IMG/VR virus record: IMGVR_UViG_3300045988_080954
Strand: one strand, 5' to 3'
From: a virus
Length of the DNA stretch: 64,000 nt
Shown here: one piece after another, positions 1-64,000 of the stretch
How positions within the stretch are numbered: position 1 is the first letter of the stretch
Layout: every line of letters begins with the position of its first letter
Made by a program: the position numbers and the translations under genes
Notes under the pieces: model-generated
The model's input: only the letters and a program-made list of their open reading frames with translations
Database searches by the model: none
Told to the model about the DNA's origin: nothing

Positions 1-41
1 CATATGTGGCTCCTATCGGGGCAGAAAGGATGATTGCATAG

Positions 42-284
42 ATGGCAAAAGCAGAAAACACAATTATTTTTGATGGCATTCAGTACAATCCCGGTGATGA
101 ATTGCCGGATTTAGGTAGTTGGGTATGTACAGATGCAAGAGGTATGGTTCGTGATTACGAGGGACTTTCAAAAGACGTATCAAAGCTCCCGCATTATGTA
201 GAGAGCGGTTCTTCGGCGCTGTGCCTTGATACTTCTGAATTATACGAATATCACAAACCTACCGATACATGGTACAAACTGTAA
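42..284 (+). CDS. hypothetical virion-module protein (80 aa)
   Basis: ATG ORF co-oriented with and nearly abutting the next structural gene. No motif recognised. Confidence 0.45.
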   Translation: MAKAENTIIFDGIQYNPGDELPDLGSWVCTDARGMVRDYEGLSKDVSKLPHYVESGSSALCLDTSELYEYHKPTDTWYKL

Positions 285-297
285 AGGAGAAGCGCAT

Positions 298-1596
298 ATG
301 GCATTAACAGCAAAGAAAGTATATGCAATATTAAAACGCCAGATTTCCGATATGGAAGCAAAATTAAATAGCCCTGTAAGATACAGAGGTACAGTTGCGA
401 CTGCTGATTTGCTTCCATTAAATCCAGATATTGGCGATATGTACAATATCGAGTCTAAGTCGGTCTACGGCGAAGCAGGAATGAATGTGGCATGGAACGG
501 CGTAGTTTGGGACACTATGGGCGCTCCAATTGATATGTCACTGTATCTCACAAAAGAAGAAGCAGAGACGGTAATACAAAGATTAGTTACGGAATATTTT
601 GAAAAGAATCCAGTCAAGCCTGGAGCCACGACAGAACAGGCACAGCAGATCGAGCAGAACAAGACAGACATTGCTTCACTGAAAACGGAAACTGGTTCAC
701 TGAAGGAAGATATATCCACCAAAATCACCAAATTCTATGCAAGTTCACAAGGTGAAACTCATATTACTGATTCTGACAATGGCAAGATTCAAGATATGAT
801 GATATATGGCAAATCATCACAGGATGGAACACCAACGCCAGAGAATCCAGTTGAGATTAAAAGCGTGGTGAATCCAACGGTGAAGGTGTCAAACGAAGAT
901 GGAACACAATTTAAGACCGTCACTCTCCCATACACATTAAATGCAATCCCTGTAAGTTCAGGTGGTAACGTCACAATCGACGGACAGCAGTATATTGCGG
1001 ATTATGTGGATGTGGAACGTGGGAAACGAGTACAGAGAATTATTAAGTATAAAATAACAGGTGATGAAAACATTTATGAACACGCAAGTGGTTGGATATA
1101 TTGCGATACCGATTTAAAACTGGTTTCTCAAATATGTGCAACTAATATTGCGAAAACAATAACTGATCAATATATTTTATCGGGCAATTATATCAGATCA
1201 GGAGCAACTGGTTTCTATTTTACACATAATGATATATTCACTGATGTTAATGCGTTTAAAAACTATGTGAAAAATAACGATGTGTATGTTTATACTGCAT
1301 TATCAACACCCGAAGAAATCGACCTCACCACCGAAGAAATTGCCGCATTCAAAGCACTTACAACATATTACCCGACTACAAATATCAGCGTCAATTCCGA
1401 ACAGCTTGACGGATATACAATATTCAATTATCCAATTTCAATGGAGAACGGTTGGAACTATGTAAAACAGCAGATAGGCGATACGAGGGATTATATCTAT
1501 GATATGGACGCACGTACTCAGGATACTGATTTACAGGCGGCAGAAGCCTACGTTAACAGCGAATACGCAGTAGCACTTACAGAATTGGAGGTATGA
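298..1596 (+). CDS. fibre-like structural protein (432 aa) with central coiled coil
   Basis: Internal ATG at 298 is preceded by AAGGAG. Coiled-coil stretch TTEQAQQIEQNKTDIASLKTETGSLKEDI. Followed by an XkdX-like mini-gene, as in PBSX-type fibre modules. Confidence 0.55.
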   Translation: MALTAKKVYAILKRQISDMEAKLNSPVRYRGTVATADLLPLNPDIGDMYNIESKSVYGEAGMNVAWNGVVWDTMGAPIDMSLYLTKEEAETVIQRLVTEYFEKNPVKPGATTEQAQQIEQNKTDIASLKTETGSLKEDISTKITKFYASSQGETHITDSDNGKIQDMMIYGKSSQDGTPTPENPVEIKSVVNPTVKVSNEDGTQFKTVTLPYTLNAIPVSSGGNVTIDGQQYIADYVDVERGKRVQRIIKYKITGDENIYEHASGWIYCDTDLKLVSQICATNIAKTITDQYILSGNYIRSGATGFYFTHNDIFTDVNAFKNYVKNNDVYVYTALSTPEEIDLTTEEIAAFKALTTYYPTTNISVNSEQLDGYTIFNYPISMENGWNYVKQQIGDTRDYIYDMDARTQDTDLQAAEAYVNSEYAVALTELEV

Positions 1597-1598
1597 TT

Positions 1599-1739
1599 AT
1601 GTTATACAGAACATTATTAAAACTTAAAAAAAGAAACGGACTGACAGACGATTTAAAAAATAAGATTGATATTTTCTTCGCAACGGGCAGGATTACCGAG
1701 GAACAGTATAATGAGCTGATGGATGCTTTAGTTAATTAA
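1599..1739 (+). CDS. XkdX-like small phage protein (46 aa)
   Basis: Below the ORF-track cutoff. Product MLYRTLLKLKKRNGLTDDLKNKIDIFFATGRITEEQYNELMDALVN has the G-x-IT-EE-Y pattern recalled for the XkdX family. Starts 3 nt after the upstream stop. Confidence 0.45.
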   Translation: MLYRTLLKLKKRNGLTDDLKNKIDIFFATGRITEEQYNELMDALVN

Positions 1740-1769
1740 AAATCTCTCATAAATTCGCTAAAATATCTA

Positions 1770-1796
1770 TTCAGATAGAGCGAACAGTGCTATAAT
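1770..1796 (+). promoter_or_regulatory. candidate promoter with extended -10 (TTCAGA-N15-TATAAT, TGc before the -10)
   Basis: TGCTATAAT at 1788-1796 and TTCAGA at 1770-1775. About 140 nt upstream of the recombinase ATG. Confidence 0.4.
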
Positions 1797-1896
1797 CACT
1801 ATAACAGAACACAAAAAGAGGAGCTGGACTCCCGTCTACCAAACAAAAAGTCCAACTCCAAGCACCACAAAGGGTACGGGTATATTATAGCACAGT
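1784..1896. repeat. nested inverted repeats upstream of the recombinase gene
   Basis: Outer pair: ACAGTGCTATAAT (1784-1796) against the reverse complement of ATTATAGCACAGT (1884-1896), 12/13. Inner pair: GGAGCTGGAC (1820-1829) against GTCCAACTCC (1850-1859), 9/10. Confidence 0.7.
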
Positions 1897-1933
1897 ACTC
1901 TCCCTTTGTGAACCCAAAAGGAGGGTATTTTTT

Positions 1934-2929
1934 ATGAGAGAAAAATTCGTGAATGGGTTCATGACAAATCTGTATGAAGAAATTCCGGAAGAATATCTTG
2001 AAACAGTCAGAAACAAACTGGCGTTGTATGTAAATGATTTTGATATCAGTCAAAGAGAAACAGCAGTTGTAAAGTATACTGGATATTTGCCAGATTTTTA
2101 CAAAACTTACATTGTAAGCAGGAAGATCGAGGGTTTGAGTAAAAAGACTCTCGAACTCTACAATCTTTATCTGGATGATTTCTTTTTCACAGTCAATAAA
2201 AAAGCTGAAGATATTACCGCAAATGACATTCGTGTATATCTGTATAATGCTCAGGAGAGCAGAGGGTTGAGTAATCGAACGCTTGATAGTAGAAGAACTG
2301 CCATACACGCTTTCTTCGAGTGGGCTGCAAACGAAGGATATATAGGCAAGAACCCGTGCAGAGTTATCAAAAATATCAAGTATGAACGTGTAGAGAAGAA
2401 ACCTCTGACAGATATGGAACTGGAAAGAATCAGACAGGTATGCGAAACGGTACGCGAAAAGGCAATGATTGAATTCTTATACAGTACAGGAGCCAGAGTG
2501 ACAGAAGCATGCGCTGTCAAGAAACAAGATGTGGATTTTCAAAATGGCGAAGTAATTGTTTTAGGAAAAGGAAATAAGCATAGAAAAGTATATCTAAATG
2601 CTCGCAGCAAACTTCTTTTAGGACAGTACCTTGCATTCAGAAATGATGATTCGGAATATCTTTTTGTAAGTGAAAGAAAACCCCACAACGTATTAAAAAA
2701 AGAAGCAATTGAAAGAATTGTACGAATAATCGGTGAGCGGTCAGAACTGGACAGGCCTCTGACACCGCATCTATTTAGGCATACTCTTGCGACTCTTATG
2801 CTTCAAAGAGGTACGCCGATTACTGAGGTGCAGAAGATTCTTGGACATGTCAACATTAACACGACAATGATCTATGCAAAGGTATCTGATGAAGATGTAA
2901 AAGTGTCTCATATGAAATATGCAATATAA
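1934..2929 (+). CDS. tyrosine recombinase, XerC/XerD-like (331 aa)
   Basis: SAM-like N-terminal domain. Catalytic set readable: STGARVTEA (Arg), GKGNKHRKV (Lys), HLFRHTLAT (His-x-x-Arg), LGHVNINTT (His), MIYAKV (Tyr). RBS AAGGAGGG lies 8 nt upstream. Confidence 0.85.
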   Translation: MREKFVNGFMTNLYEEIPEEYLETVRNKLALYVNDFDISQRETAVVKYTGYLPDFYKTYIVSRKIEGLSKKTLELYNLYLDDFFFTVNKKAEDITANDIRVYLYNAQESRGLSNRTLDSRRTAIHAFFEWAANEGYIGKNPCRVIKNIKYERVEKKPLTDMELERIRQVCETVREKAMIEFLYSTGARVTEACAVKKQDVDFQNGEVIVLGKGNKHRKVYLNARSKLLLGQYLAFRNDDSEYLFVSERKPHNVLKKEAIERIVRIIGERSELDRPLTPHLFRHTLATLMLQRGTPITEVQKILGHVNINTTMIYAKVSDEDVKVSHMKYAI

Positions 2930-2952
2930 GATTTTTGAAGGGAGAAATCGCC

Positions 2953-3351
2953 ATGAGAGGATTAAAACGCCAAAAACAGATAGTATATTGGTCAAGGGCA
3001 ACTGAAGACCTTGACGGGATAGACACAATCAAAACGTACCAAAAGCCAGAATTGCATCACCTCTCCGTGTCTGCGACCGCCGGAACGCCAGAGGAATTAT
3101 CCGCCGGTTATATCCCGGACTACGACAGATACATCACGAACTTTGACCGTGACTTCAAGCCGCAGACCGCCGATGTATTCTGGATAGACTGCAAGCCGGA
3201 ACTGAATGAAGCAGGCGAACTTATCTTAGGCGAAGATGGAGAGCCTACAGTCCCACCAGATTACCGTCTAAAAAAGATTCTTGATACCCAGAAAGGGAAT
3301 GTGGCACGATATGGTATCAAGTATATAGGAGATGGTTCAGATGGCGAATAA
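2953..3351 (+). CDS. head-tail connector-like protein (132 aa)
   Basis: ATG at 2953 follows GGGAGA. First of three small genes preceding the major tail gene. Call rests on position only. Confidence 0.45.
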   Translation: MRGLKRQKQIVYWSRATEDLDGIDTIKTYQKPELHHLSVSATAGTPEELSAGYIPDYDRYITNFDRDFKPQTADVFWIDCKPELNEAGELILGEDGEPTVPPDYRLKKILDTQKGNVARYGIKYIGDGSDGE

Positions 3352-3859
3352 GACTATCAAAATGGAATTGTCGCATAAATCTATACAAGACACGATAAAA
3401 CAGCTCAGAGCGTATCAGAAGTCACTTGCAAGTAAGAATGAGGAATTTGTCCGCAGGCTAGCAGAACTTGGAATCCCGGTCATAGATGAAAACATAGCAT
3501 TGGCACAAGGCGATTCTGACAAAAACCATAACACCTATATCAGAATCAATAACTTTGGCGGCTATTCTCAGGCGACGCTTGTGTGCGAAGGCTCTGACCT
3601 CCTGTTCATTGAGTTCGGTTCGGGTATTTCGTATAACACTCCGGCAGGAACTAGCCCGCATCCTAAGGGGCAAGATTTTGGTTACACAATCGGTTCATAC
3701 GGACAAGGGAATGGAAAGAATGAATCGTGGGTTTATTATTCCGATTCTGGCGAATGGGTACGTTCTTACGGTACTGAAGCCACCATGCCAGTTTATAAGG
3801 CAAGCGTGGAGATTATGCAAAACATCAGAAAAATTGCAAATGAAGTGTTTGGTTCCTAA
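3341..3859 (+). CDS. head-tail joining protein, HK97 gp10-like by position (172 aa)
   Basis: Overlaps the previous gene. Size and position are typical of a gp10-like tail-attachment protein. No decisive motif. Confidence 0.4.
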   Translation: MANKTIKMELSHKSIQDTIKQLRAYQKSLASKNEEFVRRLAELGIPVIDENIALAQGDSDKNHNTYIRINNFGGYSQATLVCEGSDLLFIEFGSGISYNTPAGTSPHPKGQDFGYTIGSYGQGNGKNESWVYYSDSGEWVRSYGTEATMPVYKASVEIMQNIRKIANEVFGS

Positions 3860-3958
3860 AAACTTCATACTGAATCATACCTGCATATTTGATATACTAT
3901 ACCATATAAAAGCATCTACCTGAGCGGTGGGTGCTTTTTCTTATAACGAGGTGATTCT

Positions 3959-4366
3959 ATGCCAGACACGATCAGCAACCCGGTATCAGAAGTATTTTCT
4001 AGGTGGAGTAAAGACATTCAATCAACAGTCGGCAAAGGCAATTTTTCCATGGAGAAAAGCCAGACAATAGCATCTGGCAAAACAAAATACGCCAGATTAT
4101 TCATGATGGGGAATCCTACGCAGTCAACAAGTCTCGAAGGTCACGAATGCGCAACAGTTCTTTCGTTTCAAACGGAAAGTTATGCATCTGGGACAAAGGC
4201 TTTATCGACTGCATACGAAATCGACAGCAAAAGTCATCAGGCCATGATTTCAATGGGCTTTCGCCGGACATACGGACCGGAAGAAGTTGCAAACTCCGAA
4301 AAGAGTTTCAAACGAATCATAAGCCGGTACAGCAGAATTTACACCGGGCAATTATTGGAAGCGTAA
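3959..4366 (+). CDS. head-tail joining / tail terminator-like protein (135 aa)
   Basis: RBS GAGGTGA. Lies upstream of the major tail gene (4729), separated from it by the 4410 gene. Positional call. Confidence 0.4.
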   Translation: MPDTISNPVSEVFSRWSKDIQSTVGKGNFSMEKSQTIASGKTKYARLFMMGNPTQSTSLEGHECATVLSFQTESYASGTKALSTAYEIDSKSHQAMISMGFRRTYGPEEVANSEKSFKRIISRYSRIYTGQLLEA

Positions 4367-4409
4367 CAGCTTCTATTTTTTTATACCAAAAAGAAAGGAG
4401 AGTGTCCCT

Positions 4410-4622
4410 ATGAGTAAAGATAAATTACAATGGCTGAAAGCTGCGGGAATCAGAGCTGTTAAGACAATTGCTCAGACAGCAGTTGCGACAATCGGAACCG
4501 CAACAGTCCTTGGAAGCGTTGACTGGAAGATGGTCGTATCCGCGTCCGTTCTTTCCGGCGTTTTATCCTTGCTTACATCTGTAGCAGGGCTTCCAGAACT
4601 GAAAACAGGCACAGATGAATAG
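4410..4622 (+). CDS. r1t-type holin-like membrane protein (70 aa)
   Basis: RBS AAAGGAGAG. AIRAVKTIAQTAVATIG...VDWKMVVSASVLSGVLSLLTSVAG resembles the recalled lactococcal phage r1t holin pattern (AIKTFAQ...VDW...LTS). Two hydrophobic segments. Confidence 0.5.
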   Translation: MSKDKLQWLKAAGIRAVKTIAQTAVATIGTATVLGSVDWKMVVSASVLSGVLSLLTSVAGLPELKTGTDE

Positions 4623-4728
4623 AAAGGACGGTGATCCTTTTATCTCCCGGATGCAGGGTTACGCATCAGAGCCATGTGGCTCTTTTTTATTGTAATTTTA
4701 TAGCTGAAAAAGCAGAAAGGAGCCGAAT

Positions 4729-5223
4729 ATGGCAGACAAAGGAAATATAGCAGGCGTAAGTACCGTTGGTTCGCTTACTGGATATGCAGTTGAAACAACA
4801 GCAGGTACTAAACCGACAACATTTAAACTTCTTCACAGAATCAATGCTTCTGATGAAATCAAAATTGACGTAGAAACAATCGACGCTTCCGCACTTGAAG
4901 ATGAAGTCGAAAGAACTATTGCAGGACGTGGTTCTACAGGTGGTACATTTAACGTAACTGTAAACGTAACTGATGAAACTATCACTGAATGGGAAACCTT
5001 AATCAGCGAGTACAAAACAGGAAAAGCCGACGGAAAATCTATGTGGTACGAAGAATACTTCCCTTCTCTTAAAAAAGCATTCTTCACAAAAATCGAGCCG
5101 CCGACAATCATTCCTAAACCAGCGAGAGATCAGAACGGCCTGTTAACCGTCGAAATGTCTCTTACTATTAATGAATATGTCGGCCCGAGTGAAGCAGTAG
5201 TTCCAACTGACAGCGGCCTTTAA
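4729..5223 (+). CDS. major tail protein (164 aa)
   Basis: RBS AAAGGAG. Sits immediately before the chaperone pair and tape measure. Thr/Gly/Val-rich beta-type sequence. Confidence 0.6.
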   Translation: MADKGNIAGVSTVGSLTGYAVETTAGTKPTTFKLLHRINASDEIKIDVETIDASALEDEVERTIAGRGSTGGTFNVTVNVTDETITEWETLISEYKTGKADGKSMWYEEYFPSLKKAFFTKIEPPTIIPKPARDQNGLLTVEMSLTINEYVGPSEAVVPTDSGL

Positions 5224-5246
5224 ACACATTTGGGAGGACAAATAAT

Positions 5247-5741
5247 ATGTATAAAGTTTTAAAAATCGGCGGCAAAGACTACAAACTTGAATATGGAATT
5301 GAAGCATCACTGTTTGATGATTGCGTGAAATCCGTAATGAATATGCTGGTTTCCACAAGCGGTGGAACGGACAGGAGTCTTAAAGAAATGGTTTCTGGAA
5401 TGAGTAGCATCCCGAATACTGCGCTTAATGCGTTCTATGCCGGATTACTTCAATATCACGGCAACCATTCTGACGGTGATGGCACTGTCCCGGATTTACA
5501 GACCGCCAAAAAACTTGCAGCACAGTATATGACCGAGCATAAAGATGATGAGCAGGGAAACTTCTACGGTCTGTTTTCTATGTGCATTGAACAGATGGAG
5601 GAAGATGGTTTTTTCAAATTAACCGGTCTGGAAACGTTCATGGACAACATGAATGCGGCAATGGACTCTGTGAAAGCGAAGAAAGCGAAGAAAGCGCCGA
5701 AGAAGCCAACAGATCATCTGAAAAAAGCTACAGCGAAATAA
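5247..5741 (+). CDS. tail assembly chaperone (G-like, 164 aa)
   Basis: Canonical position before the tape measure. Lys-rich C-terminus ends just after an A6 run. Confidence 0.6.
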   Translation: MYKVLKIGGKDYKLEYGIEASLFDDCVKSVMNMLVSTSGGTDRSLKEMVSGMSSIPNTALNAFYAGLLQYHGNHSDGDGTVPDLQTAKKLAAQYMTEHKDDEQGNFYGLFSMCIEQMEEDGFFKLTGLETFMDNMNAAMDSVKAKKAKKAPKKPTDHLKKATAK

Positions 5742-5752
5742 TCTGGGATGAA

Positions 5753-6142
5753 TTGTACCCGATGGCTGTGCGTATTGGGATGTCAAAGAAAGAATTTCTC
5801 AGGAGCACTCTTAAAGATCTGAGAATCCGTATAGAACAATATGGAGTTTCAAAAAAAGAAGAAATTCAGTCACAGTTAATAAACATGGACTATCAGGCAT
5901 GGCTGACCGGATTGTATGTCAAGACGAGTATTTCGTGCGCATTATCTCCGAGAAAAGTTAGTTATCCGAGTAAACCAATTACGCAGGAAAAACAAAATAA
6001 TTGGGTTGAACCAAATCCAGATACGCCGAAGAAATCAGAAGCAGAACTAAGACAAGAAGAACGTTACTACGAACTTCTTATCAGGCAGGCAAATGCAAAT
6101 ATATCTGAAATAGGTAATGAAAAGGGCAAGCAGGATGAATAG
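5753..6142 (+). CDS. tail assembly chaperone extension (T-like), probably made as a G-T fusion by -1 frameshift
   Basis: ORF is in the -1 frame relative to 5247..5741. That frame is open from at least 5702 across CTGAAAAAAGC (5718-5728). No good independent RBS or start. Confidence 0.5.
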   Translation: MYPMAVRIGMSKKEFLRSTLKDLRIRIEQYGVSKKEEIQSQLINMDYQAWLTGLYVKTSISCALSPRKVSYPSKPITQEKQNNWVEPNPDTPKKSEAELRQEERYYELLIRQANANISEIGNEKGKQDE

Positions 6143-6188
6143 TAGTCTTGCTTGCCCTTTATTTTTTTGAAATAAAGGAGGTGCTTAT

Positions 6189-9100
6189 ATGCCTGACAAC
6201 ACAATAGATAGCCTTGCGATAGAGGTCAGCAGTAACGTATCAAATGCAAGCAAATCCATTGATGATTTATGCAATAAACTGAATCGTCTGAGTAGCCGTA
6301 TGTCTGAGAGCATCAAGTATCTTAGAGACTTTTCAGCTTCCGTAGGCACGGCCAATTCTGCTGTTCAAGCACTTAAATTAGACAGGCTTGATTTATCAAC
6401 GATAAACAGTCAATTGCAACAGTTTGTTCAGTCTATGAGTGTGCTCGGTAGCCTGAACTTGAGAAACAACGGATTAAACTCATTCGTAAATGCAATCCGC
6501 AGACTGAACGAAACATTAAACTCCACAGGTGATGTGTCTGGAAAGATTCAGAACATGATTTCCGAATTATCTGGTCTTGGCAGTATTCCAGATGTATCAA
6601 ACAACGTGAACAGGTTTATTTCTTCACTGGCAAGATTGGCGAATGCCGGCAGTTCTATTGATGCAGTTGTATCAAAACTTCCAAAACTTGGTGAAGAACT
6701 TAGAAAAATCATAGTTTCATTCTCTGGAATAGGCAATATTTCTCAGCCAATTAATACTTTTGTTCAGTCAATATCTCAGTTGGCAAATGCAGGAGACAAA
6801 ACCGGAAAGACAGCAACTCAGCTTAATGATCTGGCAAATAGCTTAAAATCATTCTTCCAGACGATGAGTACCGCTCCTAGAATCAGTAGCAGTACAATTC
6901 AAATGACTCAGGCTATTGCTCAGCTGGCAAATTCTGGGGCGAATGCTGGTAGAGCAGCAAGGTCTACTGCAAGTGCATTTTCAGGATTGGGGCAGGGTGC
7001 GGCCACTTCGACAGGAAAGGTCAGAAAACTTGCAAACGCCGTTGGAAGTGTAGGAAGCAAGGCAAAGAAAAGTTTGCCTAGCATCATGTCTCTGGTGGCA
7101 AAATTCTGGACGTTGAAATTTGTTGTTGAAAAATTTGGAAGCGCAATTGAAAGTTCCATGAATTTTCTCGAAGATTACAACTACTTTCAAGCGGCGTTTC
7201 GCCAGGTAGCAGATAAAGCGGGTAAAACTTGGTCAGAAGCGGGCTATGATTCCGCAGAAGCATATGCAAATTCATTCAGCCAGAGAGCCAGAGAACTTAC
7301 ATCCAAAATGTCTGGATTCGATGTTTCCGATAATGGCATTTTGTCGGCAAATAAAACCGGTAAGTCACTTGGCATGGATCCGTCCATGCTTTTAAATTAT
7401 CAAGGCCAGTTTGCACAGTTATCATCATCTATGGGAACAACTTCTGAACAGGCTTTAAAGCTGTCGAATGCGTTAACTATGATCGGTGCAGACCTTGCAT
7501 CTGTTAAAAATCTTGATTTTAATACAGTTTACGAAAACTTATCCTCTGGATTGGTAGGAATGAGCCGTGCCGTAGATAAATATGGTGCGAACATTCGTGT
7601 GGCAAACTTACAGCAATACGCTTCGAATCTTGGACTGCAAACAGCTGTATCAAAGATGGATCAGGCAAGCAAAGCAATGCTGAGGACAATAGTGATACTG
7701 GATTCTACACGGTACGCATGGGCGGATATGGCAAATACGATAAATATGCCAGCCAACCAGTTACGTATACTTCGTGCAAATTTAGTGTCCTGTGCTAGAG
7801 CATTAGGGAACATCTTTATGCCAGTCGTTGCAGCAGTATTGCCGTACATTAATGGCCTTGTAATTGCATTCCAGAGACTCCTGACATACATTGGTTCACT
7901 TCTTGGAGTTGATACCAAAATTGGAAATATGTTCGGTTCTATCGGAAGCGGAAGTGAAAATCTCTCAAACGCACTTGATACTATAGACGATTCTAGTCTT
8001 TCAGATGTTGATGATACTACAAAAGATACCAGTGACAATCTGAAAAATGCGACTAAAAACGCAAAGAAGCTCAAACAGTTCCTTGCATCCTATGATGAAT
8101 TAGAGGTTATGAGCAAAGACGACAGTTCTCTGTCAAACCTTGCAAATTCTAAGATTAAAACGCCTGCTCTTGACACATCTGCCCTTGACGCAGGAATTCT
8201 CAATGATGCACTGGATAAACTTTTGAACGAATACCAGAAGAAATGGGATGCCGCCTACAATTCCATGGAAAATAAGGCCATGGCATTCGCAAATAAAGTT
8301 ACAGACACATTTAAGAAACTTGCAAAAGTCGCAGAGCCTACCACAAAAGCGCTGAAAAATCTTTGGAACAATGGATTGAAACAGCTCAGAGATTTCACAT
8401 GGACAGCATTAAAAGATTTCTGGAATCATTTTTTAGTTCCGCTTGGCAAGTGGACACTTGGGGAAAAAGGATTACCACGACTAATCAATGCTTTTAATGA
8501 TTTTCTCGTGAAAATTAACTGGGATAAAATCAACGCTTCCCTTGTGCAGTTATGGGATGTGTTAGAGCCATTTGCTGAGAATGTCGGAACAGGATTACTT
8601 GATTTCTTTGATGATTTCTTTGATAAGGCGGCAGATGGAGTTAATAAACTTCCTGATCTGATTGACAGGTTCAAAGAGTTTATCGCAACATTTTCGCCAG
8701 AACAGGCACAGTCTATTGGCTATTTCCTCGGACAACTCCTGACAGCTTTTGCAGCATTTAAAGGACTTACATGGTTCGGTGGTATTTTCGGCAAAGAAGG
8801 AGTGATAGGCAAAGGAATCACCATGTTAGCAGCGCATCCATATGCTTCGATAGTGGCAGGACTTGGTCTTACTGTTGCCGCACTTGATAAATTCGGAGTG
8901 ATTGATGTTGATTGGGACGGGTTATGGACAAGAATCGGGAATCTTAAAGACGTAATTGTGAATTTCATCAAAAATATTAATTGGGATTCGTTAATAAAAA
9001 CAATCGGTGATGTATGGGATGTATTCCAGCCATTTGCTGAGGGATTCGCAGATGGATTTATCAGCTTTTTCGATATAATGCTGAACGATATCGGCGCCCC

Positions 9101-11165
9101 CCTGATTAACGCATTAGTAAGCGCCTTAGATGCTTTCGCAAAAGCCTTAGGAAAGCTTGACGATAAACAGATAGAAGCTCTTGGCGAAGCTCTGGCACGG
9201 TTTTTTATTATAAGGGGAAGCATTAAGTTTGCCCGAAATATATACAATGTAGTCAGTTCTATCAGCGCACTCAGAACAATCTTCGGTGGGTTAGGAACGG
9301 TTCTTTCCACAACCAGTGGTGCATTACAGGCATTCTTTGGCTCTGGGCTAGGTTCTACACTTGTAGCAGGATTCGCAGACAGTATGGTTGTCTTAGGAAC
9401 TGCAATAGCAGGATTCAATCTCGGAAAATGGATAAGTGTTAATCTGTTCGGCGGCGAAGACAAAACCTTCGGTGAGTTTTTGGAAGATAATGTATTTGGC
9501 TATCAAAAAGGAGATTTCACCGGAGCTATGAACGAATGGCTAAAGGACATTTTTGGAGTTGGAAACAATCTCACAGAGGATGATTTGAAAATATTCCAGG
9601 AATATGAAGATGCCATTCTTAGTCTGGTTCGTGCAAGCCAGATTTCAGGCGAACAAGCATATCCTTTATTAACATTCCTTTCTGAATTGAAAGATAACGG
9701 ATATAGCACAGAGCAGGCATTGCATGAACTTGAACTTAAGCTCAATAATCTCGGGGTTTCTTCAGAAGATTTTGAGAATGCGATAGCAGGAGTAAATAAA
9801 CCAGTCAAAGACCTTGGAGATACAGCAGAAACATCCTCTAATCAGTTCTCGAATATGGCTGATCGGATTAACAATGTTTCGTTTGAGGATATCTCAGAAC
9901 AGCTTACAGGATTCCAGACACTTATCCAGACTGTTGATTTTGCGACTCTGGTAACAGATACAGCAAATGCAATTGATGAGATGGGTGGTATTTGGGAAAA
10001 CGGAAAGCAGATTCTTGGCGAAAAAGCATTACAAATCTATCAAGAAATTTCAAAAGGATTGGAACCAGATGAGAACGGTTACTATACTTTGGCAAACGGA
10101 CAGATGGTGCAGTTCGGAAAAGGTATTTCTGACTATGAAAGCACTCTGCAAAGCACAATGGACTCAACTCTGCAAGGGGCAATCAACGGCGTTCTGGATA
10201 ACAATTCTGGTTTCGAATTAGTTACAAAACTCGGAAAGAATCAGATTCTTGCCGTAGGCAGTGGAATTGAACAGAACGGCAGTAAAGTCACCGAAAAACT
10301 CAACTCAACAATTCAATTATCTGCAAAAGGCGCACAAGAAACTGCAAAATCAAGTGGTAAAACCCTTGGAAGCAACATTGCGGAAGGATTACAGTCTGGA
10401 ATTGACGGAAAGAAAGATTCCACAAAGACTTCGATTCTTGATTTAATGAACAACAGTGTAAAAGCCCCCGCGCAGGAAGCAGTAGACTCCCACTCTCCGT
10501 CCAGATGGTTCAAACAGCTTGCGGAATACTGCGGTCAAGGGTTCCAAAACGGATTAGAGCCGGGCTTTTCCTCATCATTTACATGGTTTGGAAGAATCCG
10601 AACCAGAATCAGCAATTCTATTGGAAACCTGTATAATGTCGGCTGGAACTCTATTATTGGCTTAAACAATGGAATCGTAAGCGCGGCACAACAACTTTAT
10701 GCAAATGTGCAAAAAATCGCACAAAATATATCAAATACGTTCCGCAAAGTTCTTAAGATCCATAGTCCGTCGCAGGTAATGATGGAACTCGGCGGATTCA
10801 CCATTGAGGGATTCCAACTCGGTATGCAAAGTATGCTTCCAAAAGTCGAATCAACCATCAATGATATAAGCGCCGAAGTGCAGAAGATTAATACACCGAC
10901 TGCGGACATTATCACAAAGAGTACATCCTATCAGGAAGTAAAAAACAGAATGTCTGTTGATACAGATGATTTTGTTGATGACATTCGGAAAGAAGTCATG
11001 GCAATCAGTAGTAACACGTTTGACAATAATCAGATGATCGGGCAGGCAGTCAAAAACGCTCTAAACGGCATGGCAATCTATGCAGACGGACATCTGATTG
11101 GATATCTAAAAGAAGAAAATCAGCAGTTCAGAAATCGTAATGGATACGGAATATTTGAAGGGTAG
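6189..11165 (+). CDS. tail tape measure protein (1658 aa)
   Basis: Largest ORF, directly after the chaperone pair. Reiterated RLANAG / QLANAG / QLANSG motifs and long Ala/Gly/Leu/Ser-rich helical and hydrophobic tracts. At about 0.15 nm per residue this implies a tail of roughly 250 nm (inference). Confidence 0.9.
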   Translation: MPDNTIDSLAIEVSSNVSNASKSIDDLCNKLNRLSSRMSESIKYLRDFSASVGTANSAVQALKLDRLDLSTINSQLQQFVQSMSVLGSLNLRNNGLNSFVNAIRRLNETLNSTGDVSGKIQNMISELSGLGSIPDVSNNVNRFISSLARLANAGSSIDAVVSKLPKLGEELRKIIVSFSGIGNISQPINTFVQSISQLANAGDKTGKTATQLNDLANSLKSFFQTMSTAPRISSSTIQMTQAIAQLANSGANAGRAARSTASAFSGLGQGAATSTGKVRKLANAVGSVGSKAKKSLPSIMSLVAKFWTLKFVVEKFGSAIESSMNFLEDYNYFQAAFRQVADKAGKTWSEAGYDSAEAYANSFSQRARELTSKMSGFDVSDNGILSANKTGKSLGMDPSMLLNYQGQFAQLSSSMGTTSEQALKLSNALTMIGADLASVKNLDFNTVYENLSSGLVGMSRAVDKYGANIRVANLQQYASNLGLQTAVSKMDQASKAMLRTIVILDSTRYAWADMANTINMPANQLRILRANLVSCARALGNIFMPVVAAVLPYINGLVIAFQRLLTYIGSLLGVDTKIGNMFGSIGSGSENLSNALDTIDDSSLSDVDDTTKDTSDNLKNATKNAKKLKQFLASYDELEVMSKDDSSLSNLANSKIKTPALDTSALDAGILNDALDKLLNEYQKKWDAAYNSMENKAMAFANKVTDTFKKLAKVAEPTTKALKNLWNNGLKQLRDFTWTALKDFWNHFLVPLGKWTLGEKGLPRLINAFNDFLVKINWDKINASLVQLWDVLEPFAENVGTGLLDFFDDFFDKAADGVNKLPDLIDRFKEFIATFSPEQAQSIGYFLGQLLTAFAAFKGLTWFGGIFGKEGVIGKGITMLAAHPYASIVAGLGLTVAALDKFGVIDVDWDGLWTRIGNLKDVIVNFIKNINWDSLIKTIGDVWDVFQPFAEGFADGFISFFDIMLNDIGAPLINALVSALDAFAKALGKLDDKQIEALGEALARFFIIRGSIKFARNIYNVVSSISALRTIFGGLGTVLSTTSGALQAFFGSGLGSTLVAGFADSMVVLGTAIAGFNLGKWISVNLFGGEDKTFGEFLEDNVFGYQKGDFTGAMNEWLKDIFGVGNNLTEDDLKIFQEYEDAILSLVRASQISGEQAYPLLTFLSELKDNGYSTEQALHELELKLNNLGVSSEDFENAIAGVNKPVKDLGDTAETSSNQFSNMADRINNVSFEDISEQLTGFQTLIQTVDFATLVTDTANAIDEMGGIWENGKQILGEKALQIYQEISKGLEPDENGYYTLANGQMVQFGKGISDYESTLQSTMDSTLQGAINGVLDNNSGFELVTKLGKNQILAVGSGIEQNGSKVTEKLNSTIQLSAKGAQETAKSSGKTLGSNIAEGLQSGIDGKKDSTKTSILDLMNNSVKAPAQEAVDSHSPSRWFKQLAEYCGQGFQNGLEPGFSSSFTWFGRIRTRISNSIGNLYNVGWNSIIGLNNGIVSAAQQLYANVQKIAQNISNTFRKVLKIHSPSQVMMELGGFTIEGFQLGMQSMLPKVESTINDISAEVQKINTPTADIITKSTSYQEVKNRMSVDTDDFVDDIRKEVMAISSNTFDNNQMIGQAVKNALNGMAIYADGHLIGYLKEENQQFRNRNGYGIFEG

Positions 11166-11173
11166 GTGATAGA

Positions 11174-11599
11174 ATGAGCGACTTTATTGCAGGAAGTAGT
11201 TTCCAAGGTTGGCTTTTAAAGTTCGGGGGAAGTGTTCTCCCGAACAAATTCTTAGCCTATGATGATTACTCCGCAACTCCGAATCAGCGAACAGAGATAG
11301 AAGCGTACAGAGACTTAAACAATCTCTTGCACAGGGACACAAGCCCGAATTTTAAGACAAAAATTGATTTCAACACACGACCGATGTGGTTGCCGGACAA
11401 AATAGAGATGCAGTCTGTTTTCAAATCGGGATTAGTCAATAAGGCGCAGCGGAAGTACAAGGTCACATACTGGGACGACGAGGAAAACACCTACAAAACA
11501 GGTGTTTTTTATATGCCTGATATTGAGTACAAGCCTATCAGAATTGTAGGGAATAACATTTTGTATAACAAAATCCGAATCGCACTGATCGAATACTAA
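11174..11599 (+). CDS. tail component in the distal-tail-protein position (141 aa)
   Basis: Starts 9 nt after the tape measure stop. Positional call only; short for a typical Dit. Confidence 0.4.
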   Translation: MSDFIAGSSFQGWLLKFGGSVLPNKFLAYDDYSATPNQRTEIEAYRDLNNLLHRDTSPNFKTKIDFNTRPMWLPDKIEMQSVFKSGLVNKAQRKYKVTYWDDEENTYKTGVFYMPDIEYKPIRIVGNNILYNKIRIALIEY

Positions 11600-11663
11600 C
11601 AACCAGAGTGCATGGGTGTCACAGCTCATGTGCTCTTTTATTTTTATAAGCAGGAGGAAAATT

Positions 11664-14600
11664 ATGGCTATACTTACTGCAAATATTGGTTCTGTTACTG
11701 ATACAGATATAGTTGCAACTTTAGATACAGATACCGGAATATTGAGTGTTTCTGGAATTGGTGCAACAAAAGAAATACAGCAACCGAGTCGAGATACAGG
11801 GGGAATTTTTGATGATGGTGGAGAATATTCTTATTTTGTAAAAAAAATTTCAATATCTGAAGGAATTACGGAACTTAATGGTGATTGCTTCTACTATATG
11901 AAGAATGCAACTGAGGTTGAAATTCCTTCTACATTACAGGTCATAGGTGAAAGATGCTTCTTTTACTGCTCTTCTGTTCCTGAGTTTGTGATACCAGATG
12001 GCTTAAAGACTATCAAAGATGATGCGTTTTATGGATGTACAAATAGTGTTGCTGTAATACAAAGCAGAGATGTAGTTATTTATAATACTCTTTCGAGTAT
12101 ATTTCCAAATACATTAAATGTTAAAAAAATCAAAGGATATTCCGGCTCAACAGCAGAAACATACGCAAAAACATATGATGTTCCGTTCGAGTTTATTGAC
12201 CCTCAGATAACTTATCCTATTCAAATAGGAACGCCAAATGCTGAAAATGTGTCTCTTACGTTCGATTCTGATACAGGAATTATGACTATTTCCGGAAATG
12301 GTGAGTTTTTGCCGCTGGGTTCCATCGAAAACCTTCCGAGTTCAATAACAAAAGACACAAAGATTTTAAATATCGGAAATGGAATTACTAAGATACCCGC
12401 CTCAATGTTCTCTTCTAATCCGGAAAGCCTTGAACAAATCTCTTTTCCAGATACATTGTCCGAAATTGGAGGTGGAAATTTTAATTCTTGTTCCAAAATA
12501 ACAGAACTCGCATTTCCAAAATCTCTAAGAAAAATTAGCGGAGGGTGTTTTGTTTCACTCACTAGCTTGCAGACTGTAACATTTAGCGAAGGGCTTGAAA
12601 CGATAGAAGGTGGAGCATTTTCGAATTGCCCACTTGTTAAAAATTTAGTGTTCCCATCAACTCTTAAAACTATGCCTATGGCTTTTGGGAGCAGCACTCT
12701 TGAGAGTGTTGAGATCGGTGGAGAAAATGTATCTTTTGTATCTAGTGGGAGCGGAATTGCAAATGTATCCGCTAAGAATTTAATAATTCGTGGTGGTACT
12801 ATATATAGTGGGGCATTTTCTGGTAAAAATATAGAAGCCTTAGAACTAAAATCAACTGTGAAATTAAATGGCTCTGCACAATTTGTTGGATGTAGAAAAT
12901 TAAAAAGTGCTTTAATTGAAAACGGAATCACGGGCATATCAACTGCTTGTTTTAATAACTGTGTTCTTATTGACAGCATTGAACTTCCAAATAGTGTCGT
13001 GGAATTAGGTGAAAGTGCTTTTGCAGGATGCAGTTCTTTAAAAAGCATAACATTATCAATAAATATAAAAAAAATCCCTAACTCTTGCTTTTCTGGTACT
13101 GGGTTTGAGACGTTTTCTATACCCAATGAATCGGGCGTAGAAGAAATCCAGGATGATATATTTTATAATTGTTCTAGTTTGAAAAATATATATATCGGAA
13201 AAAATGTTAAAACTATTAATAGTAAGGCTTTTCGAAATGTAGATAGTCCTATTATTAAAATTAGCCAAGAAGAAAACTCCATATCCGGTGCGCCATGGGG
13301 AGCTACAAACGCAACAATAGAGTGGATAAGTAAGTATATCACGAAAATTGAAGTAATTTCTTTGCCAAACAAAGTCAAGTATAAAAAAGGTGAATCTTTC
13401 GATACCTCCGGATTGACAGTAAAGGCGATTTATAGTGATGAAACGGCAGAGGAAATAACAGATTACGCATTATCTTCACCTGATATGTCATCTGTTGGGA
13501 CGAAGAAAGTAACCGTAACGTATCAAAACCAAACCACCGCGTTTAATATCAGTGTCATTGATATAATCAAAATTGAAATTACAACACTCCCGTCAAAAAT
13601 CGAATACCGAAAAGGCAGTAAACTTGATACATCAGGTATGGTAGTTTCAACAGTCTGGACAGATGGTTCAAAAGAAGTTTTAGCAGACGGATATACTGTG
13701 TCTGATTTAGATAGCACTGAAACAGGTGAGAAAACTATCACAGTCACGTATCAGACTTTTACAGCAACATTCGTAGTAACGGTTGTTGCAAGCACCGCAG
13801 GAATCCGTATCTCTCATTATCCGGATAAAATTTATTACAAAATAGGCGATCAATTAAACACTTCTGGGTTGTCTGTTATGAAATACAGAGAAGATGGAAG
13901 CGAAGAAGAGGTTTTTCGGTACAATGTATCGGGTTTTGATAGCTCTAAATCTGGGAATAGCACAGTTAGAGTTTTTTATACCGAAATCATAAGTAGCACA
14001 GAATCTGAAACTTTTAGCACAACATTTAGTGTTAAAATCACGAATGATGGGCGGAATCCTTTTGAAGAAAATTCAGATCCTATCAATATTACTGTACACT
14101 GGATAAACGGCGAATTTGAGGATTTAACAAATGAGAATATCCAGCAAAGTTCCGTAACCTTACAGGAGTCAATTTGCTCTGAAAACTACTTTATTTTCGG
14201 CGGCTGTGTGTGCAATCAGATAAGTTTTTCAGCGCACCATAAACAGTTTGACGGTACCGGAGAAGAATGTTATCCGACCGGAAAAATTGAAGTTTATTTG
14301 GAACGAAACAAAACCAAATTAAAGATTTTCACAGGGGAAATTGATACCGCAGAAAGAGCATCAAATTCCCTGACCAGAAATTTTGTTGCGTATGATTATC
14401 TGTATAAATTACGAAACACTGATATTGCATGGTGGTATAAAAATCGTACGGTTGATAGTCAAATGGTGTTCTCACAGAAACAATTCAGAGACGCATTATT
14501 TGACTATTTGGGAATTGAACAGGTTGAAACAGCGCTCGAATATGACAATGCTTCTGTGCCGAATACGAACGTTTCAAACGAGATAAATGCAATTAATACA

Positions 14601-15488
14601 ATCAAAGATTTATGTCTCCAAAATAGTGTTTTTGGATGGATGAACAGGGATGGAAAATTCGAGTATTTGAAACTCCCAGAGAACAGTTATCAGTTCGGAA
14701 CAACTGTCTCAGGCGTAAAAATATATAAATATTTTGAAGCACAAATTCATCTGGATACGTTCAAAAGTTTCTACGCAAAAGAGGGCAGAATTTGGTTCCC
14801 ACAGGAGTTTATGGCAGACCCATATCCGGGCATCTTTTCATCCGGCGAACCATCAGCTCAGGAAGCATATGAAAAGAACATTTTTCACAACCGGAACAGT
14901 TTTTTTGTCGGCAATCAGGACTGGTTAAATATGGCTTTCGACGCAGACGAATACGGCGTATATACACGCTCAAAACCGCTGGTAAATCTCTGTTATGGAA
15001 CGACATCCAAATTAGACCCGTCACACCTATATCGGGCACAGGAATACACGGCAGAAGTTGTAGGAAATCCGTTTAATATGGTTGGCCAGACTGTAGAGAT
15101 GAAAACTATCAAATATCTGGACGATGGTACCGAACTTCCGGTATTGGTAAACAGCTATATTATGAGCCGCACATTAAAGATAAGTGGCGGCACGAGTTTG
15201 ATTGATGCCTACAGCGCGAAAAACAGCCCATATAACGGAAATAATCAACAGCTTGGTAAATATACCCCTGAGATATCTGCAACAGTAAATCAGACCCGTT
15301 CCGAGCTTCCTACGATCAGTTACGAGGAGTTTTCCGACGGTACTGATATTGAGATGCTGGCAGACGATATAACGACCGTTAAAAAGGCTCAATTGCGTTG
15401 CATAAAACGAATTAAAAAAGCCGATTATGACGCACTTGTAGCGTCAGGCAATGACAGAAAAGACACATTGTATTTTACTTACGAATAG
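11664..15488 (+). CDS. tail-associated protein: BspA-type leucine-rich repeats + three Ig-like repeats + C-terminal tail-tip domain (1274 aa)
   Basis: ATG at 11664 follows AGGAGGA. Repeats of the form I-x-IP-x-x-V-x-x-I-x-x-x-AF-x-x-C-x-x-L across about 550 aa. Three units of about 75-90 aa, for example ITKIEVISLPNKVKYKKGESFDTSGLTVKAIYSDE...KKVTVTYQNQTTAFNISV. C-terminal part of about 450 aa resembles siphovirus tail-tip proteins. Confidence 0.75.
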   Translation: MAILTANIGSVTDTDIVATLDTDTGILSVSGIGATKEIQQPSRDTGGIFDDGGEYSYFVKKISISEGITELNGDCFYYMKNATEVEIPSTLQVIGERCFFYCSSVPEFVIPDGLKTIKDDAFYGCTNSVAVIQSRDVVIYNTLSSIFPNTLNVKKIKGYSGSTAETYAKTYDVPFEFIDPQITYPIQIGTPNAENVSLTFDSDTGIMTISGNGEFLPLGSIENLPSSITKDTKILNIGNGITKIPASMFSSNPESLEQISFPDTLSEIGGGNFNSCSKITELAFPKSLRKISGGCFVSLTSLQTVTFSEGLETIEGGAFSNCPLVKNLVFPSTLKTMPMAFGSSTLESVEIGGENVSFVSSGSGIANVSAKNLIIRGGTIYSGAFSGKNIEALELKSTVKLNGSAQFVGCRKLKSALIENGITGISTACFNNCVLIDSIELPNSVVELGESAFAGCSSLKSITLSINIKKIPNSCFSGTGFETFSIPNESGVEEIQDDIFYNCSSLKNIYIGKNVKTINSKAFRNVDSPIIKISQEENSISGAPWGATNATIEWISKYITKIEVISLPNKVKYKKGESFDTSGLTVKAIYSDETAEEITDYALSSPDMSSVGTKKVTVTYQNQTTAFNISVIDIIKIEITTLPSKIEYRKGSKLDTSGMVVSTVWTDGSKEVLADGYTVSDLDSTETGEKTITVTYQTFTATFVVTVVASTAGIRISHYPDKIYYKIGDQLNTSGLSVMKYREDGSEEEVFRYNVSGFDSSKSGNSTVRVFYTEIISSTESETFSTTFSVKITNDGRNPFEENSDPINITVHWINGEFEDLTNENIQQSSVTLQESICSENYFIFGGCVCNQISFSAHHKQFDGTGEECYPTGKIEVYLERNKTKLKIFTGEIDTAERASNSLTRNFVAYDYLYKLRNTDIAWWYKNRTVDSQMVFSQKQFRDALFDYLGIEQVETALEYDNASVPNTNVSNEINAINTIKDLCLQNSVFGWMNRDGKFEYLKLPENSYQFGTTVSGVKIYKYFEAQIHLDTFKSFYAKEGRIWFPQEFMADPYPGIFSSGEPSAQEAYEKNIFHNRNSFFVGNQDWLNMAFDADEYGVYTRSKPLVNLCYGTTSKLDPSHLYRAQEYTAEVVGNPFNMVGQTVEMKTIKYLDDGTELPVLVNSYIMSRTLKISGGTSLIDAYSAKNSPYNGNNQQLGKYTPEISATVNQTRSELPTISYEEFSDGTDIEMLADDITTVKKAQLRCIKRIKKADYDALVASGNDRKDTLYFTYE

Positions 15489-15499
15489 GAGGGTGACAG

Positions 15500-16708
15500 A
15501 TGATTTACAGGGCTTTTGCAAATGGCAAAGAAATTACAGATTTCCCTATCTCTGGTGTAAACACCGTCGCTGTATATGGCGGCGATACGCTGTTATGGAA
15601 AAAAGAGAGTGGCGGAATGTTCTCAGATTGGATTGTTAGAAATGTAATTCATTGTGGCCAATGCTCACTTTTGTCATTAACTGCTACAGGTAATGCTACA
15701 GGTAATGCTAAAAAGCATCCGTATATGATTGCTACGCCAAAATCATATGCCCCATACTATGAAAAAATTTATGAAATAGGAGACTATAACAGCTATGTAT
15801 GTGATGCGTCTGTAGGTGTTTTTAATGAAGAACTGTACGTCATGGAATGGTCTATGGCTCAGAATGTAGTTCCAAATTCAACAGATACCATTTCGTACAT
15901 TAGAATCTTAGGTTTTTATATTTATTCAAGTGATATGAAACTCAAAAGCCACTTTAAAGTGGACTATCTCCTTGAATTTGACAAGAGCAAAGTTTCCCAA
16001 TGCGGGGGTGTATATCCGTACAAAATGTGGGTTGAAAATAATCGTTTTCATTTTATATGTTCATATTGTACATCAGCAGACTGGATCCATGGAAAATATA
16101 CACCACTTTCGTTAGAAACGCTTGTTTTTGAAGAAGGGAAATTGATTGAACGACAGCAAAGTTCAACATTGAATTGTAACTATAAATATGATTTATATGA
16201 CGATTGGTGTGTTTACACTACAACTATATCTTCAGAGCCACACAATGGAAATTATTATTATATTGCAACTGAGGGAGTGGCTTATAATTCAGATTCACGT
16301 TTAACAGAAGTAAACACAAAAGAACCGTCGCTCAAAGTTTTATCAGGAACACAACGCGATTTTCACAGTTATTATGCAGGATGCCACAACGGAAAATCTT
16401 TATGGAGGCGTAATGAAAGTATTTGTGAACTTATAGATACTAATTATACAGTAAAATGCCGAGATTCTGATTTTTCTGCAAGCCGCGGATTTGTACCTTA
16501 CAAAAATGAATATTTATGCCTAGGGTTCTCAAATCGTTATCCGGCAGTAAGAAGTAGTAAAAACGGAGCAGTCGGTAAAGATGATATTATATATGCATCA
16601 AGTCAAAGAGCTATTGGAGCTGAAGGAATCATTATAGAAAACGGAATAGTATATGTCTATTCACAACCTTCTGCTTTTACAACCTATTGCGATATATTCA
16701 AAGTTTAG
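15500..16708 (+). CDS. putative receptor-binding / tail accessory protein (402 aa)
   Basis: RBS AGGAGGG. Last gene of the tail operon. Cys/Tyr/Asn-rich, no recognised motif. Confidence 0.4.
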   Translation: MIYRAFANGKEITDFPISGVNTVAVYGGDTLLWKKESGGMFSDWIVRNVIHCGQCSLLSLTATGNATGNAKKHPYMIATPKSYAPYYEKIYEIGDYNSYVCDASVGVFNEELYVMEWSMAQNVVPNSTDTISYIRILGFYIYSSDMKLKSHFKVDYLLEFDKSKVSQCGGVYPYKMWVENNRFHFICSYCTSADWIHGKYTPLSLETLVFEEGKLIERQQSSTLNCNYKYDLYDDWCVYTTTISSEPHNGNYYYIATEGVAYNSDSRLTEVNTKEPSLKVLSGTQRDFHSYYAGCHNGKSLWRRNESICELIDTNYTVKCRDSDFSASRGFVPYKNEYLCLGFSNRYPAVRSSKNGAVGKDDIIYASSQRAIGAEGIIIENGIVYVYSQPSAFTTYCDIFKV

Positions 16709-16789
16709 AAGATGGATAAAAAACAGCGATCATTGATTTTTCGCCTCAAATACGCTATAATAAAACCATAGAAATTTGAATCTGAAATT

Positions 16790-16843
16790 AGAGCCGAACG
16801 GAGTGAGCCAAACCGAAATGGGCTCAATTCCTCGGCTCTTTTT
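16790..16843 (+). terminator. intrinsic terminator ending the tail operon
   Basis: AGAGCCGA (16790-16797) pairs with TCGGCTCT (16832-16839). Inner GAGCC/GGCTC stem, then a T-run. Confidence 0.6.
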
Positions 16844-17012
16844 GCTTATTTTAATGTTAATTTTTGCAAATAAGAACCCCAAAATAGCAAATAAGAGCGC
16901 ATTTTCCATAAAAATCGAAATAAGCCCTTATTCGTCCAAAAACCATCAAAATTCCAGTCCCGACCGTGCTAAAATGTAACTATATTAAAAATAAAAAATG
17001 AATAATTTGTAA

Positions 17013-17245
17013 ACGTAAATTTTACTTGTTTTCAGAATAAATCAATTATCTTAGAAATTATAAAAAATCGGATGAAAGTTTTCTGAAAACAAGCAATTTT
17101 CATTTACATAATATCTCAATGTAACGTTACAATAACGTTACCAGTAACGCAATGTAACGCAATAGAATAAGAATAAGAAATAGAATAAGAATATAATTAA
17201 TATATATACGAGATATATATTAATCGTCAAATAAGGCTTATTTGA
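17013..17245. repeat. repeat- and palindrome-dense non-coding island
   Basis: CTTGTTTTCAGAA (17025-17037) and its exact complement TTCTGAAAACAAG (17081-17093). CAATGTAACG x2 (17117, 17150) plus the GTAACGTTAC palindrome. AGAATA-type hexamer x5 (17164-17193). ATTAATATATAT-ACGAG-ATATATATTAAT hairpin (17196-17224). TCAAATAAG-G-CTTATTTGA (17227-17245). Confidence 0.85.
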
Positions 17246-17424
17246 CCCTGACATTCTTAATTCGTTTCAGCCCGAATCGAACTATTTTATTAACGACCTC
17301 GTATTTGACTTGTATAACGATTTTATGTGTAATTCGATAAAAACCTCGAATGACGTATAAAAATTGATTCTAGGGGCAGATACGGAGCTTGCAAGGTATA
17401 TTTAACAGAAAGGAGCAACGTGAT

Positions 17425-18855
17425 ATGACAAACGAGCAGAAAGCAGTTCTCAGAAAGATTATTTATGCAGTCGAAACCGGCGGACAGATTTACGGACAGC
17501 AAGATTATTCGGACTTCACAGAAGCCTACACTAATTCTTCTGAAGAACACGCAATCACAATCGGGGCAGGAGCATGGTATGCAACTGAAGCCAAGATCCT
17601 TCTGGAACGGATTTACAATGCTGACCCGGAACAATGGGAGAAGATAGATAAGGTCAGACTTCTGGAACAGGTCCAGACCGCAAACTGGGAGTGTTTCAAT
17701 ATTTCCAGAGTGTCACAGCTTGCCGACACCATAGTTGCCCTTATTTCGTCCGATTTGGGCGTTAAATGCCAAGATAACCTTATGGATGAACAATTAGCCA
17801 CATATGCAGATGAAGCCCTTAAACAGGGCGTTACGGATGCTAGAGCGCAAGCCATGTGCGTGAACTTTAGGCACCAAGGCGGACAGGGAGCAGTAACGAG
17901 AATTTTGGCAAAGACTCAGAAGCCATACACACTCGATAATCTCTATGCAGCCTGCCAGACGGACACAGGGAACCAAGTCGGGGTATATAAGAGCAGACAG
18001 AAGTTTGTTTACGATGCATTAAAGACATATTTTCCAGAAAGTGAGGATAAGAGCATGAACGCAATCGACAAATTAATCCAGATCGCAAAGAATGAAGTTG
18101 GTTATCTCGAAAAGGCAAGCAATAGCCAACTTGACAGCAAAACAGCGAACGCCGGAGAAAATAATTATACAAAATACTGGCGAGATATTAAGCCGGATTA
18201 TCAGGGGCAGCCATGGTGCGCAGCGTTTGTTTCATGGTGCATGATGAAAGCATTCGGATTAGACGCAGCAAAGAAACTTTTGAAACACTGGCCATACGTT
18301 TACTGCCCGACAATGGCAGATTTGTTTACTTTGAACAGCAATCCAAAAGTCGGAGACATTGTTATTTTCTACAGAAACGGAGAATTTACGCATACTGGAA
18401 TCGTAATAAAAGTGTCAGGAGATCGGTTCTGGACAGTCGAAGGAAACACTTCTGGCGGCTCAACGGTCATTGCAAACGGCGGTGGCGTGTGCCAAAAAAG
18501 CTACTACAATAGTAATCTCCCGGGAACAAAATTCTGCACTCCAAACTACAGTTTAGTCAAAAATACAACGCCAGTATCTGGGTCAGATACAGTCAAAAAA
18601 CAGAACACCAGAGCCTACATTGCACAGATTAAAAAAGACACAAAATGTTATGTGGAATCAAACAAAAATAGCCCATCTAAACTGTTTCCAAAGTTGAAAA
18701 AAGGTGCAATTGTAGAGGTAATGAAGTACACAGAAACTGACAGTTCGGGATTGAAATGGTACTTCATTCGCATTCCTTATCCGAATGACGACGGGTTCGT
18801 TTTTGAATTTATTCCAAAAGGAACATTCACCAGAATTACAGATATTTCCAAATGA
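17425..18855 (+). CDS. endolysin: N-terminal lysozyme-like(?) domain + CHAP peptidase + C-terminal SH3b-like domain (476 aa)
   Basis: ATG at 17425 follows AAAGGAG. CHAP Cys context QGQPWCAAFVSWC and His context GEFTHTGIVI...TVEGNTS. C-terminal AIVEVMKYTETDSSGLKWYFIRI is SH3b-like. N-terminal AVETGGQIYG domain is unassigned. Confidence 0.8.
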   Translation: MTNEQKAVLRKIIYAVETGGQIYGQQDYSDFTEAYTNSSEEHAITIGAGAWYATEAKILLERIYNADPEQWEKIDKVRLLEQVQTANWECFNISRVSQLADTIVALISSDLGVKCQDNLMDEQLATYADEALKQGVTDARAQAMCVNFRHQGGQGAVTRILAKTQKPYTLDNLYAACQTDTGNQVGVYKSRQKFVYDALKTYFPESEDKSMNAIDKLIQIAKNEVGYLEKASNSQLDSKTANAGENNYTKYWRDIKPDYQGQPWCAAFVSWCMMKAFGLDAAKKLLKHWPYVYCPTMADLFTLNSNPKVGDIVIFYRNGEFTHTGIVIKVSGDRFWTVEGNTSGGSTVIANGGGVCQKSYYNSNLPGTKFCTPNYSLVKNTTPVSGSDTVKKQNTRAYIAQIKKDTKCYVESNKNSPSKLFPKLKKGAIVEVMKYTETDSSGLKWYFIRIPYPNDDGFVFEFIPKGTFTRITDISK

Positions 18856-18945
18856 CAGTTGTAATATAATCTTTGTAATGCTATAATAAATGCGTTCGAT
18901 GTAATAGTTCGTATTAACTTAACCCCTTTTAGTACGATAGTAAAA

Positions 18946-18985
18946 ATGACCGCCAATCACTCCTTCCCGATTTGGCGGTCATTTT
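18946..18985. terminator. bidirectional intrinsic terminator between convergent endolysin and LytTR genes
   Basis: ATGACCGCCAA (18946-18956) pairs with TTGGCGGTCAT (18972-18982). A-run before and T-run after. Confidence 0.7.
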
Positions 18986-18989
18986 GCTG

Positions 18990-19688
18990 TCAGCTTATAT
19001 ATTCTTCATACATTTTTTTGATTTCTTTTGCTCCATTTTGTCTTATCCGAACAACATCCCCGGAATCCATGATGAAATTGTCACCTGCCGACTGAATGTG
19101 ATCCATGTTCACCAGATAGCTCTGATGGCAACGTAAGAATCGCTTATCAGACAGTTTTTCTTCCAGATCATTCAGCTTGCAAGTAGTCACAAAACATCGG
19201 TTATCTGTCGCGAAAATATGACAAACTCTTGCCCGGCTTTCGATGTATTCAATTTCTCCATACTTGAGCCGGTTAATCTGTCCACGGAACTTAAAAGTCA
19301 GTGTTTCGTCCCTCATTTGCGACAAGATTTCATCAATGGCTCGATATATCCTGCCGTATTCCTTGCCTTTTACCGCATATTGAACAGCACCAATATCGAA
19401 CGCTTCTCGTAGATAATTATTGTCACCCGTCCAGAATATAATGTTTCCGTTGTATCCAACATCACGAAGCCTGTTTGCGATTTCCAGACCATTTTCTCTT
19501 TCTAGAACCATATCTAGCACGATTACATCGTACCATTTTCCCTCTTTGACATCCTCAACCAGTGGATAACCTGCCGAATATTCGCTGATTTCGTAGCGAT
19601 AGTCGCCTTTGCTTCGCAAGAATCCCGATATGCGGTCTTTAAACAGATCAATGTCAAGCTGGCAGTCGTCGCATATAGCTATTCTCAT
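18990..19688 (-). CDS. orphan response regulator, receiver + LytTR DNA-binding domain (232 aa)
   Basis: MRIAICDDCQ acidic pocket and DVIVLDMVL phospho-acceptor Asp context. C-terminal half ...YIESRARVCHIF...FLRCHQSYLVNMDHI matches the LytTR pattern. No histidine kinase in the window. Confidence 0.85.
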   Translation of the reverse strand: MRIAICDDCQLDIDLFKDRISGFLRSKGDYRYEISEYSAGYPLVEDVKEGKWYDVIVLDMVLERENGLEIANRLRDVGYNGNIIFWTGDNNYLREAFDIGAVQYAVKGKEYGRIYRAIDEILSQMRDETLTFKFRGQINRLKYGEIEYIESRARVCHIFATDNRCFVTTCKLNDLEEKLSDKRFLRCHQSYLVNMDHIQSAGDNFIMDSGDVVRIRQNGAKEIKKMYEEYIS

Positions 19689-19937
19689 GCGCATTTCCCC
19701 TTTCTCGTCTCAATTTTGTCAAAATAGATAATGATTTTGACAGTACACACATTTTATTCCGTATTTGTGATACAATTCGTGTATCAAATAAAGTTTAGCA
19801 CTTGAAATTAACAGTGTAAAGCATTAAAGCTAGACAAAATTCGCAAATTGGTTTCTGTGTCCGGGAGGATGTGTGGATAAAGAGACTGCCTGTAAGAACG
19901 ACAGGTAAAGAGAAAGAGGGGCGGTTGCCCCTCTTGT

Positions 19938-20738
19938 TTATTTCACTAAATACAAAACTGAAACAGTATCTATTTTTACGCACATTCCATTCTCTAACGG
20001 TAGATTCCCAATTTCACTGGAATATAAAGAATTAATGCTTTCTAAGTCAGAACCAAGACTTTCTTTATATTTTTTTGAAGCGACATGGTATTCTTCTGAA
20101 TGTTCGTAATCATCATTTTTATAATCATCATAGCTGTCATATACGCTGATAATTCCTGCTCCGTCGGTTATTGAAAAGGTGTACTTTCCAGCAGGAATAT
20201 CTTCGCCAATAATATAAACACCTGGATTTAGCCTTCCGACATCATCAAGAGAATCGTTTTCCTGAGAATTAGAATTTTCACTTTCCACGTCTTTTAAAAC
20301 AGCTTCTTTTAATTTAGTTCCGTCTGAAAGACGCGTGATTGATAGTGAATCATCCCAAATTGAGCAAGCCAGAGTATCATTTTCGAAATTCCAAACGTTT
20401 GTTAGAATTACTCCATCATAACCACTCTTATAGAAATCATCAGTAACATAATCATAATCATACCAATCCTGCTGAGATGCTTCCGACAATACACCGGAAA
20501 CCTTTGAAGCAAATGCGCCAACTTCATCATCTGGCACGTTCTCGCTTATAACGATGCTTAGATGCAAGGATTTAGTGTTTTTGTCAATCACACATTCAGA
20601 TGCTTCGACAAACCCATCTTCGCCATTGATCTTATTAAGCATTTCATTAATGTTGTCAAAGGAAGTAGCACTGGCATTGACAGGCGAAATGCATAAAAAA
20701 GCACACATCGTTATAATTCCACAAACTCTCTTTTTCAT
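19938..20738 (-). CDS. secreted protein with signal peptide (266 aa)
   Basis: MKKRVCGIITMCAFLCISPVNASA signal. Acidic Asp/Tyr-rich body. C-terminal GVYIIGEDIPAGKYTF motif is common in Firmicutes exported proteins. Followed by hairpin GAGGGGC-aacc-GCCCCTC and a T-run on the minus strand. Confidence 0.6.
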   Translation of the reverse strand: MKKRVCGIITMCAFLCISPVNASATSFDNINEMLNKINGEDGFVEASECVIDKNTKSLHLSIVISENVPDDEVGAFASKVSGVLSEASQQDWYDYDYVTDDFYKSGYDGVILTNVWNFENDTLACSIWDDSLSITRLSDGTKLKEAVLKDVESENSNSQENDSLDDVGRLNPGVYIIGEDIPAGKYTFSITDGAGIISVYDSYDDYKNDDYEHSEEYHVASKKYKESLGSDLESINSLYSSEIGNLPLENGMCVKIDTVSVLYLVK

Positions 20739-20754
20739 AAAGCCCTCTTTTCTG

Positions 20755-21003
20755 CTAAAGAAATCTCATATACTGTACTGCAATAAAAACTACTTCAATG
20801 ATTCCGGCGATAATTCCAAACCAAGCACCTATATGTCGGTATTCTTCTTTTTTAGTTCCGATATCCACCAAACCAACAATCGCTCCTGCCAGAGCTAACG
20901 GAAACGACAAGATGATTGGTAACGGAAGAATGAACGCTACGCCTGCCAGAATACAAGAAATCACACTTAGGGTAGAATCCTTTTTCTTTTCTCTATTACC
21001 CAT
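20755..21003 (-). CDS. small membrane protein, DUF4190-like (82 aa)
   Basis: Two long hydrophobic segments separated by GTKKEEYRH. First gene of the leftward cassette. Confidence 0.55.
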   Translation of the reverse strand: MGNREKKKDSTLSVISCILAGVAFILPLPIILSFPLALAGAIVGLVDIGTKKEEYRHIGAWFGIIAGIIEVVFIAVQYMRFL

Positions 21004-21183
21004 ACTATTTCCCTCCCTTGTTAAAATTTTACAATATTATACCACTTCATACAAACTGTGTATAGTAAAATATCAAAAAAGTAAATTATTTTTGCAGAAA
21101 TACTCCGTGATTTTGCGCTTTCCAGAAAAACCACACAAATTCGTGCTATAATGTGAGATATATTTTTAGAAAGAGCTGGTAAT

Positions 21184-21507
21184 ATGGAGAAGAACAGATA
21201 CAGGATAGTCGTACTCATTCTGATATTTTGTGAAATATTCTGTGCGGTGCATATACCGCCGCATGATATGTCAGAACGCCGCCAAAGAGATGCACAGATC
21301 ATAAAGGAAGTTGCAAAGCAAATCTACCCCGTCCAGATGCAGGAGTCGAGCGAGGCCAAGGAAATTTGCAATGTCAAATGTTATATTCGCAAAAGCACAA
21401 TTTTCTTTGAGATTGCGAAGTTTGCCTACGAAATAGCAAAAGTCAATGTATATATTTGGCAGTTGCCAAGGGGGAATATCGGTGGTATAATGATGAAAAC
21501 GAACTAA
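21184..21507 (+). CDS. hypothetical protein, doubtful (107 aa)
   Basis: N-terminal hydrophobic segment but weak RBS. Overlapped by an antisense ORF of similar quality. Confidence 0.25.
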   Translation: MEKNRYRIVVLILIFCEIFCAVHIPPHDMSERRQRDAQIIKEVAKQIYPVQMQESSEAKEICNVKCYIRKSTIFFEIAKFAYEIAKVNVYIWQLPRGNIGGIMMKTN

Positions 21508-21580
21508 TGTTCGGTTCTATTTCCCACAAGCCGGACATATGCTGTAATGTAGGTGGTAGTTGTGACAGGGAGGGTTATTT

Positions 21581-21691
21581 ATGGATTATAAGAAGGAAAT
21601 TATTGAGATGATACAGAAGATAGATAGCGAAAAATTTATGAAATTCTTATACAATATGATTATTTCGTTCAAGAGCCAATGGGGATATTAG
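21581..21691 (+). CDS. small hypothetical protein (36 aa)
   Basis: Below the ORF-track cutoff. GGGAGGG lies 6 nt before the ATG. Product MDYKKEIIEMIQKIDSEKFMKFLYNMIISFKSQWGY. Followed by an AGCAGGGA/TCCCTGC hairpin with flanking A and T runs. Confidence 0.4.
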   Translation: MDYKKEIIEMIQKIDSEKFMKFLYNMIISFKSQWGY

Positions 21692-21705
21692 AAAAAAGCA
21701 GGGAA

Positions 21706-22059
21706 TTAATCCCTGCCTTTTTTGTGAAGAAATTCAATCATGTCGAAAACGCTTTTCTTATCAGATTCGCTTAATTCAATTAGCAACTTAACATGTTCAA
21801 CGACATTTGAATTTGACATCAATTTTGGAATAAAATCTGTGTCTGTTTCTAAATTTTCCTCCCATCCCATTAAACAAGCGGGTGTCGTACTAAGTGCTTT
21901 TGCTAATACATTCATATATTCGGCAGGAACTTTATCAATATCGCCTTTTTCATATCTGAATATAGTAGACCTTGACACTCCCAATTTTTCTGCCAACTCA
22001 TCAGCACTCATATTAAGTTGTTTTCTTCTTTCTTTTATTCGTTCGCCAGTTTCCGACAT
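21706..22059 (-). CDS. CI-like XRE-family repressor (117 aa)
   Basis: IKERRKQLNMSADELAEKLGVSRSTIFRYEKG is a classic XRE HTH. Divergent from a Cro-like gene. Confidence 0.8.
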   Translation of the reverse strand: MSETGERIKERRKQLNMSADELAEKLGVSRSTIFRYEKGDIDKVPAEYMNVLAKALSTTPACLMGWEENLETDTDFIPKLMSNSNVVEHVKLLIELSESDKKSVFDMIEFLHKKGRD

Positions 22060-22144
22060 TTTTCACACCTCCTTTCTAAATACATAATAACACTAATGAT
22101 GCAAAAGTGCAACAAAAATAATTGCAAAAATGCGATTTTATATG

Positions 22145-22173
22145 TTGACACATGCGACACTTTGGTGTAATAT
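22145..22173 (+). promoter_or_regulatory. rightward early promoter TTGACA-N17-TAATAT (TGt extended -10)
   Basis: TTGACA at 22145-22150 and TAATAT at 22168-22173, 45 nt upstream of the Cro-like ATG. Confidence 0.55.
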
Positions 22174-22218
22174 ATAACCACAAAGTTGCATTAATGCTAC
22201 TGGAAAGGAGGAGCGCGA

Positions 22219-22431
22219 ATGGTTGTTAATATAGCTAGACTTAAAGGAAAAATCGTTGAACGTGGAAACACTCAGGAAGCTGTTGCAAATGCAATTGGAA
22301 TGGACAGAAGCACATTCTACAGAAAACTAAAAGATGGCGGAGAGAAATTTACAATCGGAGAAATCCACGGAATCGTAAATGCAGTTCCTTTAAGCAAGGA
22401 GGAAGCTATAGATATTTTTTTTACATCATAG
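22219..22431 (+). CDS. Cro-like small HTH regulator (70 aa)
   Basis: RBS GGAAAGGAGGAG. QEAVANAIGMDRSTFYRKLKDG is an HTH. Divergent partner of the CI-like gene. Confidence 0.7.
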   Translation: MVVNIARLKGKIVERGNTQEAVANAIGMDRSTFYRKLKDGGEKFTIGEIHGIVNAVPLSKEEAIDIFFTS

Positions 22432-22473
22432 TCGCAATAATGCGACTTAAATATATTACACGAAAGGAGATAA

Positions 22474-23190
22474 ATGAACAGCTTACAGATTTTTAACTCA
22501 GAAGAGTTCGGAGAAATCCGAACAATAGAAATTGACGGGAAACCGTACTTTGTGGGAACTGATGTTGCGAAAGCTCTTGGATATAGCAATCCAAGAAAAG
22601 CGATTATTGACCATTGCAAGGGAGTAACGAAACGTGACACCCCTACATCTAGTGGCATTCAGTCAATGTCATACATAAATGAGGGAGATTTGTACCGATT
22701 GATTATGAAGTCGAAACTTCCGTCAGCAGAGAAATTCGAATCATGGGTTATGGATGAGGTCATTCCGACAATTCGAAAGACAGGTTCTTACCAGAAACCA
22801 ATGACCTTGGAAGAACAACTTCAAATCGTCGCAAAAGGAACGCTCGAAGTAAAGGAAGAAATCCGAAAGGTCAACGAAGATTTACAGGAATTCAAAAAAG
22901 ATATGCCACTTCTGGCACTGGAATGTCAGAAAATCACAAAGGCGAAGAATCAGAAAGTTGTCCCGCTGCTGGGCGGTAAGGACTCTCCGGCATACAAGGA
23001 TAATTCCATCCGTCAGCAGGTTTACAGCGACATTGATGCGCAGCTTCGAAGAGAATTTGGCGTGAACACTTACAAGGCAATCAAGAGAAACCAGTGTGAT
23101 CTGGCGGTGAAAATCATCAATGAATATGAATTGCCAATGTATCTGAAAGACCAGATTGACAGTTCTAATGCGCAGGAAAGTTTCTTATAA
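22474..23190 (+). CDS. antirepressor, Bro-N domain protein (238 aa)
   Basis: N-terminal FNSEEFGEIRTIEIDGKPYFVGTDVAKALGYSNPRKAI...LYRLIMKSKLPSAEKFESWVMDEVIP matches the Bro-N signature. Confidence 0.8.
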   Translation: MNSLQIFNSEEFGEIRTIEIDGKPYFVGTDVAKALGYSNPRKAIIDHCKGVTKRDTPTSSGIQSMSYINEGDLYRLIMKSKLPSAEKFESWVMDEVIPTIRKTGSYQKPMTLEEQLQIVAKGTLEVKEEIRKVNEDLQEFKKDMPLLALECQKITKAKNQKVVPLLGGKDSPAYKDNSIRQQVYSDIDAQLRREFGVNTYKAIKRNQCDLAVKIINEYELPMYLKDQIDSSNAQESFL

Positions 23191-23207
23191 GAAAGAGAGG
23201 TGGAAAA

Positions 23208-23456
23208 GTGACGGAATTAAAAGTTGTCAGAAATCTCGAATCAGGAAAACTGATGCGTGGAGATAACGAACTCGGAAACGCAAAGTATTTCTTGCGGAAA
23301 GAAAACGGCGAAGAAGTGTATTTGGAAGATATAATCGCAAGCCTGGCATTCAGCTTTGGAGAACAGGTGGAAGAAAATATTAAAAATGGCATAGATGAAC
23401 CATATCTTGCCTATGCCCTTGATGTTTTGTCTAACGTACGCAGATTAGGTATTTGA
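23208..23456 (+). CDS. hypothetical protein (82 aa)
   Basis: GTG start after GAGGTGGA. Co-oriented early gene. Confidence 0.45.
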   Translation: MTELKVVRNLESGKLMRGDNELGNAKYFLRKENGEEVYLEDIIASLAFSFGEQVEENIKNGIDEPYLAYALDVLSNVRRLGI

Positions 23457-23694
23457 AACACTGGATGAATATTTTATTTCTTTCCCAAATTTAAGAAAAA
23501 ATGTTCATCGTGTGCTTCCAGAAGTTCAGAGAACTCTTTGCGAATTTGAAAATACTTTTGGCAAATATGAGCATCGTCAAAATAAGCATGTTCCAATTCG
23601 TGACTTATTCAAAATAGCTAAATCATGAGCAATTTGTAACTTGTCCATCGTTATCACCTCCTTCAAGGTGATTATAACACAGAAGGAGTAGAAA

Positions 23695-23922
23695 ATGTTC
23701 AACCATGAAAAGTTAAGAGGAAGAATCGTTGAGAAATACGGGAGCCAGAGAACCTTCTGCGGATTCTTCGGGAAAAATGAAATCACTCTTTCTCGGAAGA
23801 TTAACGGGGAGGTTGACTGGAAGCAAAGCGAAATCATGAAGGCAATACGCCTTCTGGGACTTTCAGTAAAAGACATCCCAGAGTATTTCTTCAACGAAAT
23901 AAAGAAAGGGACAGAGAAATGA
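23695..23922 (+). CDS. small HTH-like protein, paralogue of the Cro-like gene (75 aa)
   Basis: LRGRIVEKYGSQRTF...LSRKINGEVDWKQSEI...IPEYFF aligns by eye with LKGKIVERGNTQEAV...FYRKLKDGGEKFTIGEI...AIDIFF of 22219..22431. Confidence 0.55.
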   Translation: MFNHEKLRGRIVEKYGSQRTFCGFFGKNEITLSRKINGEVDWKQSEIMKAIRLLGLSVKDIPEYFFNEIKKGTEK

Positions 23923-24083
23923 GAAAATCGTTAATCCTGTCAACAATCATCGGCGGCATGAGTCCATATCTCCCGTTCTGGAGATTTGACAATGCTTCTG
24001 ACCCGGTGATTGTTGGACTGATAGTTGGGTTTCTTACATTTGCCGTTCTGTACCCGGATGAGGTGGTGAAAAAAGATGATTAA
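23919..24083 (+). CDS. small membrane protein (54 aa)
   Basis: Below the cutoff. ATGA overlap with the upstream stop. Hydrophobic VIVGLIVGFLTFAVL segment. Confidence 0.35.
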   Translation: MRKSLILSTIIGGMSPYLPFWRFDNASDPVIVGLIVGFLTFAVLYPDEVVKKDD

Positions 24084-24588
24084 AACAGAATACGGTCATA
24101 CAAACCTGAGAGGGAACAATGCAATGGTCATTACAGATTTTATCTCAGCCACGGAAGCCGTTAAGGACATGTTGGTAAGGGACTGCTACATGACCGAAGC
24201 GCAGGCAAAACGGAAGATTTTAGAGTCTGTGGATATTGCGTTGGAAGGCTGCACCATCCTGAAAAAGGATAAGGTGGAGAAGCCAGAGACGGTAGGTATT
24301 ATTGAAAAGAAAGTGGAGGAAAGAAAGATGATTAATACAAAAGTGGGAAAAATCACACTCGAAGGCAGTAAAGCAGAATTAATATCTGACTTAGCTGTTA
24401 TCGTTCGGGGAATCAAAGAAACTATTATGGAAGACGATAAAGAAACAGAGGAATCTGTGAAACAGGATATTGACGAAGCGGTCAAAGTCGGATTGATGAA
24501 CGAAGAAGAATTTAACAAAAAAATCAAGGAACCTGTAGCAACGCTTATTAAAGATTTATTCAGAGGGCTTTTCGATGAAGACAAATGA
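24076..24588 (+). CDS. hypothetical protein (170 aa)
   Basis: Co-oriented early gene, Glu/Lys-rich, overlaps its neighbours. Confidence 0.5.
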   Translation: MIKTEYGHTNLRGNNAMVITDFISATEAVKDMLVRDCYMTEAQAKRKILESVDIALEGCTILKKDKVEKPETVGIIEKKVEERKMINTKVGKITLEGSKAELISDLAVIVRGIKETIMEDDKETEESVKQDIDEAVKVGLMNEEEFNKKIKEPVATLIKDLFRGLFDEDK

Positions 24589-24904
24589 ATTTGATAAGAC
24601 CGTAGATGAACTGTACCAGTTGTGCAGGAGAGTTCAGAAAGAAACAAATGTAAGTGTAGGCTTTGAAGTCATAAATTATGAAGACGGAAGAATTGCAAGT
24701 GTAAGAATTTATGACGGAATATTCACAGCAAAAGCAAACATGAAAATGTATTATATCTGTGAAAACGGTGATGAAGAAGAAAACATTCAGGAAACTAAGA
24801 ATCACTTGAATCAGTTGCTTATAAACAAGCCGTGTCCGTATTGTGAGGAGGATTGCAATGGAGAAAGAAAACAAGATGGATTTCAGAGCAGAGACCGTAG
24901 CTGA
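24575..24904 (+). CDS. hypothetical protein (109 aa)
   Basis: ATG ORF overlapping the previous stop. CPYCEEDC motif near the C-terminus. Confidence 0.45.
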   Translation: MKTNEFDKTVDELYQLCRRVQKETNVSVGFEVINYEDGRIASVRIYDGIFTAKANMKMYYICENGDEEENIQETKNHLNQLLINKPCPYCEEDCNGERKQDGFQSRDRS

Positions 24905-25037
24905 AGAGTATGCAGAGCTGGTAGGCAGATTAAAGGCATTTGAAGCGTATCTGAACACAACCGAAGCAAATACGTATTTAAAGAAAGAAGTTTGTGCAGC
25001 TATGCTCGGACTGAATTTGGAGGACAAGGAAAAATGA
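24858..25037 (+). CDS. hypothetical protein (59 aa)
   Basis: ATG at 24858 follows GAGGAGGA. Helical Glu/Ala-rich product. Confidence 0.4.
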   Translation: MEKENKMDFRAETVAEEYAELVGRLKAFEAYLNTTEANTYLKKEVCAAMLGLNLEDKEK

Positions 25038-25765
25038 AATGCTATAAGGGATTTGACAAAGACTTAAAATGCTGTGATTTTCAGTATGAAATCGGTAAGG
25101 AGTATGAAGAAGAAAGAGCCGAGATTTGCGATACTGGATTTCATGCTTGTGAGAATCCGTTGGATGTATTTGGATATTATGCACCGGCTGATTCCAGATA
25201 TTGTGAAGTCGAGCTGGATGCAAACGATCAGAAATCTGACGACAGCAAGAGAGTAGGAAAGAAGATTTCTATTAAAGCAGAAATCGGAATTGCCGGAATT
25301 ATTAAAGCCGGTCTGGAGTACATCAAAGATCAGGTTAACTGGGACGATGATAAAAAGTCCAACACCGGATACCGCTCAGCGGCAACCAACACCGGAAACT
25401 GTTCAGCGGCAACCAACACCGGATACCGCTCAGCGGCAACCAACACCGGATACCGGTCAGCGGCAACCAACACCGGATACCGCTCAGCGGCAACCAACAC
25501 CGGATACCGGTCAGCGGCAACCAACACTGGAGATCAGTCAGCGGCAACAGTAGAAGGAAAAGAAAGCGTCGCAATGGCCATTGGATACAATTCTAAAGCT
25601 AAAGGTTCGCTTGGATGCTTTATTGTACTGGCAGAATACAAAAATCTGGGACGTGAATACCACATCGTAGATGTGAAAAGTGCAAAAGTTGACGGTAAAA
25701 AGATTAAGCCAGATACATTCTACAAACTCATTAACGGCGAATTTGTAGAAGCAGATAAAGAGTAA
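25034..25765 (+). CDS. repeat protein: Cys/His N-domain + seven NTGYRSAAT nonapeptide repeats (243 aa)
   Basis: ATG at 25034 follows AAGGAAAA. N-domain KGFDKDLKCCDFQYEIGKEYEE...GFHACENPLDVFGYY is a widespread phage domain recalled without a firm family name. The repeats are read directly. Confidence 0.7.
   Translation: MKCYKGFDKDLKCCDFQYEIGKEYEEERAEICDTGFHACENPLDVFGYYAPADSRYCEVELDANDQKSDDSKRVGKKISIKAEIGIAGIIKAGLEYIKDQVNWDDDKKSNTGYRSAATNTGNCSAATNTGYRSAATNTGYRSAATNTGYRSAATNTGYRSAATNTGDQSAATVEGKESVAMAIGYNSKAKGSLGCFIVLAEYKNLGREYHIVDVKSAKVDGKKIKPDTFYKLINGEFVEADKE
25361..25549 (+). repeat. 7 x 27-bp near-identical in-frame tandem repeat
   Basis: Unit AACACCGGATACCG(C/G)TCAGCGGCAACC. Copies 2 and 7 are diverged (NTGNCSAAT, NTGDQSAAT). 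Confidence 0.95.
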
Positions 25766-25892
25766 GAAAGCCCTGCGGGTGCGACCACACCACGCAGAGC
25801 CGTGTATCTAACTTGATTAGGAAGTTAAATACAGGTTAAGTATATCACACCTTCCTGTATTTATCAATAAATAATTTAGGAGGGCATTTTTT

Positions 25893-26087
25893 ATGTCAAA
25901 CACACACACATCCAAAACACAGAAGCCTCTTGCAAGCGAGATTATTTCTGATCTGGAGACAGATATTGAGAAACTCGAAGCAAGAAACCAGAAACTTAGC
26001 AACATCATTTTGAAACAAGCAGCACTCTTTATCGAGGTGTTACTACTTTTAAACGAAGAAGGTGATTTGAAAAATGAAGATGCGTGA
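25893..26087 (+). CDS. hypothetical coiled-coil protein (64 aa)
   Basis: RBS AGGAGGG. Helical Leu/Glu-rich product. Confidence 0.45.
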   Translation: MSNTHTSKTQKPLASEIISDLETDIEKLEARNQKLSNIILKQAALFIEVLLLLNEEGDLKNEDA

Positions 26088-26682
26088 TGAGAACCAGGTA
26101 CTGTTGTCCGGTGATATCCCGGCAGGGTTTGCTTTTTCTCATGAAGAATGTGGCGGCCGGAAAATGTACATCGGAGACATGATTATATTCAGAAAAGGCA
26201 ACCCTATTTACGATATTCTTCCGGTGATTGTGCCGGAAGAAATGTACCGGGAAGGTACAGAACATCTTGTTTACGTAATCGGAGAAATGCGTAGCAGAAG
26301 AATTTGGGATGGGGAACGAAAAACGACATTAAACTACATCAGAGCTATAGATATCAAATATCTGGAAAAACCAGAGGAAAACGATGCAAACGAAGTTTGC
26401 CTGATCGGAGAGAGTGCATTTGAACCGGTATCTGTAAAAGAGTGCAAAAAAAAGAAGTTTTCCAGAGTTATTCTGAATGTAAAAAGAAGCAAGAGAAGTA
26501 ATGAGACAAAATTTGACAGTATTTGTTGTCAATTCTGGAATGAAAATGCAGAGCTGGCAGCAGGATTGAGACAGGGGCAGAAAGTAAAAGTATCCGGAAG
26601 ATTTCAGAGCTACGAGAAAAAGGGATGCGATTTGCAGGAACAGGTATATGTATATGTGAACAGCTTGGAGGTTTTGAAGTGA
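26074..26682 (+). CDS. OB-fold SSB-like protein, tentative (202 aa)
   Basis: Two N-x-V-x-L-x-G segments. C-terminal WNENAELAAGLRQGQKVKVSGRFQSY resembles the SSB L45 region. Position is next to the RecT module. Confidence 0.4.
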   Translation: MKMRDENQVLLSGDIPAGFAFSHEECGGRKMYIGDMIIFRKGNPIYDILPVIVPEEMYREGTEHLVYVIGEMRSRRIWDGERKTTLNYIRAIDIKYLEKPEENDANEVCLIGESAFEPVSVKECKKKKFSRVILNVKRSKRSNETKFDSICCQFWNENAELAAGLRQGQKVKVSGRFQSYEKKGCDLQEQVYVYVNSLEVLK

Positions 26683-28706
26683 CAAAAGTTGAATTGAAGG
26701 AAATGACACTGACCGATTTTAAAGGTCAGCCAGAAAAGAAAGCAACATTCGGGCACAGAACGATCGTATCCGGTCCGAACGGATGCGGAAAAACCACACT
26801 GGCAGACGCCTTTATGTGGGTATTCTGTGACAAGGACTACAGTTTAAAGAGTAACCCAGATATAAGGCCAGATGATGGCAGAGAATGCTTGCCAAGAGTT
26901 GACATTGACCTTGTGATTGACGAAAAACCAGTAAGCGTAGCGAAGTTCCAGAAACGCACAGAAAGCAAGCCAAAGGACGGAAAGCCAGGAAAGGTTGCAT
27001 TGTCAAATAAATATGAAATCAACGGCGTTCCAAAAGCTGAAAGAGATTTTAAGGCTGATTTAAAAGAGAGAGGATTTGATTTTGACAATTTCCTGATGTT
27101 GTCCCACATGGAAATCTTCACAGACCTGAAAGATGCAGATGCCAGAAAAATTCTGTTTTCCATGTCAGACGGTGCCGGGAAATCAGATTTAGAGATTACC
27201 AAGACAGTTCCAGATTGCGCCGAACTGGTACCACTTCTGGAAAACTACAAGGCAGATGAAATTAAAGCCATGAACAGCGCAACGCTGAAAAAGGCAGAAG
27301 AACAATTAAAAGCCATTCCAAACCAGATCATCGGTATGGAACAGTCAAAGGTTGACGCTGATCTTTCCGAATTGGAATTGCAGAAGAACGCCTTGCAGGA
27401 ACAGATTTCAGACCTCGAAAAGCAGATTGCACAGGCAGGGAACGAGAAAGCCGAAGAGATTAAAGCGGAACTGGCAGGGTTAAGAACCAAACTGTTAGAG
27501 ATAGACTCAAAGGCTAAAGCAGACTTGTTAGAGCAGAAATCATCGGTTTGCAATAAAGTTAGCACTCTTGAATTAGACAGGAATGTCAAAACATCAGAGT
27601 TGAACAGAAAGGCTTCTGCATTGGAGTACCTGAGAGCACAGAAAAAAGATCTTCTTGAAAAATTGCAGAACGCCAGAACGCAATATCCCAAAATCAAAGA
27701 TACAGAATGGGACAACACAGCTTTGGAATGCGTTAAATCTGAGACATTCAAGGACGCGGATACCATTTGCCCGACTTGCGGTCAGAATCTTCCACCTGAG
27801 CAGATTGAACAGTTAAAGAGCAGATTCGAGCAGAAGAAGCAGGAAAGAATCAATCAGCAGTTAAAAGCCAAGGAAGAATGGGAACAGGACAAGAAACGCA
27901 AACTTGATGAAATTATTCAAGTTGGTAATAAAGCGTCAGCGGATATGAAAGAAGCGCATAAGCAGGAAGAAACTCTTACATCCGAGATTTCTAAACTGAC
28001 AGATGAATTAGAGCAGATCAAGACTTCTCTTGATGCAGAAAATAAGAATCTGGAAGCTATACCGAAAGAGCCAGACTTATCAGGAAATGCCGAATATCAG
28101 CAGATTCTTGCATCAATCAAAGAGAAACAGCAGGAGCTTAATTCTCTGGACGATGGTAAAGAAGCAAAGAAACAGTTTTCGGAGAAGTTATCCGGAAAGA
28201 AACAGGAATTGGAAGTAGTCAACCAGAAAATCGGAGAAGCCAACAACAATGTCCGAATTGACGAGCAGATTGAGAAACTTCAGGAAAACCAGAAACAGTA
28301 CGCACAGAATAAAGCTGACGCACAGATGATTCTGGACGAATTAAAATCACTGAGCATGGCAAAGAATACAGCCCTTGAAGATGCAGTAAATAAGTATTTT
28401 GACGGAGTTAAAGTAAAACTGTTTGATACACAGAAGAACGGCGAAGTCGTAGATGCTTGCATCTGGTACGTGCAGGACAAGGACGGCAACTGGAAGAAAC
28501 TGATCGGGAACGCCAATACAGCCCTGATGATGAAAGGCAAAATTGCTATCATGGACGGCTTGCAGAAGTTTTATGGCGTGAGTTATCCGATTTTTGTTGA
28601 CTGTGCGGCAGAACTGGACAACAGCAGTCTGGCAGGTATTAAGGCAGATGCGCAGTTGATATTCTTGAAAGTTGCTGAGGGGGATATGACAGTAACGGAA
28701 GTTTAA
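26679..28706 (+). CDS. SMC/Rad50/SbcC-like AAA ATPase with CxxC hook (675 aa)
   Basis: GTG at 26679 follows GGAGG. Walker A GPNGCGKTT. Very long Glu/Lys/Leu/Gln coiled coil interrupted by CPTCGQ. C-terminal IFVDCAAELD is Walker B-like. Confidence 0.8.
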   Translation: MTKVELKEMTLTDFKGQPEKKATFGHRTIVSGPNGCGKTTLADAFMWVFCDKDYSLKSNPDIRPDDGRECLPRVDIDLVIDEKPVSVAKFQKRTESKPKDGKPGKVALSNKYEINGVPKAERDFKADLKERGFDFDNFLMLSHMEIFTDLKDADARKILFSMSDGAGKSDLEITKTVPDCAELVPLLENYKADEIKAMNSATLKKAEEQLKAIPNQIIGMEQSKVDADLSELELQKNALQEQISDLEKQIAQAGNEKAEEIKAELAGLRTKLLEIDSKAKADLLEQKSSVCNKVSTLELDRNVKTSELNRKASALEYLRAQKKDLLEKLQNARTQYPKIKDTEWDNTALECVKSETFKDADTICPTCGQNLPPEQIEQLKSRFEQKKQERINQQLKAKEEWEQDKKRKLDEIIQVGNKASADMKEAHKQEETLTSEISKLTDELEQIKTSLDAENKNLEAIPKEPDLSGNAEYQQILASIKEKQQELNSLDDGKEAKKQFSEKLSGKKQELEVVNQKIGEANNNVRIDEQIEKLQENQKQYAQNKADAQMILDELKSLSMAKNTALEDAVNKYFDGVKVKLFDTQKNGEVVDACIWYVQDKDGNWKKLIGNANTALMMKGKIAIMDGLQKFYGVSYPIFVDCAAELDNSSLAGIKADAQLIFLKVAEGDMTVTEV

Positions 28707-28731
28707 TAATTATCAGAAAAGGAGAATTGTT

Positions 28732-29682
28732 ATGGCAAACAAAACACAGTTAGCAACAGCAGGAGAACAGCAGGCAGCAGTCGTAATCAATAATTCATTC
28801 ATTGATGGTCTGACTAAACAGCTTGAAGAAAAATGCAAATATGGTCTTTCTTTTCCAAAAGACTATAATCTCAGCAATGCACTTATGGGAGCATATCTGG
28901 TTTTGAAAGAAACAAAAGATAGAAACAACAAACCAGTTTTGGAATCTTGCACATCTACTAGCATCGCAAACAGTCTTATGAATATGGCAACCCTTGGCTT
29001 GTCAGTTCAGAAAAAACAGGGCTATTTTATCGCTTACGGCGGTCAATGCCAGTTCCAGAGGTCGTATTTCGGAAACATTACAATCGCCAGAAGATATGGA
29101 ATGAAAGATATCCATGCTGAGATCATCTATGATGGTGACAATTTCAAATACCACATTGAAGATGGGAACAAAGTTCTTGATATTCATGAGCAGGACTTTA
29201 TGAACATTGACAACGATAAAATTCTTGGGGCTTATGCAGTTATTCAGATGGAAGATGGAACGAAGCATCTGGAAGTAATGAATATCAAGCAGATTAAGCA
29301 GGCTTGGAAGCAGGGCTACGGTTTCAAAGAAGATGGAAATGGAACACATCAGAAATTTACTGACCAGATGGCAAAGAAAACTGTTATCAATCGTGCATTA
29401 AAGCAGATTATCAATAGCCATGGTGATGTTTTCGTTCAGGAAGTTGAGGAAGCTACAGAAGAAATCCCAAAACAGGACATCATCGAACATGAAGTTGCTT
29501 ATGAAATCGAACAGAACGCCAACGCAGAAGAATTTATCCCAGACGAACCAGTAGCAATCGAAGAACAGCCTAAACAGACAACGGTCGCAGAAGTCGTAAA
29601 GACTGCCGAGAAAGAACCAGTTCCGGCAGCAGGCAAACAGGAAACAGAGATTCCAGATTTTATGAAGCCAGAAGAGATGTGA
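28732..29682 (+). CDS. recT: RecT-family single-strand annealing recombinase (316 aa)
   Basis: LSVQKKQGYFIAYGGQCQFQRSYFG and KKTVINRALKQIINS match the recalled RecT core. Acidic C-terminal tail. Confidence 0.8.
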   Translation: MANKTQLATAGEQQAAVVINNSFIDGLTKQLEEKCKYGLSFPKDYNLSNALMGAYLVLKETKDRNNKPVLESCTSTSIANSLMNMATLGLSVQKKQGYFIAYGGQCQFQRSYFGNITIARRYGMKDIHAEIIYDGDNFKYHIEDGNKVLDIHEQDFMNIDNDKILGAYAVIQMEDGTKHLEVMNIKQIKQAWKQGYGFKEDGNGTHQKFTDQMAKKTVINRALKQIINSHGDVFVQEVEEATEEIPKQDIIEHEVAYEIEQNANAEEFIPDEPVAIEEQPKQTTVAEVVKTAEKEPVPAAGKQETEIPDFMKPEEM

Positions 29683-29688
29683 TCGCAT

Positions 29689-29871
29689 ATGATGTACTTC
29701 GACTGCATCAATTTTGATCGGTGCGACTCAGGAAAGTTTGGAAAATATATGGCTTGTATCGGGCGGTGTGAAAACTGCCCGTACTATGAGTCAGTAAAAG
29801 ACTATTTCGAGAAACGAGGCGAGAACTATGAGGATTATATCGCAGAACGGAAAGATAAATATTCCGTATGA
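29689..29871 (+). CDS. small Cys-rich protein (60 aa)
   Basis: CINFDRCDS...CIGRCENCPYY. Confidence 0.4.
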   Translation: MMYFDCINFDRCDSGKFGKYMACIGRCENCPYYESVKDYFEKRGENYEDYIAERKDKYSV

Positions 29872-30064
29872 AATGACAGCGTTGCTTGTTTCAGACAACT
29901 ACATACAGGCGGTATTTGCCGGAGGAATACAGCAGAGTCCATATGTGATGGCAATGTACTCGACACAGGATAAATTACTGAGCGCATTGGATGCGCTTGA
30001 CGAAAAATTCATTGTAAGCAGAGGTAATGGGATATTTAGATTCCCGGAGAATGATGAAGTATAA
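29828..30064 (+). CDS. hypothetical protein (78 aa)
   Basis: Co-oriented ORF overlapping the previous one. Confidence 0.4.
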   Translation: MRIISQNGKINIPYEMTALLVSDNYIQAVFAGGIQQSPYVMAMYSTQDKLLSALDALDEKFIVSRGNGIFRFPENDEV

Positions 30065-30090
30065 ATTTTTGATACAGAAAAGAGGGAATT

Positions 30091-30720
30091 ATGAGTTATA
30101 GCAGTTTAGTAGTTATCACTTCGGATTATTATGGAAAAGAAAAGGAAATTTTTAGAAATTCATGGTTATTTTCACCTATCATCTGGGATGTTTTAGCTGA
30201 GAAGTATATTCCTTATGAAGAACTTTTTAAATACGGTTTTAAGCGAAACTTAATTCACGACCGAAAACTTTTCAAAGAGCTTAATAACATTATAAATGGC
30301 TGTCAGGACACACCAGATCGTATTTTATGGGAACTGTCTAATCAGCAGATATTCTTCACAAAAGATAAAGATTTTATCGAAGAGTGTATTTATGCCTTTC
30401 TTAAACAGAATGAAAACTACTGCACCGATTATGACAGTGAAAACCACATTGCAGTTCTAAAAATCAAACATATTCTGGAAAGGTTTTGCGATATTGCACA
30501 TCATATCAAATCGCTTGAAGCAGAAGAAACTCCATACTTTGTGTTCAAAAATACATCGGTTGACGATAGTGTATCTAATTGGTTCTCTTGCTTTAATGAG
30601 AATACCGGGAAATGGGAATATTCTAAGTTAAGTGAAAACAAAAAATTTTGTGCAGAATTTGTAGTGATTGAGGATAACAAAATAAAGAAATTTATCAGCA
30701 ATCTGGATTACAAATATTAA
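30091..30720 (+). CDS. hypothetical protein (209 aa)
   Basis: RBS AGAGGGA. Very AT-rich gene inserted in the recombination module. No motif. Confidence 0.5.
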   Translation: MSYSSLVVITSDYYGKEKEIFRNSWLFSPIIWDVLAEKYIPYEELFKYGFKRNLIHDRKLFKELNNIINGCQDTPDRILWELSNQQIFFTKDKDFIEECIYAFLKQNENYCTDYDSENHIAVLKIKHILERFCDIAHHIKSLEAEETPYFVFKNTSVDDSVSNWFSCFNENTGKWEYSKLSENKKFCAEFVVIEDNKIKKFISNLDYKY

Positions 30721-30754
30721 GGTAAAAACAATGTAGAAAGCGAGGTGATTCAAA

Positions 30755-31498
30755 ATGTTCATGCGAGTAATAAATACAGGAAGTCAGCCGGGAAACTGCT
30801 ATGCGCTTAAATCTGAATCTGGTGAAACATTGATTCTGGATTGTGGATGTAGATATTCAGAGATTCTAAAAGGAATTTCCTACAGGATATCAGAAATTTC
30901 GGGATGCCTGCTAACCCATGAACACGGTTAAGGAGATCACCGAAAATCGTTTAAGGAAATCCTTAATGCAGGAATCCCGATTTACACCAACGATGAGACA
31001 GAAGAACATATAAAAATCATCTCCGGAGAGCTGATGATCGGCTTACCAGAAAAGAAACCAAAGGACATAGGTTCGTTCCGGATAACGCCGTTCTACGTCC
31101 CGCACGACAATACACCAAACTTCGCGTACCTGATATCTCATGAAGAATGTGGACGACTGATATATGCGACAGACTTCTCATATTTGCCGTTCACATTCAA
31201 GAACATGAGAATAAATCACTTCCTTATAGAATGCAATCATCTGGACGAATCGCCAGAACAGGATTCGTTTAAGTTTGAGCACTCCGTCCGGGGGCATAGC
31301 AGCTTATCTACTGTAAAAGAGATTATCCGAGTGAACAAGACCGCTTCGCTCAGAACTATAACGCTATGCCACCTGTCAGAGGGATGGGGAAATCCAGAAG
31401 TGATGAAGAAGGAGATACAGGGCGTTGCCGGGGATGATGTTCTGGTGCAGATCGCAAGACCGGGACTGGATGTTGACTTGAATTTGTGTCCGTTTTAA
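30755..31498 (+). pseudogene. metallo-beta-lactamase-fold hydrolase (putative RecT-partner nuclease) interrupted by an in-frame TAA
   Basis: Single reading frame 30755-31498. TAA at 30929-30931 falls inside the metal-binding motif: LLTHEHG*GDHRKS (canonical H-x-H-x-D-H). Confidence 0.75.
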
Positions 31499-31510
31499 AA
31501 GGAGAAAAAA

Positions 31511-31774
31511 ATGGGAAATGAATGGATTCCAGTAAGCGAGAAAATGCCAGGAGAAAGAGATTCAATATTTGCTAAGTTTAAAGGGACAGACAAATGGAAA
31601 GAAGCAATGTTCGAGAAAATTTCCAAAGATGTTTTGGTTACGATTTTGTTTAAACAGAGTTTGTTTGTACAAAGTGCGCATACAGTAGATGGTCAATGGA
31701 AGAATGATTTATTGAAATTTGGTGGGAAAGTTGTGGCATGGATGCCATTCCCGGAACCATACAGGGAAAATTAA
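31511..31774 (+). CDS. DUF551-like protein (87 aa)
   Basis: WIPVSEKMP ... VVAWMPFPEPY ends match the recalled DUF551 pattern. Confidence 0.5.
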   Translation: MGNEWIPVSEKMPGERDSIFAKFKGTDKWKEAMFEKISKDVLVTILFKQSLFVQSAHTVDGQWKNDLLKFGGKVVAWMPFPEPYREN

Positions 31775-31784
31775 AAAGCACCGA

Positions 31785-31937
31785 TTATTTATCGGCACTT
31801 TTTACAAAATCTTGGAGAATGGTAATGACCAGATTATTAAAACTTCTGTTCTCCTGCTTGGCGATCTGCTCGAGTTGTTCTTTGAGCTGTATCGGGAACG
31901 TGATATTAGTTCTGGTTTTATCAGACTTGATAGCCAT
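31785..31937 (-). CDS. ribbon-helix-helix (CopG/Arc-type) regulator (50 aa)
   Basis: ATG at 31937 follows GGAGGGA. TRTNITFPIQLKEQLEQIAKQENRSFNNLVITIL is a beta-strand then two helices. Own promoter TTGACA-N17-TACAAT on the minus strand (31993-31965). Confidence 0.65.
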   Translation of the reverse strand: MAIKSDKTRTNITFPIQLKEQLEQIAKQENRSFNNLVITILQDFVKSADK

Positions 31938-31996
31938 ATGAAATCCCTCCCTTGTTTTTAGAACATTGTAGCATTTTTGCCTATCGGTGTCAATTA

Positions 31997-32060
31997 GATA
32001 CCAAAGTGATACCATTTTTATCTTGCAATATAGGTGTTAAAGTGGTATCATGATGGTATC
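31997..32060. promoter_or_regulatory. operator array: 2 x GATACCA and 2 x TGGTATC, each pair phased 11 bp, between divergent promoters
   Basis: GATACCA at 31997 and 32008. TGGTATC at 32043 and 32054. The right pair overlaps the candidate rightward promoter TTGCAA (32023)-N17-TATCAT (32046). Confidence 0.55.
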
Positions 32061-32694
32061 AAAAACACACCAAAGAATGAATCGAGGTGATAAGTTTTTG
32101 AATAGTAACTATAAAAATTTTGCAAAAGCTAAGGCGATTGAAGCTGAGAACCGAAAGAGATGGTTAAAAGTCGACCCGCACCTGAACGACAATCCCGGAA
32201 TCTACATTTTGACAAGAATTGATGAAGACGGTTTTAAGTTTGGGTATGCAGGACAGGCAAAGAAACTAATTACCAGATTATGTCAACATAGTGCAGGGCA
32301 TCAACAACACATTGATCTTAGTTTGAAAAAACATGGATTATATTCAGAAAAAAATCCATATGGTTGGCGTGTAGTGCATACTAATTGTCCAGAATCAGAA
32401 CTTGACGAAAAGGAACAGTATTATATCAGATGGCTTGCAGAGCAAGGGTATCAGCTTAGAAACAAGACTGGTGGCTCTCAGGGAACAGGTAAGAAACAGA
32501 TTGATGAGTACAGACCGGCAAAAGGCTATTACGATGGTTTAAAGCAGGGTAAGAAAGTCCTTGCCAGAGAGCTGTCGCATATCATAGATACGCACTTGCA
32601 AGTTTCGCTGAAACCAGAGAAGCAGGACAACAAAGTATCAATCCGGGCTTTTGAAAAGTTCCAGAATTTGATTGATGAGAAAACGTACGAATAA
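32050..32694 (+). CDS. GIY-YIG nuclease (up to 214 aa; true start may be TTG 32098 after GAGGTGA)
   Basis: PGIYILTR...FGYAGQA...TRLCQH...ELDEKEQYYIRWL...LRNKTGG gives GIY, Y-x-G, R-x3-H, E and N in canonical order. Confidence 0.75.
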   Translation: MMVSKTHQRMNRGDKFLNSNYKNFAKAKAIEAENRKRWLKVDPHLNDNPGIYILTRIDEDGFKFGYAGQAKKLITRLCQHSAGHQQHIDLSLKKHGLYSEKNPYGWRVVHTNCPESELDEKEQYYIRWLAEQGYQLRNKTGGSQGTGKKQIDEYRPAKGYYDGLKQGKKVLARELSHIIDTHLQVSLKPEKQDNKVSIRAFEKFQNLIDEKTYE

Positions 32695-32751
32695 AAAATG
32701 AAAGGAGCTTGCCTTCATGTGACGCAAGGGTGCACCGGGCTTCTTTGAAAT

Positions 32752-33585
32752 ATGAAATTAAAATGCGAAATATACAGAGACTCAATGCAAAATTACAAGA
32801 AATATGCAATTCCAAGAGCACAGCTCGTTATAGCTGATGTTCCGTATAATGTAGCGAATAATTTTTATGGGAGCAACCCTATGTGGTATGTAGGGGGGGA
32901 TAATAAAAATGGCGAAAGTAAACTAGCGGGAAAAGCTGCCTTTAATTCAGATTTTAATTTTAACTTATATGAATACTTTCACTTTTGTTCAAGAATGTTA
33001 AAAAAAGAAGATACAACACCTGTACCAAGAGGAAGAAGTAGCAATTCTCCATGCATGATTGTATTTTGCTCGTTTGAACAAACACAAACATTGATTAAAG
33101 CTGCTGAAAAACATGGTTTTGTACATTATATCCCGCTTGTTTTCATAAAAAATTACAGCCCTCAAGTATTAAAGGCGAATATGCGTGTGGTTGGAGCTAC
33201 GGAATACGCATTATTGTTTTACAGAGACAGGCTTCCTAAGTTTAGGAACGGCGTTCAGACTGACGAAAACGGAAAAACAATCAGAGGTACAGGGCACATG
33301 GTTTTTAACTGGTTCGATTGGGAGAAAGATGGAAAAGATATTCCTAAAATTCATCCGGCACAAAAGCCAGTAAAACTTTTAAAAAGATTGATTGAAACGT
33401 TTACTGATCCCGGAGATGTAGTAATAGACCCATGTTGCGGAAGTGGGACAACGTTAAGAGCTGCACATGAAATAGGAAGAAATGCTTTCGGCTTTGAAAT
33501 TGATAGAAATTTCTTTAAGAGAGCAAAAGAAGAAATGCTTGTTTTTGAGGAAAACAGTCAGATAAGCATAGAAGATTTTTTATAA
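32752..33585 (+). CDS. DNA methyltransferase, N6A/N4C beta-class (277 aa)
   Basis: Motif IV-like IADVPYN precedes motif I VIDPCCGSGTTLRAA. Confidence 0.8.
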   Translation: MKLKCEIYRDSMQNYKKYAIPRAQLVIADVPYNVANNFYGSNPMWYVGGDNKNGESKLAGKAAFNSDFNFNLYEYFHFCSRMLKKEDTTPVPRGRSSNSPCMIVFCSFEQTQTLIKAAEKHGFVHYIPLVFIKNYSPQVLKANMRVVGATEYALLFYRDRLPKFRNGVQTDENGKTIRGTGHMVFNWFDWEKDGKDIPKIHPAQKPVKLLKRLIETFTDPGDVVIDPCCGSGTTLRAAHEIGRNAFGFEIDRNFFKRAKEEMLVFEENSQISIEDFL

Positions 33586-33598
33586 AGGAATCGTAAAA

Positions 33599-33856
33599 AT
33601 GGATAATTTTAGACATCGGAAACATATGGAATGGAAGCAGAACCGCAAGGACATCTATTACTTCATCAGAAAATATGCGAAATATCATAAATCAACGCCG
33701 CCAACAAAGAAGATTTCCGAAGAACTTGATATCAGCGTTAGCGCAGTTCAAAGGCATCTGAGACAGTTTGAAGAAGATGGCCTGATTGCATTTAACGGAA
33801 CTGGTTCGCACAGGACATACGAACTGATAGGAGTAAAGAAACATGAAACTGTATGA
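33599..33856 (+). CDS. winged-helix DNA-binding protein (85 aa)
   Basis: ISEELDISVSAVQRHLRQFEEDGLIAF. Confidence 0.5.
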   Translation: MDNFRHRKHMEWKQNRKDIYYFIRKYAKYHKSTPPTKKISEELDISVSAVQRHLRQFEEDGLIAFNGTGSHRTYELIGVKKHETV

Positions 33857-34100
33857 CGTATACGACGGTTCAAAGTATATCGGGGAGCTGACGCTTGCTG
33901 AAATATCAGAATTGACAGGAAGGACAAGAAGTCAGATATCGCAGGCAATCAGCGGGGCATATGACATTAACGGAAGATATGCGGTCATATATGATGGGCA
34001 GCAAACAATCGCATACTCAAACGAGAATGATCGCAGGATGTTGATGGAATTTGACATTCTGACTCAGAAGATAAGGAGGGCTGTTGGTTGGGAAAGTTAA
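33843..34100 (+). CDS. hypothetical protein (85 aa)
   Basis: Co-oriented overlapping ORF. Confidence 0.45.
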   Translation: MKLYDVYDGSKYIGELTLAEISELTGRTRSQISQAISGAYDINGRYAVIYDGQQTIAYSNENDRRMLMEFDILTQKIRRAVGWES

Positions 34101-34468
34101 AAATCAAGCAGAAAAAGAAAGCATTCATTCCGTACACGAATCAGCAGGCTCATATGTTTGCGCAGTCTATCCAGAACTGCCAGAAAGAGTTAAAAGAGAT
34201 GGAGTTGAAAGCCTTTGATGATGGGTTTGAGGATGGAAAGAACTGGTCTGACGTGCTGAATTTTGTGATTTTGTTTTATGTAATGCACGAATTGCACGGA
34301 TGGGGATGGAAACGTTACATGAAGTCCGTAAAAAGAATTAATAACTACATCAGTGATATCAATTCTGGAAAAACATCGTTGTCTGAAATGGTTGATAATC
34401 TGGAAAAGAAGCATCATATTCGGATTTGCGATGATTATAAGGAGTTAATCAAGAGATATGGAGCGTAA
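34088..34468 (+). CDS. hypothetical protein (126 aa)
   Basis: TTG start 7 nt after AAGGAGGG. Confidence 0.45.
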   Translation: MGKLKIKQKKKAFIPYTNQQAHMFAQSIQNCQKELKEMELKAFDDGFEDGKNWSDVLNFVILFYVMHELHGWGWKRYMKSVKRINNYISDINSGKTSLSEMVDNLEKKHHIRICDDYKELIKRYGA

Positions 34469-34738
34469 AGCTGCACCGGTGATTTACATGCAGACTAACG
34501 GGCAGGTAGCATTCGAATAGGAGAAAGATGAAGTTTAAACATAGAAAGGAATAACACTTATCCTCGTGAAACGAGGTTCCGCCTAATCAGAATAGGTCGG
34601 ATAAAATTTGATAAATGCTAGACTGGAATGCCTTGGTTCTCCTGCGTAGTGCAGAACAGACTAACGGTCAGAGATAATAACTCCCAAGGCTATAAAGCAG
34701 ATTGTAAAATTGCCATACGGATATTTGTAGTATGGCGT

Positions 34739-35632
34739 GTGAAAGAATTAATTGAAAAATCCATAGATAGATTGAAACTGGCAAGTGATATTTCATTGAA
34801 ACATTATAATAAACCACTTGTATGTGAGTATTCCGGCGGAAAAGATTCGGATGCGCTTCTGGAACTATTCAGAATGTCTGGAATCCCGTTCGAGGTTCAT
34901 AATTCGCATACCACTGTTGATGCACCGCAGACAGTAAGGCATATCAAAAATGTGTTTTCTGAATTGACAGAAAAAGGTATTAAATGCGAGATCGACTATC
35001 ATGTGCAGGAAAACAACAACCGTCTTACAATGTGGAATCTTATTCCCAGAAAGCTAATGCCACCTACCAGAATCGTTCGGTATTGCTGCTCAGAACTGAA
35101 AGAGGGCGGTAATCCAAACAGAATGATTGCAACAGGCGTTAGATGGGCTGAAAGCAGTAAGAGAAGCGTCAGAAGCCCATTTGAAGTATTAGGGCAGACG
35201 GCAAACAAAAGTATTGGCGTTTCTGACGAGAAAATGCTTATCACAGACAATGGTGATACTCGAAGGTTGTTTGAAAATTGCCAGATGAAAGCAAAGACGG
35301 TAGTCAATCCAATCATTGATTGGACAGATCAGAATATCTGGCAGTTCATTGGAGAGAAAGATATTCGGGTATGTGAACTGTATCAATGCGGATATGATCG
35401 GCTAGGTTGCTTAGGATGCCCGCTTGTATCAAAGAAGCAGAGAGAAAAAGAAATGTATGATTTTCCAAAGTACAAACGAGCCTACATACATTCTTTTGAC
35501 AGAATGCTCCAGGAACGCCGCAGACGTGGAAAAGATACGAAGTGGAGCTGTGGCGAAGAAGTCTATCTATGGTGGATGCAAGATAACAATGTAGTTGGTC
35601 AGATGGAATTATCTGATTTTATTGAATATTGA
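34739..35632 (+). CDS. PAPS reductase-family (PP-loop ATP pyrophosphatase) protein (about 297 aa)
   Basis: PP-loop CEYSGGKDSDALLELF. Cys cluster CELYQCGYDRLGCLGCP. Start uncertain: GTG 34739 chosen, and the track ORF begins at 34628 inside structured leader sequence. Confidence 0.7.
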   Translation: MKELIEKSIDRLKLASDISLKHYNKPLVCEYSGGKDSDALLELFRMSGIPFEVHNSHTTVDAPQTVRHIKNVFSELTEKGIKCEIDYHVQENNNRLTMWNLIPRKLMPPTRIVRYCCSELKEGGNPNRMIATGVRWAESSKRSVRSPFEVLGQTANKSIGVSDEKMLITDNGDTRRLFENCQMKAKTVVNPIIDWTDQNIWQFIGEKDIRVCELYQCGYDRLGCLGCPLVSKKQREKEMYDFPKYKRAYIHSFDRMLQERRRRGKDTKWSCGEEVYLWWMQDNNVVGQMELSDFIEY

Positions 35633-35694
35633 GAAATCATGGAGGACTGCACAATAGCGTGTCAGTTGCTTACATGGGGAAAGTGAGGATGACA

Positions 35695-36075
35695 ATGGGA
35701 AAATTAAACCCGATAAATAAAGATGATTTAAAAGTTGGAGATGTGGTTGGAATTGCAAGAAAAGTGTGGAGTGGATATGGAGTAGGGTTTAGACACGTCA
35801 TGGTGTATCCGGCAAAGATCATTCGCATAACTCCTAAACGAACCAAAATTGAAACCGACATTGGAAAATACAATAAATATGAAGTGTTTTATAAATACGA
35901 TTCCGATGCCATAAAAGAAAGTGAAATGGCGAAGGAGTTTAAAACAATCAAAAATGGTGTATATGTTATCGAAGACTTTAAGTCGAGACATGGGCTGACA
36001 GCAATCAAAGATGAAGATTTAGATACACTGTCAGAACATATCAATGCAGTTGCAGAAGTTTTGAAAAGATATTGA
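35695..36075 (+). CDS. hypothetical protein (126 aa)
   Basis: ATG at 35695 follows GTGAGGATGA. Confidence 0.45.
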   Translation: MGKLNPINKDDLKVGDVVGIARKVWSGYGVGFRHVMVYPAKIIRITPKRTKIETDIGKYNKYEVFYKYDSDAIKESEMAKEFKTIKNGVYVIEDFKSRHGLTAIKDEDLDTLSEHINAVAEVLKRY

Positions 36076-36089
36076 AAGTGAGGATGAAA

Positions 36090-36314
36090 ATGAAAAATAA
36101 TAATTACACTTCATTCTTTAAAACGAAACTAAAGAAAGTAGAGAGATATATTCGTTGCAGAAAATGTGGCGGAAACATGGAATGGATCGAATACTATCCA
36201 CCACAAATCAAATGTCCGAAGTGCGGATATACGGTATATCCAAAACCTTATGAGCCAGATTGTATCAAGCTGTCAGAAGCATCGGAAGAATATTTGAATT
36301 ATATGAGAAAGTGA
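36090..36314 (+). CDS. zinc-ribbon protein (74 aa)
   Basis: CRKCGG...CPKCGY. The same GTGAGGATGA RBS context as the previous gene. Confidence 0.45.
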   Translation: MKNNNYTSFFKTKLKKVERYIRCRKCGGNMEWIEYYPPQIKCPKCGYTVYPKPYEPDCIKLSEASEEYLNYMRK

Positions 36315-36323
36315 GAATTAGAA

Positions 36324-36902
36324 ATGAATATTGATAAAGCAAAATTGAAATTAGGAATTTGGTACGAAGATGAGAATGGAAATGTGATTAATCAAAAAGA
36401 AGATTTAATGTGGGAAGCACCGGAAAAGGCAAGAACGTATCATTCTTGTTTCCCACTGCAAATAACGGAAAGCATTTATGCGGTACATAGCAAATCTCAA
36501 AAGGAAACGTGCAAACACAAAAGAAAATATTGGAAAAAGGATACAGGTCTGATAAAGGGATTAAAAGGCCATATATGCACTAATTGTGGGTGTAGCCAAA
36601 CAAGAAAGTGGTGGCAACCATGGGGAAGAAAATGGGATTATGGAACGGGTACTACGCCACTTATTGACTTACATACAAGTATTGGAGGCGGGAATCAAGA
36701 TGTCATAATGGCAATGGTAAGCAGCGGAGATTATACACTACAGGAAGCACTCGTTGTTTTTTCTACGGCCTGTGAAAGATGTATGAATGTGCTTACATAC
36801 AAGTATTTGAATGGAGCGGATGGATATGAAGAATATTCAGACGAGTGGAAAAAATGCAATACTGAATGCGATTTTTGTAAGATTAAGGAGGACACAAAAT
36901 GA
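36324..36902 (+). CDS. Cys-rich hypothetical protein (192 aa)
   Basis: Co-oriented ORF; CTNCGC and CERC motifs. Confidence 0.5.
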   Translation: MNIDKAKLKLGIWYEDENGNVINQKEDLMWEAPEKARTYHSCFPLQITESIYAVHSKSQKETCKHKRKYWKKDTGLIKGLKGHICTNCGCSQTRKWWQPWGRKWDYGTGTTPLIDLHTSIGGGNQDVIMAMVSSGDYTLQEALVVFSTACERCMNVLTYKYLNGADGYEEYSDEWKKCNTECDFCKIKEDTK

Positions 36903-37186
36903 AATTCAAAAGTAATGCTAAGTATAACGAAGAACCAAAAACTGGAAGTATTTTCGCCTTGAAATACAATTCTTTAAAAATCGTTATTCACAAATACGTT
37001 GGCTATGGAGATACGCTGTTCCTTAACTGTAACACATTGGGTATTTACAACTACAATCTTGGAACAGAGGATTTTGAGGAAGCTGTCAGCAAAACGAAAG
37101 AAGTTGTCATGCGTGAAGTTAAGAAAATCAGAGAGGATTCATACAGATTCTGTTCAGACAACAATATTGAATTTGATAGATATTAG
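36899..37186 (+). CDS. hypothetical protein (95 aa)
   Basis: ATGA overlap with the upstream gene. Confidence 0.5.
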   Translation: MKFKSNAKYNEEPKTGSIFALKYNSLKIVIHKYVGYGDTLFLNCNTLGIYNYNLGTEDFEEAVSKTKEVVMREVKKIREDSYRFCSDNNIEFDRY

Positions 37187-37195
37187 GAGGACGTA

Positions 37196-37552
37196 ATGAC
37201 AGAGCAGGAAAAGAAAGAACTTCTGGACGAAATTGAAAAGCGCATGGACGAGAAATACAAAGGTTGCCTTACCAGAGAAGACGTCGCAACCACATTAAAG
37301 ACACCAAGAGAAAAGTGGTTCAAAGACGAGAACGGGAACGGAAGCCATTCTCTTATGACAGGAGCTTTCGATTCTTCTATTATCTCGTGGCAGGTCTGGG
37401 AAACAATCAGAAAGTTGACTTGTGTTATCTGCGGTAAGCAGTATGTTAGACAGCTTGCAAATGTAGAGAATGCAGATGAGGTTGCAGAGAAGCTTTGCCA
37501 GTTTGTCTATGATTTAAAGATGGGATTTAAAGAGCAGGAGGACGAAAAATGA
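37196..37552 (+). CDS. hypothetical protein (118 aa)
   Basis: RBS AGGAGGA. Confidence 0.5.
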   Translation: MTEQEKKELLDEIEKRMDEKYKGCLTREDVATTLKTPREKWFKDENGNGSHSLMTGAFDSSIISWQVWETIRKLTCVICGKQYVRQLANVENADEVAEKLCQFVYDLKMGFKEQEDEK

Positions 37553-37710
37553 GTTATTGTAACGGAACTTGTGAGTATCTAAATGTCAGAAAACACAAAT
37601 GCGAATTGACAGGAGAAAAACTCACATACATGAAACAGAGTTGTGGAATCGAATATTCAGTGCATGAACACAGAGGATTCTGTGAGAAAGATAAGGAGGA
37701 CGCAAAATGA
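37549..37710 (+). CDS. small Cys-rich protein (53 aa)
   Basis: Below the cutoff. ATGA overlaps at both ends. Product MSYCNGTCEYLNVRKHKCELTGEK... Confidence 0.35.
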   Translation: MSYCNGTCEYLNVRKHKCELTGEKLTYMKQSCGIEYSVHEHRGFCEKDKEDAK

Positions 37711-38072
37711 AATTATATTTCTACATTTTGGACAGGAATGAAAAATTTAATCCAGAAACCAGAACATTTGAGAAGCCTGTTTTCAAAATAAGAGCTGAAG
37801 AATGCGAGGTAATCGAGAAACCAAAAACTTACAGAGCATTAACCAAGTTCCCAGAAGGACTTTATATTGGATACGTGAGTAAGGATAATATTGGAAAAAT
37901 TCTTGATTCTTTAACAGAGTACATTGTGTTGAAAGAACCAAATTATCAGTTCGTAAAAGAAAAATTCTTAGAAAAATATAACATTGAAATCAGCAGACTC
38001 AAAAAAGCAATCGTTATGTACGAAAATAAGATAGCTGCGGTTGAGAATTACAAGGAGGACACAAAATGTTAA
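37707..38072 (+). CDS. hypothetical protein (121 aa)
   Basis: RBS AAGGAGGA. Confidence 0.5.
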   Translation: MKLYFYILDRNEKFNPETRTFEKPVFKIRAEECEVIEKPKTYRALTKFPEGLYIGYVSKDNIGKILDSLTEYIVLKEPNYQFVKEKFLEKYNIEISRLKKAIVMYENKIAAVENYKEDTKC

Positions 38073-38305
38073 TCAGAAGTCAGGATAAAAGAATGATTGT
38101 AAATTTCGACAATATTTGCACAGTATCAGCCTTTCCTGAAAAGGATAGTGAGGATATCTATGTCGAAGATGGCACAGGCTCACTCATAGTCGGAAGATAT
38201 TCCACCAAAGCAAAAGCCATGAAAGTACTGGATATGATTCAGGAAGCCTATGTAAACGGGCATATTGATTATCAGATGCCAGATGATAGTGAGGTGGTTG
38301 TATGA
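38066..38305 (+). CDS. hypothetical protein (79 aa)
   Basis: RBS AAGGAGGA. Confidence 0.5.
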   Translation: MLIRSQDKRMIVNFDNICTVSAFPEKDSEDIYVEDGTGSLIVGRYSTKAKAMKVLDMIQEAYVNGHIDYQMPDDSEVVV

Positions 38306-38606
38306 AGTACAGAAAGAAGCCAGTTGTAATTGATGCAGTACAGTGGACTGGTACAAATAAGCGAGAAATATTTGATTTTCTAACAAATGGCAATTGTCCG
38401 GTGAGTATACGACATCTGATTTTCCGATTGTATCTGACAACTTCTACATCGACAAATGGAAGGTTCCAGGCGGTCTGGTTATTAAGACACTCGAGAGCGA
38501 ACATCTGTCGAATATTGGTGATTATATCATCCGCGATGTTCACTGTGAATTTTATCCGTGCAAGCCAGATATATTCAGAGAAACTTATGAGGAGGTGGAA
38601 GCATGA
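38302..38606 (+). pseudogene. small phage protein split over two frames (frameshift near 38385-38400)
   Basis: The N-part [27 protein letters not shown] (frame of 38302) and the C-part ...[30 protein letters not shown] (frame of 38394, -1) together resemble one common phage protein of about 100 aa. After the junction the first frame reads like noise. Confidence 0.45.
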
Positions 38607-39109
38607 ATAAGCTTGTATTGGACGCTACGTGCGGTTCAAGAATGATCTGGTTCAACAAAAATAATGAGTTAGCTGTTTTTGTGGATAAGCGTGAATTGGA
38701 TTGCGAGGCAATATGGACGAGTGGAAGCGGGCAAGCTACAAGGTACTGCAACATTCACCCTGACGTTATGGCAGATTTTACGGATCTTCCGTTTGAGGAC
38801 AACACTTTCTATCATGTTGTGTTTGACCCACCACATCTTATTCAGGGCGGAGATAATTCATGGATGGTAAAAAAATACGGGAAACTTAATAAGAATACAT
38901 GGAAGCAGGTATTGCATGATGGCTTTTTTGAGTGTATGCGTGTATTAAAGCCCTATGGCACATTGATTTTTAAATGGAACGAAGTGCAAATTCCTGTAAA
39001 AGATGTAATTGCAGCTATCGGAGTAGAGCCGCTGTATGGTAATAGATCTGGCAAACAGGGAAAAACACACTGGATGGCATTCATAAAGACTGAGGAGATG
39101 GAAGTATGA
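38603..39109 (+). CDS. SAM-dependent (probably DNA) methyltransferase (168 aa)
   Basis: Motif I-like [13 protein letters not shown] and motif IV-like VVFDPPHL. Confidence 0.6.
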
Positions 39110-39220
39110 TTACATTCTTATTAGGACTTACACTTGGAATCATAGTCGGAGTGGTCGGTCTTGCATGCGTAGCGATCATGTACGACAAGCACCACTCAGA
39201 CAAATAGAAAGGAGAACGGT

Positions 39221-39535
39221 ATGCTGACAAGGAATAAGAAGCTGAAAGATTACGGTATTCTGGCTGAAGACATTGAAAAACTGAATACGATGCTGAAAGA
39301 CTTCCCGGCAGAGTACGGATACCTGCTTTCCAGTGCCGCCTTGTCAGCCTGCCCGAAAAACACGGTGATAGCGGATATGGTTATTGATAATATCCTACAC
39401 CGGAAAAGTTACAGAAAAATCAGCAGAGAAAGATATATCCCGATGAACCCGAAAGACTTCTACGGATACAGGCGCAAGACCGTCGCTGTACTGTATGAGA
39501 GAATGCGGTTGTTGGGAGTGTGGGAGGATGAATAA
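39221..39535 (+). CDS. hypothetical protein (104 aa)
   Basis: RBS AAAGGAGAA. Confidence 0.45.
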   Translation: MLTRNKKLKDYGILAEDIEKLNTMLKDFPAEYGYLLSSAALSACPKNTVIADMVIDNILHRKSYRKISRERYIPMNPKDFYGYRRKTVAVLYERMRLLGVWEDE

Positions 39536-39781
39536 ATGCGTTTAATTGATGCAGACAAAATAATTGACTCTCTTGGAATTTCGGATATGGATTTTGCAAT
39601 AGGTGCAGTTATTGACGAACAACCGACAGTTTTTGATGTAGATAAGGTTGTGGAGCAGTTGGAAACAAGAAAGACAAGAGCTGCTGCATTACAGAAGGAA
39701 AATATATCAGAGTATTTCGAGGGTGAAACTGATGCGTTTGAATTTGCAATCAAAATCGTGAAAGGTGGCGGAGTTGAATGA
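39536..39781 (+). CDS. hypothetical protein (81 aa)
   Basis: Starts directly after the upstream stop. Confidence 0.45.
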   Translation: MRLIDADKIIDSLGISDMDFAIGAVIDEQPTVFDVDKVVEQLETRKTRAAALQKENISEYFEGETDAFEFAIKIVKGGGVE

Positions 39782-40200
39782 GAGAGATTCTTTTTAAGGC
39801 AAAGAGGATTGATAACGGCGAATGGGTTGAGGGATATTACTTAAGAGATCAATATCACATAGGGGGAAAGGACATTATTTTTTATCGAAAGGATTCAGAT
39901 CGGTTTACAGTATATACCAATATAATTGATATAGAAACCATCTGCCAGTTCACGGGACTGACCGACAAGAACGGGAATAAAATTTGGGAAAATGATATAT
40001 TTCAATACACAGATGAAACAATGGTAACTCAAAAAGATTTAATCGAATATAACGAAACCCATGCGTCATTTGTACGACTTCGCAATACAGAGAAGTTAGG
40101 TTTGCAATACTTATGGATTGATGAAGCTACTTGTAATCATGGAGAGGTTATTGGAAATATCTTCGATAATCCAGAATTGTTACAGGAGGAACACAAATGA
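39778..40200 (+). CDS. YopX-family protein (140 aa)
   Basis: ILFKAKRIDNGEWVEGYY...CQFTGLTDKNGNKIWENDI...GNIFDNPELL matches the recalled YopX pattern. Confidence 0.65.
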   Translation: MREILFKAKRIDNGEWVEGYYLRDQYHIGGKDIIFYRKDSDRFTVYTNIIDIETICQFTGLTDKNGNKIWENDIFQYTDETMVTQKDLIEYNETHASFVRLRNTEKLGLQYLWIDEATCNHGEVIGNIFDNPELLQEEHK

Positions 40201-40439
40201 GTAGCGCAAGCGTAAGATTCGGAACAAAAGCGTATGTATGTGCAAGGTACTTCCTTAGACCGGGAAAGTGCTTCAAATACATCGACCAGCGTGCCGAAGA
40301 TACCACAGAACACGTCTATGAGGTCATAGCATTATATCCTTATTGTGTATTGTTAAGAGATACAAGAAACGGAGTCAGAATTTGCCCGGGATATAACGTT
40401 TTGAGCCTGATGCTGAGAGGAAGTGAAGCGAGTGAGTAA
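40197..40439 (+). CDS. hypothetical protein (80 aa)
   Basis: ATGA overlap. Confidence 0.45.
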   Translation: MSSASVRFGTKAYVCARYFLRPGKCFKYIDQRAEDTTEHVYEVIALYPYCVLLRDTRNGVRICPGYNVLSLMLRGSEASE

Positions 40440-40587
40440 AGGCAAAGATATTTCTACTATGTTTACAAGAGAAGAAAACAAAAAGAACGGAAGACTTGGA
40501 TATTGTCAGGCTACAAGAGAAAAAGACACTATCATTAGCCCTTCGCAATATGGAGCATTCTTGCAGAAAAGAGGTAAGAGAAGATGA
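40432..40587 (+). CDS. small basic protein (51 aa)
   Basis: Below the cutoff. GTG start overlaps the upstream stop; its stop overlaps the next ATG. Confidence 0.3.
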   Translation: MSKGKDISTMFTREENKKNGRLGYCQATREKDTIISPSQYGAFLQKRGKRR

Positions 40588-40859
40588 GCAAGTCAGTATT
40601 AGTGATTGATACACCAGAGGACTGCGGAAAATGTAAATTTATAAGCGGATTTTGGTGCAGAGCAATGGATGATAGGAGAGTTTCAAACAATGATGTAATC
40701 CCTGGCTGGTGTCCATTGAAGCCATTGCCGGAGGAGAAAGAAGAGGAATATTGGAGAAGTAAACTTAGTCTTGCATGGATTCGAGGTTGGAACACTTGTA
40801 TTAGCAAAATTACAGGAGGCGAAGCAGATGGAGAGATTAACAGATTATTCAGACGATGA
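40584..40859 (+). CDS. Cys-containing hypothetical protein (91 aa)
   Basis: DCGKCKF...WCPLKPLP. Confidence 0.45.
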   Translation: MSKSVLVIDTPEDCGKCKFISGFWCRAMDDRRVSNNDVIPGWCPLKPLPEEKEEEYWRSKLSLAWIRGWNTCISKITGGEADGEINRLFRR

Positions 40860-41259
40860 ATGCACATATATCATTGGCGTTGGGAATAAAACTTGCGAAG
40901 AATTTTGTAAATACGTAGTAGATGGATGCAGGAATTGCTATATCCAACAAGCGTTTAAAAAACTTGCTGACTATGAAGACTTGGAAGACCAGGGCTTGCT
41001 TGTGAGATTGCCAGTTAATAAGAATAATGAAATATATATCATATCTTCCAGATGGACAGTCTGCTCAGAATGCGGTTCAAGATTTGATGAATACAGTTGT
41101 AGTGGCTGCGAATACGAATGCGATAGTAAAAAAGAATATTATGTGTATCCAACTTATCTTTCGCTTATAGATGTAACCACTTATGCTAACCAATTTGGGA
41201 AAACAATATTTCTTACGTACGAAGAAGCTAAGAAGAAGCTGGAGGAGATGAAAAAATGA
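40828..41259 (+). CDS. Cys-rich hypothetical protein (143 aa)
   Basis: ATG at 40828 follows AGGAGG. Multiple CxxC motifs (CSECGS, CSGCEYEC). Confidence 0.45.
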   Translation: MERLTDYSDDECTYIIGVGNKTCEEFCKYVVDGCRNCYIQQAFKKLADYEDLEDQGLLVRLPVNKNNEIYIISSRWTVCSECGSRFDEYSCSGCEYECDSKKEYYVYPTYLSLIDVTTYANQFGKTIFLTYEEAKKKLEEMKK

Positions 41260-41456
41260 CAATCGGAAAAAGAATTAGAGAGGTGCGTTTGCAAAATGAT
41301 ATGTCTCTCAGAGATTTTGCAGAACTTATCGAAGTTACTGATACCGCAGTCATGGAATGGGAGAAAGGAATCAGCAATATTCCGTTTGTGTGTGCGATAG
41401 AGATTGCTGACCGATTCGATGTGAAATTAAATTGGTTAGCCGGATTGGAGGATTAA
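41256..41456 (+). CDS. XRE-family HTH protein (66 aa)
   Basis: IREVRLQNDMSLRDFAELIEVTDTAVMEWEKG. Confidence 0.65.
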   Translation: MTIGKRIREVRLQNDMSLRDFAELIEVTDTAVMEWEKGISNIPFVCAIEIADRFDVKLNWLAGLED

Positions 41457-41457
41457 C

Positions 41458-41826
41458 ATGAAACCAGAAGAAGCATTAAAAGAATTAAGCTATGATGGCA
41501 CAGCCTATGGTGGTAACTGTACTTACGAAGTTAGAATGGTTGCAGTTAAGGCATTAAAAAAGCAGATTCCAATGAAAGTTTTGTACGAAGATGTAGGATA
41601 CGACCAATATCACGATGTTAATTTATATGCTTGCATCTGTCCGTCATGTGGACTGCATATTATTGGTTTTTCGGATGACGATGTAGATTCTAAATGCAAC
41701 AGCGATAACCCAGAAGATATGTTTCATTCCAGTATGGTACATCATGCATATATTGGCATGAATAATTATTGTAACAGATGCGGGCAGAAATTAGATTGGA
41801 GTGGAAAAGATGGCGTACAGCATTGA
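41458..41826 (+). CDS. zinc-finger hypothetical protein (122 aa)
   Basis: CPSCG...CNRCGQ. Confidence 0.45.
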   Translation: MKPEEALKELSYDGTAYGGNCTYEVRMVAVKALKKQIPMKVLYEDVGYDQYHDVNLYACICPSCGLHIIGFSDDDVDSKCNSDNPEDMFHSSMVHHAYIGMNNYCNRCGQKLDWSGKDGVQH

Positions 41827-42109
41827 TGAAAGTATTATTGCCAAAAGCATCAAGCATTACGGAGCAGAAATTCAGTCGACCGTCTGTATGGAGGAATGCG
41901 CAGAACTGATACAGGCGATCAGCAAAGCGAAGAGAGGAAAGTTTGATGAAAACAATATGACAGAAGAAATCGCAGATGTACTGATATGTGTTGAAACACT
42001 CAAGCAATTGTACAATATCTCAGATGAATATATCAGCAAATTGATATCATACAAGCAGAAAAGAGTAAAATGTGGATTGGAGAAATTCATTCGAAAATCA
42101 ATGCGGTAA
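41810..42109 (+). CDS. MazG-like nucleotide pyrophosphohydrolase (99 aa)
   Basis: CMEECAELIQAISKAKRG...MTEEIADVLICVE shows the E-x-x-E ... E-x-x-D helix pair. Confidence 0.55.
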   Translation: MAYSIDESIIAKSIKHYGAEIQSTVCMEECAELIQAISKAKRGKFDENNMTEEIADVLICVETLKQLYNISDEYISKLISYKQKRVKCGLEKFIRKSMR

Positions 42110-42146
42110 GGGTGGAAACGTCCTTACCAGACGGGAAGGTGGCTAA

Positions 42147-42974
42147 ATGACAAAAGTGAGTTGGATTCGATTAGAAATAGATATGTTCGACAACAAGAAA
42201 ATCCGGCATATCAGAAAACTTCCAGAGGGGAACAATATCGTGCTGATCTGGATGATGCTCCTGACGATGGCAGGACGTTGTAATTCAAACGGAATTATTT
42301 TTCTGGCAGAGAATATTCCGTATACAAACAAGATGCTGGCTGACGAACTGGATTTTGATGAAAGTGTGATCGAGCTTGCACTCACAATTCTTGAAAAGTT
42401 CGGCATGATAACCAGAGACGGAACATTGCTTTCAATTCCCGGATGGGAAGAACATCAGAACATTGACGGGCTTGAAAAAATCAGAGAGCAGACAAGAAAA
42501 CGAGTTGCTGAGCATAGAAAACGCCAGAAAGAATTGTCAGAAGAAGAATGTATGCCGGAAATTCCAGAACAGATTTCTTGTGAAAAAGATTTAGTCAAGC
42601 CCGGTGATGTGCAGAAAGTAGTCGATGAATGGAATAAGCTTCAGCAGTTCGGCATTCAGCCAGTCGTAAGAATGACGGCAAGGCGAACGCAAATGCTGAA
42701 AGCAAGAATCCGCGAATACGGCATGGACAAGGTAATGGAAGCAATTGAAAAAGTCAAAAAAAGTGATTTTCTGACAGGAAGAAAGAAAGATTTCATAATA
42801 ACTTTTGAATTTTTTATAAACCCTAATAAATTTATAAAAATACTCGAAGGGTTCTATGACAATAGAGATGAGGATGTGCATAATGGATTTAACAGAAAAA
42901 CTCAAAGAGATGTCAGCCCACTTATCCCCCTCGGAGAATGGGACGGAGGAGAATCAGATACCCCGTTCGCTTGA
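42147..42974 (+). CDS. phage replisome organiser / DnaD-like replication initiator (275 aa)
   Basis: VSWIRLEIDMFDNKKIRHIRKLPEGNNIVLIWMMLLTMAG matches the recalled replisome-organiser N-terminal domain. Confidence 0.7.
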   Translation: MTKVSWIRLEIDMFDNKKIRHIRKLPEGNNIVLIWMMLLTMAGRCNSNGIIFLAENIPYTNKMLADELDFDESVIELALTILEKFGMITRDGTLLSIPGWEEHQNIDGLEKIREQTRKRVAEHRKRQKELSEEECMPEIPEQISCEKDLVKPGDVQKVVDEWNKLQQFGIQPVVRMTARRTQMLKARIREYGMDKVMEAIEKVKKSDFLTGRKKDFIITFEFFINPNKFIKILEGFYDNRDEDVHNGFNRKTQRDVSPLIPLGEWDGGESDTPFA

Positions 42975-43716
42975 ATGCTCTGAATGCGGGGACAGCGGGT
43001 GGAGATGGGTAAGAGACGCAAGTGGTATTCCTTATTGTGAGGAATGCCCTTGCGGAATCAGAAAGAGAACAATCCTTGAAAATCAATTGAAATTCGCAGA
43101 GCTTCCAAACGTGTTTAAAGACTCAAATTTCAACGATCTGAAGTCAAATGTATATTTGAACGTCGAGAGCCGAAAAGTATTTTCTCAGGCGGCTCAGGCG
43201 GTAAATTACTGGTTTAAAAATCTTCCTGATATGCAGGAGAAAGGAATAGGGTTATATCTTTTCTCAAATGTAAAAGGTTCTGGCAAAACCAAAACAGTAT
43301 GCAGCTTGGCGAATGAAATCATGAAAAAATACCAGAAGCCTGTAAAATTCACCACGTCTCTCAGAATTCTTGATGAGATCAAGAACACATGGGGAGCTAA
43401 AGAGAATGCAGAGGGAAAGTTGATAGAGGATTTATCCAGAACAGAAATCCTTATCATCGACGACTTCGGTGCTGATTCTGGCAAGGACTGGATTAACGAA
43501 AGATTCTATAGCATTATCAACGGGCGGTATGTTGACAGGAAAATTACTATATTCACAAGTAACTGCCAGATTTCAGAGCTGAAATACGATGAGAGAATCA
43601 CAAACAGGATTCTGGAGCGGTCGCTCGAAATCCCTTTTCCAGAGGAATCTGTCAGGGAACATATCGCACAGAACTTGAGAATGCAGATGGTTCAGGGAAT
43701 AGGAAAGAAAGGGTGA
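42883..43716 (+). CDS. DnaC/IstB-like helicase loader ATPase (277 aa)
   Basis: N-terminal Cys4 (CSECGDSGW...CEECPCG). Walker A NVKGSGKTK. Walker B ILIIDDFG. Start approximate. Confidence 0.75.
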   Translation: MDLTEKLKEMSAHLSPSENGTEENQIPRSLECSECGDSGWRWVRDASGIPYCEECPCGIRKRTILENQLKFAELPNVFKDSNFNDLKSNVYLNVESRKVFSQAAQAVNYWFKNLPDMQEKGIGLYLFSNVKGSGKTKTVCSLANEIMKKYQKPVKFTTSLRILDEIKNTWGAKENAEGKLIEDLSRTEILIIDDFGADSGKDWINERFYSIINGRYVDRKITIFTSNCQISELKYDERITNRILERSLEIPFPEESVREHIAQNLRMQMVQGIGKKG

Positions 43717-43910
43717 GTAAGGCAGACTACGATATTACACCAGAAATGGTCGGGATGTGTCGGAATATAATCATGGATTACTGCCGGATGGCGAGTAACA
43801 AATGCGAGGATTGCGCTCTGAGAGTTACCTGCCAGCGCAGTTTTAAAATCCCGCCGTTCGCATGGAAGAAAGGGGGAATAATCAATGATGACGATAGCCG
43901 AGATGTATAA
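43713..43910 (+). CDS. Cys-containing hypothetical protein (65 aa)
   Basis: GTG start overlapping the upstream stop. Confidence 0.4.
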   Translation: MSKADYDITPEMVGMCRNIIMDYCRMASNKCEDCALRVTCQRSFKIPPFAWKKGGIINDDDSRDV

Positions 43911-44100
43911 GCGTTCCGGCGGCTCAGCATACAAACATACATGTGCGGAGTGCAGGTTTTACCGGGACGGCAAGAGAGTAGGGAAATGCCTGTTGTACGG
44001 CGACAATGGAGCTTGGTACGGACGGTACATAGCTTGCAAGTTTTTCAATCTGGAGGACGACATGCCGGACGGGCAGATGAATATTTTTGATTATGTGTGA
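43885..44100 (+). CDS. Cys-containing hypothetical protein (71 aa)
   Basis: CAECRF...C..Y motifs. Confidence 0.4.
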   Translation: MMTIAEMYKRSGGSAYKHTCAECRFYRDGKRVGKCLLYGDNGAWYGRYIACKFFNLEDDMPDGQMNIFDYV

Positions 44101-44310
44101 ATATAATCTAATGAGGTGATTGAATGGAAAAAGCTATTTTGATGGCAATAAATGAAAGACTTTACAAACTCGGATTGATTGATGAAGATACAAAAAACAA
44201 AGTAACTGCTGAAATTAATACTACAAAATAACAAAAAACTATTGAACGGAGCCGGAAAATGTGATTATAATAATTCTGACTCCGTTCCTTAGTTGGAAGG
44301 GAGAAAGTAT

Positions 44311-46026
44311 ATGAACATATATCATGCAAGAGAAACACTCAGAACGTGCTCTATTTACGATTTAAAGTTAAGAGTTGCATACTACGCAAGAGTCAGCACT
44401 GATCGAGCCGAACAGCAGGTGTCTATAAGCCACCAGACAGAGTATTTTGAAAATCTGATACGTTCAAATCCTAACTGGGAATTTGTGGGCGCATATGTGG
44501 ATGACGGAATTTCCGGAATGCACGCAGAAAAAAGAGAAGATTTTCAAAATATGCTTCGTGATGCAAAGGCTGGGAAAATTGATATGATTATCACGAAAGA
44601 AATATCCAGATTTGCCAGAAACACACTTGACAGTATAAAATATACAAGAGAATTGCTTTCATGTGGTGTATGCGTGTGGTTTCAGAACGACGGAATTAAC
44701 ACGATTGATGAAGACAGCGAGCTTCGATTGACCATCATGGCAGGTGTAGCTCAGGACGAGTTGAGAAAACTTTCAAGTCGTGTAAAATTCGGTCATGCCA
44801 GATCAATACAGAATGGCGTTGTGCTTGGAAACAGAATCTATGGATATAAGAAGAAGGACGGTAAACTCACTGTCATTCCAGAAGAAGCAGAAATGGTGCG
44901 TATGATATTCAGAGACTATGCAGCCGGCGTTTCGACTCCTAAAATTGAAAAAAAGCTCTGGGATATGGGGTACAGAAATTCTAAGGGAAGCAAAATTGAT
45001 AGGAATGTTATCAGACATATCATCAAGAATCCCAAATATAAAGGATACTTCTGCGGAGGAAAAGTGAAGATCGTAGACATGTTTACGAAGAAACAAGAGT
45101 TCATACCGGAATCCGAATGGATAATGTTCAAGGATGACGGAAGCCGAGTGCCACAGATTATAGATGAAGAGACATGGGAAAAAGCTAATCAGTATATGAC
45201 CATGCGTGGTGATGCCATAAAAACCAGAAGAACTTCATTTAAGAGTGAAAATCTCTTTACTGGAATGATTTTTTGCTCAAATGACAATGCACCATATTGG
45301 TTGAAACAACATTATATTAGGGGAAAAGAAGATGTGAGATGGGTGTGTAGTCATAAAATCAAGAATGGAGCTGCTTCTTGCAATTCGTTCGGAATCAAGG
45401 AATCGGAACTGAAAATAATGGTTTCCGACCTCATAAATGAATCATCGTGCAATATAGAAGAAGTCATAAAAAAATATCTGGAGTTGTTAAGAAGAGCTAT
45501 AGATAATAAACCTGATTCTAAAGCAGAGATTGACAGGCTTCAAAAGCAGATTGAGTCTATTAATAAAAAGAAAGAAAAAATTCTGGAATACAATCTTGAC
45601 GGTAATATTTCTGATGAGGAATTTATTCAGAGAAATAAGGGATACAATGAGCAAATCCAGAAATTAAATTCTCAAATTTCAGATTTAACGCCGAATCAAG
45701 ATGATTTTGTTTCAGCAGAAATGCAATTCAAAAACATAATTGATACTTTAAAGAAGTTTAACGGAGTTGAGTCAGAAGACATAAACAGGCAGATAGTAGA
45801 GGAACTTTTTGAAAAGATTGTAGTAAAATCGTTTGAAGGAAATAAGGCAACTTTAACTTTTTATTTGAAGACAGGAGAAGTAAAAAAAAAGCAAGTTAGC
45901 ATGAGTTGTTCTGAATACATGTTATTTAACATTATCCCCGAACGACACAAACGGTTTTATAGGAAAACTTGCATTTCTGGAGCGAGCGAAATTGCATTTA
46001 ACTATGAATATAGAATGGTAATCTAA
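44311..46026 (+). CDS. large serine recombinase (integrase-type, 571 aa)
   Basis: YYARVSTDRAEQQVSISHQ (catalytic Ser context), ITKEISRFARN and the resolvase core, followed by a recombinase domain, a Cys cluster and a C-terminal coiled coil. Confidence 0.9.
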   Translation: MNIYHARETLRTCSIYDLKLRVAYYARVSTDRAEQQVSISHQTEYFENLIRSNPNWEFVGAYVDDGISGMHAEKREDFQNMLRDAKAGKIDMIITKEISRFARNTLDSIKYTRELLSCGVCVWFQNDGINTIDEDSELRLTIMAGVAQDELRKLSSRVKFGHARSIQNGVVLGNRIYGYKKKDGKLTVIPEEAEMVRMIFRDYAAGVSTPKIEKKLWDMGYRNSKGSKIDRNVIRHIIKNPKYKGYFCGGKVKIVDMFTKKQEFIPESEWIMFKDDGSRVPQIIDEETWEKANQYMTMRGDAIKTRRTSFKSENLFTGMIFCSNDNAPYWLKQHYIRGKEDVRWVCSHKIKNGAASCNSFGIKESELKIMVSDLINESSCNIEEVIKKYLELLRRAIDNKPDSKAEIDRLQKQIESINKKKEKILEYNLDGNISDEEFIQRNKGYNEQIQKLNSQISDLTPNQDDFVSAEMQFKNIIDTLKKFNGVESEDINRQIVEELFEKIVVKSFEGNKATLTFYLKTGEVKKKQVSMSCSEYMLFNIIPERHKRFYRKTCISGASEIAFNYEYRMVI

Positions 46027-46048
46027 TATACAAAGAGGAATGGAGTCG

Positions 46049-46699
46049 ATGAACAATATACATACTGCATATGATGTAATGAAAGAATACTTAATAACCG
46101 ATGCAGAACTTGACGGCCAGTTTCAGGTGCCGATGTTGTCAAAATCGGATGTCGTGCCGAGTAAGGGAATAGATTTCGTATCTTCGAAGTCCAGAACCCT
46201 GAAAGGGCATAAGGACCTGACCGTGAATTTCTATATCGACGATAAAAGTTTCTTGCAGGTCTGGAATCAACCAGATCAGTACATCGAACATCTGAAATGC
46301 TTTCATTCAGTCTGTAGTCCGGACTTTACAATTGCACACGGGATGCCGACAGCTTTGAATATTTATAACCTGTACCGTAATCATGCACTGGGGTATTACT
46401 GGAACATGATGGGCGTTAATATCATTCCGTCGGTCAATATCATCAGCCTGAAGGACATGCCGTGGATATTCGATGGTACGCCACATAGGAGTGTGGTATC
46501 GTGTTGCACGAACGGGAGAGTGAGGTCTAAGTCTGCCAGAATGGAATTTTGTGAAAACTTCAAGGAAATGTTGGAAGCAATCGAACCAATTAAAGTTGTG
46601 ATCGTCGGTATTGTACCGGATGAATTAAATGTGGACGTGCCGATCATCAATCTCAATTCAAGAAGTCAGAACATGAAAGAGAAATTCAGAAAGGAGTAA
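46049..46699 (+). CDS. DUF4417-like protein (216 aa)
   Basis: NFYIDDKSFLQVWNQPDQYIEHL...SPDFTI...NLYRNHALGYYWNMMGVNIIPSV fits the recalled DUF4417 pattern. Family call is tentative. Confidence 0.5.
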   Translation: MNNIHTAYDVMKEYLITDAELDGQFQVPMLSKSDVVPSKGIDFVSSKSRTLKGHKDLTVNFYIDDKSFLQVWNQPDQYIEHLKCFHSVCSPDFTIAHGMPTALNIYNLYRNHALGYYWNMMGVNIIPSVNIISLKDMPWIFDGTPHRSVVSCCTNGRVRSKSARMEFCENFKEMLEAIEPIKVVIVGIVPDELNVDVPIINLNSRSQNMKEKFRKE

Positions 46700-46702
46700 G
46701 CC

Positions 46703-46840
46703 ATGGGAACGATCAGTAAAGGAGCAGCGAAACGTAGGAACAAGGAAACATCCGGTCAGAAAAGACGTAGGAATAAGATTTCTGATATCATGAGAAGAAA
46801 GAACATTGCCGGAAAAGATGAATTGAATGTGATGAGATAA
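46703..46840 (+). CDS. small highly basic protein (45 aa)
   Basis: Below the cutoff. AAGGAG lies 5 nt upstream. Product MGTISKGAAKRRNKETSGQKRRRNKISDIMRRKNIAGKDELNVMR. Confidence 0.35.
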   Translation: MGTISKGAAKRRNKETSGQKRRRNKISDIMRRKNIAGKDELNVMR

Positions 46841-46903
46841 AAATTTACATCGCGTCGAGATACGTTATAGAAAATTATATACAGAATGCACAAAAATAAA
46901 AAG

Positions 46904-46943
46904 TCGCAGGTCTGAATTAGTTTCAGATTTCTGCGATTTTTTT
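46904..46943 (+). terminator. intrinsic terminator closing the rightward early/integrase block
   Basis: TCGCAG (46904-46909) pairs with CTGCGA (46931-46936). Inner TCTGAA/TTCAGA stem, then T7. Confidence 0.65.
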
Positions 46944-47728
46944 CAGATTTTTCCAGTTCAAACCGACCGGGTTTTGATGCTGTTTCAGACTTGTCGTACA
47001 TTTTCTTGGTGCCTTTGTCTTTCCCGGGACCGTCTCGGAAACCTCCAGCCGATCAGGAACAGACCGCCACCGGGAGCCTATGGAACCCCGCCGCCCGGCA
47101 TGATCTGACAAAGCCAGAGTCAAACAATACAGCCCGCCGGGGATAACCCGGGAGCGGACCGGGAACAACTGCGGAAGCATCAGACGCAGCCAGAGTCAAA
47201 ACTAAAACCGGTTCTAATAGAACGTTGTAAAATGCGTTTAAAAACGTTTTTCGTGCAACTGCGGAAAATATACAGGAAGCACATAAAATGTGCTTAAAAA
47301 GCCAAATACGGCGTTATAGAAGCATTTAAGGCACAAACACCCAAGCAAAACGCCTAAAAGCGTACAGAAATAAGACCGCCGGAGCGATCACAAGCAAAGC
47401 CCGCCTAGCTTCGCACGATCTGGAAAAGAAAGACCGAACCGGGCGAAGCGTCCGCGCAACTATACAGAGTAATAATAACCCCGTTGCGTTCTATCGTCAA
47501 TCCCTATTATTAATTCGACATTTGAAGATTTAAGGCGGTTTTATATACTTGTGATAAAATATACCAGAATCACGCTAAAAGCCGTTAAAACATCAAATAG
47601 AAGCCGATACAGCTATATAATTGTCAATGCACATCACACCGGGACACAAGCCCCGGCGAAGTCCCGGCACAGGTCACGAACCACCGCCGCCCGGAGCGGA
47701 TGCAGGACACCAGAAAAAGAGCAGTGTT
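46944..47728. other. about 0.8-kb GC-richer non-coding island (attP / ori / ncRNA candidate)
   Basis: No RBS-preceded ORF. GCCAGAGTCAAA x2 (47113, 47189). CAACTGCGGAA x2 (47166, 47256). Hairpin AAGCACAT-AAA-ATGTGCTT (47277-47295). Composition is visibly unlike the flanks. Confidence 0.5.
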
Positions 47729-48109
47729 TTACTGCTCTAAATATTTTATATTTGCGACCCCGGGCAAGTCCTGGAAGAACTCCCGGAAGCCGCCGTCAGT
47801 AACATTGTACTGGCGGTCAGATGTCGGAATCATGCGACCGCCTTTTATCTCCATGCAGGAAAGTTGCAAACATCCCGGATTTTTCACAGACTTATGCAGG
47901 GCATACCGCATAAAAGACACCGCCCCGGACTGACACCGCACCGGAGGCAAGTCGTACCAGATCAGCGGGACAGAGCCGAAAGCGACCGCATCAAATACTT
48001 TTCTGGCGTCCTTTTCTGCCAATTCTTTAATTTTGTCAACTGTGGAAAAATCGCCGCTTTTTATAGCGGCGACAACTTGCTTTTGTGTGGATTTTCTGAT
48101 TTTGATCAA
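47729..48109 (-). CDS. hypothetical protein (126 aa)
   Basis: TTG at 48109 lies 7 nt after GGAGGA and abuts the upstream stop. The longer track ORF overlaps the upstream gene. Confidence 0.45.
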   Translation of the reverse strand: MIKIRKSTQKQVVAAIKSGDFSTVDKIKELAEKDARKVFDAVAFGSVPLIWYDLPPVRCQSGAVSFMRYALHKSVKNPGCLQLSCMEIKGGRMIPTSDRQYNVTDGGFREFFQDLPGVANIKYLEQ

Positions 48110-48110
48110 T

Positions 48111-48323
48111 TTATAATCCTCCGTAAGTTTTGTTTTTCTTATAACACTTGTTCCAAAATTGCACAATGTTCTCGGCTTCTTTCTTTGTTCCGCAGATATT
48201 GGCGGTGGTGATGCCGGGAATCTGTAAGGAGAATAACAAGTTTTCGTTTCCGGAAACTTTGAGGACGGAAGCATAATTTTTCCCATCTTGTTTTACGGAT
48301 ATAGCAATATAATGATTCTTCAT
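48111..48323 (-). CDS. hypothetical protein (70 aa)
   Basis: ATG ORF in the leftward operon. Confidence 0.5.
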   Translation of the reverse strand: MKNHYIAISVKQDGKNYASVLKVSGNENLLFSLQIPGITTANICGTKKEAENIVQFWNKCYKKNKTYGGL

Positions 48324-48365
48324 ACTTTTTCTTTCTTCCCTCTACCCATGGGAGCCAGGTTATTA

Positions 48366-48407
48366 AAGGCGTTGCCGGGAATCGAACCCGGCAGGAACCG
48401 TTACGCC
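48366..48407 (-). ncRNA. tRNA 3'-half-like / acceptor-T-arm minihelix element
   Basis: Minus strand reads AGGCGTA-ACGGTTCCT-GCCGGG-TTCGATT-CCCGGC-AACGCCT. Perfect T-arm with a consensus T-loop, and a 6/7 acceptor-like stem. No D or anticodon arm. Confidence 0.4.
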
Positions 48408-48413
48408 TGAAAA

Positions 48414-48782
48414 CTAAATTCTTTTTGCAAACTCGATTTCCGTATAGTTTTTTCCGGTTACCTCGTTTACAAATTCCAAAATTCCGGTTCTTGTGAAATC
48501 GAAACGCGAAAAATCAAATCCCTTTTGCGCAAGCCTATATTCATAAAAGCGCCCGCATCCATCAGTGTCGTAATATGTGCCATCGACATGTAATGCGTTA
48601 GGCTGCACCACTGGACAGCCTTTTTTATTTGCGTCGCGTCTCTGGTAGCTGCCAAAGTCTGCGATAACGTGCAATCCGTCCAATGTGTCAAATTCTGTGC
48701 GAACTCTGCAATTTGGAACGTCTGAGCCGTTTCTATAGCCTGTTCCTGTACATCCGTATTCTACTAATGTTAATTTTTTCAT
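48414..48782 (-). CDS. hypothetical protein (122 aa)
   Basis: RBS AGGAGGA. Leftward operon. Confidence 0.55.
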   Translation of the reverse strand: MKKLTLVEYGCTGTGYRNGSDVPNCRVRTEFDTLDGLHVIADFGSYQRRDANKKGCPVVQPNALHVDGTYYDTDGCGRFYEYRLAQKGFDFSRFDFTRTGILEFVNEVTGKNYTEIEFAKRI

Positions 48783-48849
48783 GTTTTTAATCCTCCTGAT
48801 TTTATTTTAAAAGGCCGCCGGGGAAATGCTCCCCGGTACGCTTGCCGGT

Positions 48850-49242
48850 CTAATTTTCCGTAAGTCTTTTGAAAATATCAATTGTAAGAGCTGCAAGCCC
48901 CCTTTTCTTGTCTGACATATAACCATGTCTTTTACTTCTCAGCGCTTTTTCGGCAGTTTTCAAACTGTTTACACCGTAAGATGCGGCTTTTTGGAGTGCC
49001 TTGTATTCTTCAGAAGTAACCGGAACAGCTTTCAATGCATCGGGATTAATGGAAAAATCTTCTTTATCTCCCGGGCGGAGCATCTGGCAAATAGGAATAT
49101 AAAGATCAGTCCCCATGTTTTCACCAATATTCCAAACAAAGTAGTTACCCGGGATTTTCTTCACAATTTCAAAAGTATGTGTATTCCATAAAGATGCAGA
49201 AATAATTTTGTTTCCCTCGATTTTTACTGTTGCGTATGCCAT
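48850..49242 (-). CDS. hypothetical protein (130 aa)
   Basis: ATG at 49242 follows AGAGAGG. CCGGGG/CCCCGG hairpin (48818-48836) downstream. Confidence 0.55.
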   Translation of the reverse strand: MAYATVKIEGNKIISASLWNTHTFEIVKKIPGNYFVWNIGENMGTDLYIPICQMLRPGDKEDFSINPDALKAVPVTSEEYKALQKAASYGVNSLKTAEKALRSKRHGYMSDKKRGLAALTIDIFKRLTEN

Positions 49243-49319
49243 ATTATTTACCTCTCTTTTTATTTTTTTGAAGTCCGGCGGTTGCGTTGGGGCTACGGCT
49301 TGACCGCCGCCGGAGAAAT

Positions 49320-49661
49320 TTATTTGATTTTTGTATCTGTCCAGATATCGAGGATACAACGAAAACAATTTAATTCATCAACGGTAAAACCGCCGTCATT
49401 TATATGGAATATTGCGTAATCTCCATATTGTTTGTTGATATCCTGCACATAGTTGTAAAATTCTTCAAAACGCTCTAAACGGTCAAGGTCAAGCATATAC
49501 CACTTGTGCTCGCTTGGAAGCGTTTTTATAAAGGCTTCAGCATTTACCGGATAAGCAAATAAACCGGCAACACTCACTTTACTTTTATGATCGTCTTGTG
49601 TGCTGCGGTCGATCATTGCGAACACCGCCCAGTTTAAGTACTTTGTATATTTATTTGTCAT
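49320..49661 (-). CDS. hypothetical protein (113 aa)
   Basis: ATG ORF in the leftward operon. Confidence 0.55.
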   Translation of the reverse strand: MTNKYTKYLNWAVFAMIDRSTQDDHKSKVSVAGLFAYPVNAEAFIKTLPSEHKWYMLDLDRLERFEEFYNYVQDINKQYGDYAIFHINDGGFTVDELNCFRCILDIWTDTKIK

Positions 49662-49759
49662 TGTTTTTTACCTTTCACCATGTTATAATAGGCTTACCTT
49701 TCTTATTTTTTTGATTGGTGCCGCTAGGTGAGTTGGTAGCTGACTAGCGGCTATTTTTT

Positions 49760-49963
49760 TTATGCAAGTCTAATAATCAGTCCCAGTTCATTGTTTTTGT
49801 TTGATCTTGTAATGTAGAAGTCAATGACTACATCGTCAAAATACTTTTTGCAGGCCTGGAGCATTTTCCCGCTCATTTCCCACTCTACAAATTCACTTTT
49901 ACCGTTTTTCTGGATTTCAAAAAAATCACAGTGCATTGTGTTAAATAAGTCTAAAAACTTCAT
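49760..49963 (-). CDS. hypothetical protein (67 aa)
   Basis: RBS GGAGAAAAAA. Leftward. Confidence 0.5.
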   Translation of the reverse strand: MKFLDLFNTMHCDFFEIQKNGKSEFVEWEMSGKMLQACKKYFDDVVIDFYITRSNKNNELGLIIRLA

Positions 49964-50050
49964 AGCTTTTTTTTCTCCTGTTTTCTTTTGATGAGATCAT
50001 TATAGTGCTAACGGTATATAATTGCAATACCGTAATTTTATACAAAATAT

Positions 50051-50193
50051 TATAGCGATATCTGTATAAATTATATATAGTTATCTATATGCGCGTATAC
50101 AGTTAACTATAATATAGATATCTATATATTAGATAGCGTTATATTTCTATTGACTTTTATTATACAGTTAACTATAATATAGATATCTGTATA
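50051..50193. repeat. iteron/operator-like repeats built on the half-site TATACAG/CTGTATA
   Basis: 33-bp unit TATACAGTTAACTATAATATAGATATCT(A/G)TATA at 50096-50128 and 50161-50193 (32/33). An extra GATATCTGTATA at 50056-50067. The second unit carries the -10 of TTGACT (50150)-N17-TATAAT (50173). Confidence 0.8.
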
Positions 50194-50209
50194 AAGGAGG
50201 TCTTAGAAA

Positions 50210-50458
50210 ATGGCTATCAGTAAATCACAAGCAAGAGCCACCGCAAAATATGAAAAGAATAATTATTTTAAAACCCTTGTCCGCTTTAAGAAAGAGGACG
50301 AAGAGCGCATAAGAGCCGCCGCAGGCGATAGCCTGAACGGTTTCATTGTCAAATGTGTTCTGGACGCTCTGAACAAATCAGAAACGCCCACACAAGCCCC
50401 GGAAACCGGAGAAGGTGAAGTATTTACTGCCTACGCCGGAGAACCTGTGGAAAATTGA
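50210..50458 (+). CDS. RHH/Arc-like small DNA-binding protein, tentative (82 aa)
   Basis: RBS AAAGGAGG. KSQARATAKYEKNNYFKTLVRFKKEDEERIRAAA resembles Arc/MobC-type beta-alpha-alpha. Only rightward gene inside the leftward block. Confidence 0.45.
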   Translation: MAISKSQARATAKYEKNNYFKTLVRFKKEDEERIRAAAGDSLNGFIVKCVLDALNKSETPTQAPETGEGEVFTAYAGEPVEN

Positions 50459-50662
50459 TTTCGCATCCCTGAAAAGTAATGTATATTATAAACTCAAGTC
50501 AGTCAGCGTTTCGGTGAAGAAGTGACTCGCCAGCTTTACGGCATGACTGAGTTTGAGTTTAAAAAACTTGCTTTCCCGGAAGAATCGTGATATACTCAAG
50601 ACGTTAAGAATATCAGCATTTTTAACATCCTTGGGGCTGTGGTACTTTCCACAGCCCTTTTT

Positions 50663-50818
50663 CTATGCGTACATCTTCGAGACGATCAGAAATCTAAGAC
50701 TTTCGTACTGCCTGCCGGAGATTCCCTCAAAGTCGTTTTCAATCTGGTCCAGGAGCTTCGCCAGCTTTCTTTTTGTGTGGGCCTTTTCAATCTGGCCAAG
50801 ATAGATGTTATATCTCAT
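50663..50818 (-). CDS. small hypothetical protein (51 aa)
   Basis: Below the cutoff. ATGA overlap with the upstream stop. Product MRYNIYLGQIEKAHTKRKLAKLLDQIENDFEGISGRQYESLRFLIVSKMYA. Confidence 0.4.
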   Translation of the reverse strand: MRYNIYLGQIEKAHTKRKLAKLLDQIENDFEGISGRQYESLRFLIVSKMYA

Positions 50819-51102
50819 TTTTTAACCCTCCTGAGACTCAAAACAACATCGTCTTTCATGTCATAAGTACCGCGACTGTCGAACGTAATGACCACCGGTG
50901 CATTATTTTTTAGTCTTGCGTCAAATCCCCATTCTTCGCCGCGGATGTCGGTTACTGTCTGGGTTTTGCTGTGATATACGCCCGGCATCGTGTAGACGTT
51001 GGCGTTCTGCGGTGCGTGGGTGAGTGCGGCGATCATTGTCGCAATAATTAATTTCTTCATGGTTGTTTCCCTCTCTTTCCTATAATGAATTATATTTTTC
51101 AA
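50815..51102 (-). CDS. small secreted protein (95 aa; signal peptide from internal MKKLIIATMIAALTHA)
   Basis: Hydrophobic N-terminal signal-like segment. Confidence 0.5.
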   Translation of the reverse strand: MKNIIHYRKERETTMKKLIIATMIAALTHAPQNANVYTMPGVYHSKTQTVTDIRGEEWGFDARLKNNAPVVITFDSRGTYDMKDDVVLSLRRVKK

Positions 51103-51490
51103 GAATTTCTTTCGTGATTCTCGAATGTGTTTTACAGTGTCTGAATTTGTATCTATGAGCTATTTCGTGAGAAATTACACTCTCTAATGTTTCGGGCTCG
51201 ATGTCGAACCCACCGTTAAAAATAGACTCATATTTTTCATGAATGAAATAATTGTCAATTGTTATAAAACAATCGGCTTTCGGGCTTTCAGGGTCACTGG
51301 TATAAAAGAGTCCTAAGGCGTCTCTATTTCTTCGGGACATTTTTTCGTGATCTCGGTTTGTGATTTCCAGCCCATCAGTTTCTGGGAGTTTGTGAAACTT
51401 AGAAACTACGGAGAAAAACCAATGCAATTCGTCTGCGGTTAATTCAGTTTCGTTTCCGTAGAAATCTGTATATGTATTTCCAAACTTCAT
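51080..51490 (-). CDS. zinc metallopeptidase-like protein with HExxH (136 aa)
   Basis: VISHEIAHRYKFRHC. ATG at 51490 follows AAAGGAAA. Confidence 0.55.
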   Translation of the reverse strand: MKFGNTYTDFYGNETELTADELHWFFSVVSKFHKLPETDGLEITNRDHEKMSRRNRDALGLFYTSDPESPKADCFITIDNYFIHEKYESIFNGGFDIEPETLESVISHEIAHRYKFRHCKTHSRITKEILEKYNSL

Positions 51491-51566
51491 TTCGTTTCCT
51501 TTCTGCCCTGCCATCATCAGCACCGGGAGGGCGGTCCCGGTGGACGGTCATTTCTGACCGTTTCGG

Positions 51567-51770
51567 CTATCCGTTTATTACTGCATTCACGGTATCCCAT
51601 GCCTGTTGATAGCTTCTTAATACTTCTCCCTTGTGTGGACCTGTGGAAATAATGGTTCCCCACTTCGGAGTGCCGATTCTATCAGTTATCATTTTTTTAT
51701 CAGGCACATATTTCACTTTAAATATCCTGAGTGATTCCATTACGCATCGTTTATACTGTTTCTTTGTCAT
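51567..51770 (-). CDS. hypothetical protein (67 aa)
   Basis: ATG ORF, leftward operon. Confidence 0.5.
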   Translation of the reverse strand: MTKKQYKRCVMESLRIFKVKYVPDKKMITDRIGTPKWGTIISTGPHKGEVLRSYQQAWDTVNAVING

Positions 51771-51787
51771 ATCTATTACCTCTTTTC

Positions 51788-52012
51788 TTAAATTTCTGAA
51801 ATAAGTCCTTCAGCTTCTTCTAAGTTATCAAATGCTTCTTCAATGTCTGAAATATATTCTTCCATCTGTTCACCACGCTCACCGTACTGGAAATTTTCCG
51901 GAAGATTGTCAAACGCTTCCTGTTCTTCATCTTTTACTTCGTCCAGGATGTCTTTGGCTTGCGAGATCAGATCAAGTGCCTCTGATAACCTCTTTCTTCT
52001 TGCTCTGTTCAT
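51788..52012 (-). CDS. small very acidic protein (74 aa)
   Basis: ATG at 52012 follows GAGAGGAAAG. DILDEVKDEEQEAFDNLPENFQYGERGEQMEEYISDIEEAFDNLEEAE. Promoter TTGACA (52100-52095)-N17-TAATAT (52077-52072) on the minus strand. Confidence 0.5.
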   Translation of the reverse strand: MNRARRKRLSEALDLISQAKDILDEVKDEEQEAFDNLPENFQYGERGEQMEEYISDIEEAFDNLEEAEGLISEI

Positions 52013-52195
52013 ACTTTCCTCTCTTTCTCCCGGCTCTGCGTCCGGGCTGTTTGTTCTCTGCTGATGGTTATATATTATCACTAAAATTAGAGAATGTCAA
52101 TATATAAATCACAAAAATAAGAGAAAAATTTTCTTGACATTTAGAGCATAAAAAGTTACATTTATATATAGAAATAAAACAGGAGGAAAGAAAAA

Positions 52196-52450
52196 ATGTT
52201 AGAGTATAAAATTGACGTAATAAAAGAGCTTTCAAATATTGGCATAAACACCACAGTAGCAAAGAATACAGGGATTTTCGGACAGGCTACAATGAAAAAA
52301 TTTAGAGACCGAGACACTAATATATCTCTCGACAACCTCAACCGACTTTGTGCAGTTCTGGAGATGCAGCCAAGAGATATTTTAAAATATGTAGAAACGG
52401 AAAAAGACAGAGCGGATTATATAGAAATAATTCACAAAAAAGAGAGATAA
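52196..52450 (+). CDS. XRE/Cro-type HTH regulator (84 aa)
   Basis: RBS AGGAGGAAAG. NISLDNLNRLCAVLEMQPRDILKY is the typical HTH C-terminal pattern. Confidence 0.6.
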   Translation: MLEYKIDVIKELSNIGINTTVAKNTGIFGQATMKKFRDRDTNISLDNLNRLCAVLEMQPRDILKYVETEKDRADYIEIIHKKER

Positions 52451-52455
52451 CTCTA

Positions 52456-52485
52456 TTGACAAATCACAAATTATAGTGATATAAT
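52456..52485 (+). promoter_or_regulatory. near-consensus promoter TTGACA-N18-TATAAT (TGa extended -10) with internal palindrome ATCAC-N8-GTGAT
   Basis: TTGACA at 52456-52461 and TATAAT at 52480-52485. The inverted repeat lies inside the spacer. Confidence 0.6.
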
Positions 52486-52543
52486 AAAGACAGTTAAAGA
52501 AAACCAATCACACAGCCCCAGGAGGGGCGGACAGGAGGAAGAA

Positions 52544-52774
52544 ATGAAATTAAACACATTGTCATACGTCCTCGGAGCAGAGAACACAATTGAAGCTGGC
52601 AGAGAATATTATTTCGGTCAGCTCTGGGACGGAAACGGGGACGGCGAAGAACTGTTGGAGTCTGGAGCGATCGCCGTATATCAGGATGGCGAGGAATATA
52701 TTGTTGACTTCGAAATCCTGGAACCTGCGGATGATATTTTACAGACCCGGGTCAAAGTTATCGGGATTAACTAG
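52544..52774 (+). CDS. small acidic protein (76 aa)
   Basis: RBS AGGAGGAAG. Asp/Glu-rich. Confidence 0.5.
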   Translation: MKLNTLSYVLGAENTIEAGREYYFGQLWDGNGDGEELLESGAIAVYQDGEEYIVDFEILEPADDILQTRVKVIGIN

Positions 52775-52785
52775 GAGGCAGGAAA

Positions 52786-53001
52786 ATGAAGTATATAATT
52801 ATGGATTATACGGACGGTGATTGTTTCACCGATGAATTTGACAACAAGGAAGAAGCCATTCTGGAAGCAGAGGGAAAATGGTCAAATCTGACAAGGTTTG
52901 AAAAGAAACACAGATCGGAGTTTTACGTGCTGGAAAGCATCAATCCGGACGAGGACGCGCCCGATCATTACGACGGCAATGACGTAAAACGTTGGAAATA
53001 A
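52786..53001 (+). CDS. small acidic protein (71 aa)
   Basis: RBS GGAGGCAGG. Asp/Glu-rich. Confidence 0.5.
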   Translation: MKYIIMDYTDGDCFTDEFDNKEEAILEAEGKWSNLTRFEKKHRSEFYVLESINPDEDAPDHYDGNDVKRWK

Positions 53002-53016
53002 ACCGGAGGTAAGAAA

Positions 53017-53478
53017 ATGATTAAGAGAGTAAAACTTGAAACCATTTACAAAATGGCTAAAGAAGATAACGAGAAAATAAAAGCTCGTAAACTTTTCCCG
53101 GACGGATGGGATGAAAAAGTCTACGATTATTACAACAAACTGTCAAAAGATTCGTACGACGTTGAAATGTTTATGGATTTTTTGAGCGGTGAAGATTCGC
53201 CGCTAGAAATGGCGTACGCATACAGAAGAAATATGTATATTATGTTGTATACAATGAATGCAACAGATACAATGGCATTTGTAGACGGCGAATATGATAT
53301 ATTTTACATCGTATCAAAAGACGGTGATGATTATAACAGCTGGGAGTGGTGTTTCACAAACAATATTGACCCGATCAAATACAGGGGTGACGACGGAGAC
53401 GAACCGGTCCCGGAATGGCTCATAAAAAAATACAAAGAACAGATAAGAGAGGAAAAGAGAAATGAAGAAAACAATTAA
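53017..53478 (+). CDS. hypothetical acidic protein (153 aa)
   Basis: RBS GGAGGTAAG. Confidence 0.5.
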   Translation: MIKRVKLETIYKMAKEDNEKIKARKLFPDGWDEKVYDYYNKLSKDSYDVEMFMDFLSGEDSPLEMAYAYRRNMYIMLYTMNATDTMAFVDGEYDIFYIVSKDGDDYNSWEWCFTNNIDPIKYRGDDGDEPVPEWLIKKYKEQIREEKRNEENN

Positions 53479-53656
53479 TTTATTAAATGAAGTTGTAGCA
53501 ATGGGATTCGGCAGAGAGCAGGCGCTTGCAGACATCGATGCAAGCCTCGACTCAGAACTTGAAGAAAGAAAGCCATTGATGGAGGAAGAAATACCCGAAA
53601 GTCTGTATGACGATATCCTTGAAGGTTTTCGAGCAGACAAGGAAATGAACGCATGA
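53462..53656 (+). CDS. small acidic protein (64 aa)
   Basis: Overlaps both neighbours. Glu/Asp-rich. Confidence 0.45.
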   Translation: MKKTINLLNEVVAMGFGREQALADIDASLDSELEERKPLMEEEIPESLYDDILEGFRADKEMNA

Positions 53657-54342
53657 AAGCGGTAATGATACAAGGACATATGGACACCGCCCGGTTTTCA
53701 ATTCCGGGATGGAATGGCAAGCGGGGCGAAACATACCCACTTCCGCCTTTTTCTACAATTGCCGGGATGGTCCATTTTCTTTGCAGGTGGGACAGTTGGC
53801 ATGATATGAAGATATCCGTATCCGGCAATGGAGTCATGAACAAGGCGGAGATTTGCGCGAGGTGGCGCGGCGGTGCTGTTGCAGGGTCAGAAACAGAAGA
53901 ATTTAAGCAGCGGTTCCCAGTCCGGGTGAAATCTGGGGATTCGTATGTAGGATGGGTTAATACACCAATTTATGAAGCGTTTGCCTCTGATCTGGATCTG
54001 CGGCTGCATATTATGCCGGATAGCCAAGAAGAAGTTGACGTAATTTACAGGAAAATCTTAAATCCCCGGACATTCCCAAGTCTGGGACGGCATGAAGACT
54101 TGATAAGAATTGACGACGTGCAGGTTGTCGATATTCTGCCGGCACAGGAAATGGCGCTTGATATGTGCGCGTATGCACCGTCTACAATTAAGGTACCCGG
54201 AACTGTTTACACAATTCACAAGGACTACGTGATCAAAAATGGAAAACGAAGATTTAATGACATTCCGGTGAAATATTTAGACCGAGGAATGAAAGTAATT
54301 ACAGATTGTGATAATTTAAACAATCCTTGCTTTTTCCTTTGA
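53653..54342 (+). CDS. cas5: Cas5-like RAMP protein (type I-B/Tneap style), orphan (229 aa)
   Basis: VMIQGHMDTARFSIPGWNGKRGETYPLPPFSTIAGMVHFL matches the Cas5 N-terminal signature. FPSLGRHEDLIRIDDVQVVDI matches the recalled Cas5t SLGR-x-ED-x-x-RID motif. ATGA overlap with the upstream gene. Confidence 0.7.
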   Translation: MKAVMIQGHMDTARFSIPGWNGKRGETYPLPPFSTIAGMVHFLCRWDSWHDMKISVSGNGVMNKAEICARWRGGAVAGSETEEFKQRFPVRVKSGDSYVGWVNTPIYEAFASDLDLRLHIMPDSQEEVDVIYRKILNPRTFPSLGRHEDLIRIDDVQVVDILPAQEMALDMCAYAPSTIKVPGTVYTIHKDYVIKNGKRRFNDIPVKYLDRGMKVITDCDNLNNPCFFL

Positions 54343-54361
54343 TTTGTGTTATTATTCAGAT

Positions 54362-54443
54362 AACAGTTACGAATGTAACTGAATGTAAAATCAAATTGGT
54401 AATGAATTATTTTTAATAGTTCCATAGTGGAAAGGCACAAAAT
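54362..54443 (+). ncRNA. two CRISPR-repeat-like hairpin units (solitary-repeat / mini-array candidate)
   Basis: Unit 1, 54362-54391: AACAGTTACGAATGTAACTGAATGTAAAAT, with stem CAGTTAC/GTAACTG and tail AATGTAAAAT. Unit 2, 54415-54443: AATAGTTCCATAGTGGAAAGGCACAAAAT, with stem TTCCA/TGGAA. They share AA-AGTT 5' ends and AAAAT 3' ends and are 23 nt apart. Confidence 0.4.
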
Positions 54444-54474
54444 AAGCCCCTGAGAGATAATCCCGGGGGCTTTT
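54444..54474 (+). terminator. intrinsic terminator ending the cas5 operon
   Basis: GCCCC (54446-54450) pairs with GGGGC (54466-54470), followed by TTTT. Confidence 0.65.
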
Positions 54475-54593
54475 GCTGTCTTATTCTGGCGGCGTAACGA
54501 GTGAGGGGGAACAACCCCGCCGCCGAAGCTGTTAAAATACATATAGCACAAAACTGCCGAAGTTGTCAAGCAAAAATTTTTTTATTTTGGGTC

Positions 54594-54737
54594 TTGATTT
54601 TTAAAACTGATGCGGATAAAATAAAAATAACGACAGGCGACGGAACTCAGGACGGGAGCTGCAAGTCAGAGCGTGAAAAGAATAAGATTTTAACAGCCAG
54701 ATCAAGCCGGACAAGGTGCCGGAAGGTCTGGCTTTTT
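54594..54737 (+). ncRNA. candidate small RNA of about 110 nt (promoter to terminator, no ORF)
   Basis: TTGATT (54594)-N17-TAAAAT (54617). Terminator AGCCAGA (54695-54701) / TCTGGCT (54727-54733) with inner CCGG/CCGG stem and T5. No ATG-initiated ORF between them. Confidence 0.35.
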
Positions 54738-54937
54738 GTGTTTAATAGCCAGAAAATGACCGTATTACATAACGTATAAGTATATAATAACTGTTTTTAT
54801 AATCCCGTCCAAGATTCCAGAGACCTAGAGTTTATTAATATACATACTATACAGTACTGTATAGATATATATAGTTATACTAATATACCTAGATAAATGA
54901 TACGCATATTAAAAATCTATAAAAATAAAATAGGGGA

Positions 54938-55100
54938 TTGACAGATAGACAATACCTGTGATAAAACAGATTTAACAACTGAATAAGCCAGAGGGCGAAC
55001 GAAAACATTTTTATTTTTGTAACATTTTTGAAAGTATACCGAGTTAATCACGGCGCATTGTTTACAATGCAAATTATTTTGTGATGACTCGGTTTTTTTT
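54938..55100 (+). promoter_or_regulatory. promoter plus structured leader ending in a strong terminator just upstream of terS
   Basis: TTGACA (54938-54943)-N15-TGa-TAAAAC. Stem ACCGAGTTAATCAC (55038-55051) / GTGATGACTCGGT (55081-55093) enclosing GCATTG-ttta-CAATGC, then T8. The terS GTG is 34 nt downstream. Confidence 0.45.
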
Positions 55101-55133
55101 ATTTTATTAGCACGATGAAGTGGAGGTGATACA

Positions 55134-55715
55134 GTGAAAAGGAACAATACAGTAGTTACAGATCAGGGAATAGAAGTATATGCCAGTACGATTAATTATT
55201 ATGCTGATGAATATGTTGATTCACTGTATGACCAAGAGGAGATACATAAGTCAAACAGTAATCAATTCACTGGTATGATTAAGTATATCAATAAGCATAT
55301 TGGCTTTGATAGAAGAATACTGGAAGATATAGACATTTTAAATGAAATATGGGACGCATATACAGAATTGGTCTATAAATACAACCAGAAACCGACGATA
55401 GAAGAATATGCTTTACTGATTGGTATTCATAGGGATACTATTTATTCGTGGGCAAAAGGAGAGTGCAGAGCTGATGACTATTGTGAAAAGCTAAGCCTCT
55501 CGCGCTCCGACACGATTAAAAAATGGCAAGATGAATGCGCACTTGGACGATATAAAAGCGCAGCTTCCGGGAACGTTGGTGGCATATTCCTTTGCAAGGC
55601 CGTTGACGGCATGGCAGAGACGGCACCAGTCCAGATAGATCAGCGACAGGACAAGCCACGTGAGAGCCTGGAGCAGATCAAAGAAGAGTTTGGCGGGTTG
55701 CTGACAGGAGAGTGA
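55134..55715 (+). CDS. terS: terminase small subunit-like protein (193 aa)
   Basis: GTG after GGAGGTGA. PTIEEYALLIGIHRDTIYSWAKG HTH and SGNVGGIFLCKAVDG resemble the recalled TerS pattern (...GAIFLLK...). No large subunit follows within the window. Confidence 0.6.
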   Translation: MKRNNTVVTDQGIEVYASTINYYADEYVDSLYDQEEIHKSNSNQFTGMIKYINKHIGFDRRILEDIDILNEIWDAYTELVYKYNQKPTIEEYALLIGIHRDTIYSWAKGECRADDYCEKLSLSRSDTIKKWQDECALGRYKSAASGNVGGIFLCKAVDGMAETAPVQIDQRQDKPRESLEQIKEEFGGLLTGE

Positions 55716-56157
55716 GGCAAGATAGGACGTATCAAGAGCCTAGAAATGTACATAACCCACGGACAAACGGCACGAAAACAAGGTAAATTAGCAGAAATTG
55801 TGCAATATACATAAACACAAGTCTTCAAACTGTGCAATCTGTACACTAATCTATATAAAAAACTGTTGTTTTTCTTATAGATGTAATATTCTGACAATTA
55901 TTCGGTCATTTTGCTTCCTTGATTACTGCCGCAGGCGTTCAAATCATCAGCGTTAAGACCGGAGCAGCGGGAACCCATGGGGCGGCGGGCTGTCCGGTCA
56001 GCGTCCGTAGGAGATACCCGGAGGGGGGTGTAGATAGCACCTCGGACACGCCTAGTAAGTACTCCGAGTTCCCGAAAAATTAAAAAAGCCTTCTCCAACA
56101 ACAAGGCTTAAAAATTCCAAAAAAATAAAAAGAGCCCCGTGTTAGAAAGGCGAAAAA

Positions 56158-56370
56158 ATGAGACAGATCGTGAATAATGGCGGATACCTGAGATCAGCGT
56201 TAATGGATGTAGCTAATCAGCTTTTGAATATCTGCAATGAAACAGGAATTATGAACATTCAATTGACAACAGCATCTTGGGAAAACGATAAAGGCATTAC
56301 GCTTTTAGTAAAAACCGGAGATAAGCCAATTCTTTCAGTAAAAATGGACACTGCCTATGAAAAAGAATAA
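56158..56370 (+). CDS. hypothetical protein (70 aa)
   Basis: ATG ORF after AAAGGCGAAAAA. Confidence 0.45.
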   Translation: MRQIVNNGGYLRSALMDVANQLLNICNETGIMNIQLTTASWENDKGITLLVKTGDKPILSVKMDTAYEKE

Positions 56371-56506
56371 CTCTCAGGGTGAATCAATCAGAATCCGGCT
56401 CACATATCAGTTAGAGCAAAAGCTCATTACCGAGAAGAACAGAACCGGAAAGAGCGTATCACAGATCACCCGTGAAGCATTGGAACAATACTTCCGAAAG
56501 AGGTAG
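56357..56506 (+). CDS. ribbon-helix-helix protein (49 aa)
   Basis: Below the cutoff. ESIRIRLTYQLEQKLITEKNRTGKSVSQITREALEQYF is a CopG-like beta-alpha-alpha. Confidence 0.45.
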   Translation: MKKNNSQGESIRIRLTYQLEQKLITEKNRTGKSVSQITREALEQYFRKR

Positions 56507-56556
56507 CCAATATCTCAACCTCAAAAATTTTTCAAAAAATAAAAAAGGGGTTCAAT

Positions 56557-56877
56557 ATGACAGAAGAATACAGTGAGCGTTTTGACCAGCTTCGCAAGAA
56601 TCGAGTCGAAGTAAGTTATCATAAATACGGGCCAGCTAGAAAGAATTATAAAACCGGGAACGTGCAGGCACTCCCGTCCATGGAACGATGTATTGAGAAA
56701 TATAATTCCACCGGAAACACAGAATATCTTGTAGATGCGGCAAATTACATCATGTTTGAGTTCATGTACCCGCAGCACCCTAAAGCACACTTCAAAGCCA
56801 CAGACAGCAAAGATAGCGCCGGGATAGTCGGAATCAGCGTAAAGGAAATGGAGGACTTGATGAATGAACAATACTAA
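56557..56877 (+). CDS. hypothetical protein, possibly MazG-like NTP pyrophosphohydrolase (106 aa)
   Basis: YHKYGP...GNTEYLVDAANYIMFEF resembles the all-alpha NTP-PPase pattern. Weak call. Confidence 0.4.
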   Translation: MTEEYSERFDQLRKNRVEVSYHKYGPARKNYKTGNVQALPSMERCIEKYNSTGNTEYLVDAANYIMFEFMYPQHPKAHFKATDSKDSAGIVGISVKEMEDLMNEQY

Positions 56878-57073
56878 CTCTGTAACTATTACGTACGCAG
56901 TAGCCGTTCTGAGACACGAACTTCTTACACATGGAGAAGTTTACAATGGTTTCAAAGCAAGCCTTAAAACAGCGATTGAGAAGTACTGTACATGCGGCCT
57001 GCCATTCGAGCCAGAAGACGAAACCGCCGGTAAGATTCTTGATTTCATGATCGGAGAGGAACAAAGAGAATGA
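56864..57073 (+). CDS. hypothetical protein (69 aa)
   Basis: Overlapping co-oriented ORF. Confidence 0.4.
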   Translation: MNNTNSVTITYAVAVLRHELLTHGEVYNGFKASLKTAIEKYCTCGLPFEPEDETAGKILDFMIGEEQRE

Positions 57074-57246
57074 TTTTAGCAAAAGTCGTAGCAGCCATGT
57101 TGGATATTGCATTTTTTACATTGGTTTTAGCATTTCTTATATCACAGGACGAAAACGAAAAGAAAAGCAATCCAATAGCATCAGCAGTATTTATATTGAT
57201 GGAAATATGTTTCGTGGTTAATGCAGTTGTGATTTTTAGATTATAA
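57070..57246 (+). CDS. small membrane protein (58 aa)
   Basis: Below the cutoff. ATGA overlap. Two hydrophobic segments. Confidence 0.4.
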   Translation: MILAKVVAAMLDIAFFTLVLAFLISQDENEKKSNPIASAVFILMEICFVVNAVVIFRL

Positions 57247-57256
57247 GGAGAACCCA

Positions 57257-57394
57257 ATGCGGTTAGCATTCACAATACAAATTCCCCTGTTCACCATACT
57301 GATTGAACGGGTGAAAATACAAGAAAATCAGAAGCCTGTCGTTCTCAGGTCTGGGAAAGCCTTTGAATCTGACAGGTCGAGGCATCCCGAGTAG
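57257..57394 (+). CDS. possible small protein (45 aa)
   Basis: Below the cutoff. AAGGAG lies 6 nt upstream. The sequence is also strongly self-complementary, so it could instead be the 5' part of the structured RNA locus. Confidence 0.3.
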   Translation: MRLAFTIQIPLFTILIERVKIQENQKPVVLRSGKAFESDRSRHPE

Positions 57395-57534
57395 CTTAGG
57401 TCTGCGTCAGTGAAATATAATTTCCCGAAGTAACTGGCGCGGACTTAACGATACAAATATAGACATGATGCTTTCTAAAATTTTATAAAATATATCACTC
57501 TATCACGAGTCCGGGGTGCTACCCGGACAAACAA

Positions 57535-57606
57535 TGGGCTATCGCCAAGTGGTAAGGCACAGCACTTTGACTGCTGTATTCGCGGGTTCGAATCCCGCTA
57601 GCCCAG
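57535..57606 (+). tRNA. tRNA-Gln (anticodon TTG)
   Basis: Hand-folded cloverleaf: TGGGCTA/TAGCCCA acceptor, CAGCA-CTTTGAC-TGCTG anticodon arm, GCGGG-TTCGAAT-CCCGC T-arm. Close by eye to E. coli tRNA-Gln. No encoded CCA. Confidence 0.85.
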
Positions 57607-57650
57607 TCGGACTATATTGTTTAGCCATGATATAGTTCCCCTCCAAAGGT

Positions 57651-57702
57651 TTCATCTATCCCAACGGGGATGACTAAAGGGGCTTCAAATGCCCCGGATG
57701 GA
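57651..57702 (+). ncRNA. tRNA-like element lacking one arm (52 nt)
   Basis: TTCATCT / GGATGGA acceptor-like stem (2 G-U pairs), ATCCC-AACG-GGGAT hairpin, GGGGC-TTCAAAT-GCCCC T-arm. Confidence 0.3.
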
Positions 57703-57824
57703 CTCTGCGAATATTGCAGAACAACGGTTTCATTTCAGATCAGACCCTTTGTTGCGACTGAGAGGGCATGAATCGCAACAGTAGAGGATGTTTACTCTTG
57801 AACTACAATGAGCACCTCTACTTA

Positions 57825-57898
57825 GGACATTTAGTTCAGTTGGTCAGAACGCCCGGCTCATAACCGGGTAGTCCGGGGTTCGAGTCCCTGAATGTCCA
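57825..57898 (+). tRNA. tRNA with CAT anticodon (elongator Met or Ile2)
   Basis: GGACATT/AATGTCC acceptor, GTTC/GAAC D-stem, CCCGG-CTCATAA-CCGGG, CGGGG-TTCGAGT-CCCTG. G1-C72 pair argues against an initiator. Confidence 0.85.
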
Positions 57899-58294
57899 TT
57901 TCTCCTGTACAATGCCACCCAAGCCGTTATCCGGGTGGAGAAACTTTTCAGAAGAACGATGTTGGAAATCATGATGACCACGATACGGCGTGTAGATCAC
58001 ATATTTCCATTTCCGTTTTCTGAAAGCATTTCAGAGTTTACGGGGTTGACGAACCCGGGAGTTTCAAGGAATGCAGGAATCCGATAACAATGGTTGTTAT
58101 ATTTCAAATCGACATGAATATCTCCGTGGAGCATACCACGGTTATCAAAAAGCCGTACAGTTATCAAGCCAGACGTTATCTACAAAAGGTTGGCGGCGCG
58201 CTCCTGTAAGCGTCGTGAGAAAAACAGGATAGTGGAAAGCATAAGCTAAGGCATAACACGATAAACATATTGCTAACCCGGGAATCCGGGTTCT

Positions 58295-58377
58295 GGGAGA
58301 ATATTCTGTAGAGGTAGCAGGGCTGACTGTAAATCAGTTGTTTAACGGCTCGGGTGGTTCGACTCCATCTTCTCCCA
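58295..58377 (+). tRNA. tRNA-Tyr (anticodon GTA), long variable arm
   Basis: GGGAGAA/TTCTCCC acceptor, GCTGA-CTGTAAA-TCAGT, GGTGG-TTCGACT-CCATC. D-stem is weak (G-U pairs). Confidence 0.7.
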
Positions 58378-58491
58378 TTCGCAGGGTAGAGAAGCGGCAT
58401 CTCGCAAGGCTCAGACTTATCGTCACAGTGGCTGAATATGGTTGCAAGTATGATGGATAAGGGGAAACCCTAATCATGTTTGAATAGTTGA

Positions 58492-58576
58492 GCTGACGTA
58501 CCGAAATGGTTATAACGGCGTAGTCTTGAAAACTAATGTGGTGAAAGCCCTGTAGGTTCGAATCCTACCGTCAGCG
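58492..58576 (+). tRNA. tRNA-Ser (anticodon TGA), long variable arm
   Basis: GCTGACG/CGTCAGC acceptor, CCG/CGG D-stem, TAGT-CTTGAAA-ACTA (27-43 mismatch), GTAGG-TTCGAAT-CCTAC. Confidence 0.7.
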
Positions 58577-58580
58577 TTAT

Positions 58581-58663
58581 GGTGCATTGCTGTAATGGTA
58601 TCAGAGTAGGTTGCTAACCTATCCAACAGAAATGTTGTACACGTTCGAATCGTGTATGCACCG
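58581..58663 (+). tRNA. tRNA-Ser (anticodon GCT), long variable arm
   Basis: GGTGCAT/ATGCACC acceptor, CTG/CAG D-stem, GTAGG-TTGCTAA-CCTAT, variable hairpin AACA-GAAA-TGTT, ACACG-TTCGAAT-CGTGT. Confidence 0.8.
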
Positions 58664-58715
58664 TTCCAATGAATTGCCATCATTGGAAACAGGTAATATC
58701 TGTACCGTTCCGACT

Positions 58716-58771
58716 CCAGTGTTTCTCGTTGGGAGATTTATGCCGTTCAAGTCGGCACACTGGATTTTTTT
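58716..58771 (+). ncRNA. tRNA-like element without an anticodon arm, doubling as the terminator of the tRNA cluster
   Basis: CCAGTGT/ACACTGG acceptor-like stem, CTC-GTTGG-GAG D-arm-like hairpin, GCCG-TTCAAGT-CGGC T-arm, then A and T7. Confidence 0.3.
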
Positions 58772-58787
58772 AATTGAGGTGTTAATT

Positions 58788-58937
58788 ATGCAAAAAGAAA
58801 AGTGTTGTAAAACATGTAGGAAACATGATGATTTTACATGGGTATGTTTCAACGGCGACAGTGAACACTGCGCTAATTTTACGGAACCAGATTGTGTTTG
58901 CGAATTTTGGGAGGACGCAGAAAATGAAAATTTATGA
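58788..58937 (+). CDS. small Cys-rich protein (49 aa)
   Basis: ATG at 58788 follows GAGGTG. The upstream part of the track ORF overlaps tRNA genes. CCKTCRKH...C...C...CVC. Confidence 0.45.
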   Translation: MQKEKCCKTCRKHDDFTWVCFNGDSEHCANFTEPDCVCEFWEDAENENL

Positions 58938-59199
58938 GGCAATATGTTTGAGAGATACATATGGTGGAGAAACGACTCTTGATGATCTTGTGAAACTAAT
59001 GCAAGGAAACAAAATTCACAGATGTCCGAAGTGCGGCGGAAGTGGAACTATTATCAAAAGAGTAAATCGTGCGCAATACTGGGAATGTTGTGCTGATTAC
59101 GTAGAAAAAGAAGTCACTTGCGACTTATGCAACGGCGAAGGGTATACTGAAAAAATATACAAACCTAGAATGGTACAGGATGGATGGGAATGCAAATAG
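58924..59199 (+). CDS. DnaJ-type CxxCxGxG zinc-finger protein (91 aa)
   Basis: CPKCGGSG and CDLCNGEG. Confidence 0.5.
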   Translation: MKIYEAICLRDTYGGETTLDDLVKLMQGNKIHRCPKCGGSGTIIKRVNRAQYWECCADYVEKEVTCDLCNGEGYTEKIYKPRMVQDGWECK

Positions 59200-59351
59200 C
59201 AGGAAAAGAAATTAAAGACGAATGTTCTAAATGTGGAAACATCCTTGAATGTGAATTGTTCCGCCAGGGACATGGAATAAAACAGGAACGTGAGAACATA
59301 GCGAAGATGATTGAATGCCAGATGAAGCACAGGGAGGAAAGAGAAAAATGA
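59190..59351 (+). CDS. small Cys-containing protein (53 aa)
   Basis: Below the cutoff. Overlaps both neighbours. CSKCGNILEC. Confidence 0.35.
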   Translation: MQIAGKEIKDECSKCGNILECELFRQGHGIKQERENIAKMIECQMKHREEREK

Positions 59352-59557
59352 TTAAGATTTTGAAACCCGGCACATTAAAAGAAGCAACTTGTGACAAATG
59401 CGGCGCAGTATTGAGCTATGACGAATCCAAAGACGTGAAAGAAGAAAACATAGAGAAGCATTTTGTTACAAATATGCCATCTGGATTTGGGTACAAGCAA
59501 AAATACATTATTTGCCCGCAATGTAAGAACAAAATTATTTTAAGCTCGACCAGATAG
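59348..59557 (+). CDS. zinc-ribbon protein (69 aa)
   Basis: CDKCGA...CPQCKN. ATG at 59348 follows GGGAGGAAAGAG. Confidence 0.45.
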   Translation: MIKILKPGTLKEATCDKCGAVLSYDESKDVKEENIEKHFVTNMPSGFGYKQKYIICPQCKNKIILSSTR

Positions 59558-59569
59558 GGGGCGTATTTC

Positions 59570-59809
59570 ATGTTAAAAAAGATATTCAATCTTTACATAA
59601 GATATAAGACTAAAAACCTCAAAGCAATCCCACTGTTCACAATGACGTTCAACTGGAAGAAATTCCAGAAAGACGGCAAAAAGGATAGCTGTTTACTATA
59701 TGCATTGCATCCAGATATCGCAAATGATTTGGTTTTACGCAGAAAACTGTCTGAATGCGTAGATTATATCCGTGATAACTATGACATGGAAATATTTACT
59801 AAGATTTAA
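59570..59809 (+). CDS. hypothetical protein (79 aa)
   Basis: Co-oriented ORF. Confidence 0.45.
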   Translation: MLKKIFNLYIRYKTKNLKAIPLFTMTFNWKKFQKDGKKDSCLLYALHPDIANDLVLRRKLSECVDYIRDNYDMEIFTKI

Positions 59810-59820
59810 AGGTTAGACTT

Positions 59821-60045
59821 ATGAGAATTAATTATTCAGGAACCGATATTGGATTTCTTGACATTGTATATAATCTCGAAGGAGAATGTCACCGAATGAA
59901 CATCCCGACTAGATTCTATCCAGATAAACATGTGCTTTTGACAGGAAACACTGTTCTATTTCATAAAAAACCAGAATATTCCGATTATATTGGAGATAAC
60001 TACGAAACAATTTTGACCTTAGTAAGAAAGGATAATGGAAAATGA
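59821..60045 (+). CDS. hypothetical protein (74 aa)
   Basis: Co-oriented ORF. Confidence 0.45.
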   Translation: MRINYSGTDIGFLDIVYNLEGECHRMNIPTRFYPDKHVLLTGNTVLFHKKPEYSDYIGDNYETILTLVRKDNGK

Positions 60046-60275
60046 GCATTAAAACAGCACTCGAATCAGAAGGCGTAGATTTCTCTGAATATATGAATAT
60101 GCCTGAGCCATGGGACGGAACAGCACAAATCAAAATAGTAAACGGCGAAAAATGGGTGATATGTCCTTATTGCTTCAAAAAGGCGCTGAAAATTCTTCCT
60201 ACCACGAAAATTCATCGGATGCCGTACAAATGTAAGGGTAGCAACTGCAAGAAAGAGTTTATGGTGAATGTATGA
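60042..60275 (+). CDS. zinc-ribbon protein (77 aa)
   Basis: CPYCFKK...YKCKGSNCKKEF. Confidence 0.45.
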   Translation: MSIKTALESEGVDFSEYMNMPEPWDGTAQIKIVNGEKWVICPYCFKKALKILPTTKIHRMPYKCKGSNCKKEFMVNV

Positions 60276-60565
60276 GTACTTGTTATGATTGCGCGTGTTC
60301 AAAAATCGAAACAGATGGCAGTCACAGATTCCTTGTTTGTGGAATTTCTGTAAAACATTTTTGCGTTCCGTTCTCGCTTCCAGCACCAGATATATGTAAT
60401 GGATTTCAAAAGCGAAGTGGATTCTCGGCGTTAGAAGTACTTACTCCAGAGGAAAAAGAAAAATACTTCGAAATATATCGAAAGTTGCCTTCGTATAATC
60501 CAGAAGTAAGTCATGAAGAATTTTTCAAAGGTATGGACAGTGGTTTTTTAGGGATTTATCCATAA
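60272..60565 (+). CDS. Cys-containing hypothetical protein (97 aa)
   Basis: ATGA overlap. Confidence 0.45.
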   Translation: MSTCYDCACSKIETDGSHRFLVCGISVKHFCVPFSLPAPDICNGFQKRSGFSALEVLTPEEKEKYFEIYRKLPSYNPEVSHEEFFKGMDSGFLGIYP

Positions 60566-60653
60566 AACGATGCAGAGACTGTTAAAGCTATTGGTTCCAT
60601 AAAAGTATCAGTAAACAGATTTTATCGAGATTTGCAGAAAGTTAGGTGTTTGA

Positions 60654-61154
60654 ATGGAGCTTCCAGAATTTGAAAAATGTAAATGTTGTAAAATACGTAA
60701 ACTTAATAACGGAGAGATTCGTTTATGCTGCGAACCACTATTTTTAGAATACCTGCATACTACATGCGAAGAAAGAAGAACAGAACACCCAGAACAGTGC
60801 AAAGAAATATTTAAAAAAATTGAAAACGACAAAGTATATACAGAAGAATATACTGGCATTCCAATAACAATTATGAAACCATATGAATCAGCAACATCTT
60901 CGTTTCTTATTATAACAGAGCAAGAAACGGAATATGCTAGCTTTGTAGCTGATGTAATTGGTAGATTAGACTATGACGAAACACTTATGGTGAAAGTAGG
61001 AGAAAACGAGATTCCATTTAATGTAATTCACATTGGAATCTCCAATAATAATTTTCCAATACGCTTTGAACTTATGGCGAAACAAGTTGGAACATTTTCG
61101 ACTGGAAGATGGGAAAAGATATTGAGAGGTATTTTAAGTGAAAGTAAGCATTAA
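60654..61154 (+). CDS. hypothetical protein (166 aa)
   Basis: RBS AGGTG. N-terminal CKCCK...CC cluster. Confidence 0.5.
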   Translation: MELPEFEKCKCCKIRKLNNGEIRLCCEPLFLEYLHTTCEERRTEHPEQCKEIFKKIENDKVYTEEYTGIPITIMKPYESATSSFLIITEQETEYASFVADVIGRLDYDETLMVKVGENEIPFNVIHIGISNNNFPIRFELMAKQVGTFSTGRWEKILRGILSESKH

Positions 61155-61335
61155 GCAAATTAAATGTTTTCTAACAGGCGGATGCAAGTTCAAAAGTTCG
61201 GATACAGAATCGAAATGCAATGACAAAGAAAAGACTTGCACTATTACGGAAACTTGCTACAAATGCGGAAAGAAGTACACTGCCGTATTCACTTACAAAC
61301 AGTTAGGTATTCCGGATGGGGGGGTGACTAAATGA
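61138..61335 (+). CDS. small Cys-rich protein (65 aa)
   Basis: GTG lies 8 nt after GAGAGG. CYKCGKK. Confidence 0.4.
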   Translation: MKVSIKQIKCFLTGGCKFKSSDTESKCNDKEKTCTITETCYKCGKKYTAVFTYKQLGIPDGGVTK

Positions 61336-61532
61336 AGATTCCAGAATGTGATCATGATTTTGAAGAATGTGAGATATCCAATCCTTATAATTATGATTTT
61401 GATGAATTTAAGCCATGTGACTCTAATCAACGCTTTCATCCGTATTATTGTAAAAAGTGCGGAATACTTATTTTGAAAAAAGTAGTTGATAATGGACGAG
61501 GAACAGACAAATTTTTGTGGGAGGATAAATAA
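61332..61532 (+). CDS. zinc-ribbon protein (66 aa)
   Basis: ATGA overlap. YYCKKCG. Confidence 0.45.
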   Translation: MKIPECDHDFEECEISNPYNYDFDEFKPCDSNQRFHPYYCKKCGILILKKVVDNGRGTDKFLWEDK

Positions 61533-61535
61533 ATC

Positions 61536-62084
61536 ATGAAAAATGCATGGAAAGTATTATTAATTTCACTTGTAGGAGTTATAGCAATTGTAATATTCGG
61601 AATCTTTGGAGTACAAAGTTTCCAGAATCATGCAATATCATTGGAAGAACAGGTAGAATCAGCATCATCAGACATTAAGATACAGGAGAAACGTAGAGTT
61701 GATCTGGTATACAATCTTGCGGATTGTGTGAAACAATATGATAAGCATGAGAGTGAAACATTAAAAGCTATTGTTTCTGGAAGAACTTCTGGTTCAAACG
61801 ATATTAAGAATGTTACTACTGCAATTTCAGCTGTGAGTGAAGCATACCCGGAATTAAAATCTTCTGAGAACTACAAGCAGCTCATGACAGAACTTTCTAT
61901 GACAGAGAATCTTATTGCAGAATACAGAGAGAACTACAACAAGTCAGTCAAATCATATCGCAAATATGTAAAAGCATTTCCTCAGAGATCATTCTTGAAT
62001 ATGCTTGGATATGATAAAAAAGACTTTAAACTGCTTGATTTTGATGCACCAGAATCGGCACCGCAGAACCTGTTTGAGGAATAA
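61536..62084 (+). CDS. lemA: LemA-family membrane protein (182 aa)
   Basis: N-terminal TM, then SLEEQVESASSDIKIQEKRRVDLVYNLADCVKQYDKHESETLKAIVSGR, matching the recalled LemA core (QRR-DLIPNLV..VK.Y..HE..T). Confidence 0.75.
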   Translation: MKNAWKVLLISLVGVIAIVIFGIFGVQSFQNHAISLEEQVESASSDIKIQEKRRVDLVYNLADCVKQYDKHESETLKAIVSGRTSGSNDIKNVTTAISAVSEAYPELKSSENYKQLMTELSMTENLIAEYRENYNKSVKSYRKYVKAFPQRSFLNMLGYDKKDFKLLDFDAPESAPQNLFEE

Positions 62085-62087
62085 GAT

Positions 62088-62834
62088 ATGAAGACGGATA
62101 GAGGTTTGGATTTTGGAAGTTTTGAGGTTACTAAGAGAGAAATTATTGCTAGCATTTCAATCATTGCAGTAATGCTTCTTATAGGAACATTGATTTCTTC
62201 CAAAATATCTGACTGGCAGATAAATCAAAATGATAAATACAATAAAGCTGTAAAAATTCAATCCACAGATTTGTTTCAGTATGGTATGGAGACTAACGTT
62301 GGTAATGCTTTTGTATATGGAGATTTAAAAGCTGTCGATACAGTCACTTACTCTGAGATTGGCGGCAAATACATATACGTTAAAAAAGTGAAGGAAAAGT
62401 ACACGCGGCACACCAGAAGAGTAGCACATAAATCTGGAAAAAGTACTTATTACACCACCGAAACTTATTGGACTTGGGATTATGCAGGAAAAGAAAGCAA
62501 GACAGCTAAGAAAATAAACTTCTGCGGAATTAATTTTAAAAGCAATAAAATCGTTCTTCCAGATGACGAGTACATTGATACGGTAAAAGAGTCAAGCCGT
62601 ATCAGGTATAAGTACTATGGGGTTGTGACAAAGTACAAAGGAACAATCTTTACGTCATTAAAAGATAAAACAATCAGTGACAAGACTAAATTTTACAACA
62701 ACCGAAACATCGAAGAAACAGTAAAACATTTGGAAACCGGAGTATGGTTAGTTTTATTCCGTGTTTTCTGGGTTATCTTGACAGGAACAGTTGTTTTTGG
62801 ATTTTATTACTTAGATAATGATTGGTTAGAATAA
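62088..62834 (+). CDS. membrane protein with N- and C-terminal TM segments, LemA partner (248 aa)
   Basis: TM near residue 20 and double TM at the C-terminus. Starts 3 nt after the lemA stop. Confidence 0.55.
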   Translation: MKTDRGLDFGSFEVTKREIIASISIIAVMLLIGTLISSKISDWQINQNDKYNKAVKIQSTDLFQYGMETNVGNAFVYGDLKAVDTVTYSEIGGKYIYVKKVKEKYTRHTRRVAHKSGKSTYYTTETYWTWDYAGKESKTAKKINFCGINFKSNKIVLPDDEYIDTVKESSRIRYKYYGVVTKYKGTIFTSLKDKTISDKTKFYNNRNIEETVKHLETGVWLVLFRVFWVILTGTVVFGFYYLDNDWLE

Positions 62835-62864
62835 GCAGTCAGAGAGCCAGAAAGGAGTGCCATT

Positions 62865-64000
62865 ATGAGCAACTTGAAGATATTTACAGATAATATCGAA
62901 CCAGAAGCATTAAATCAGATTTATACATTGATAAAACAGCCTGCATTTTCTGAATGCAAAGTACGAATCATGCCAGATGTTCACGCAGGAGCGGGATGTG
63001 TAATTGGTTTTACTGCTGATCTCGGAGATAAAGTAATCCCGAATATTGTTGGCGTAGACATTGGATGTGGAATGCTTACAACACAAATCCCTGCTGACGT
63101 TGGAACAATAGATTTTAAAATTCTCGACGAAGTAATAAGAAACAATGTTCCGGCAGGAAGAAACGTACGTGACGAAATCATAAATTTTGAAGAATTAGAA
63201 GAACTTCATTGTTTTTCTCGACTCAAAAATATTGAATGGATTCGCAGGAGCCTTGGTACACTTGGGGGCGGAAATCATTTCATTGAAATTGGCACTGATT
63301 CTAAAGGGATAAATTATCTTGTAATTCACACTGGAAGCCGCAACCTTGGGAAACAAGTAGCTGAAATATATCAAAAAATTGCCATAGAAGACATGCAGGG
63401 TACAGACAAGCTCGAAACTGAAATACAAAAATTTGTGAAAGAATACAAGCGTTCTGGCAGACACAAGGAAATCCAACATGGTATTGATGAATTAAAACGA
63501 AAATGGAAGCCGGACAAACTAGGTATTCCGAAAGAATTGTGTTACTTGACAGGAGAACACAGAAAACAATATCTGCATGATATGAAAATTTGCCAAGAAT
63601 TTGCAAGAATAAACAGAAGATGTATACAGAACGCTATATTTTACACTATGAATTGGACACTCCAAAGAAATACATGGTTTGATACAATTCATAATTATAT
63701 TGACCACGATACAAACATTGTTCGTAAAGGTGCAATATCAGCTAAATATGGCGAAAAAGTTCTTATTCCAATGAATATGCGAGACGGATGCATTATCGCA
63801 TTCGGGAAAGGAAACGAGGACTGGAATTGTTCGGCCCCGCATGGCGCAGGACGCATTACGAGCCGATCAAAAGCAAAAGAAAACATCTCGTTAGAAGAAT
63901 TTAAGGAGTCTATGGATGGGATATACACAACATCCGTTCAGAAATCCACAATTGATGAAAGCCCTATGGCCTACAAACCACCGCAAGAAATTATTGATAA
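62865..64000 (+). CDS. rtcB: RtcB-family RNA ligase, 3'-truncated by the window end
   Basis: Not in the ORF track (no stop in the window). ATG at 62865 follows AAAGGAG. RIMPDVHAGAGC, GVDIGCGM, GGGNHFIE, HTGSRNLG, PMNMRDG and SAPHGAGR all read directly from the translation. Confidence 0.9.
   Translation, partial: MSNLKIFTDNIEPEALNQIYTLIKQPAFSECKVRIMPDVHAGAGCVIGFTADLGDKVIPNIVGVDIGCGMLTTQIPADVGTIDFKILDEVIRNNVPAGRNVRDEIINFEELEELHCFSRLKNIEWIRRSLGTLGGGNHFIEIGTDSKGINYLVIHTGSRNLGKQVAEIYQKIAIEDMQGTDKLETEIQKFVKEYKRSGRHKEIQHGIDELKRKWKPDKLGIPKELCYLTGEHRKQYLHDMKICQEFARINRRCIQNAIFYTMNWTLQRNTWFDTIHNYIDHDTNIVRKGAISAKYGEKVLIPMNMRDGCIIAFGKGNEDWNCSAPHGAGRITSRSKAKENISLEEFKESMDGIYTTSVQKSTIDESPMAYKPPQEIID

Follow-up and report, generated by a model that had tools for sequence, protein, structure and literature searches.

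The closest described counterpart of the gene reported here is AcrIB3, a Listeria prophage protein that is 38% identical to Cas5. According to its preprint, it co-purifies with Cascade and blocks type I-B immunity at a step before DNA binding (Katz et al., bioRxiv 10.1101/2023.06.24.545427). As summarized in a review (PMC13131331), AcrIB3 displaces the native Cas5, lacks the hook of 18 residues on which Cas8b binding depends, and has one loop extended by 6 residues; its activity is abolished when the hook is restored or the loop deleted. Other anti-CRISPRs are RNAs. Racrs mimic CRISPR repeats and can be encoded together with a protein inhibitor, as in the bicistronic AcrIC5-RacrIC1 locus, while RacrIF1 works via a stem-loop bound by Cas6, with a dispensable 5' handle and with Cas5 and Cas8 excluded (PMC10651486). 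Cracrs are viral crRNA-like regulatory RNAs, often found in arrays with short spacers, that cooperate with the linked AcrIF24 and are defined by at least 9 PAM-proximal bases matching the host CreR/CreA (bioRxiv 10.1101/2024.10.29.618823). Viral mini-CRISPR arrays, which are associated with competition between viruses, carry spacers that mostly match related viruses (PMC11656645). The main text of the Cracr paper never mentions Cas5, and neither it nor the main text of the Racr paper links an RNA of these kinds to a viral Cas5 homologue (PMC10651486; bioRxiv 10.1101/2024.10.29.618823).

Here we describe a phage locus in which a gene for a Cas5 homologue, vCas5, is followed by a crRNA-like unit (Table 1). 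The window, that is, the whole stretch of DNA analyzed (64,000 nucleotides of IMG/VR record IMGVR_UViG_3300045988_080954), belongs to a temperate tailed phage and includes genes for an integrase, RecT, a replisome organiser, SSB and a CHAP-domain protein, a 1658-aa ORF, five tRNAs and a hammerhead ribozyme. A protein identical to vCas5 is encoded on contigs of 76.1 and 76.5 kb, which puts the phage at about 76 kb, and the DNA past the window end, in the part read, holds genes for RtcB, a 580-aa protein, a portal protein, Mu-F and capsid proteins. The host genus, Blautia_A, is a prediction of IMG/VR as printed in Table S3 of Katz et al. On balance, we read the operon at 52.2-54.5 kb in this temperate gut phage of Lachnospiraceae as an anti-CRISPR locus that would be directed against type I-B systems.

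Table 1. Features of the vCas5 locus, in window coordinates
Feature	Position	Strand	Basis or remark
Cro/C1-type HTH protein, 84 aa, candidate Aca-like regulator heading the locus	52196..52450	+	Pfam HTH_26, E 3.4e-8, above cutoff
Consensus sigma-70 promoter TTGACA-18-TATAAT with TG	52456..52485	+	12/12 hexamer matches
Inverted repeat ATCAC..GTGAT inside the promoter, candidate operator	52463-52480	+	sequence read
Acidic ORF, 76 aa, pI 4.05, Acr candidate	52544..52774	+	present or absent among relatives
Acidic ORF, 71 aa, pI 4.49, Acr candidate	52786..53001	+	
Acidic ORF, 153 aa, pI 4.58, Acr candidate	53017..53478	+	
Acidic ORF, 64 aa, pI 4.17	53462..53656	+	stop overlaps vCas5 start; blastn match in nearly all close relatives
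vCas5, hook-less type I-B Cas5 homologue, 229 aa	53653..54342	+	profiles, fold, hook/thumb alignment, clade, dN/dS
Hairpin, 5-6 bp, GTTAC-GAAT-GTAAC, directly 5' of the handle motif	54366..54379	+	
psiR1 TGAATGTAAAA, matches type I-B repeats at their 3' end, the crRNA 5' handle	54380..54390	+	
psi-spacer, 19 nt	54391..54409	+	
psiR2 TTTTTAATAGTTCCATAGTGGAA, type I-B repeat cut to its first ~23 nt, last 7-8 nt missing	54410..54432	+	
Rho-independent terminator ending the operon	54445..54475	+	GC stem and T run, folded, conserved across loci

An earlier note on this DNA, made from the letters alone, had called the product of the gene Cas5-like on the strength of sequence signatures. The ORF is present as claimed, complete from ATG to stop and with the quoted motifs, and these signatures (YPLPPxST..GM.H and SLGRxED) prove to be invariant or nearly invariant columns common to vCas5 and genuine Cas5b. 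A profile search, which had been proposed as a check, matched NCBIfam TIGR01895 (Cas5t/Cas5b) with an E-value of 4.3e-20; the score of 72.2 bits is below the NCBI curated cutoff of 96.7, making vCas5 a significant homologue but an outlier. Two PADLOC models of Cas5b gave E-values of 6.7e-23 and 1.1e-20, and Pfam PF09704 gave a marginal, N-terminal match (E 0.069; 13.5 bits vs. a cutoff of 23), while a PHROGs search and a sequence search of the PDB with vCas5 returned no match. The second proposed check, structure prediction, yielded an AlphaFold2 model (45 homologues, mean pLDDT 90.9) with the RAMP fold of Cas5, and the top Foldseek matches of this model in the PDB are all Cas5 subunits, from I-B, I-E, I-A and I-C Cascades (E about 4e-7, TM 0.54-0.6). 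Taken together, vCas5 is a diverged type I-B Cas5 homologue. The median pairwise dN/dS of about 0.12 (90 pairs) indicates that its gene is kept by purifying selection.

The gene had also been said to stand alone, and we found no other cas gene with it. When 91 window ORFs of at least 100 aa were scanned with PADLOC, NCBIfam and Pfam, Cas5 was the only cas family among the matches listed. As a cross-check, ORFs of at least 80 aa from eight genuine type I-B loci were compared with the window by tblastn; the Cas5b ORFs alone matched, all of them at 53653-54285. Beyond the window end, no cas gene was found in the part read, which together with the window covers the ~76-kb phage less about 3.3 kb, and the missing 3.3 kb or so is too short to leave room for a cas operon. 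The context of genuine cas5 genes, with cas8b, cas7 and cas3 beside them, is absent around vCas5, both in the window and in the part read beyond it.

Like AcrIB3, vCas5 is a full-length Cas5b homologue encoded on a mobile element, outside a cas operon and in an acr-type locus. In both proteins the hook segment is absent, the thumb loop is longer and the R-x-W of genuine Cas5b is replaced by R-x-F. The hook segment is missing in 9/9 vCas5 sequences aligned. At the hook site the window protein reads YAPSTIKVPGT, vs. a longer stretch of 29 protein letters in Listeria Cas5b, and the Cas5b proteins of Lachnospiraceae are 7-10 residues longer there than vCas5. The loop at the thumb tip of vCas5 exceeds that of Listeria Cas5b by about 6 residues and that of Lachnospiraceae Cas5b by 2-4. 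In contrast to AcrIB3, whose host is Listeria, vCas5 belongs to phages of Lachnospiraceae and to another clade. In the vCas5 clade, a crRNA-like unit lies 3' of the gene. Sequence identity to AcrIB3 is 33% for the window protein and 31-36% for the vCas5 clade, compared with 38-45% for genuine Cas5b. In a tree of 42 sequences built by neighbour-joining, a simple method that leaves the deep branching tentative, the vCas5 clade is monophyletic with 100% bootstrap and AcrIB3 nests among Bacilli-type Cas5b. Because the vCas5 clade is separate from AcrIB3, it looks like an independent exaptation, and from these alignments we read vCas5 as what appears to be a second, convergent conversion of Cas5b to a defective subunit. 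The identity of 33% and the different clade mean that the function of AcrIB3 is not transferable by orthology. By analogy, that of a poison subunit would be the best-supported of the roles suggested earlier, since vCas5 lacks the very hook whose loss turns AcrIB3 into an inhibitor. In the search for AcrIB3 relatives, tblastn matches labelled 'Listeria phage' were rejected, as they represent a genuine cas8b-cas7-cas5-cas3 operon in UNVERIFIED_ORG records.

With AcrIB3, Cas5-derived anti-CRISPRs were already known (Katz et al.), and the gene family itself had been catalogued, so the earlier note, which knew of no described system with this arrangement, was mistaken as regards the gene. Table S3 of Katz et al. 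comprises 358 orphan viral cas genes (bioRxiv 10.1101/2023.06.24.545427). Five of its rows (IMGVR_UViG_3300045988_035813, _065832, _101626, _103204 and _117306) are vCas5 relatives at matching coordinates, 84-88% identical, and are annotated there as cas5 / CAS-I-B with Blautia_A as host. The table is a prediction list only, from which matches near predicted arrays were removed, and the available text makes no mention of a crRNA-like unit beside an orphan viral cas5. What appears to be new here is the strict linkage between the gene and the RNA unit; the kind of gene was known. In the literature searched, we found no description of vCas5 strictly coupled to a short-spacer crRNA-like unit.

As the earlier note had it, vCas5 is the last cistron of an operon of small acidic proteins: four ORFs with pI values of 4.05-4.58 lie upstream of it, behind a consensus promoter. 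The family-profile searches gave no family match for the first of these, the 76-aa ORF. No terminator-like site was found between the promoter (52456-52485) and 54445-54475, and it is from this absence alone that we infer a single predicted transcript for vCas5 and the RNA unit. In a set of 62 IMG/VR relatives with 83-98% nucleotide identity (blastn), the small upstream ORFs come and go while vCas5 and the DNA 3' of it are kept; this turnover resembles that of acr clusters. Most of the distant loci examined also have an HTH or RHH gene 5' of vCas5 (L069/L070, L072, L193/L194, L195 and L197/L198), with none called in L071. The identity of the upstream neighbour depends on the lineage and can be HTH_26, a 57-aa ribbon-helix-helix-like protein, a 137-aa HTH protein or an AcrIC5-family ORF. 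The last of these lies directly 5' of vCas5 in L072 (29.3 bits vs. a Pfam cutoff of 27), and the vCas5 locus of L193 and L197 is placed 3' of the lysis cassette. As the 5' neighbours differ by lineage, the constant module consists of vCas5 and the RNA unit.

Repeat-like RNA hairpins had been reported directly after the gene. The obvious hairpins, probably those that were meant, are terminators, and the repeat-like element lies in a crRNA-like unit at 54380-54432. In type I-B systems, the crRNA 5' handle, to which Cas5 binds, is made up of the final 8 nt of the repeat. This handle motif, GAATGTAAA, forms the 3' end of clostridial type I-B repeats (e.g. GTTTTAGATTAACTATATGGAATGTAAAT in C. difficile) and is invariant in 8/8 aligned loci, about 40 nt 3' of the stop codon, with flanks that are unalignable in the distant loci. 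The unit of the window is degenerate, its first repeat keeping only ~10 nt. Its second repeat part, psiR2, resembles the 5' parts of the repeats of genuine arrays and of relatives more closely than any other site in the window does, at 19/23 positions (L081) and 19/21 positions (L193, L197), with the next best match at 15. Only the 5' 21-23 nt of the repeat give such a clear outlier in the window; a comparison of the full 30-nt repeat is weak, at 21/30 vs. a background best of 20. The composite handle-spacer-repeat pattern, defined after seeing the data, occurs once in the window and in 0 of 100 shuffles. An Rfam search of 54300-55200 returned no family, and the unit went undetected in TRF and repeat searches of the window, having emerged only from the alignment of distant loci. 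The hairpin preceding the handle keeps its pairing with other letters in the L013-type loci (ATTAC/GTAAT) and in both L069 copies. The MFE fold also contained a long-range helix around the unit; it was dropped because, as we read the alignment, the L013-type loci do not conserve it.

Among vCas5 loci with readable downstream DNA, 75 of 76 have the unit, 24-55 nt 3' of the stop codon, in six lineages and several phage backbones. In its general layout, the handle GAATGTAAA is followed by a spacer of ~19-34 nt, by a type I-B repeat cut to its first ~22 nt and by a terminator. In the one exception, L068, the gene is intact and only psiR2, the second repeat part, has been lost. Two stacked units are found in L069, and L072 has apparently a second unit. 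Three distant homologues that are 48-51% identical (L193, L195 and L197) are located in different prophages, after the lysis cassette or beside the integrase, and in each of them vCas5 is directly followed by a mini-array with complete repeats, 19-21-nt spacers, a truncated last repeat and a terminator. The array of L193 reads ATATAATAGTACCATACTGGAATGTAAAG (R1), TTAACTATTGTGTATTTCCC (S1), TTTAATAGTCCCATATTGGAATGTAAAA (R2), TTAACTATTATTTATCTCACC (S2) and TTAATAGTTCCATACTGGAAATAGAAAG (R3'). The idea that vCas5 may partner the repeat-like RNA downstream, raised in the earlier note, thus gains strong comparative support, both from the 75/76 loci and from the full mini-arrays in distant relatives. 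Fusobacterium phage FNU4 hints at a similar short-spacer unit.

The repeat class of these units, which we write as ..TGGAATGTAAA(T/G), is also found in species-representative genomes, where many arrays with such repeats, Lachnospiraceae included (e.g. ATTTAAATAGAAACATAGTGGAATGTAAAG and GTTTTAATAGGTACATTGTGGAATGTAAAT), have a period of ~65 nt. Several arrays of this class adjoin genuine Cas5b genes in Lachnospiraceae genomes. In comparison with the genuine arrays, the phage arrays are compressed, with a period of 48 nt in L193 vs. ~65 nt and spacers of 19-21 nt vs. ~35-36 nt. No host-encoded short-period mini-array was seen in the type I-B loci examined.

The unit has features of each of the described RNA systems. 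Like a Racr, it is a repeat mimic on a phage beside acr genes (PMC10651486); in contrast to RacrIF1, its most conserved element is the handle, and a spacer and a second repeat part follow. Like a Cracr, it consists of a degenerate repeat, a short spacer and a degenerate repeat on a phage, is sometimes stacked and is linked to a candidate protein Acr, and we found the psiR-psiS-psiR layout, derived from a host-type repeat, on a mobile element and outside a CRISPR-Cas locus. It differs from Cracrs in that no CreR/CreA match was found in the 0.84 Mb of type I-B loci searched and in that the linked candidate Acr is a Cas-derived subunit. With the viral mini-CRISPR arrays it shares one or two spacers between host-type repeats on a virus (PMC11656645), whereas the two vCas5-unit spacers tested had no convincing viral target and the spacers of the full mini-arrays are only 19-21 nt long.

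Searches for targets of the psi-spacers gave chance-level matches only in the window and the related phage loci, and nothing beyond chance in 0.84 Mb of type I-B loci, which are probably not those of the true hosts. In the same 0.84 Mb, with the same reservation about hosts, no run of at least 9 PAM-proximal bases in common with CreR/CreA or with a cas or creT promoter was found beyond chance. An exact scan of IMG/VR with two psi-spacers returned, for the first, the source itself and six unrelated contigs (about the number expected by chance, as estimated) and, for the second, none; P0037, P0030 and P0033, scanned against IMG/VR, had no match. In the opposite direction, 1017 spacers from arrays of the unit's repeat class gave no convincing match to the phage, the best being a 24-nt partial match.

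Given these comparisons, we lean towards reading vCas5 and the RNA as a two-part module, protein plus RNA, that would act against type I-B immunity. By analogy with AcrIB3, vCas5 would enter Cascade in place of the host Cas5b and produce a complex unable to engage DNA. The RNA unit, if expressed and processed, would compete with host crRNAs for Cas6, Cas7 and Cas5, and could offer a handle for vCas5 to cap, resulting in short, non-immune complexes. Such complexes may be sinks, as for Racrs, or may also be guides that repress a host promoter, as for Cracrs. Judged by the sequences, a direct interaction between vCas5 and the handle is plausible. Joint protein/RNA anti-CRISPR loci, namely AcrIC5-RacrIC1 and AcrIF24 with its short-spacer Cracrs, provide precedents for such a module. 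Cooperation between vCas5 and the RNA is not self-evident, since a hook-less Cas5 would seem to defeat RNA-guided DNA binding; as it should block DNA binding, a guide role for the RNA would need complexes that avoid or tolerate vCas5. More tentatively, the pair may form a dedicated phage RNP in which vCas5 caps the handle and nucleates a shortened, hook-less Cascade with host Cas7 and Cas6, which would drain subunits or act as a Cas3-proof repressor. Should this prove true, no earlier Cas-derived anti-CRISPR protein would have come with a cognate guide-like RNA of its own, and the pair would be the type I-B equivalent of AcrIF24-Cracr.

Two independent inhibitors could also share one operon, with an AcrIB3-like vCas5 acting alone and a separate Racr or Cracr RNA that makes no specific contact with it. 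Bicistronic acr-racr loci are known (AcrIC5-RacrIC1, PMC10651486), AcrIB3 is active without added RNA, and the natural variant L068 combines an intact gene with the loss of psiR2. We nevertheless regard this arrangement as rather unlikely, considering that gene and RNA unit remain side by side, 24-55 nt apart, across six lineages and several backbones in which all other neighbours vary. In addition, the best-conserved element of the RNA is the 5' handle, the part that Cas5 binds in Cascade, whereas RacrIF1 needs no handle.

An independent guide system of the phage is improbable. In such a system, the short RNAs would steer a Cascade of host subunits and vCas5 to a promoter, where this complex would bind without triggering Cas3; the proposed targets are host cas genes or a CreT-type toxin, as for Cracrs, or a gene of the phage or of a rival phage. 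The spacers are short, as in viral Cracrs, and resemble each other within and between arrays (TTAACTATT, TTAGTTATT and TTAATTGTT starts), as in Cracr arrays that target variants of one locus, yet this likeness may reflect only tandem duplication in AT-rich DNA. Against such a system, the window, the related phage loci, the 0.84 Mb of type I-B loci and IMG/VR (exact matches to two psi-spacers) yielded no target, and a Cas5 that has lost its hook should bind Cas8b less well, with consequences for PAM reading and DNA binding. It is very improbable that the module is an inactive leftover of a captured CRISPR-cas locus or that it strengthens host immunity to the benefit of the lysogen: the window array is degenerate and Katz et al. 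consider that viral cas genes captured recently might be protective (bioRxiv 10.1101/2023.06.24.545427), but purifying selection is strong (dN/dS 0.12), the module persists at protein identities as low as 46-50%, the absence of the hook speaks against a functional subunit, and the adjacency of vCas5 and array is no simple relic given that cas5 is not beside the array in genuine loci.

Until now, anti-CRISPRs derived from Cas proteins and those made of RNA have figured in the literature as distinct inventions; in the two-part module that we favour, mimics of Cas5 and of crRNA are passed on as a unit. This joint inheritance, down to ~46-50% identity and on several backbones, suggests that Cascade's protein and RNA components were co-opted in one package. 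Loss of the hook is apparently independent of that in AcrIB3 and, if so, would represent a repeatable route from Cas subunit to inhibitor. Surveys that drop cas matches near arrays, or that need normal spacer lengths, could miss such pairs, and the module is a compact candidate off-switch for type I-B tools. With dozens of contigs in IMG/VR, these phages are abundant in metagenomes of the human gut, and the module may therefore shape CRISPR escape in Lachnospiraceae.

Fusobacterium phage FNU4 (OQ808964.1; locus L207 of our comparison) has a separate Cas5-like ORF of 355 amino acids at positions 1831-2898, with a long insertion rich in Lys and Glu. About 170-250 nt downstream, on the strand opposite to this ORF, the sequence TAATGTAT(C/T)ACTAGATTAGAATTTAAA is found twice (~3069-3143), the copies lying 55 nt apart, and the 3' 19 nt of these copies, as we read them, match a type I-B repeat class at 16 of 19 positions. 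Judged from sequence, the ORF and the repeat copies may represent a second pairing of a Cas5 mimic with a mini-array. An apparently genuine type I-B operon, cas8b-cas7-cas5-cas3, is present in OR846720.1 (L199, 36555-42100) and in OR848150.1, INPHARED records titled 'Listeria phage LM 4-11-1' and 'LM 4-14-1' that are flagged UNVERIFIED_ORG; these records contain either bacterial DNA or a cas-bearing phage.

In L068 (2272-2400), the only one of 76 loci with readable downstream DNA that has no complete crRNA-like unit, the second repeat part is deleted, with the hairpin, handle and spacer all kept. The vCas5 gene of this natural variant, encoding the Cas5 homologue, has a nucleotide identity of 86%, and L068 is a possible natural test of the importance of the 3' handle. 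On the 3' side of the crRNA-like unit in the window lies a conserved non-coding block (54480-54900), which retains 73-96% identity, mostly 79-93%, among relatives with a synonymous-site divergence (dS) of 0.4-0.7. The block includes three of the features listed in the table, and an Rfam search over it returned no match. An sRNA gene is one candidate identity for the block; a packaging site, lying 5' of the terS-like ORF at 55134, is another.

Sequence features of the phage outside vCas5 and its crRNA-like unit
Feature	Sequence	Position	Strand	Details
27-nt tandem repeat	Window	25359-25548		7 copies, 92% matches; within ORF 24992-25765
Type II hammerhead ribozyme	Window	51502-51568	-	Rfam RF02276, 45 bits (gathering score 37)
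GC hairpin	Window	54489-54526		GGCGGCG..CGCCGCC; in conserved block
Promoter-like site	Window	54594-54622		In conserved block
Terminator	Window	54718-54740		In conserved block
Five-tRNA cluster	Window	57535-58664		Gln, Met, Tyr, Ser, Ser
RtcB RNA ligase gene	L067 (DNA reaching past the window end)	10778-11980		Just beyond window end, near tRNA cluster

Since the 27-nt tandem repeat lies inside an ORF, the predicted protein contains a nine-residue repeat. The hammerhead ribozyme sits within a 76-nt gap separating two minus-strand ORFs and could cleave a polycistronic transcript.

The tRNA genes, together with the RtcB gene, may counter tRNA-cleaving defences. Other candidate anti-defence genes occur with distant vCas5 relatives: an ORF overlapping the vCas5 start in L072 (1488-1952) matches Pfam AcrIC5 at 29.3 bits (cutoff 27), and L069 has a Tad8-like ORF (13905-14004) ~8 kb downstream. 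Such phages seem to stack multiple anti-defence genes.

Follow-up and report, generated by a model that had tools for sequence, protein, structure and literature searches.

Does the tRNA-bearing locus at positions 57395–58787 of the window, a 64,000-nt stretch of viral DNA from IMG/VR, specify one large ornate RNA with tRNAs embedded in it, or a series of distinct RNAs placed between tRNAs? An earlier note, made from the nucleotide sequence, had leaned towards the former, suggesting an RNA of the GOLLD or ROOL class or a new one. We found that an uncultured gut phage of ~77 kb has its tRNA island in this interval, and that the island is built of separately closed RNA domains strung between tRNAs rather than one tRNA-containing ornate RNA. 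ARAGORN called five tRNAs, all on the + strand, and the same five were supported by the Rfam tRNA model (RF00005, 33.6–71.8 bits): tRNA-Gln (ttg) at 57535–57606 (67.3 bits), a tRNA-CAT, either Met or Ile2, at 57825–57898 (71.8 bits), tRNA-Tyr (gta) at 58294–58378 (33.6 bits), whose position is kept in relatives, tRNA-Ser (tga) at 58492–58576 (51.4 bits) and tRNA-Ser (gct) at 58580–58664 (53.0 bits). These are the five that the earlier note had listed. The gaps between them measure, from 5' to 3', 218, 395, 113 and 3 nt; the first had been given exactly, while the values of 396, 114 and 4 nt given for the others were off by one. The description of the locus as protein-free was borne out, as the interval holds no credible open reading frame: the maximum is 74 aa, and the longest frames run antisense across tRNA genes. 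Protein-coding spacers were excluded on these grounds and because the spacers of relatives differ by frame-breaking indels of 1–2 nt, which argues against coding sequence.

To express fold excess, the folding energy of each segment was converted to a z-score against dinucleotide-preserving shuffles. By this measure the claim that the locus is heavily structured holds for the leader, spacer 1, spacer 2 and the trailer (z = −5.41 to −3.17), but not for the Tyr–Ser gap (z = +0.14), which folds no better than its shuffles. All of the hairpins listed in the earlier note were recovered in an inverted-repeat check, at positions within about 1 nt. The 5' leader of the tRNA operon (57395–57534, + strand; z = −5.41) contains a long hairpin of ~16 bp at 57396–57448 and a GC hairpin (GTCCGGG/CCCGGAC, 57509–57528) that ends 6 nt before tRNA-Gln, and relatives are 77–96% identical across 57250–57562. 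At the opposite end, the 3' trailer (58665–58775, + strand; −33.1 kcal/mol, z = −3.45) carries a 9-bp hairpin, UUCCAAUGA/UCAUUGGAA, at 58664–58688 and a branched stem, UCCAGUGU/ACACUGGA, at 58715–58764 with an 8-bp outer stem, followed by a U7 run at 58765–58771. This stem and U7 run, which came to light only by folding, look like an intrinsic terminator. Scans of the + strand for consensus elements turned up neither a sigma-70 promoter nor an intrinsic terminator, the trailer stem having been missed by the simple scanner because its loop is longer than 8 nt, and where the transcription unit begins and ends is therefore a guess. The next gene starts at 58789.

The segment between tRNA-Gln and tRNA-CAT (spacer 1; 57607–57824, + strand) is a structured RNA of ~200 nt, as judged by conservation, covariation and fold energy. 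Homologues are present in 87 or more related contigs, giving 55 unique sequences, and RNAalifold placed 30 pairs in their consensus fold, 11 of them compensatory. We assessed covariation in both long spacers by compensatory-pair counts and scores relative to slid controls. For spacer 1, 99.0–99.3% of alignment cells are paired, with 11–12 compensatory pairs versus 0–2 in the controls, although the phage lineage behind the spacer sequences is narrow and recombining (~13 clusters at <93% identity), so that the independent events are far fewer than the cell counts. Its fold has a z-score of −3.37, and none of 200 shuffles was equally stable. In its variable hairpins, pairing is retained in 15/16 and 29/30 distinct variants. 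The fold opens with a 5' hairpin (57609–57638) and includes, 3' of the junction described below, a variable hairpin (57704–57720) and a 7-bp hairpin, GUUGCGA/UCGCAAC (57751–57779), lying within an inverted repeat with DNA arms TGTTGCGA/TCGCAACA at 57750–57757 and 57773–57780. A candidate pseudoknot, marked by a single compensatory change, would pair CCCUU at 57745–57749 with GAGGG at 57762–57766. The terminal stem, AGUAGAGG/CCUCUACU (57780–57822; DNA arms AGTAGAGG/CCTCTACT at 57780–57787 and 57815–57822), ends 2 nt before tRNA-CAT. All of these elements are on the + strand, which is also the strand indicated to be the folded one by invariant G-U pairs in both long spacers: a U:G pair in 55/55 spacer 1 sequences and a GU/UG pair in 25/25 spacer 2 sequences. 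Spacer 1 matched no Rfam 15 family, even when scanned by itself with laxer filters. A pattern scan of IMG/VR for wider homologues saturated on one lineage, comprising the ~13 clusters given above, and nhmmer likewise recovered this lineage only, apart from weak matches elsewhere (E ~1e-3) to the tRNA-like part.

This tRNA-like part is a three-way junction (57651–57702, + strand) defined by folding and covariation. An acceptor-like stem of 7 bp (57651–57657 with 57696–57702) encloses a mini-hairpin of 5 bp with a 4-nt loop (57658–57671), a 7-nt linker and a perfect T-arm look-alike, GGGGC-UUCAAAU-GCCCC (57679–57695). In isolation the junction folds to exactly the predicted shape (−19.4 kcal/mol), and its three helices are 97.7–98.9% paired across homologues. 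The pair corresponding to 1:72 is seen as UA, AU and CG, a T-stem pair as GC, GU and AU, and the hairpin covaries between AUCCC/GGGAU and AGCUC/GAGCU. The junction thus has the 7-bp acceptor stem and the 5-bp T stem with a 7-nt UUCRANY loop expected of a tRNA, but in place of a D arm and an anticodon arm with a 7-nt loop it has one 5-bp hairpin with a 4-nt loop. It was not called by ARAGORN and gave no match to the Rfam tRNA clan at E ≤ 10; the Rfam tRNA, tmRNA and mascRNA models do not detect it. The coaxial minihelix of acceptor stem and T arm is the feature recognised by RNase P, RNase Z and the CCA-adding enzyme, and several tRNA-like structures are processed as tRNAs, including mascRNA from MALAT1, the tRNA-like domain of tmRNA and the modules of the bacterial Y RNA YrlA. 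The spacer 1 junction resembles these in that an acceptor-like stem of 7 bp stacks on a 5-bp stem with a UUCAAAU T-loop, and differs from them in having no anticodon arm, D arm or encoded CCA.

The second long spacer (spacer 2; 57899–58293, + strand) is also a structured RNA by covariation and fold energy. It lies directly 3' of tRNA-CAT in all relatives, where it spans 290–399 nt, and its 56 unique homologues yield a consensus fold of 33 pairs, 13 of which are compensatory (RNAalifold). This alignment has 95.5% of its cells paired and a covariation score of 0.263, versus 0.019–0.133 in slid controls; the fold has a z-score of −3.17, with 0/100 shuffles equally stable. Its helices, all on the + strand, include CUCC/GGAG (57902–57905 with 58058–58061), CCACCC/GGGUGG (57915–57920 with 57933–57938), CACG/CGUG with the loop AUACGG (57979–57992), UUUUCAGAA/UUCUGAAA (57945–58025) and UCCUGU/ACAGGA (58202–58229). 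The fourth of these contains the long-range pairing proposed in the earlier note, whose arms TTTTCAGAA and TTCTGAAA are present at 57945 and 58018. Inverted repeats ATAACAA/TTGTTAT and CCGTGG/CCACGG have arms starting at 58084 and 58094 and at 58124 and 58136, respectively. The copy in the window has a private insertion of ~60–90 nt around 58142–58230. As with spacer 1, no Rfam 15 family was matched, including in a scan of this spacer alone with laxer filters. The earlier note had held that spacers lacking conservation and covariation would speak against a structured RNA locus; spacers 1 and 2 are both conserved and both covary. Together with the two tRNAs they form a module, Gln–spacer 1–CAT–spacer 2, that is kept in >80 contigs, and the tRNAs downstream of it are freely shuffled.

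The last part of spacer 2 is a motif of ~70 nt (58224–58293, + strand), which we refer to as the array-leader motif. It consists, in order, of a variable helix, UAGUGG, a GCA...UGC helix closing the conserved loop UAACACGAUAAACAUAU (58251–58273), and a 3' hairpin, UAACCCGG/CCGGGUU(A) (58274–58292; DNA arms AACCCGG/CCGGGTT at 58275–58281 and 58286–58292), that ends 1–3 nt before tRNA-Tyr. We found the motif in 89 unique sequences, among them 55 contigs of other phage families, where the end of the search pattern falls 15–16 nt short of the array's first tRNA or, in an alternative placing, the motif lies ~138 nt upstream of a tRNA-CAT. Its primary sequence is nearly invariant across phage families, and it sits at the boundary between the conserved and the shuffled segments. 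The P2 helix is invariant, the upstream helix changes sequence yet stays paired, and the top three pairs of the 3' hairpin covary (CG/GC in 11/26 sequences). Neither the spacer 1 core nor the array-leader pattern was matched exactly in any of 185,579 species-representative genomes.

The 113-nt Tyr–Ser gap is of a different nature. On alignment with intact relatives it is a deletion scar, in which half of a tRNA(CAT) is fused to the tail of a ROOL. In the colinear relatives L128, L149 and L076, a second tRNA-CAT is followed by a 544-nt ROOL (377–383 bits) and then by tRNA-Ser (tga). Window positions 57250–58413 match L128 58–1173 by blastn, and the segment at 58381–58413 (+ strand) is the 5' half of this second tRNA(CAT), truncated inside the anticodon (...CUCA); it corresponds to the first 33 nt of the intact 72-nt tRNA at L128 1140–1211, which is also found in L149 and L076. 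From 58406 to 58491 (+ strand) the window instead matches, by nhmmer and blastn, the last ~86 nt of the 544-nt ROOL (nhmmer E = 1.4e-25 over positions 473–560 of a profile of 13 ROOLs), with 93–99% identity to the ROOL tails of L076, L128, L149 and L105. The two blastn segments overlap at an 8-nt microhomology, AAGGCTCA (58406–58413, + strand), of which intact relatives have two copies, one in the anticodon arm of the tRNA and the other in ROOL. The second tRNA(CAT) reads CGCAAGGCUCAUAACC in L149 and L076, L128 having U for C in GGCUC, and in the alignment the ROOL of relatives reads CCCGAAGGCUCAGACUUAUCG at its copy. Relative to L128, 489 nt (1174–1662) are absent from the window. Since the junction 24-mer was absent from all other contigs of IMG/VR and the JGI metagenomes, the deletion appears to be a single-genome event.

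What remains of ROOL contains the GGGGAAACCC hairpin; it also retains the closing helix's 3' strand, but the strand that would pair with it is deleted. The ROOL covariance model (RF03087) scored 58098–58491 at 35.2 bits, below its gathering score of 99.1, and posterior probability within this match was high only at 58409–58491. Of the other ornate classes named in the earlier note, GOLLD, HEARO and raiA gave no match at E ≤ 10, and beyond the tRNAs and this weak ROOL match all other Rfam families returned only noise at the locus (E > 0.3). The suggestion of a ROOL or GOLLD was therefore right about the place, in that the locus has a ROOL slot and a sub-threshold ROOL match, and wrong about the presence of an intact ROOL or GOLLD. 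With the multistem junctions, the pseudoknots and the 5' strand of the closing helix gone, the remnant would be unable to form a cage and is best seen as a pseudogene rather than a member of the family; self-assembly of a cage by an 86-nt fragment is implausible. The structured parts of the locus, spacers 1 and 2, have no relation to ROOL.

ROOL (RF03087) was described by Weinberg et al. 2017 (PMC5737381) and self-assembles into a homo-oligomeric nanocage seen by cryo-EM (PMC12286853). Both ROOL and GOLLD are found near phage tRNA islands, where co-transcription with tRNAs is possible (PMC5737381, PMC12286853), and some GOLLDs (RF01998) bear tRNAs in a linker (PMC12286853), an arrangement that resembles the earlier note's idea. 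The window shares with ROOL the homology of 58406–58491 to its 3' end, the phage tRNA island and the adjoining tRNAs, but retains only ~16% of the molecule. With GOLLD it shares a setting, a large phage RNA class at tRNA islands, but 56800–59000 held no match to the GOLLD model, with its conserved 3' domain, at E ≤ 10, and no similarity to spacers 1 and 2 was detected. The ROOLs of relatives score 375–395 bits on the Rfam model. In L128, ROOL occupies 1205–1748 and tRNA-Ser 1749–1833, so that the tRNA begins on the base after ROOL. IMG/VR holds 67 full-length ROOLs, of which 37 have a tRNA directly against the 5' end and 22 are flanked in this way on both sides; nearly all of the remainder have tRNAs within ~200 nt. 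That ROOL is bounded base-for-base by tRNAs in many phages suggests that it is excised by tRNA processing. An intact ROOL was present in 1/80 close relatives, and in the present phage lineage ROOL is shown to be optional cargo. In other ROOL phages, RAGATH-21 (RF03097) lies ~120 nt upstream of the array-leader motif and the tRNA/ROOL cassette; the window, in contrast, has no RAGATH-21 and carries spacer 2 in that position.

We consider it probable that the locus is a protein-free tRNA operon, made as one precursor and cut by host tRNA-processing enzymes, that also carries spacer RNAs and a ROOL scar. All units, from the structured leader to the terminator-like stem, would be co-transcribed; RNase P would cut at the 5' end of every tRNA, RNase Z or exonucleases would trim the 3' ends, and cleavage would yield separate stable molecules, namely the spacer RNAs and, in relatives, ROOL. 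The terminal helices of the spacer RNAs abut tRNAs and would shield the new ends, and the tRNA-handling enzymes may recognise the tRNA-like junction of spacer 1. In the window, a 489-nt deletion between the two AAGGCTCA copies would have removed the 3' half of the tRNA and ~84% of ROOL, leaving a presumably non-functional relic. A comparable layout is known from the tRNA cluster of phage T4, in which the stable RNAs species 1 and 2 (rnaC/rnaD) are interleaved with tRNAs in the same precursors. The likeness, structured non-tRNA RNAs among phage tRNAs, is one of layout; phage, host and sequences differ, and the window's spacers, at 218 and 395 nt, are larger. More tentatively, spacers 1 and 2 and the array-leader motif might be new phage RNA classes released by tRNA punctuation, with the junction a working tRNA mimic, a possibility that we hold to be real but doubtful. 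If true, the junction would be no fossil; RNase P, RNase Z, the CCA-adding enzyme or another tRNA-binding factor could take it as a substrate or be diverted by it as a decoy. Phage non-coding RNAs in general would then be launched from the tRNA island, ROOL being one exchangeable cargo.

An alternative reading is that spacers 1 and 2 are functionless, being decayed tRNAs or ornate RNAs, or spacers for processing and stability, whose conservation reflects phage kinship; the locus would then amount to a phage tRNA array of the ordinary kind, plus a ROOL pseudogene. Relics do pile up here (the half tRNA, the ROOL tail and, in relatives, orphaned tRNA-Gln halves), the junction could derive from a tRNA minus its anticodon arm, and full-length homologues are restricted to one lineage. 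We nevertheless find this unlikely, as double substitutions preserve pairing at 12 pairs in spacer 1 and 13 in spacer 2, hairpins with wholly replaced sequence hold their position and pairing, the true relic has a z-score of +0.14 versus −3.4 and −3.2 for the spacers, and the Gln–spacer 1–CAT–spacer 2 module is retained while its downstream tRNAs are shuffled. The conserved blocks, chiefly the array-leader motif, could instead act in DNA or in transcription, as promoters, attenuators, antiterminators or anchors for recombination of tRNA/ROOL cassettes. Such a role would suit a motif that is near-invariant across families, lies at the conserved/shuffled boundary and has a P2 helix that never varies, and long untranslated operons, such as rRNA operons, generally require protection against Rho-dependent termination. 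It is rather improbable, however, given that no sigma-70-type promoter was found and that the covarying 3' hairpin (11/26) and the re-paired upstream helix point to constraint at the RNA level. An antiterminator RNA is also an RNA-level function, compatible with the covariation of the array-leader motif.

Two further readings concern the ROOL remnant itself. Alignment by cmscan of ROOL model positions 1–574 to 58098–58491 (E = 6.5e-5), together with a 5'/3' pairing of UUCAAA..CAUG with CAUG..UUUGAA that could close such an RNA, might be taken as a functional miniature ROOL-like RNA of ~394 nt with tRNA-Tyr embedded. Most model segments in that alignment are deleted or of low posterior probability, however, the 35.2 bits fall well short of 99.1, and the nhmmer match is limited to profile positions 473–560. 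Moreover, in relatives a separate tRNA-CAT and a full ROOL are found downstream of the homologue of 58098–58405, which is thus not ROOL sequence. The miniature ROOL is largely refuted by this synteny and is best regarded as an artefact of forced global alignment, its reality being extremely improbable. It is also very unlikely that the tRNA-half/ROOL-tail junction arose in assembly or sequencing and that the true phage has an intact ROOL. The uniqueness of the junction 24-mer among IMG/VR and JGI metagenome contigs would fit such an error, but an 8-nt repeat is far too short for assembly collapse, the flanks on both sides are colinear with relatives, and most relatives are without ROOL, so that its loss is common in the lineage.

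Returning to the tRNA operon with its ROOL scar, the lineage provides a natural set of near-isogenic phages, with an intact ROOL (L128, L149 and L076), a fresh deletion (the window) or, mostly, none. As ROOL and GOLLD are striking RNA nanocages, a ROOL-variable lineage is of value: its ROOL-plus and ROOL-less members are material for fitness comparisons, and the ROOL/tRNA boundaries supply a concrete, testable model of maturation. The two or three extra conserved folds, one of them an anticodon-less tRNA look-alike, suggest that tRNA islands hold cargo beyond tRNAs and ROOL or GOLLD. The spacer RNAs match no Rfam 15 family and are new in relation to that database, as distinct from the 10,006 viral RNA candidates catalogued in PMC10690425. 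A structural protein of the phage matched only distant Enterocloster bolteae phages, and such distant protein matches point to a Lachnospiraceae species as the probable natural host. When the locus was compared by blastn with 50,697 phage records, only the tRNAs were matched.

The window derives from an uncultured human-gut phage whose nearest cultured relatives, Enterocloster bolteae phages, are distant, and which encodes a tyrosine integrase (1934-2929; PF00589, E = 2e-40) and a large serine recombinase (44293-46026; Resolvase, Recombinase and Zn ribbon). ARAGORN identified exactly five tRNA genes in the 64 kb, all on the + strand and all within 57395-58787: Gln-ttg (57535-57606), CAT (57825-57898), Tyr-gta (58294-58378), Ser-tga (58492-58576) and Ser-gct (58580-58664), separated by 218, 395, 113 and 3 nt. 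These are the five that the earlier note had folded by hand, and the Rfam tRNA model supported each of them (33.6-71.8 bits). Every hairpin listed in that note was found to within one base, and its statement that the interval holds no credible ORF stood, the largest being at most 74 aa and the longest lying antisense across tRNA genes. Comparison of folding energies with dinucleotide-preserving shuffles, segment by segment, gave z = -5.41 for the leader (57395-57534), -3.37 for spacer 1 between tRNA-Gln and tRNA-CAT (57607-57824), -3.17 for spacer 2 between tRNA-CAT and tRNA-Tyr (57899-58293), -3.45 for the trailer (58665-58775) and +0.14 for the 113-nt Tyr-Ser gap; heavy structure in the long spacers, as had been claimed, therefore applies to spacers 1 and 2 but not to the gap. 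In our assessment this is a tRNA island of a phage, loaded with non-coding cargo. The structured leader starts exactly at the end of a 45-aa ORF (57257-57394) that has a good ribosome-binding site, AAGGAG, and no Pfam match; relatives are 77-96% identical in this region.

Besides the tRNAs, the sole suggestive match in a sensitive Rfam scan was to ROOL (RF03087) at 58098-58491 (35.2 bits versus a gathering score of 99.1; E = 6.5e-5). High posterior probability was confined to the last ~85 nt of this alignment (58409-58491), the remainder consisting of deletions and low-confidence columns with tRNA-Tyr forced onto ROOL positions, and a sequence profile of 13 ROOLs matched the window solely over profile positions 473-560 (E = 1.4e-25). 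Relatives were gathered using the 106-aa protein encoded upstream (56557-56877), which retrieved 80 IMG/VR loci of the same ~77-kb gut phage family at 91-97% amino-acid identity, and using a pattern from the matched ROOL tail, which retrieved 82 more DNA stretches. One relative, L128 (IMGVR_UViG_3300029245_000058), was colinear with the window by blastn in two segments, window 57250-58413 corresponding to L128 58-1173 and window 58406-58793 to L128 1663-2051 (97% identity), so L128 has 489 extra bases. At the Rfam gathering threshold, L128 contains a 72-nt tRNA (1140-1211), a full ROOL (1205-1748; 383 bits), a tRNA-Ser (1749-1833) and a second tRNA-Ser (1838-1920). The relatives L149 and L076 share this layout, with ROOL scores of 381 and 377 bits.

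Alignment with these relatives resolved the window junction as GCAGGGTAGAGAAGCGGCATCTCGCAAGGCTCA joined to GACTTATCGTCACAGTGGCTGAATA, in which the first 33 nt of tRNA(CAT), through the anticodon CA, are fused to ROOL sequence. The octamer AAGGCTCA is found in both deletion parents, within CGCAAGGCTCATAACC in the tRNA of L149 and L076 (L128 differs at one base) and within CCCGAAGGCTCAGAC in ROOL. This sequence comparison identifies the Tyr-Ser gap as the scar of a deletion, the shared octamer being the signature of a microhomology-mediated event. Without the 5' strand of the closing helix and without any of the junctions and pseudoknots, the ROOL remnant in the window cannot act as a ROOL. A search for the junction 24-mer matched no other contig in IMG/VR or the JGI metagenomes, which argues that only this genome suffered the loss. 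Among the 80 closest relatives, ROOL was present in L076 alone and a remnant in none, so this lineage carries ROOL as an optional cassette.

The tRNA maps of relatives revealed a constant module of Gln-ttg, a ~200-nt gap, CAT and a ~310-400-nt gap, downstream of which tRNAs (Tyr, a second CAT, Thr, Ile, Ala, Arg, Trp, Ser) are freely shuffled, with or without ROOL. For spacer 1, homologues were found at 87 loci (55 unique), and RNAalifold predicted 30 pairs, 11 of them compensatory. When a hand-refined 36-pair structure was tested against controls with slid partners, 99.0% of cells were paired versus 40-49% in the controls, and double changes occurred in 12 pairs versus 0-2. Although their sequences vary too much for alignment, two hairpins kept their place and pairing in 15/16 and 29/30 distinct variants. 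At the core of spacer 1, a three-way junction (57651-57702) combines a 7-bp stem with a mini-hairpin (5 bp, 4-nt loop), a linker of 7 nt and a T-arm of textbook form (GGGGC-UUCAAAU-GCCCC), and this stretch folded alone adopts exactly that shape. The T-arm leads straight into the first stem's 3' strand, as it would in a tRNA, but the junction has neither a D arm nor an anticodon loop, and it was called by neither ARAGORN nor the Rfam tRNA clan. On its 3' side a variable hairpin is followed by a 7-bp hairpin, which has three pairs that covary and a possible, weakly supported pseudoknot, and then by a terminal stem; four pairs of this stem covary, and it stops 2 nt short of the following tRNA.

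Spacer 2 is always found directly 3' of tRNA-CAT. RNAalifold predicted 33 pairs, 13 of them compensatory, with 56 unique homologues available; 95.5% of cells were paired, the covariation score was 0.263 versus 0.019-0.133 when slid, and one supported helix is long-range, closing a 5' domain. For both spacers the sample is one recombining lineage with ~13 clusters at <93% identity, so the counts overstate the number of independent events. In both spacers, G-U pairs that never vary mark the + strand as the folding strand. No Rfam 15 family matched either spacer, even when each was scanned alone. The earlier note had raised a GOLLD- or ROOL-class RNA, or a new one. That idea is partly right: the locus is a ROOL locus, with ROOL intact in L128, L149 and L076 but seemingly dead in this genome; the structured spacers are not ROOL, and their covariation points to conserved RNAs outside Rfam 15. 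PMC10690425 catalogues 10,006 unnamed candidate RNAs of viruses, and the spacer RNAs may already figure there.

The last ~70 nt of spacer 2 (58224-58293) recur beyond this phage lineage, in 55 other phage contigs of 22-62 kb, and in most of these they lie just upstream of the first tRNA of the array. This array-leader motif consists of a variable helix, UAGUGG, a GCA...UGC helix closing a conserved loop (UAACACGAUAAAC...), and a hairpin, UAACCCGG/CCGGGUUA, whose top three pairs covary. It also lies upstream of a tRNA/ROOL cassette in phages with RAGATH-21 ~120 nt further upstream. The motif may act as an RNA, whether leader, processing or antitermination element, or it may act as a DNA signal. 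Patterns for the array-leader block and the spacer 1 core had no exact copy in species-representative bacterial genomes. The RAGATH-21 matches (RF03097; 87-91 bits) are at L098:8326-8401, L089:3488-3563 (-), L096:3622-3698 and L105:7836-7912 (-), each ~120 nt upstream of the motif and a tRNA-CAT/ROOL cassette; RAGATH-21, leader, tRNA, ROOL is a recurrent order in this other ROOL phage group. In three contigs from other phage families (L277, L284 and L275; IMG/VR 3300045988_011626, _023116 and _018280), 386-605 nt separate Gln-ttg from the motif, and tRNA-like 'shells' were seen there by eye, with an acceptor-like stem, a GAGG-UUCAAAU-CCUC T-arm and variable non-tRNA interiors, recalling the spacer 1 junction.

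The layout is probably that of a punctuated precursor, because ROOL in relatives is flanked base-for-base by tRNAs, because 37 of the 67 full-length ROOLs from IMG/VR (among L076-L160) have a tRNA directly against the 5' end and 22 have one directly against each end, because the closing helices of the spacer RNAs stop 1-3 nt before the next tRNA, and because the operon terminates in a branched stem and seven U. RNase P would cut at every tRNA 5' end and RNase Z or exonucleases would act at every 3' end, releasing tRNAs and spacer RNAs alike, together with ROOL in the relatives. Such release agrees with the published suggestion that tRNAs share a transcript with ROOL and GOLLD (PMC5737381; see also PMC12286853). 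A simple scanner found no promoter at the locus. Nearly all of the 67 ROOL loci lie inside tRNA arrays, with CAT/Ser and Trp/Asn as recurrent flanking pairs and Lys or Gly recurrent on the 5' side.

A type II hammerhead ribozyme (RF02276; 45 bits versus a gathering threshold of 37, E = 5.6e-6) lies on the - strand at 51502-51568, ~6 kb upstream of the tRNA island and close to where a - strand ORF (51080-51523) ends. In several relatives (L001:6530-7183; also L004, L005, L033, L044, L069, L075, L076 and L149), the homologue of the window's tRNA-Gln is split in the anticodon stem by a ~590-nt insertion, after which come the original gene's 3'-terminal 42 nt, now orphaned. An HNH-type homing-endonuclease-like protein of 161 aa and a different, complete second tRNA-Gln(ttg) are encoded on the insertion, which resembles a mobile cassette that disrupts the resident tRNA while supplying a replacement.
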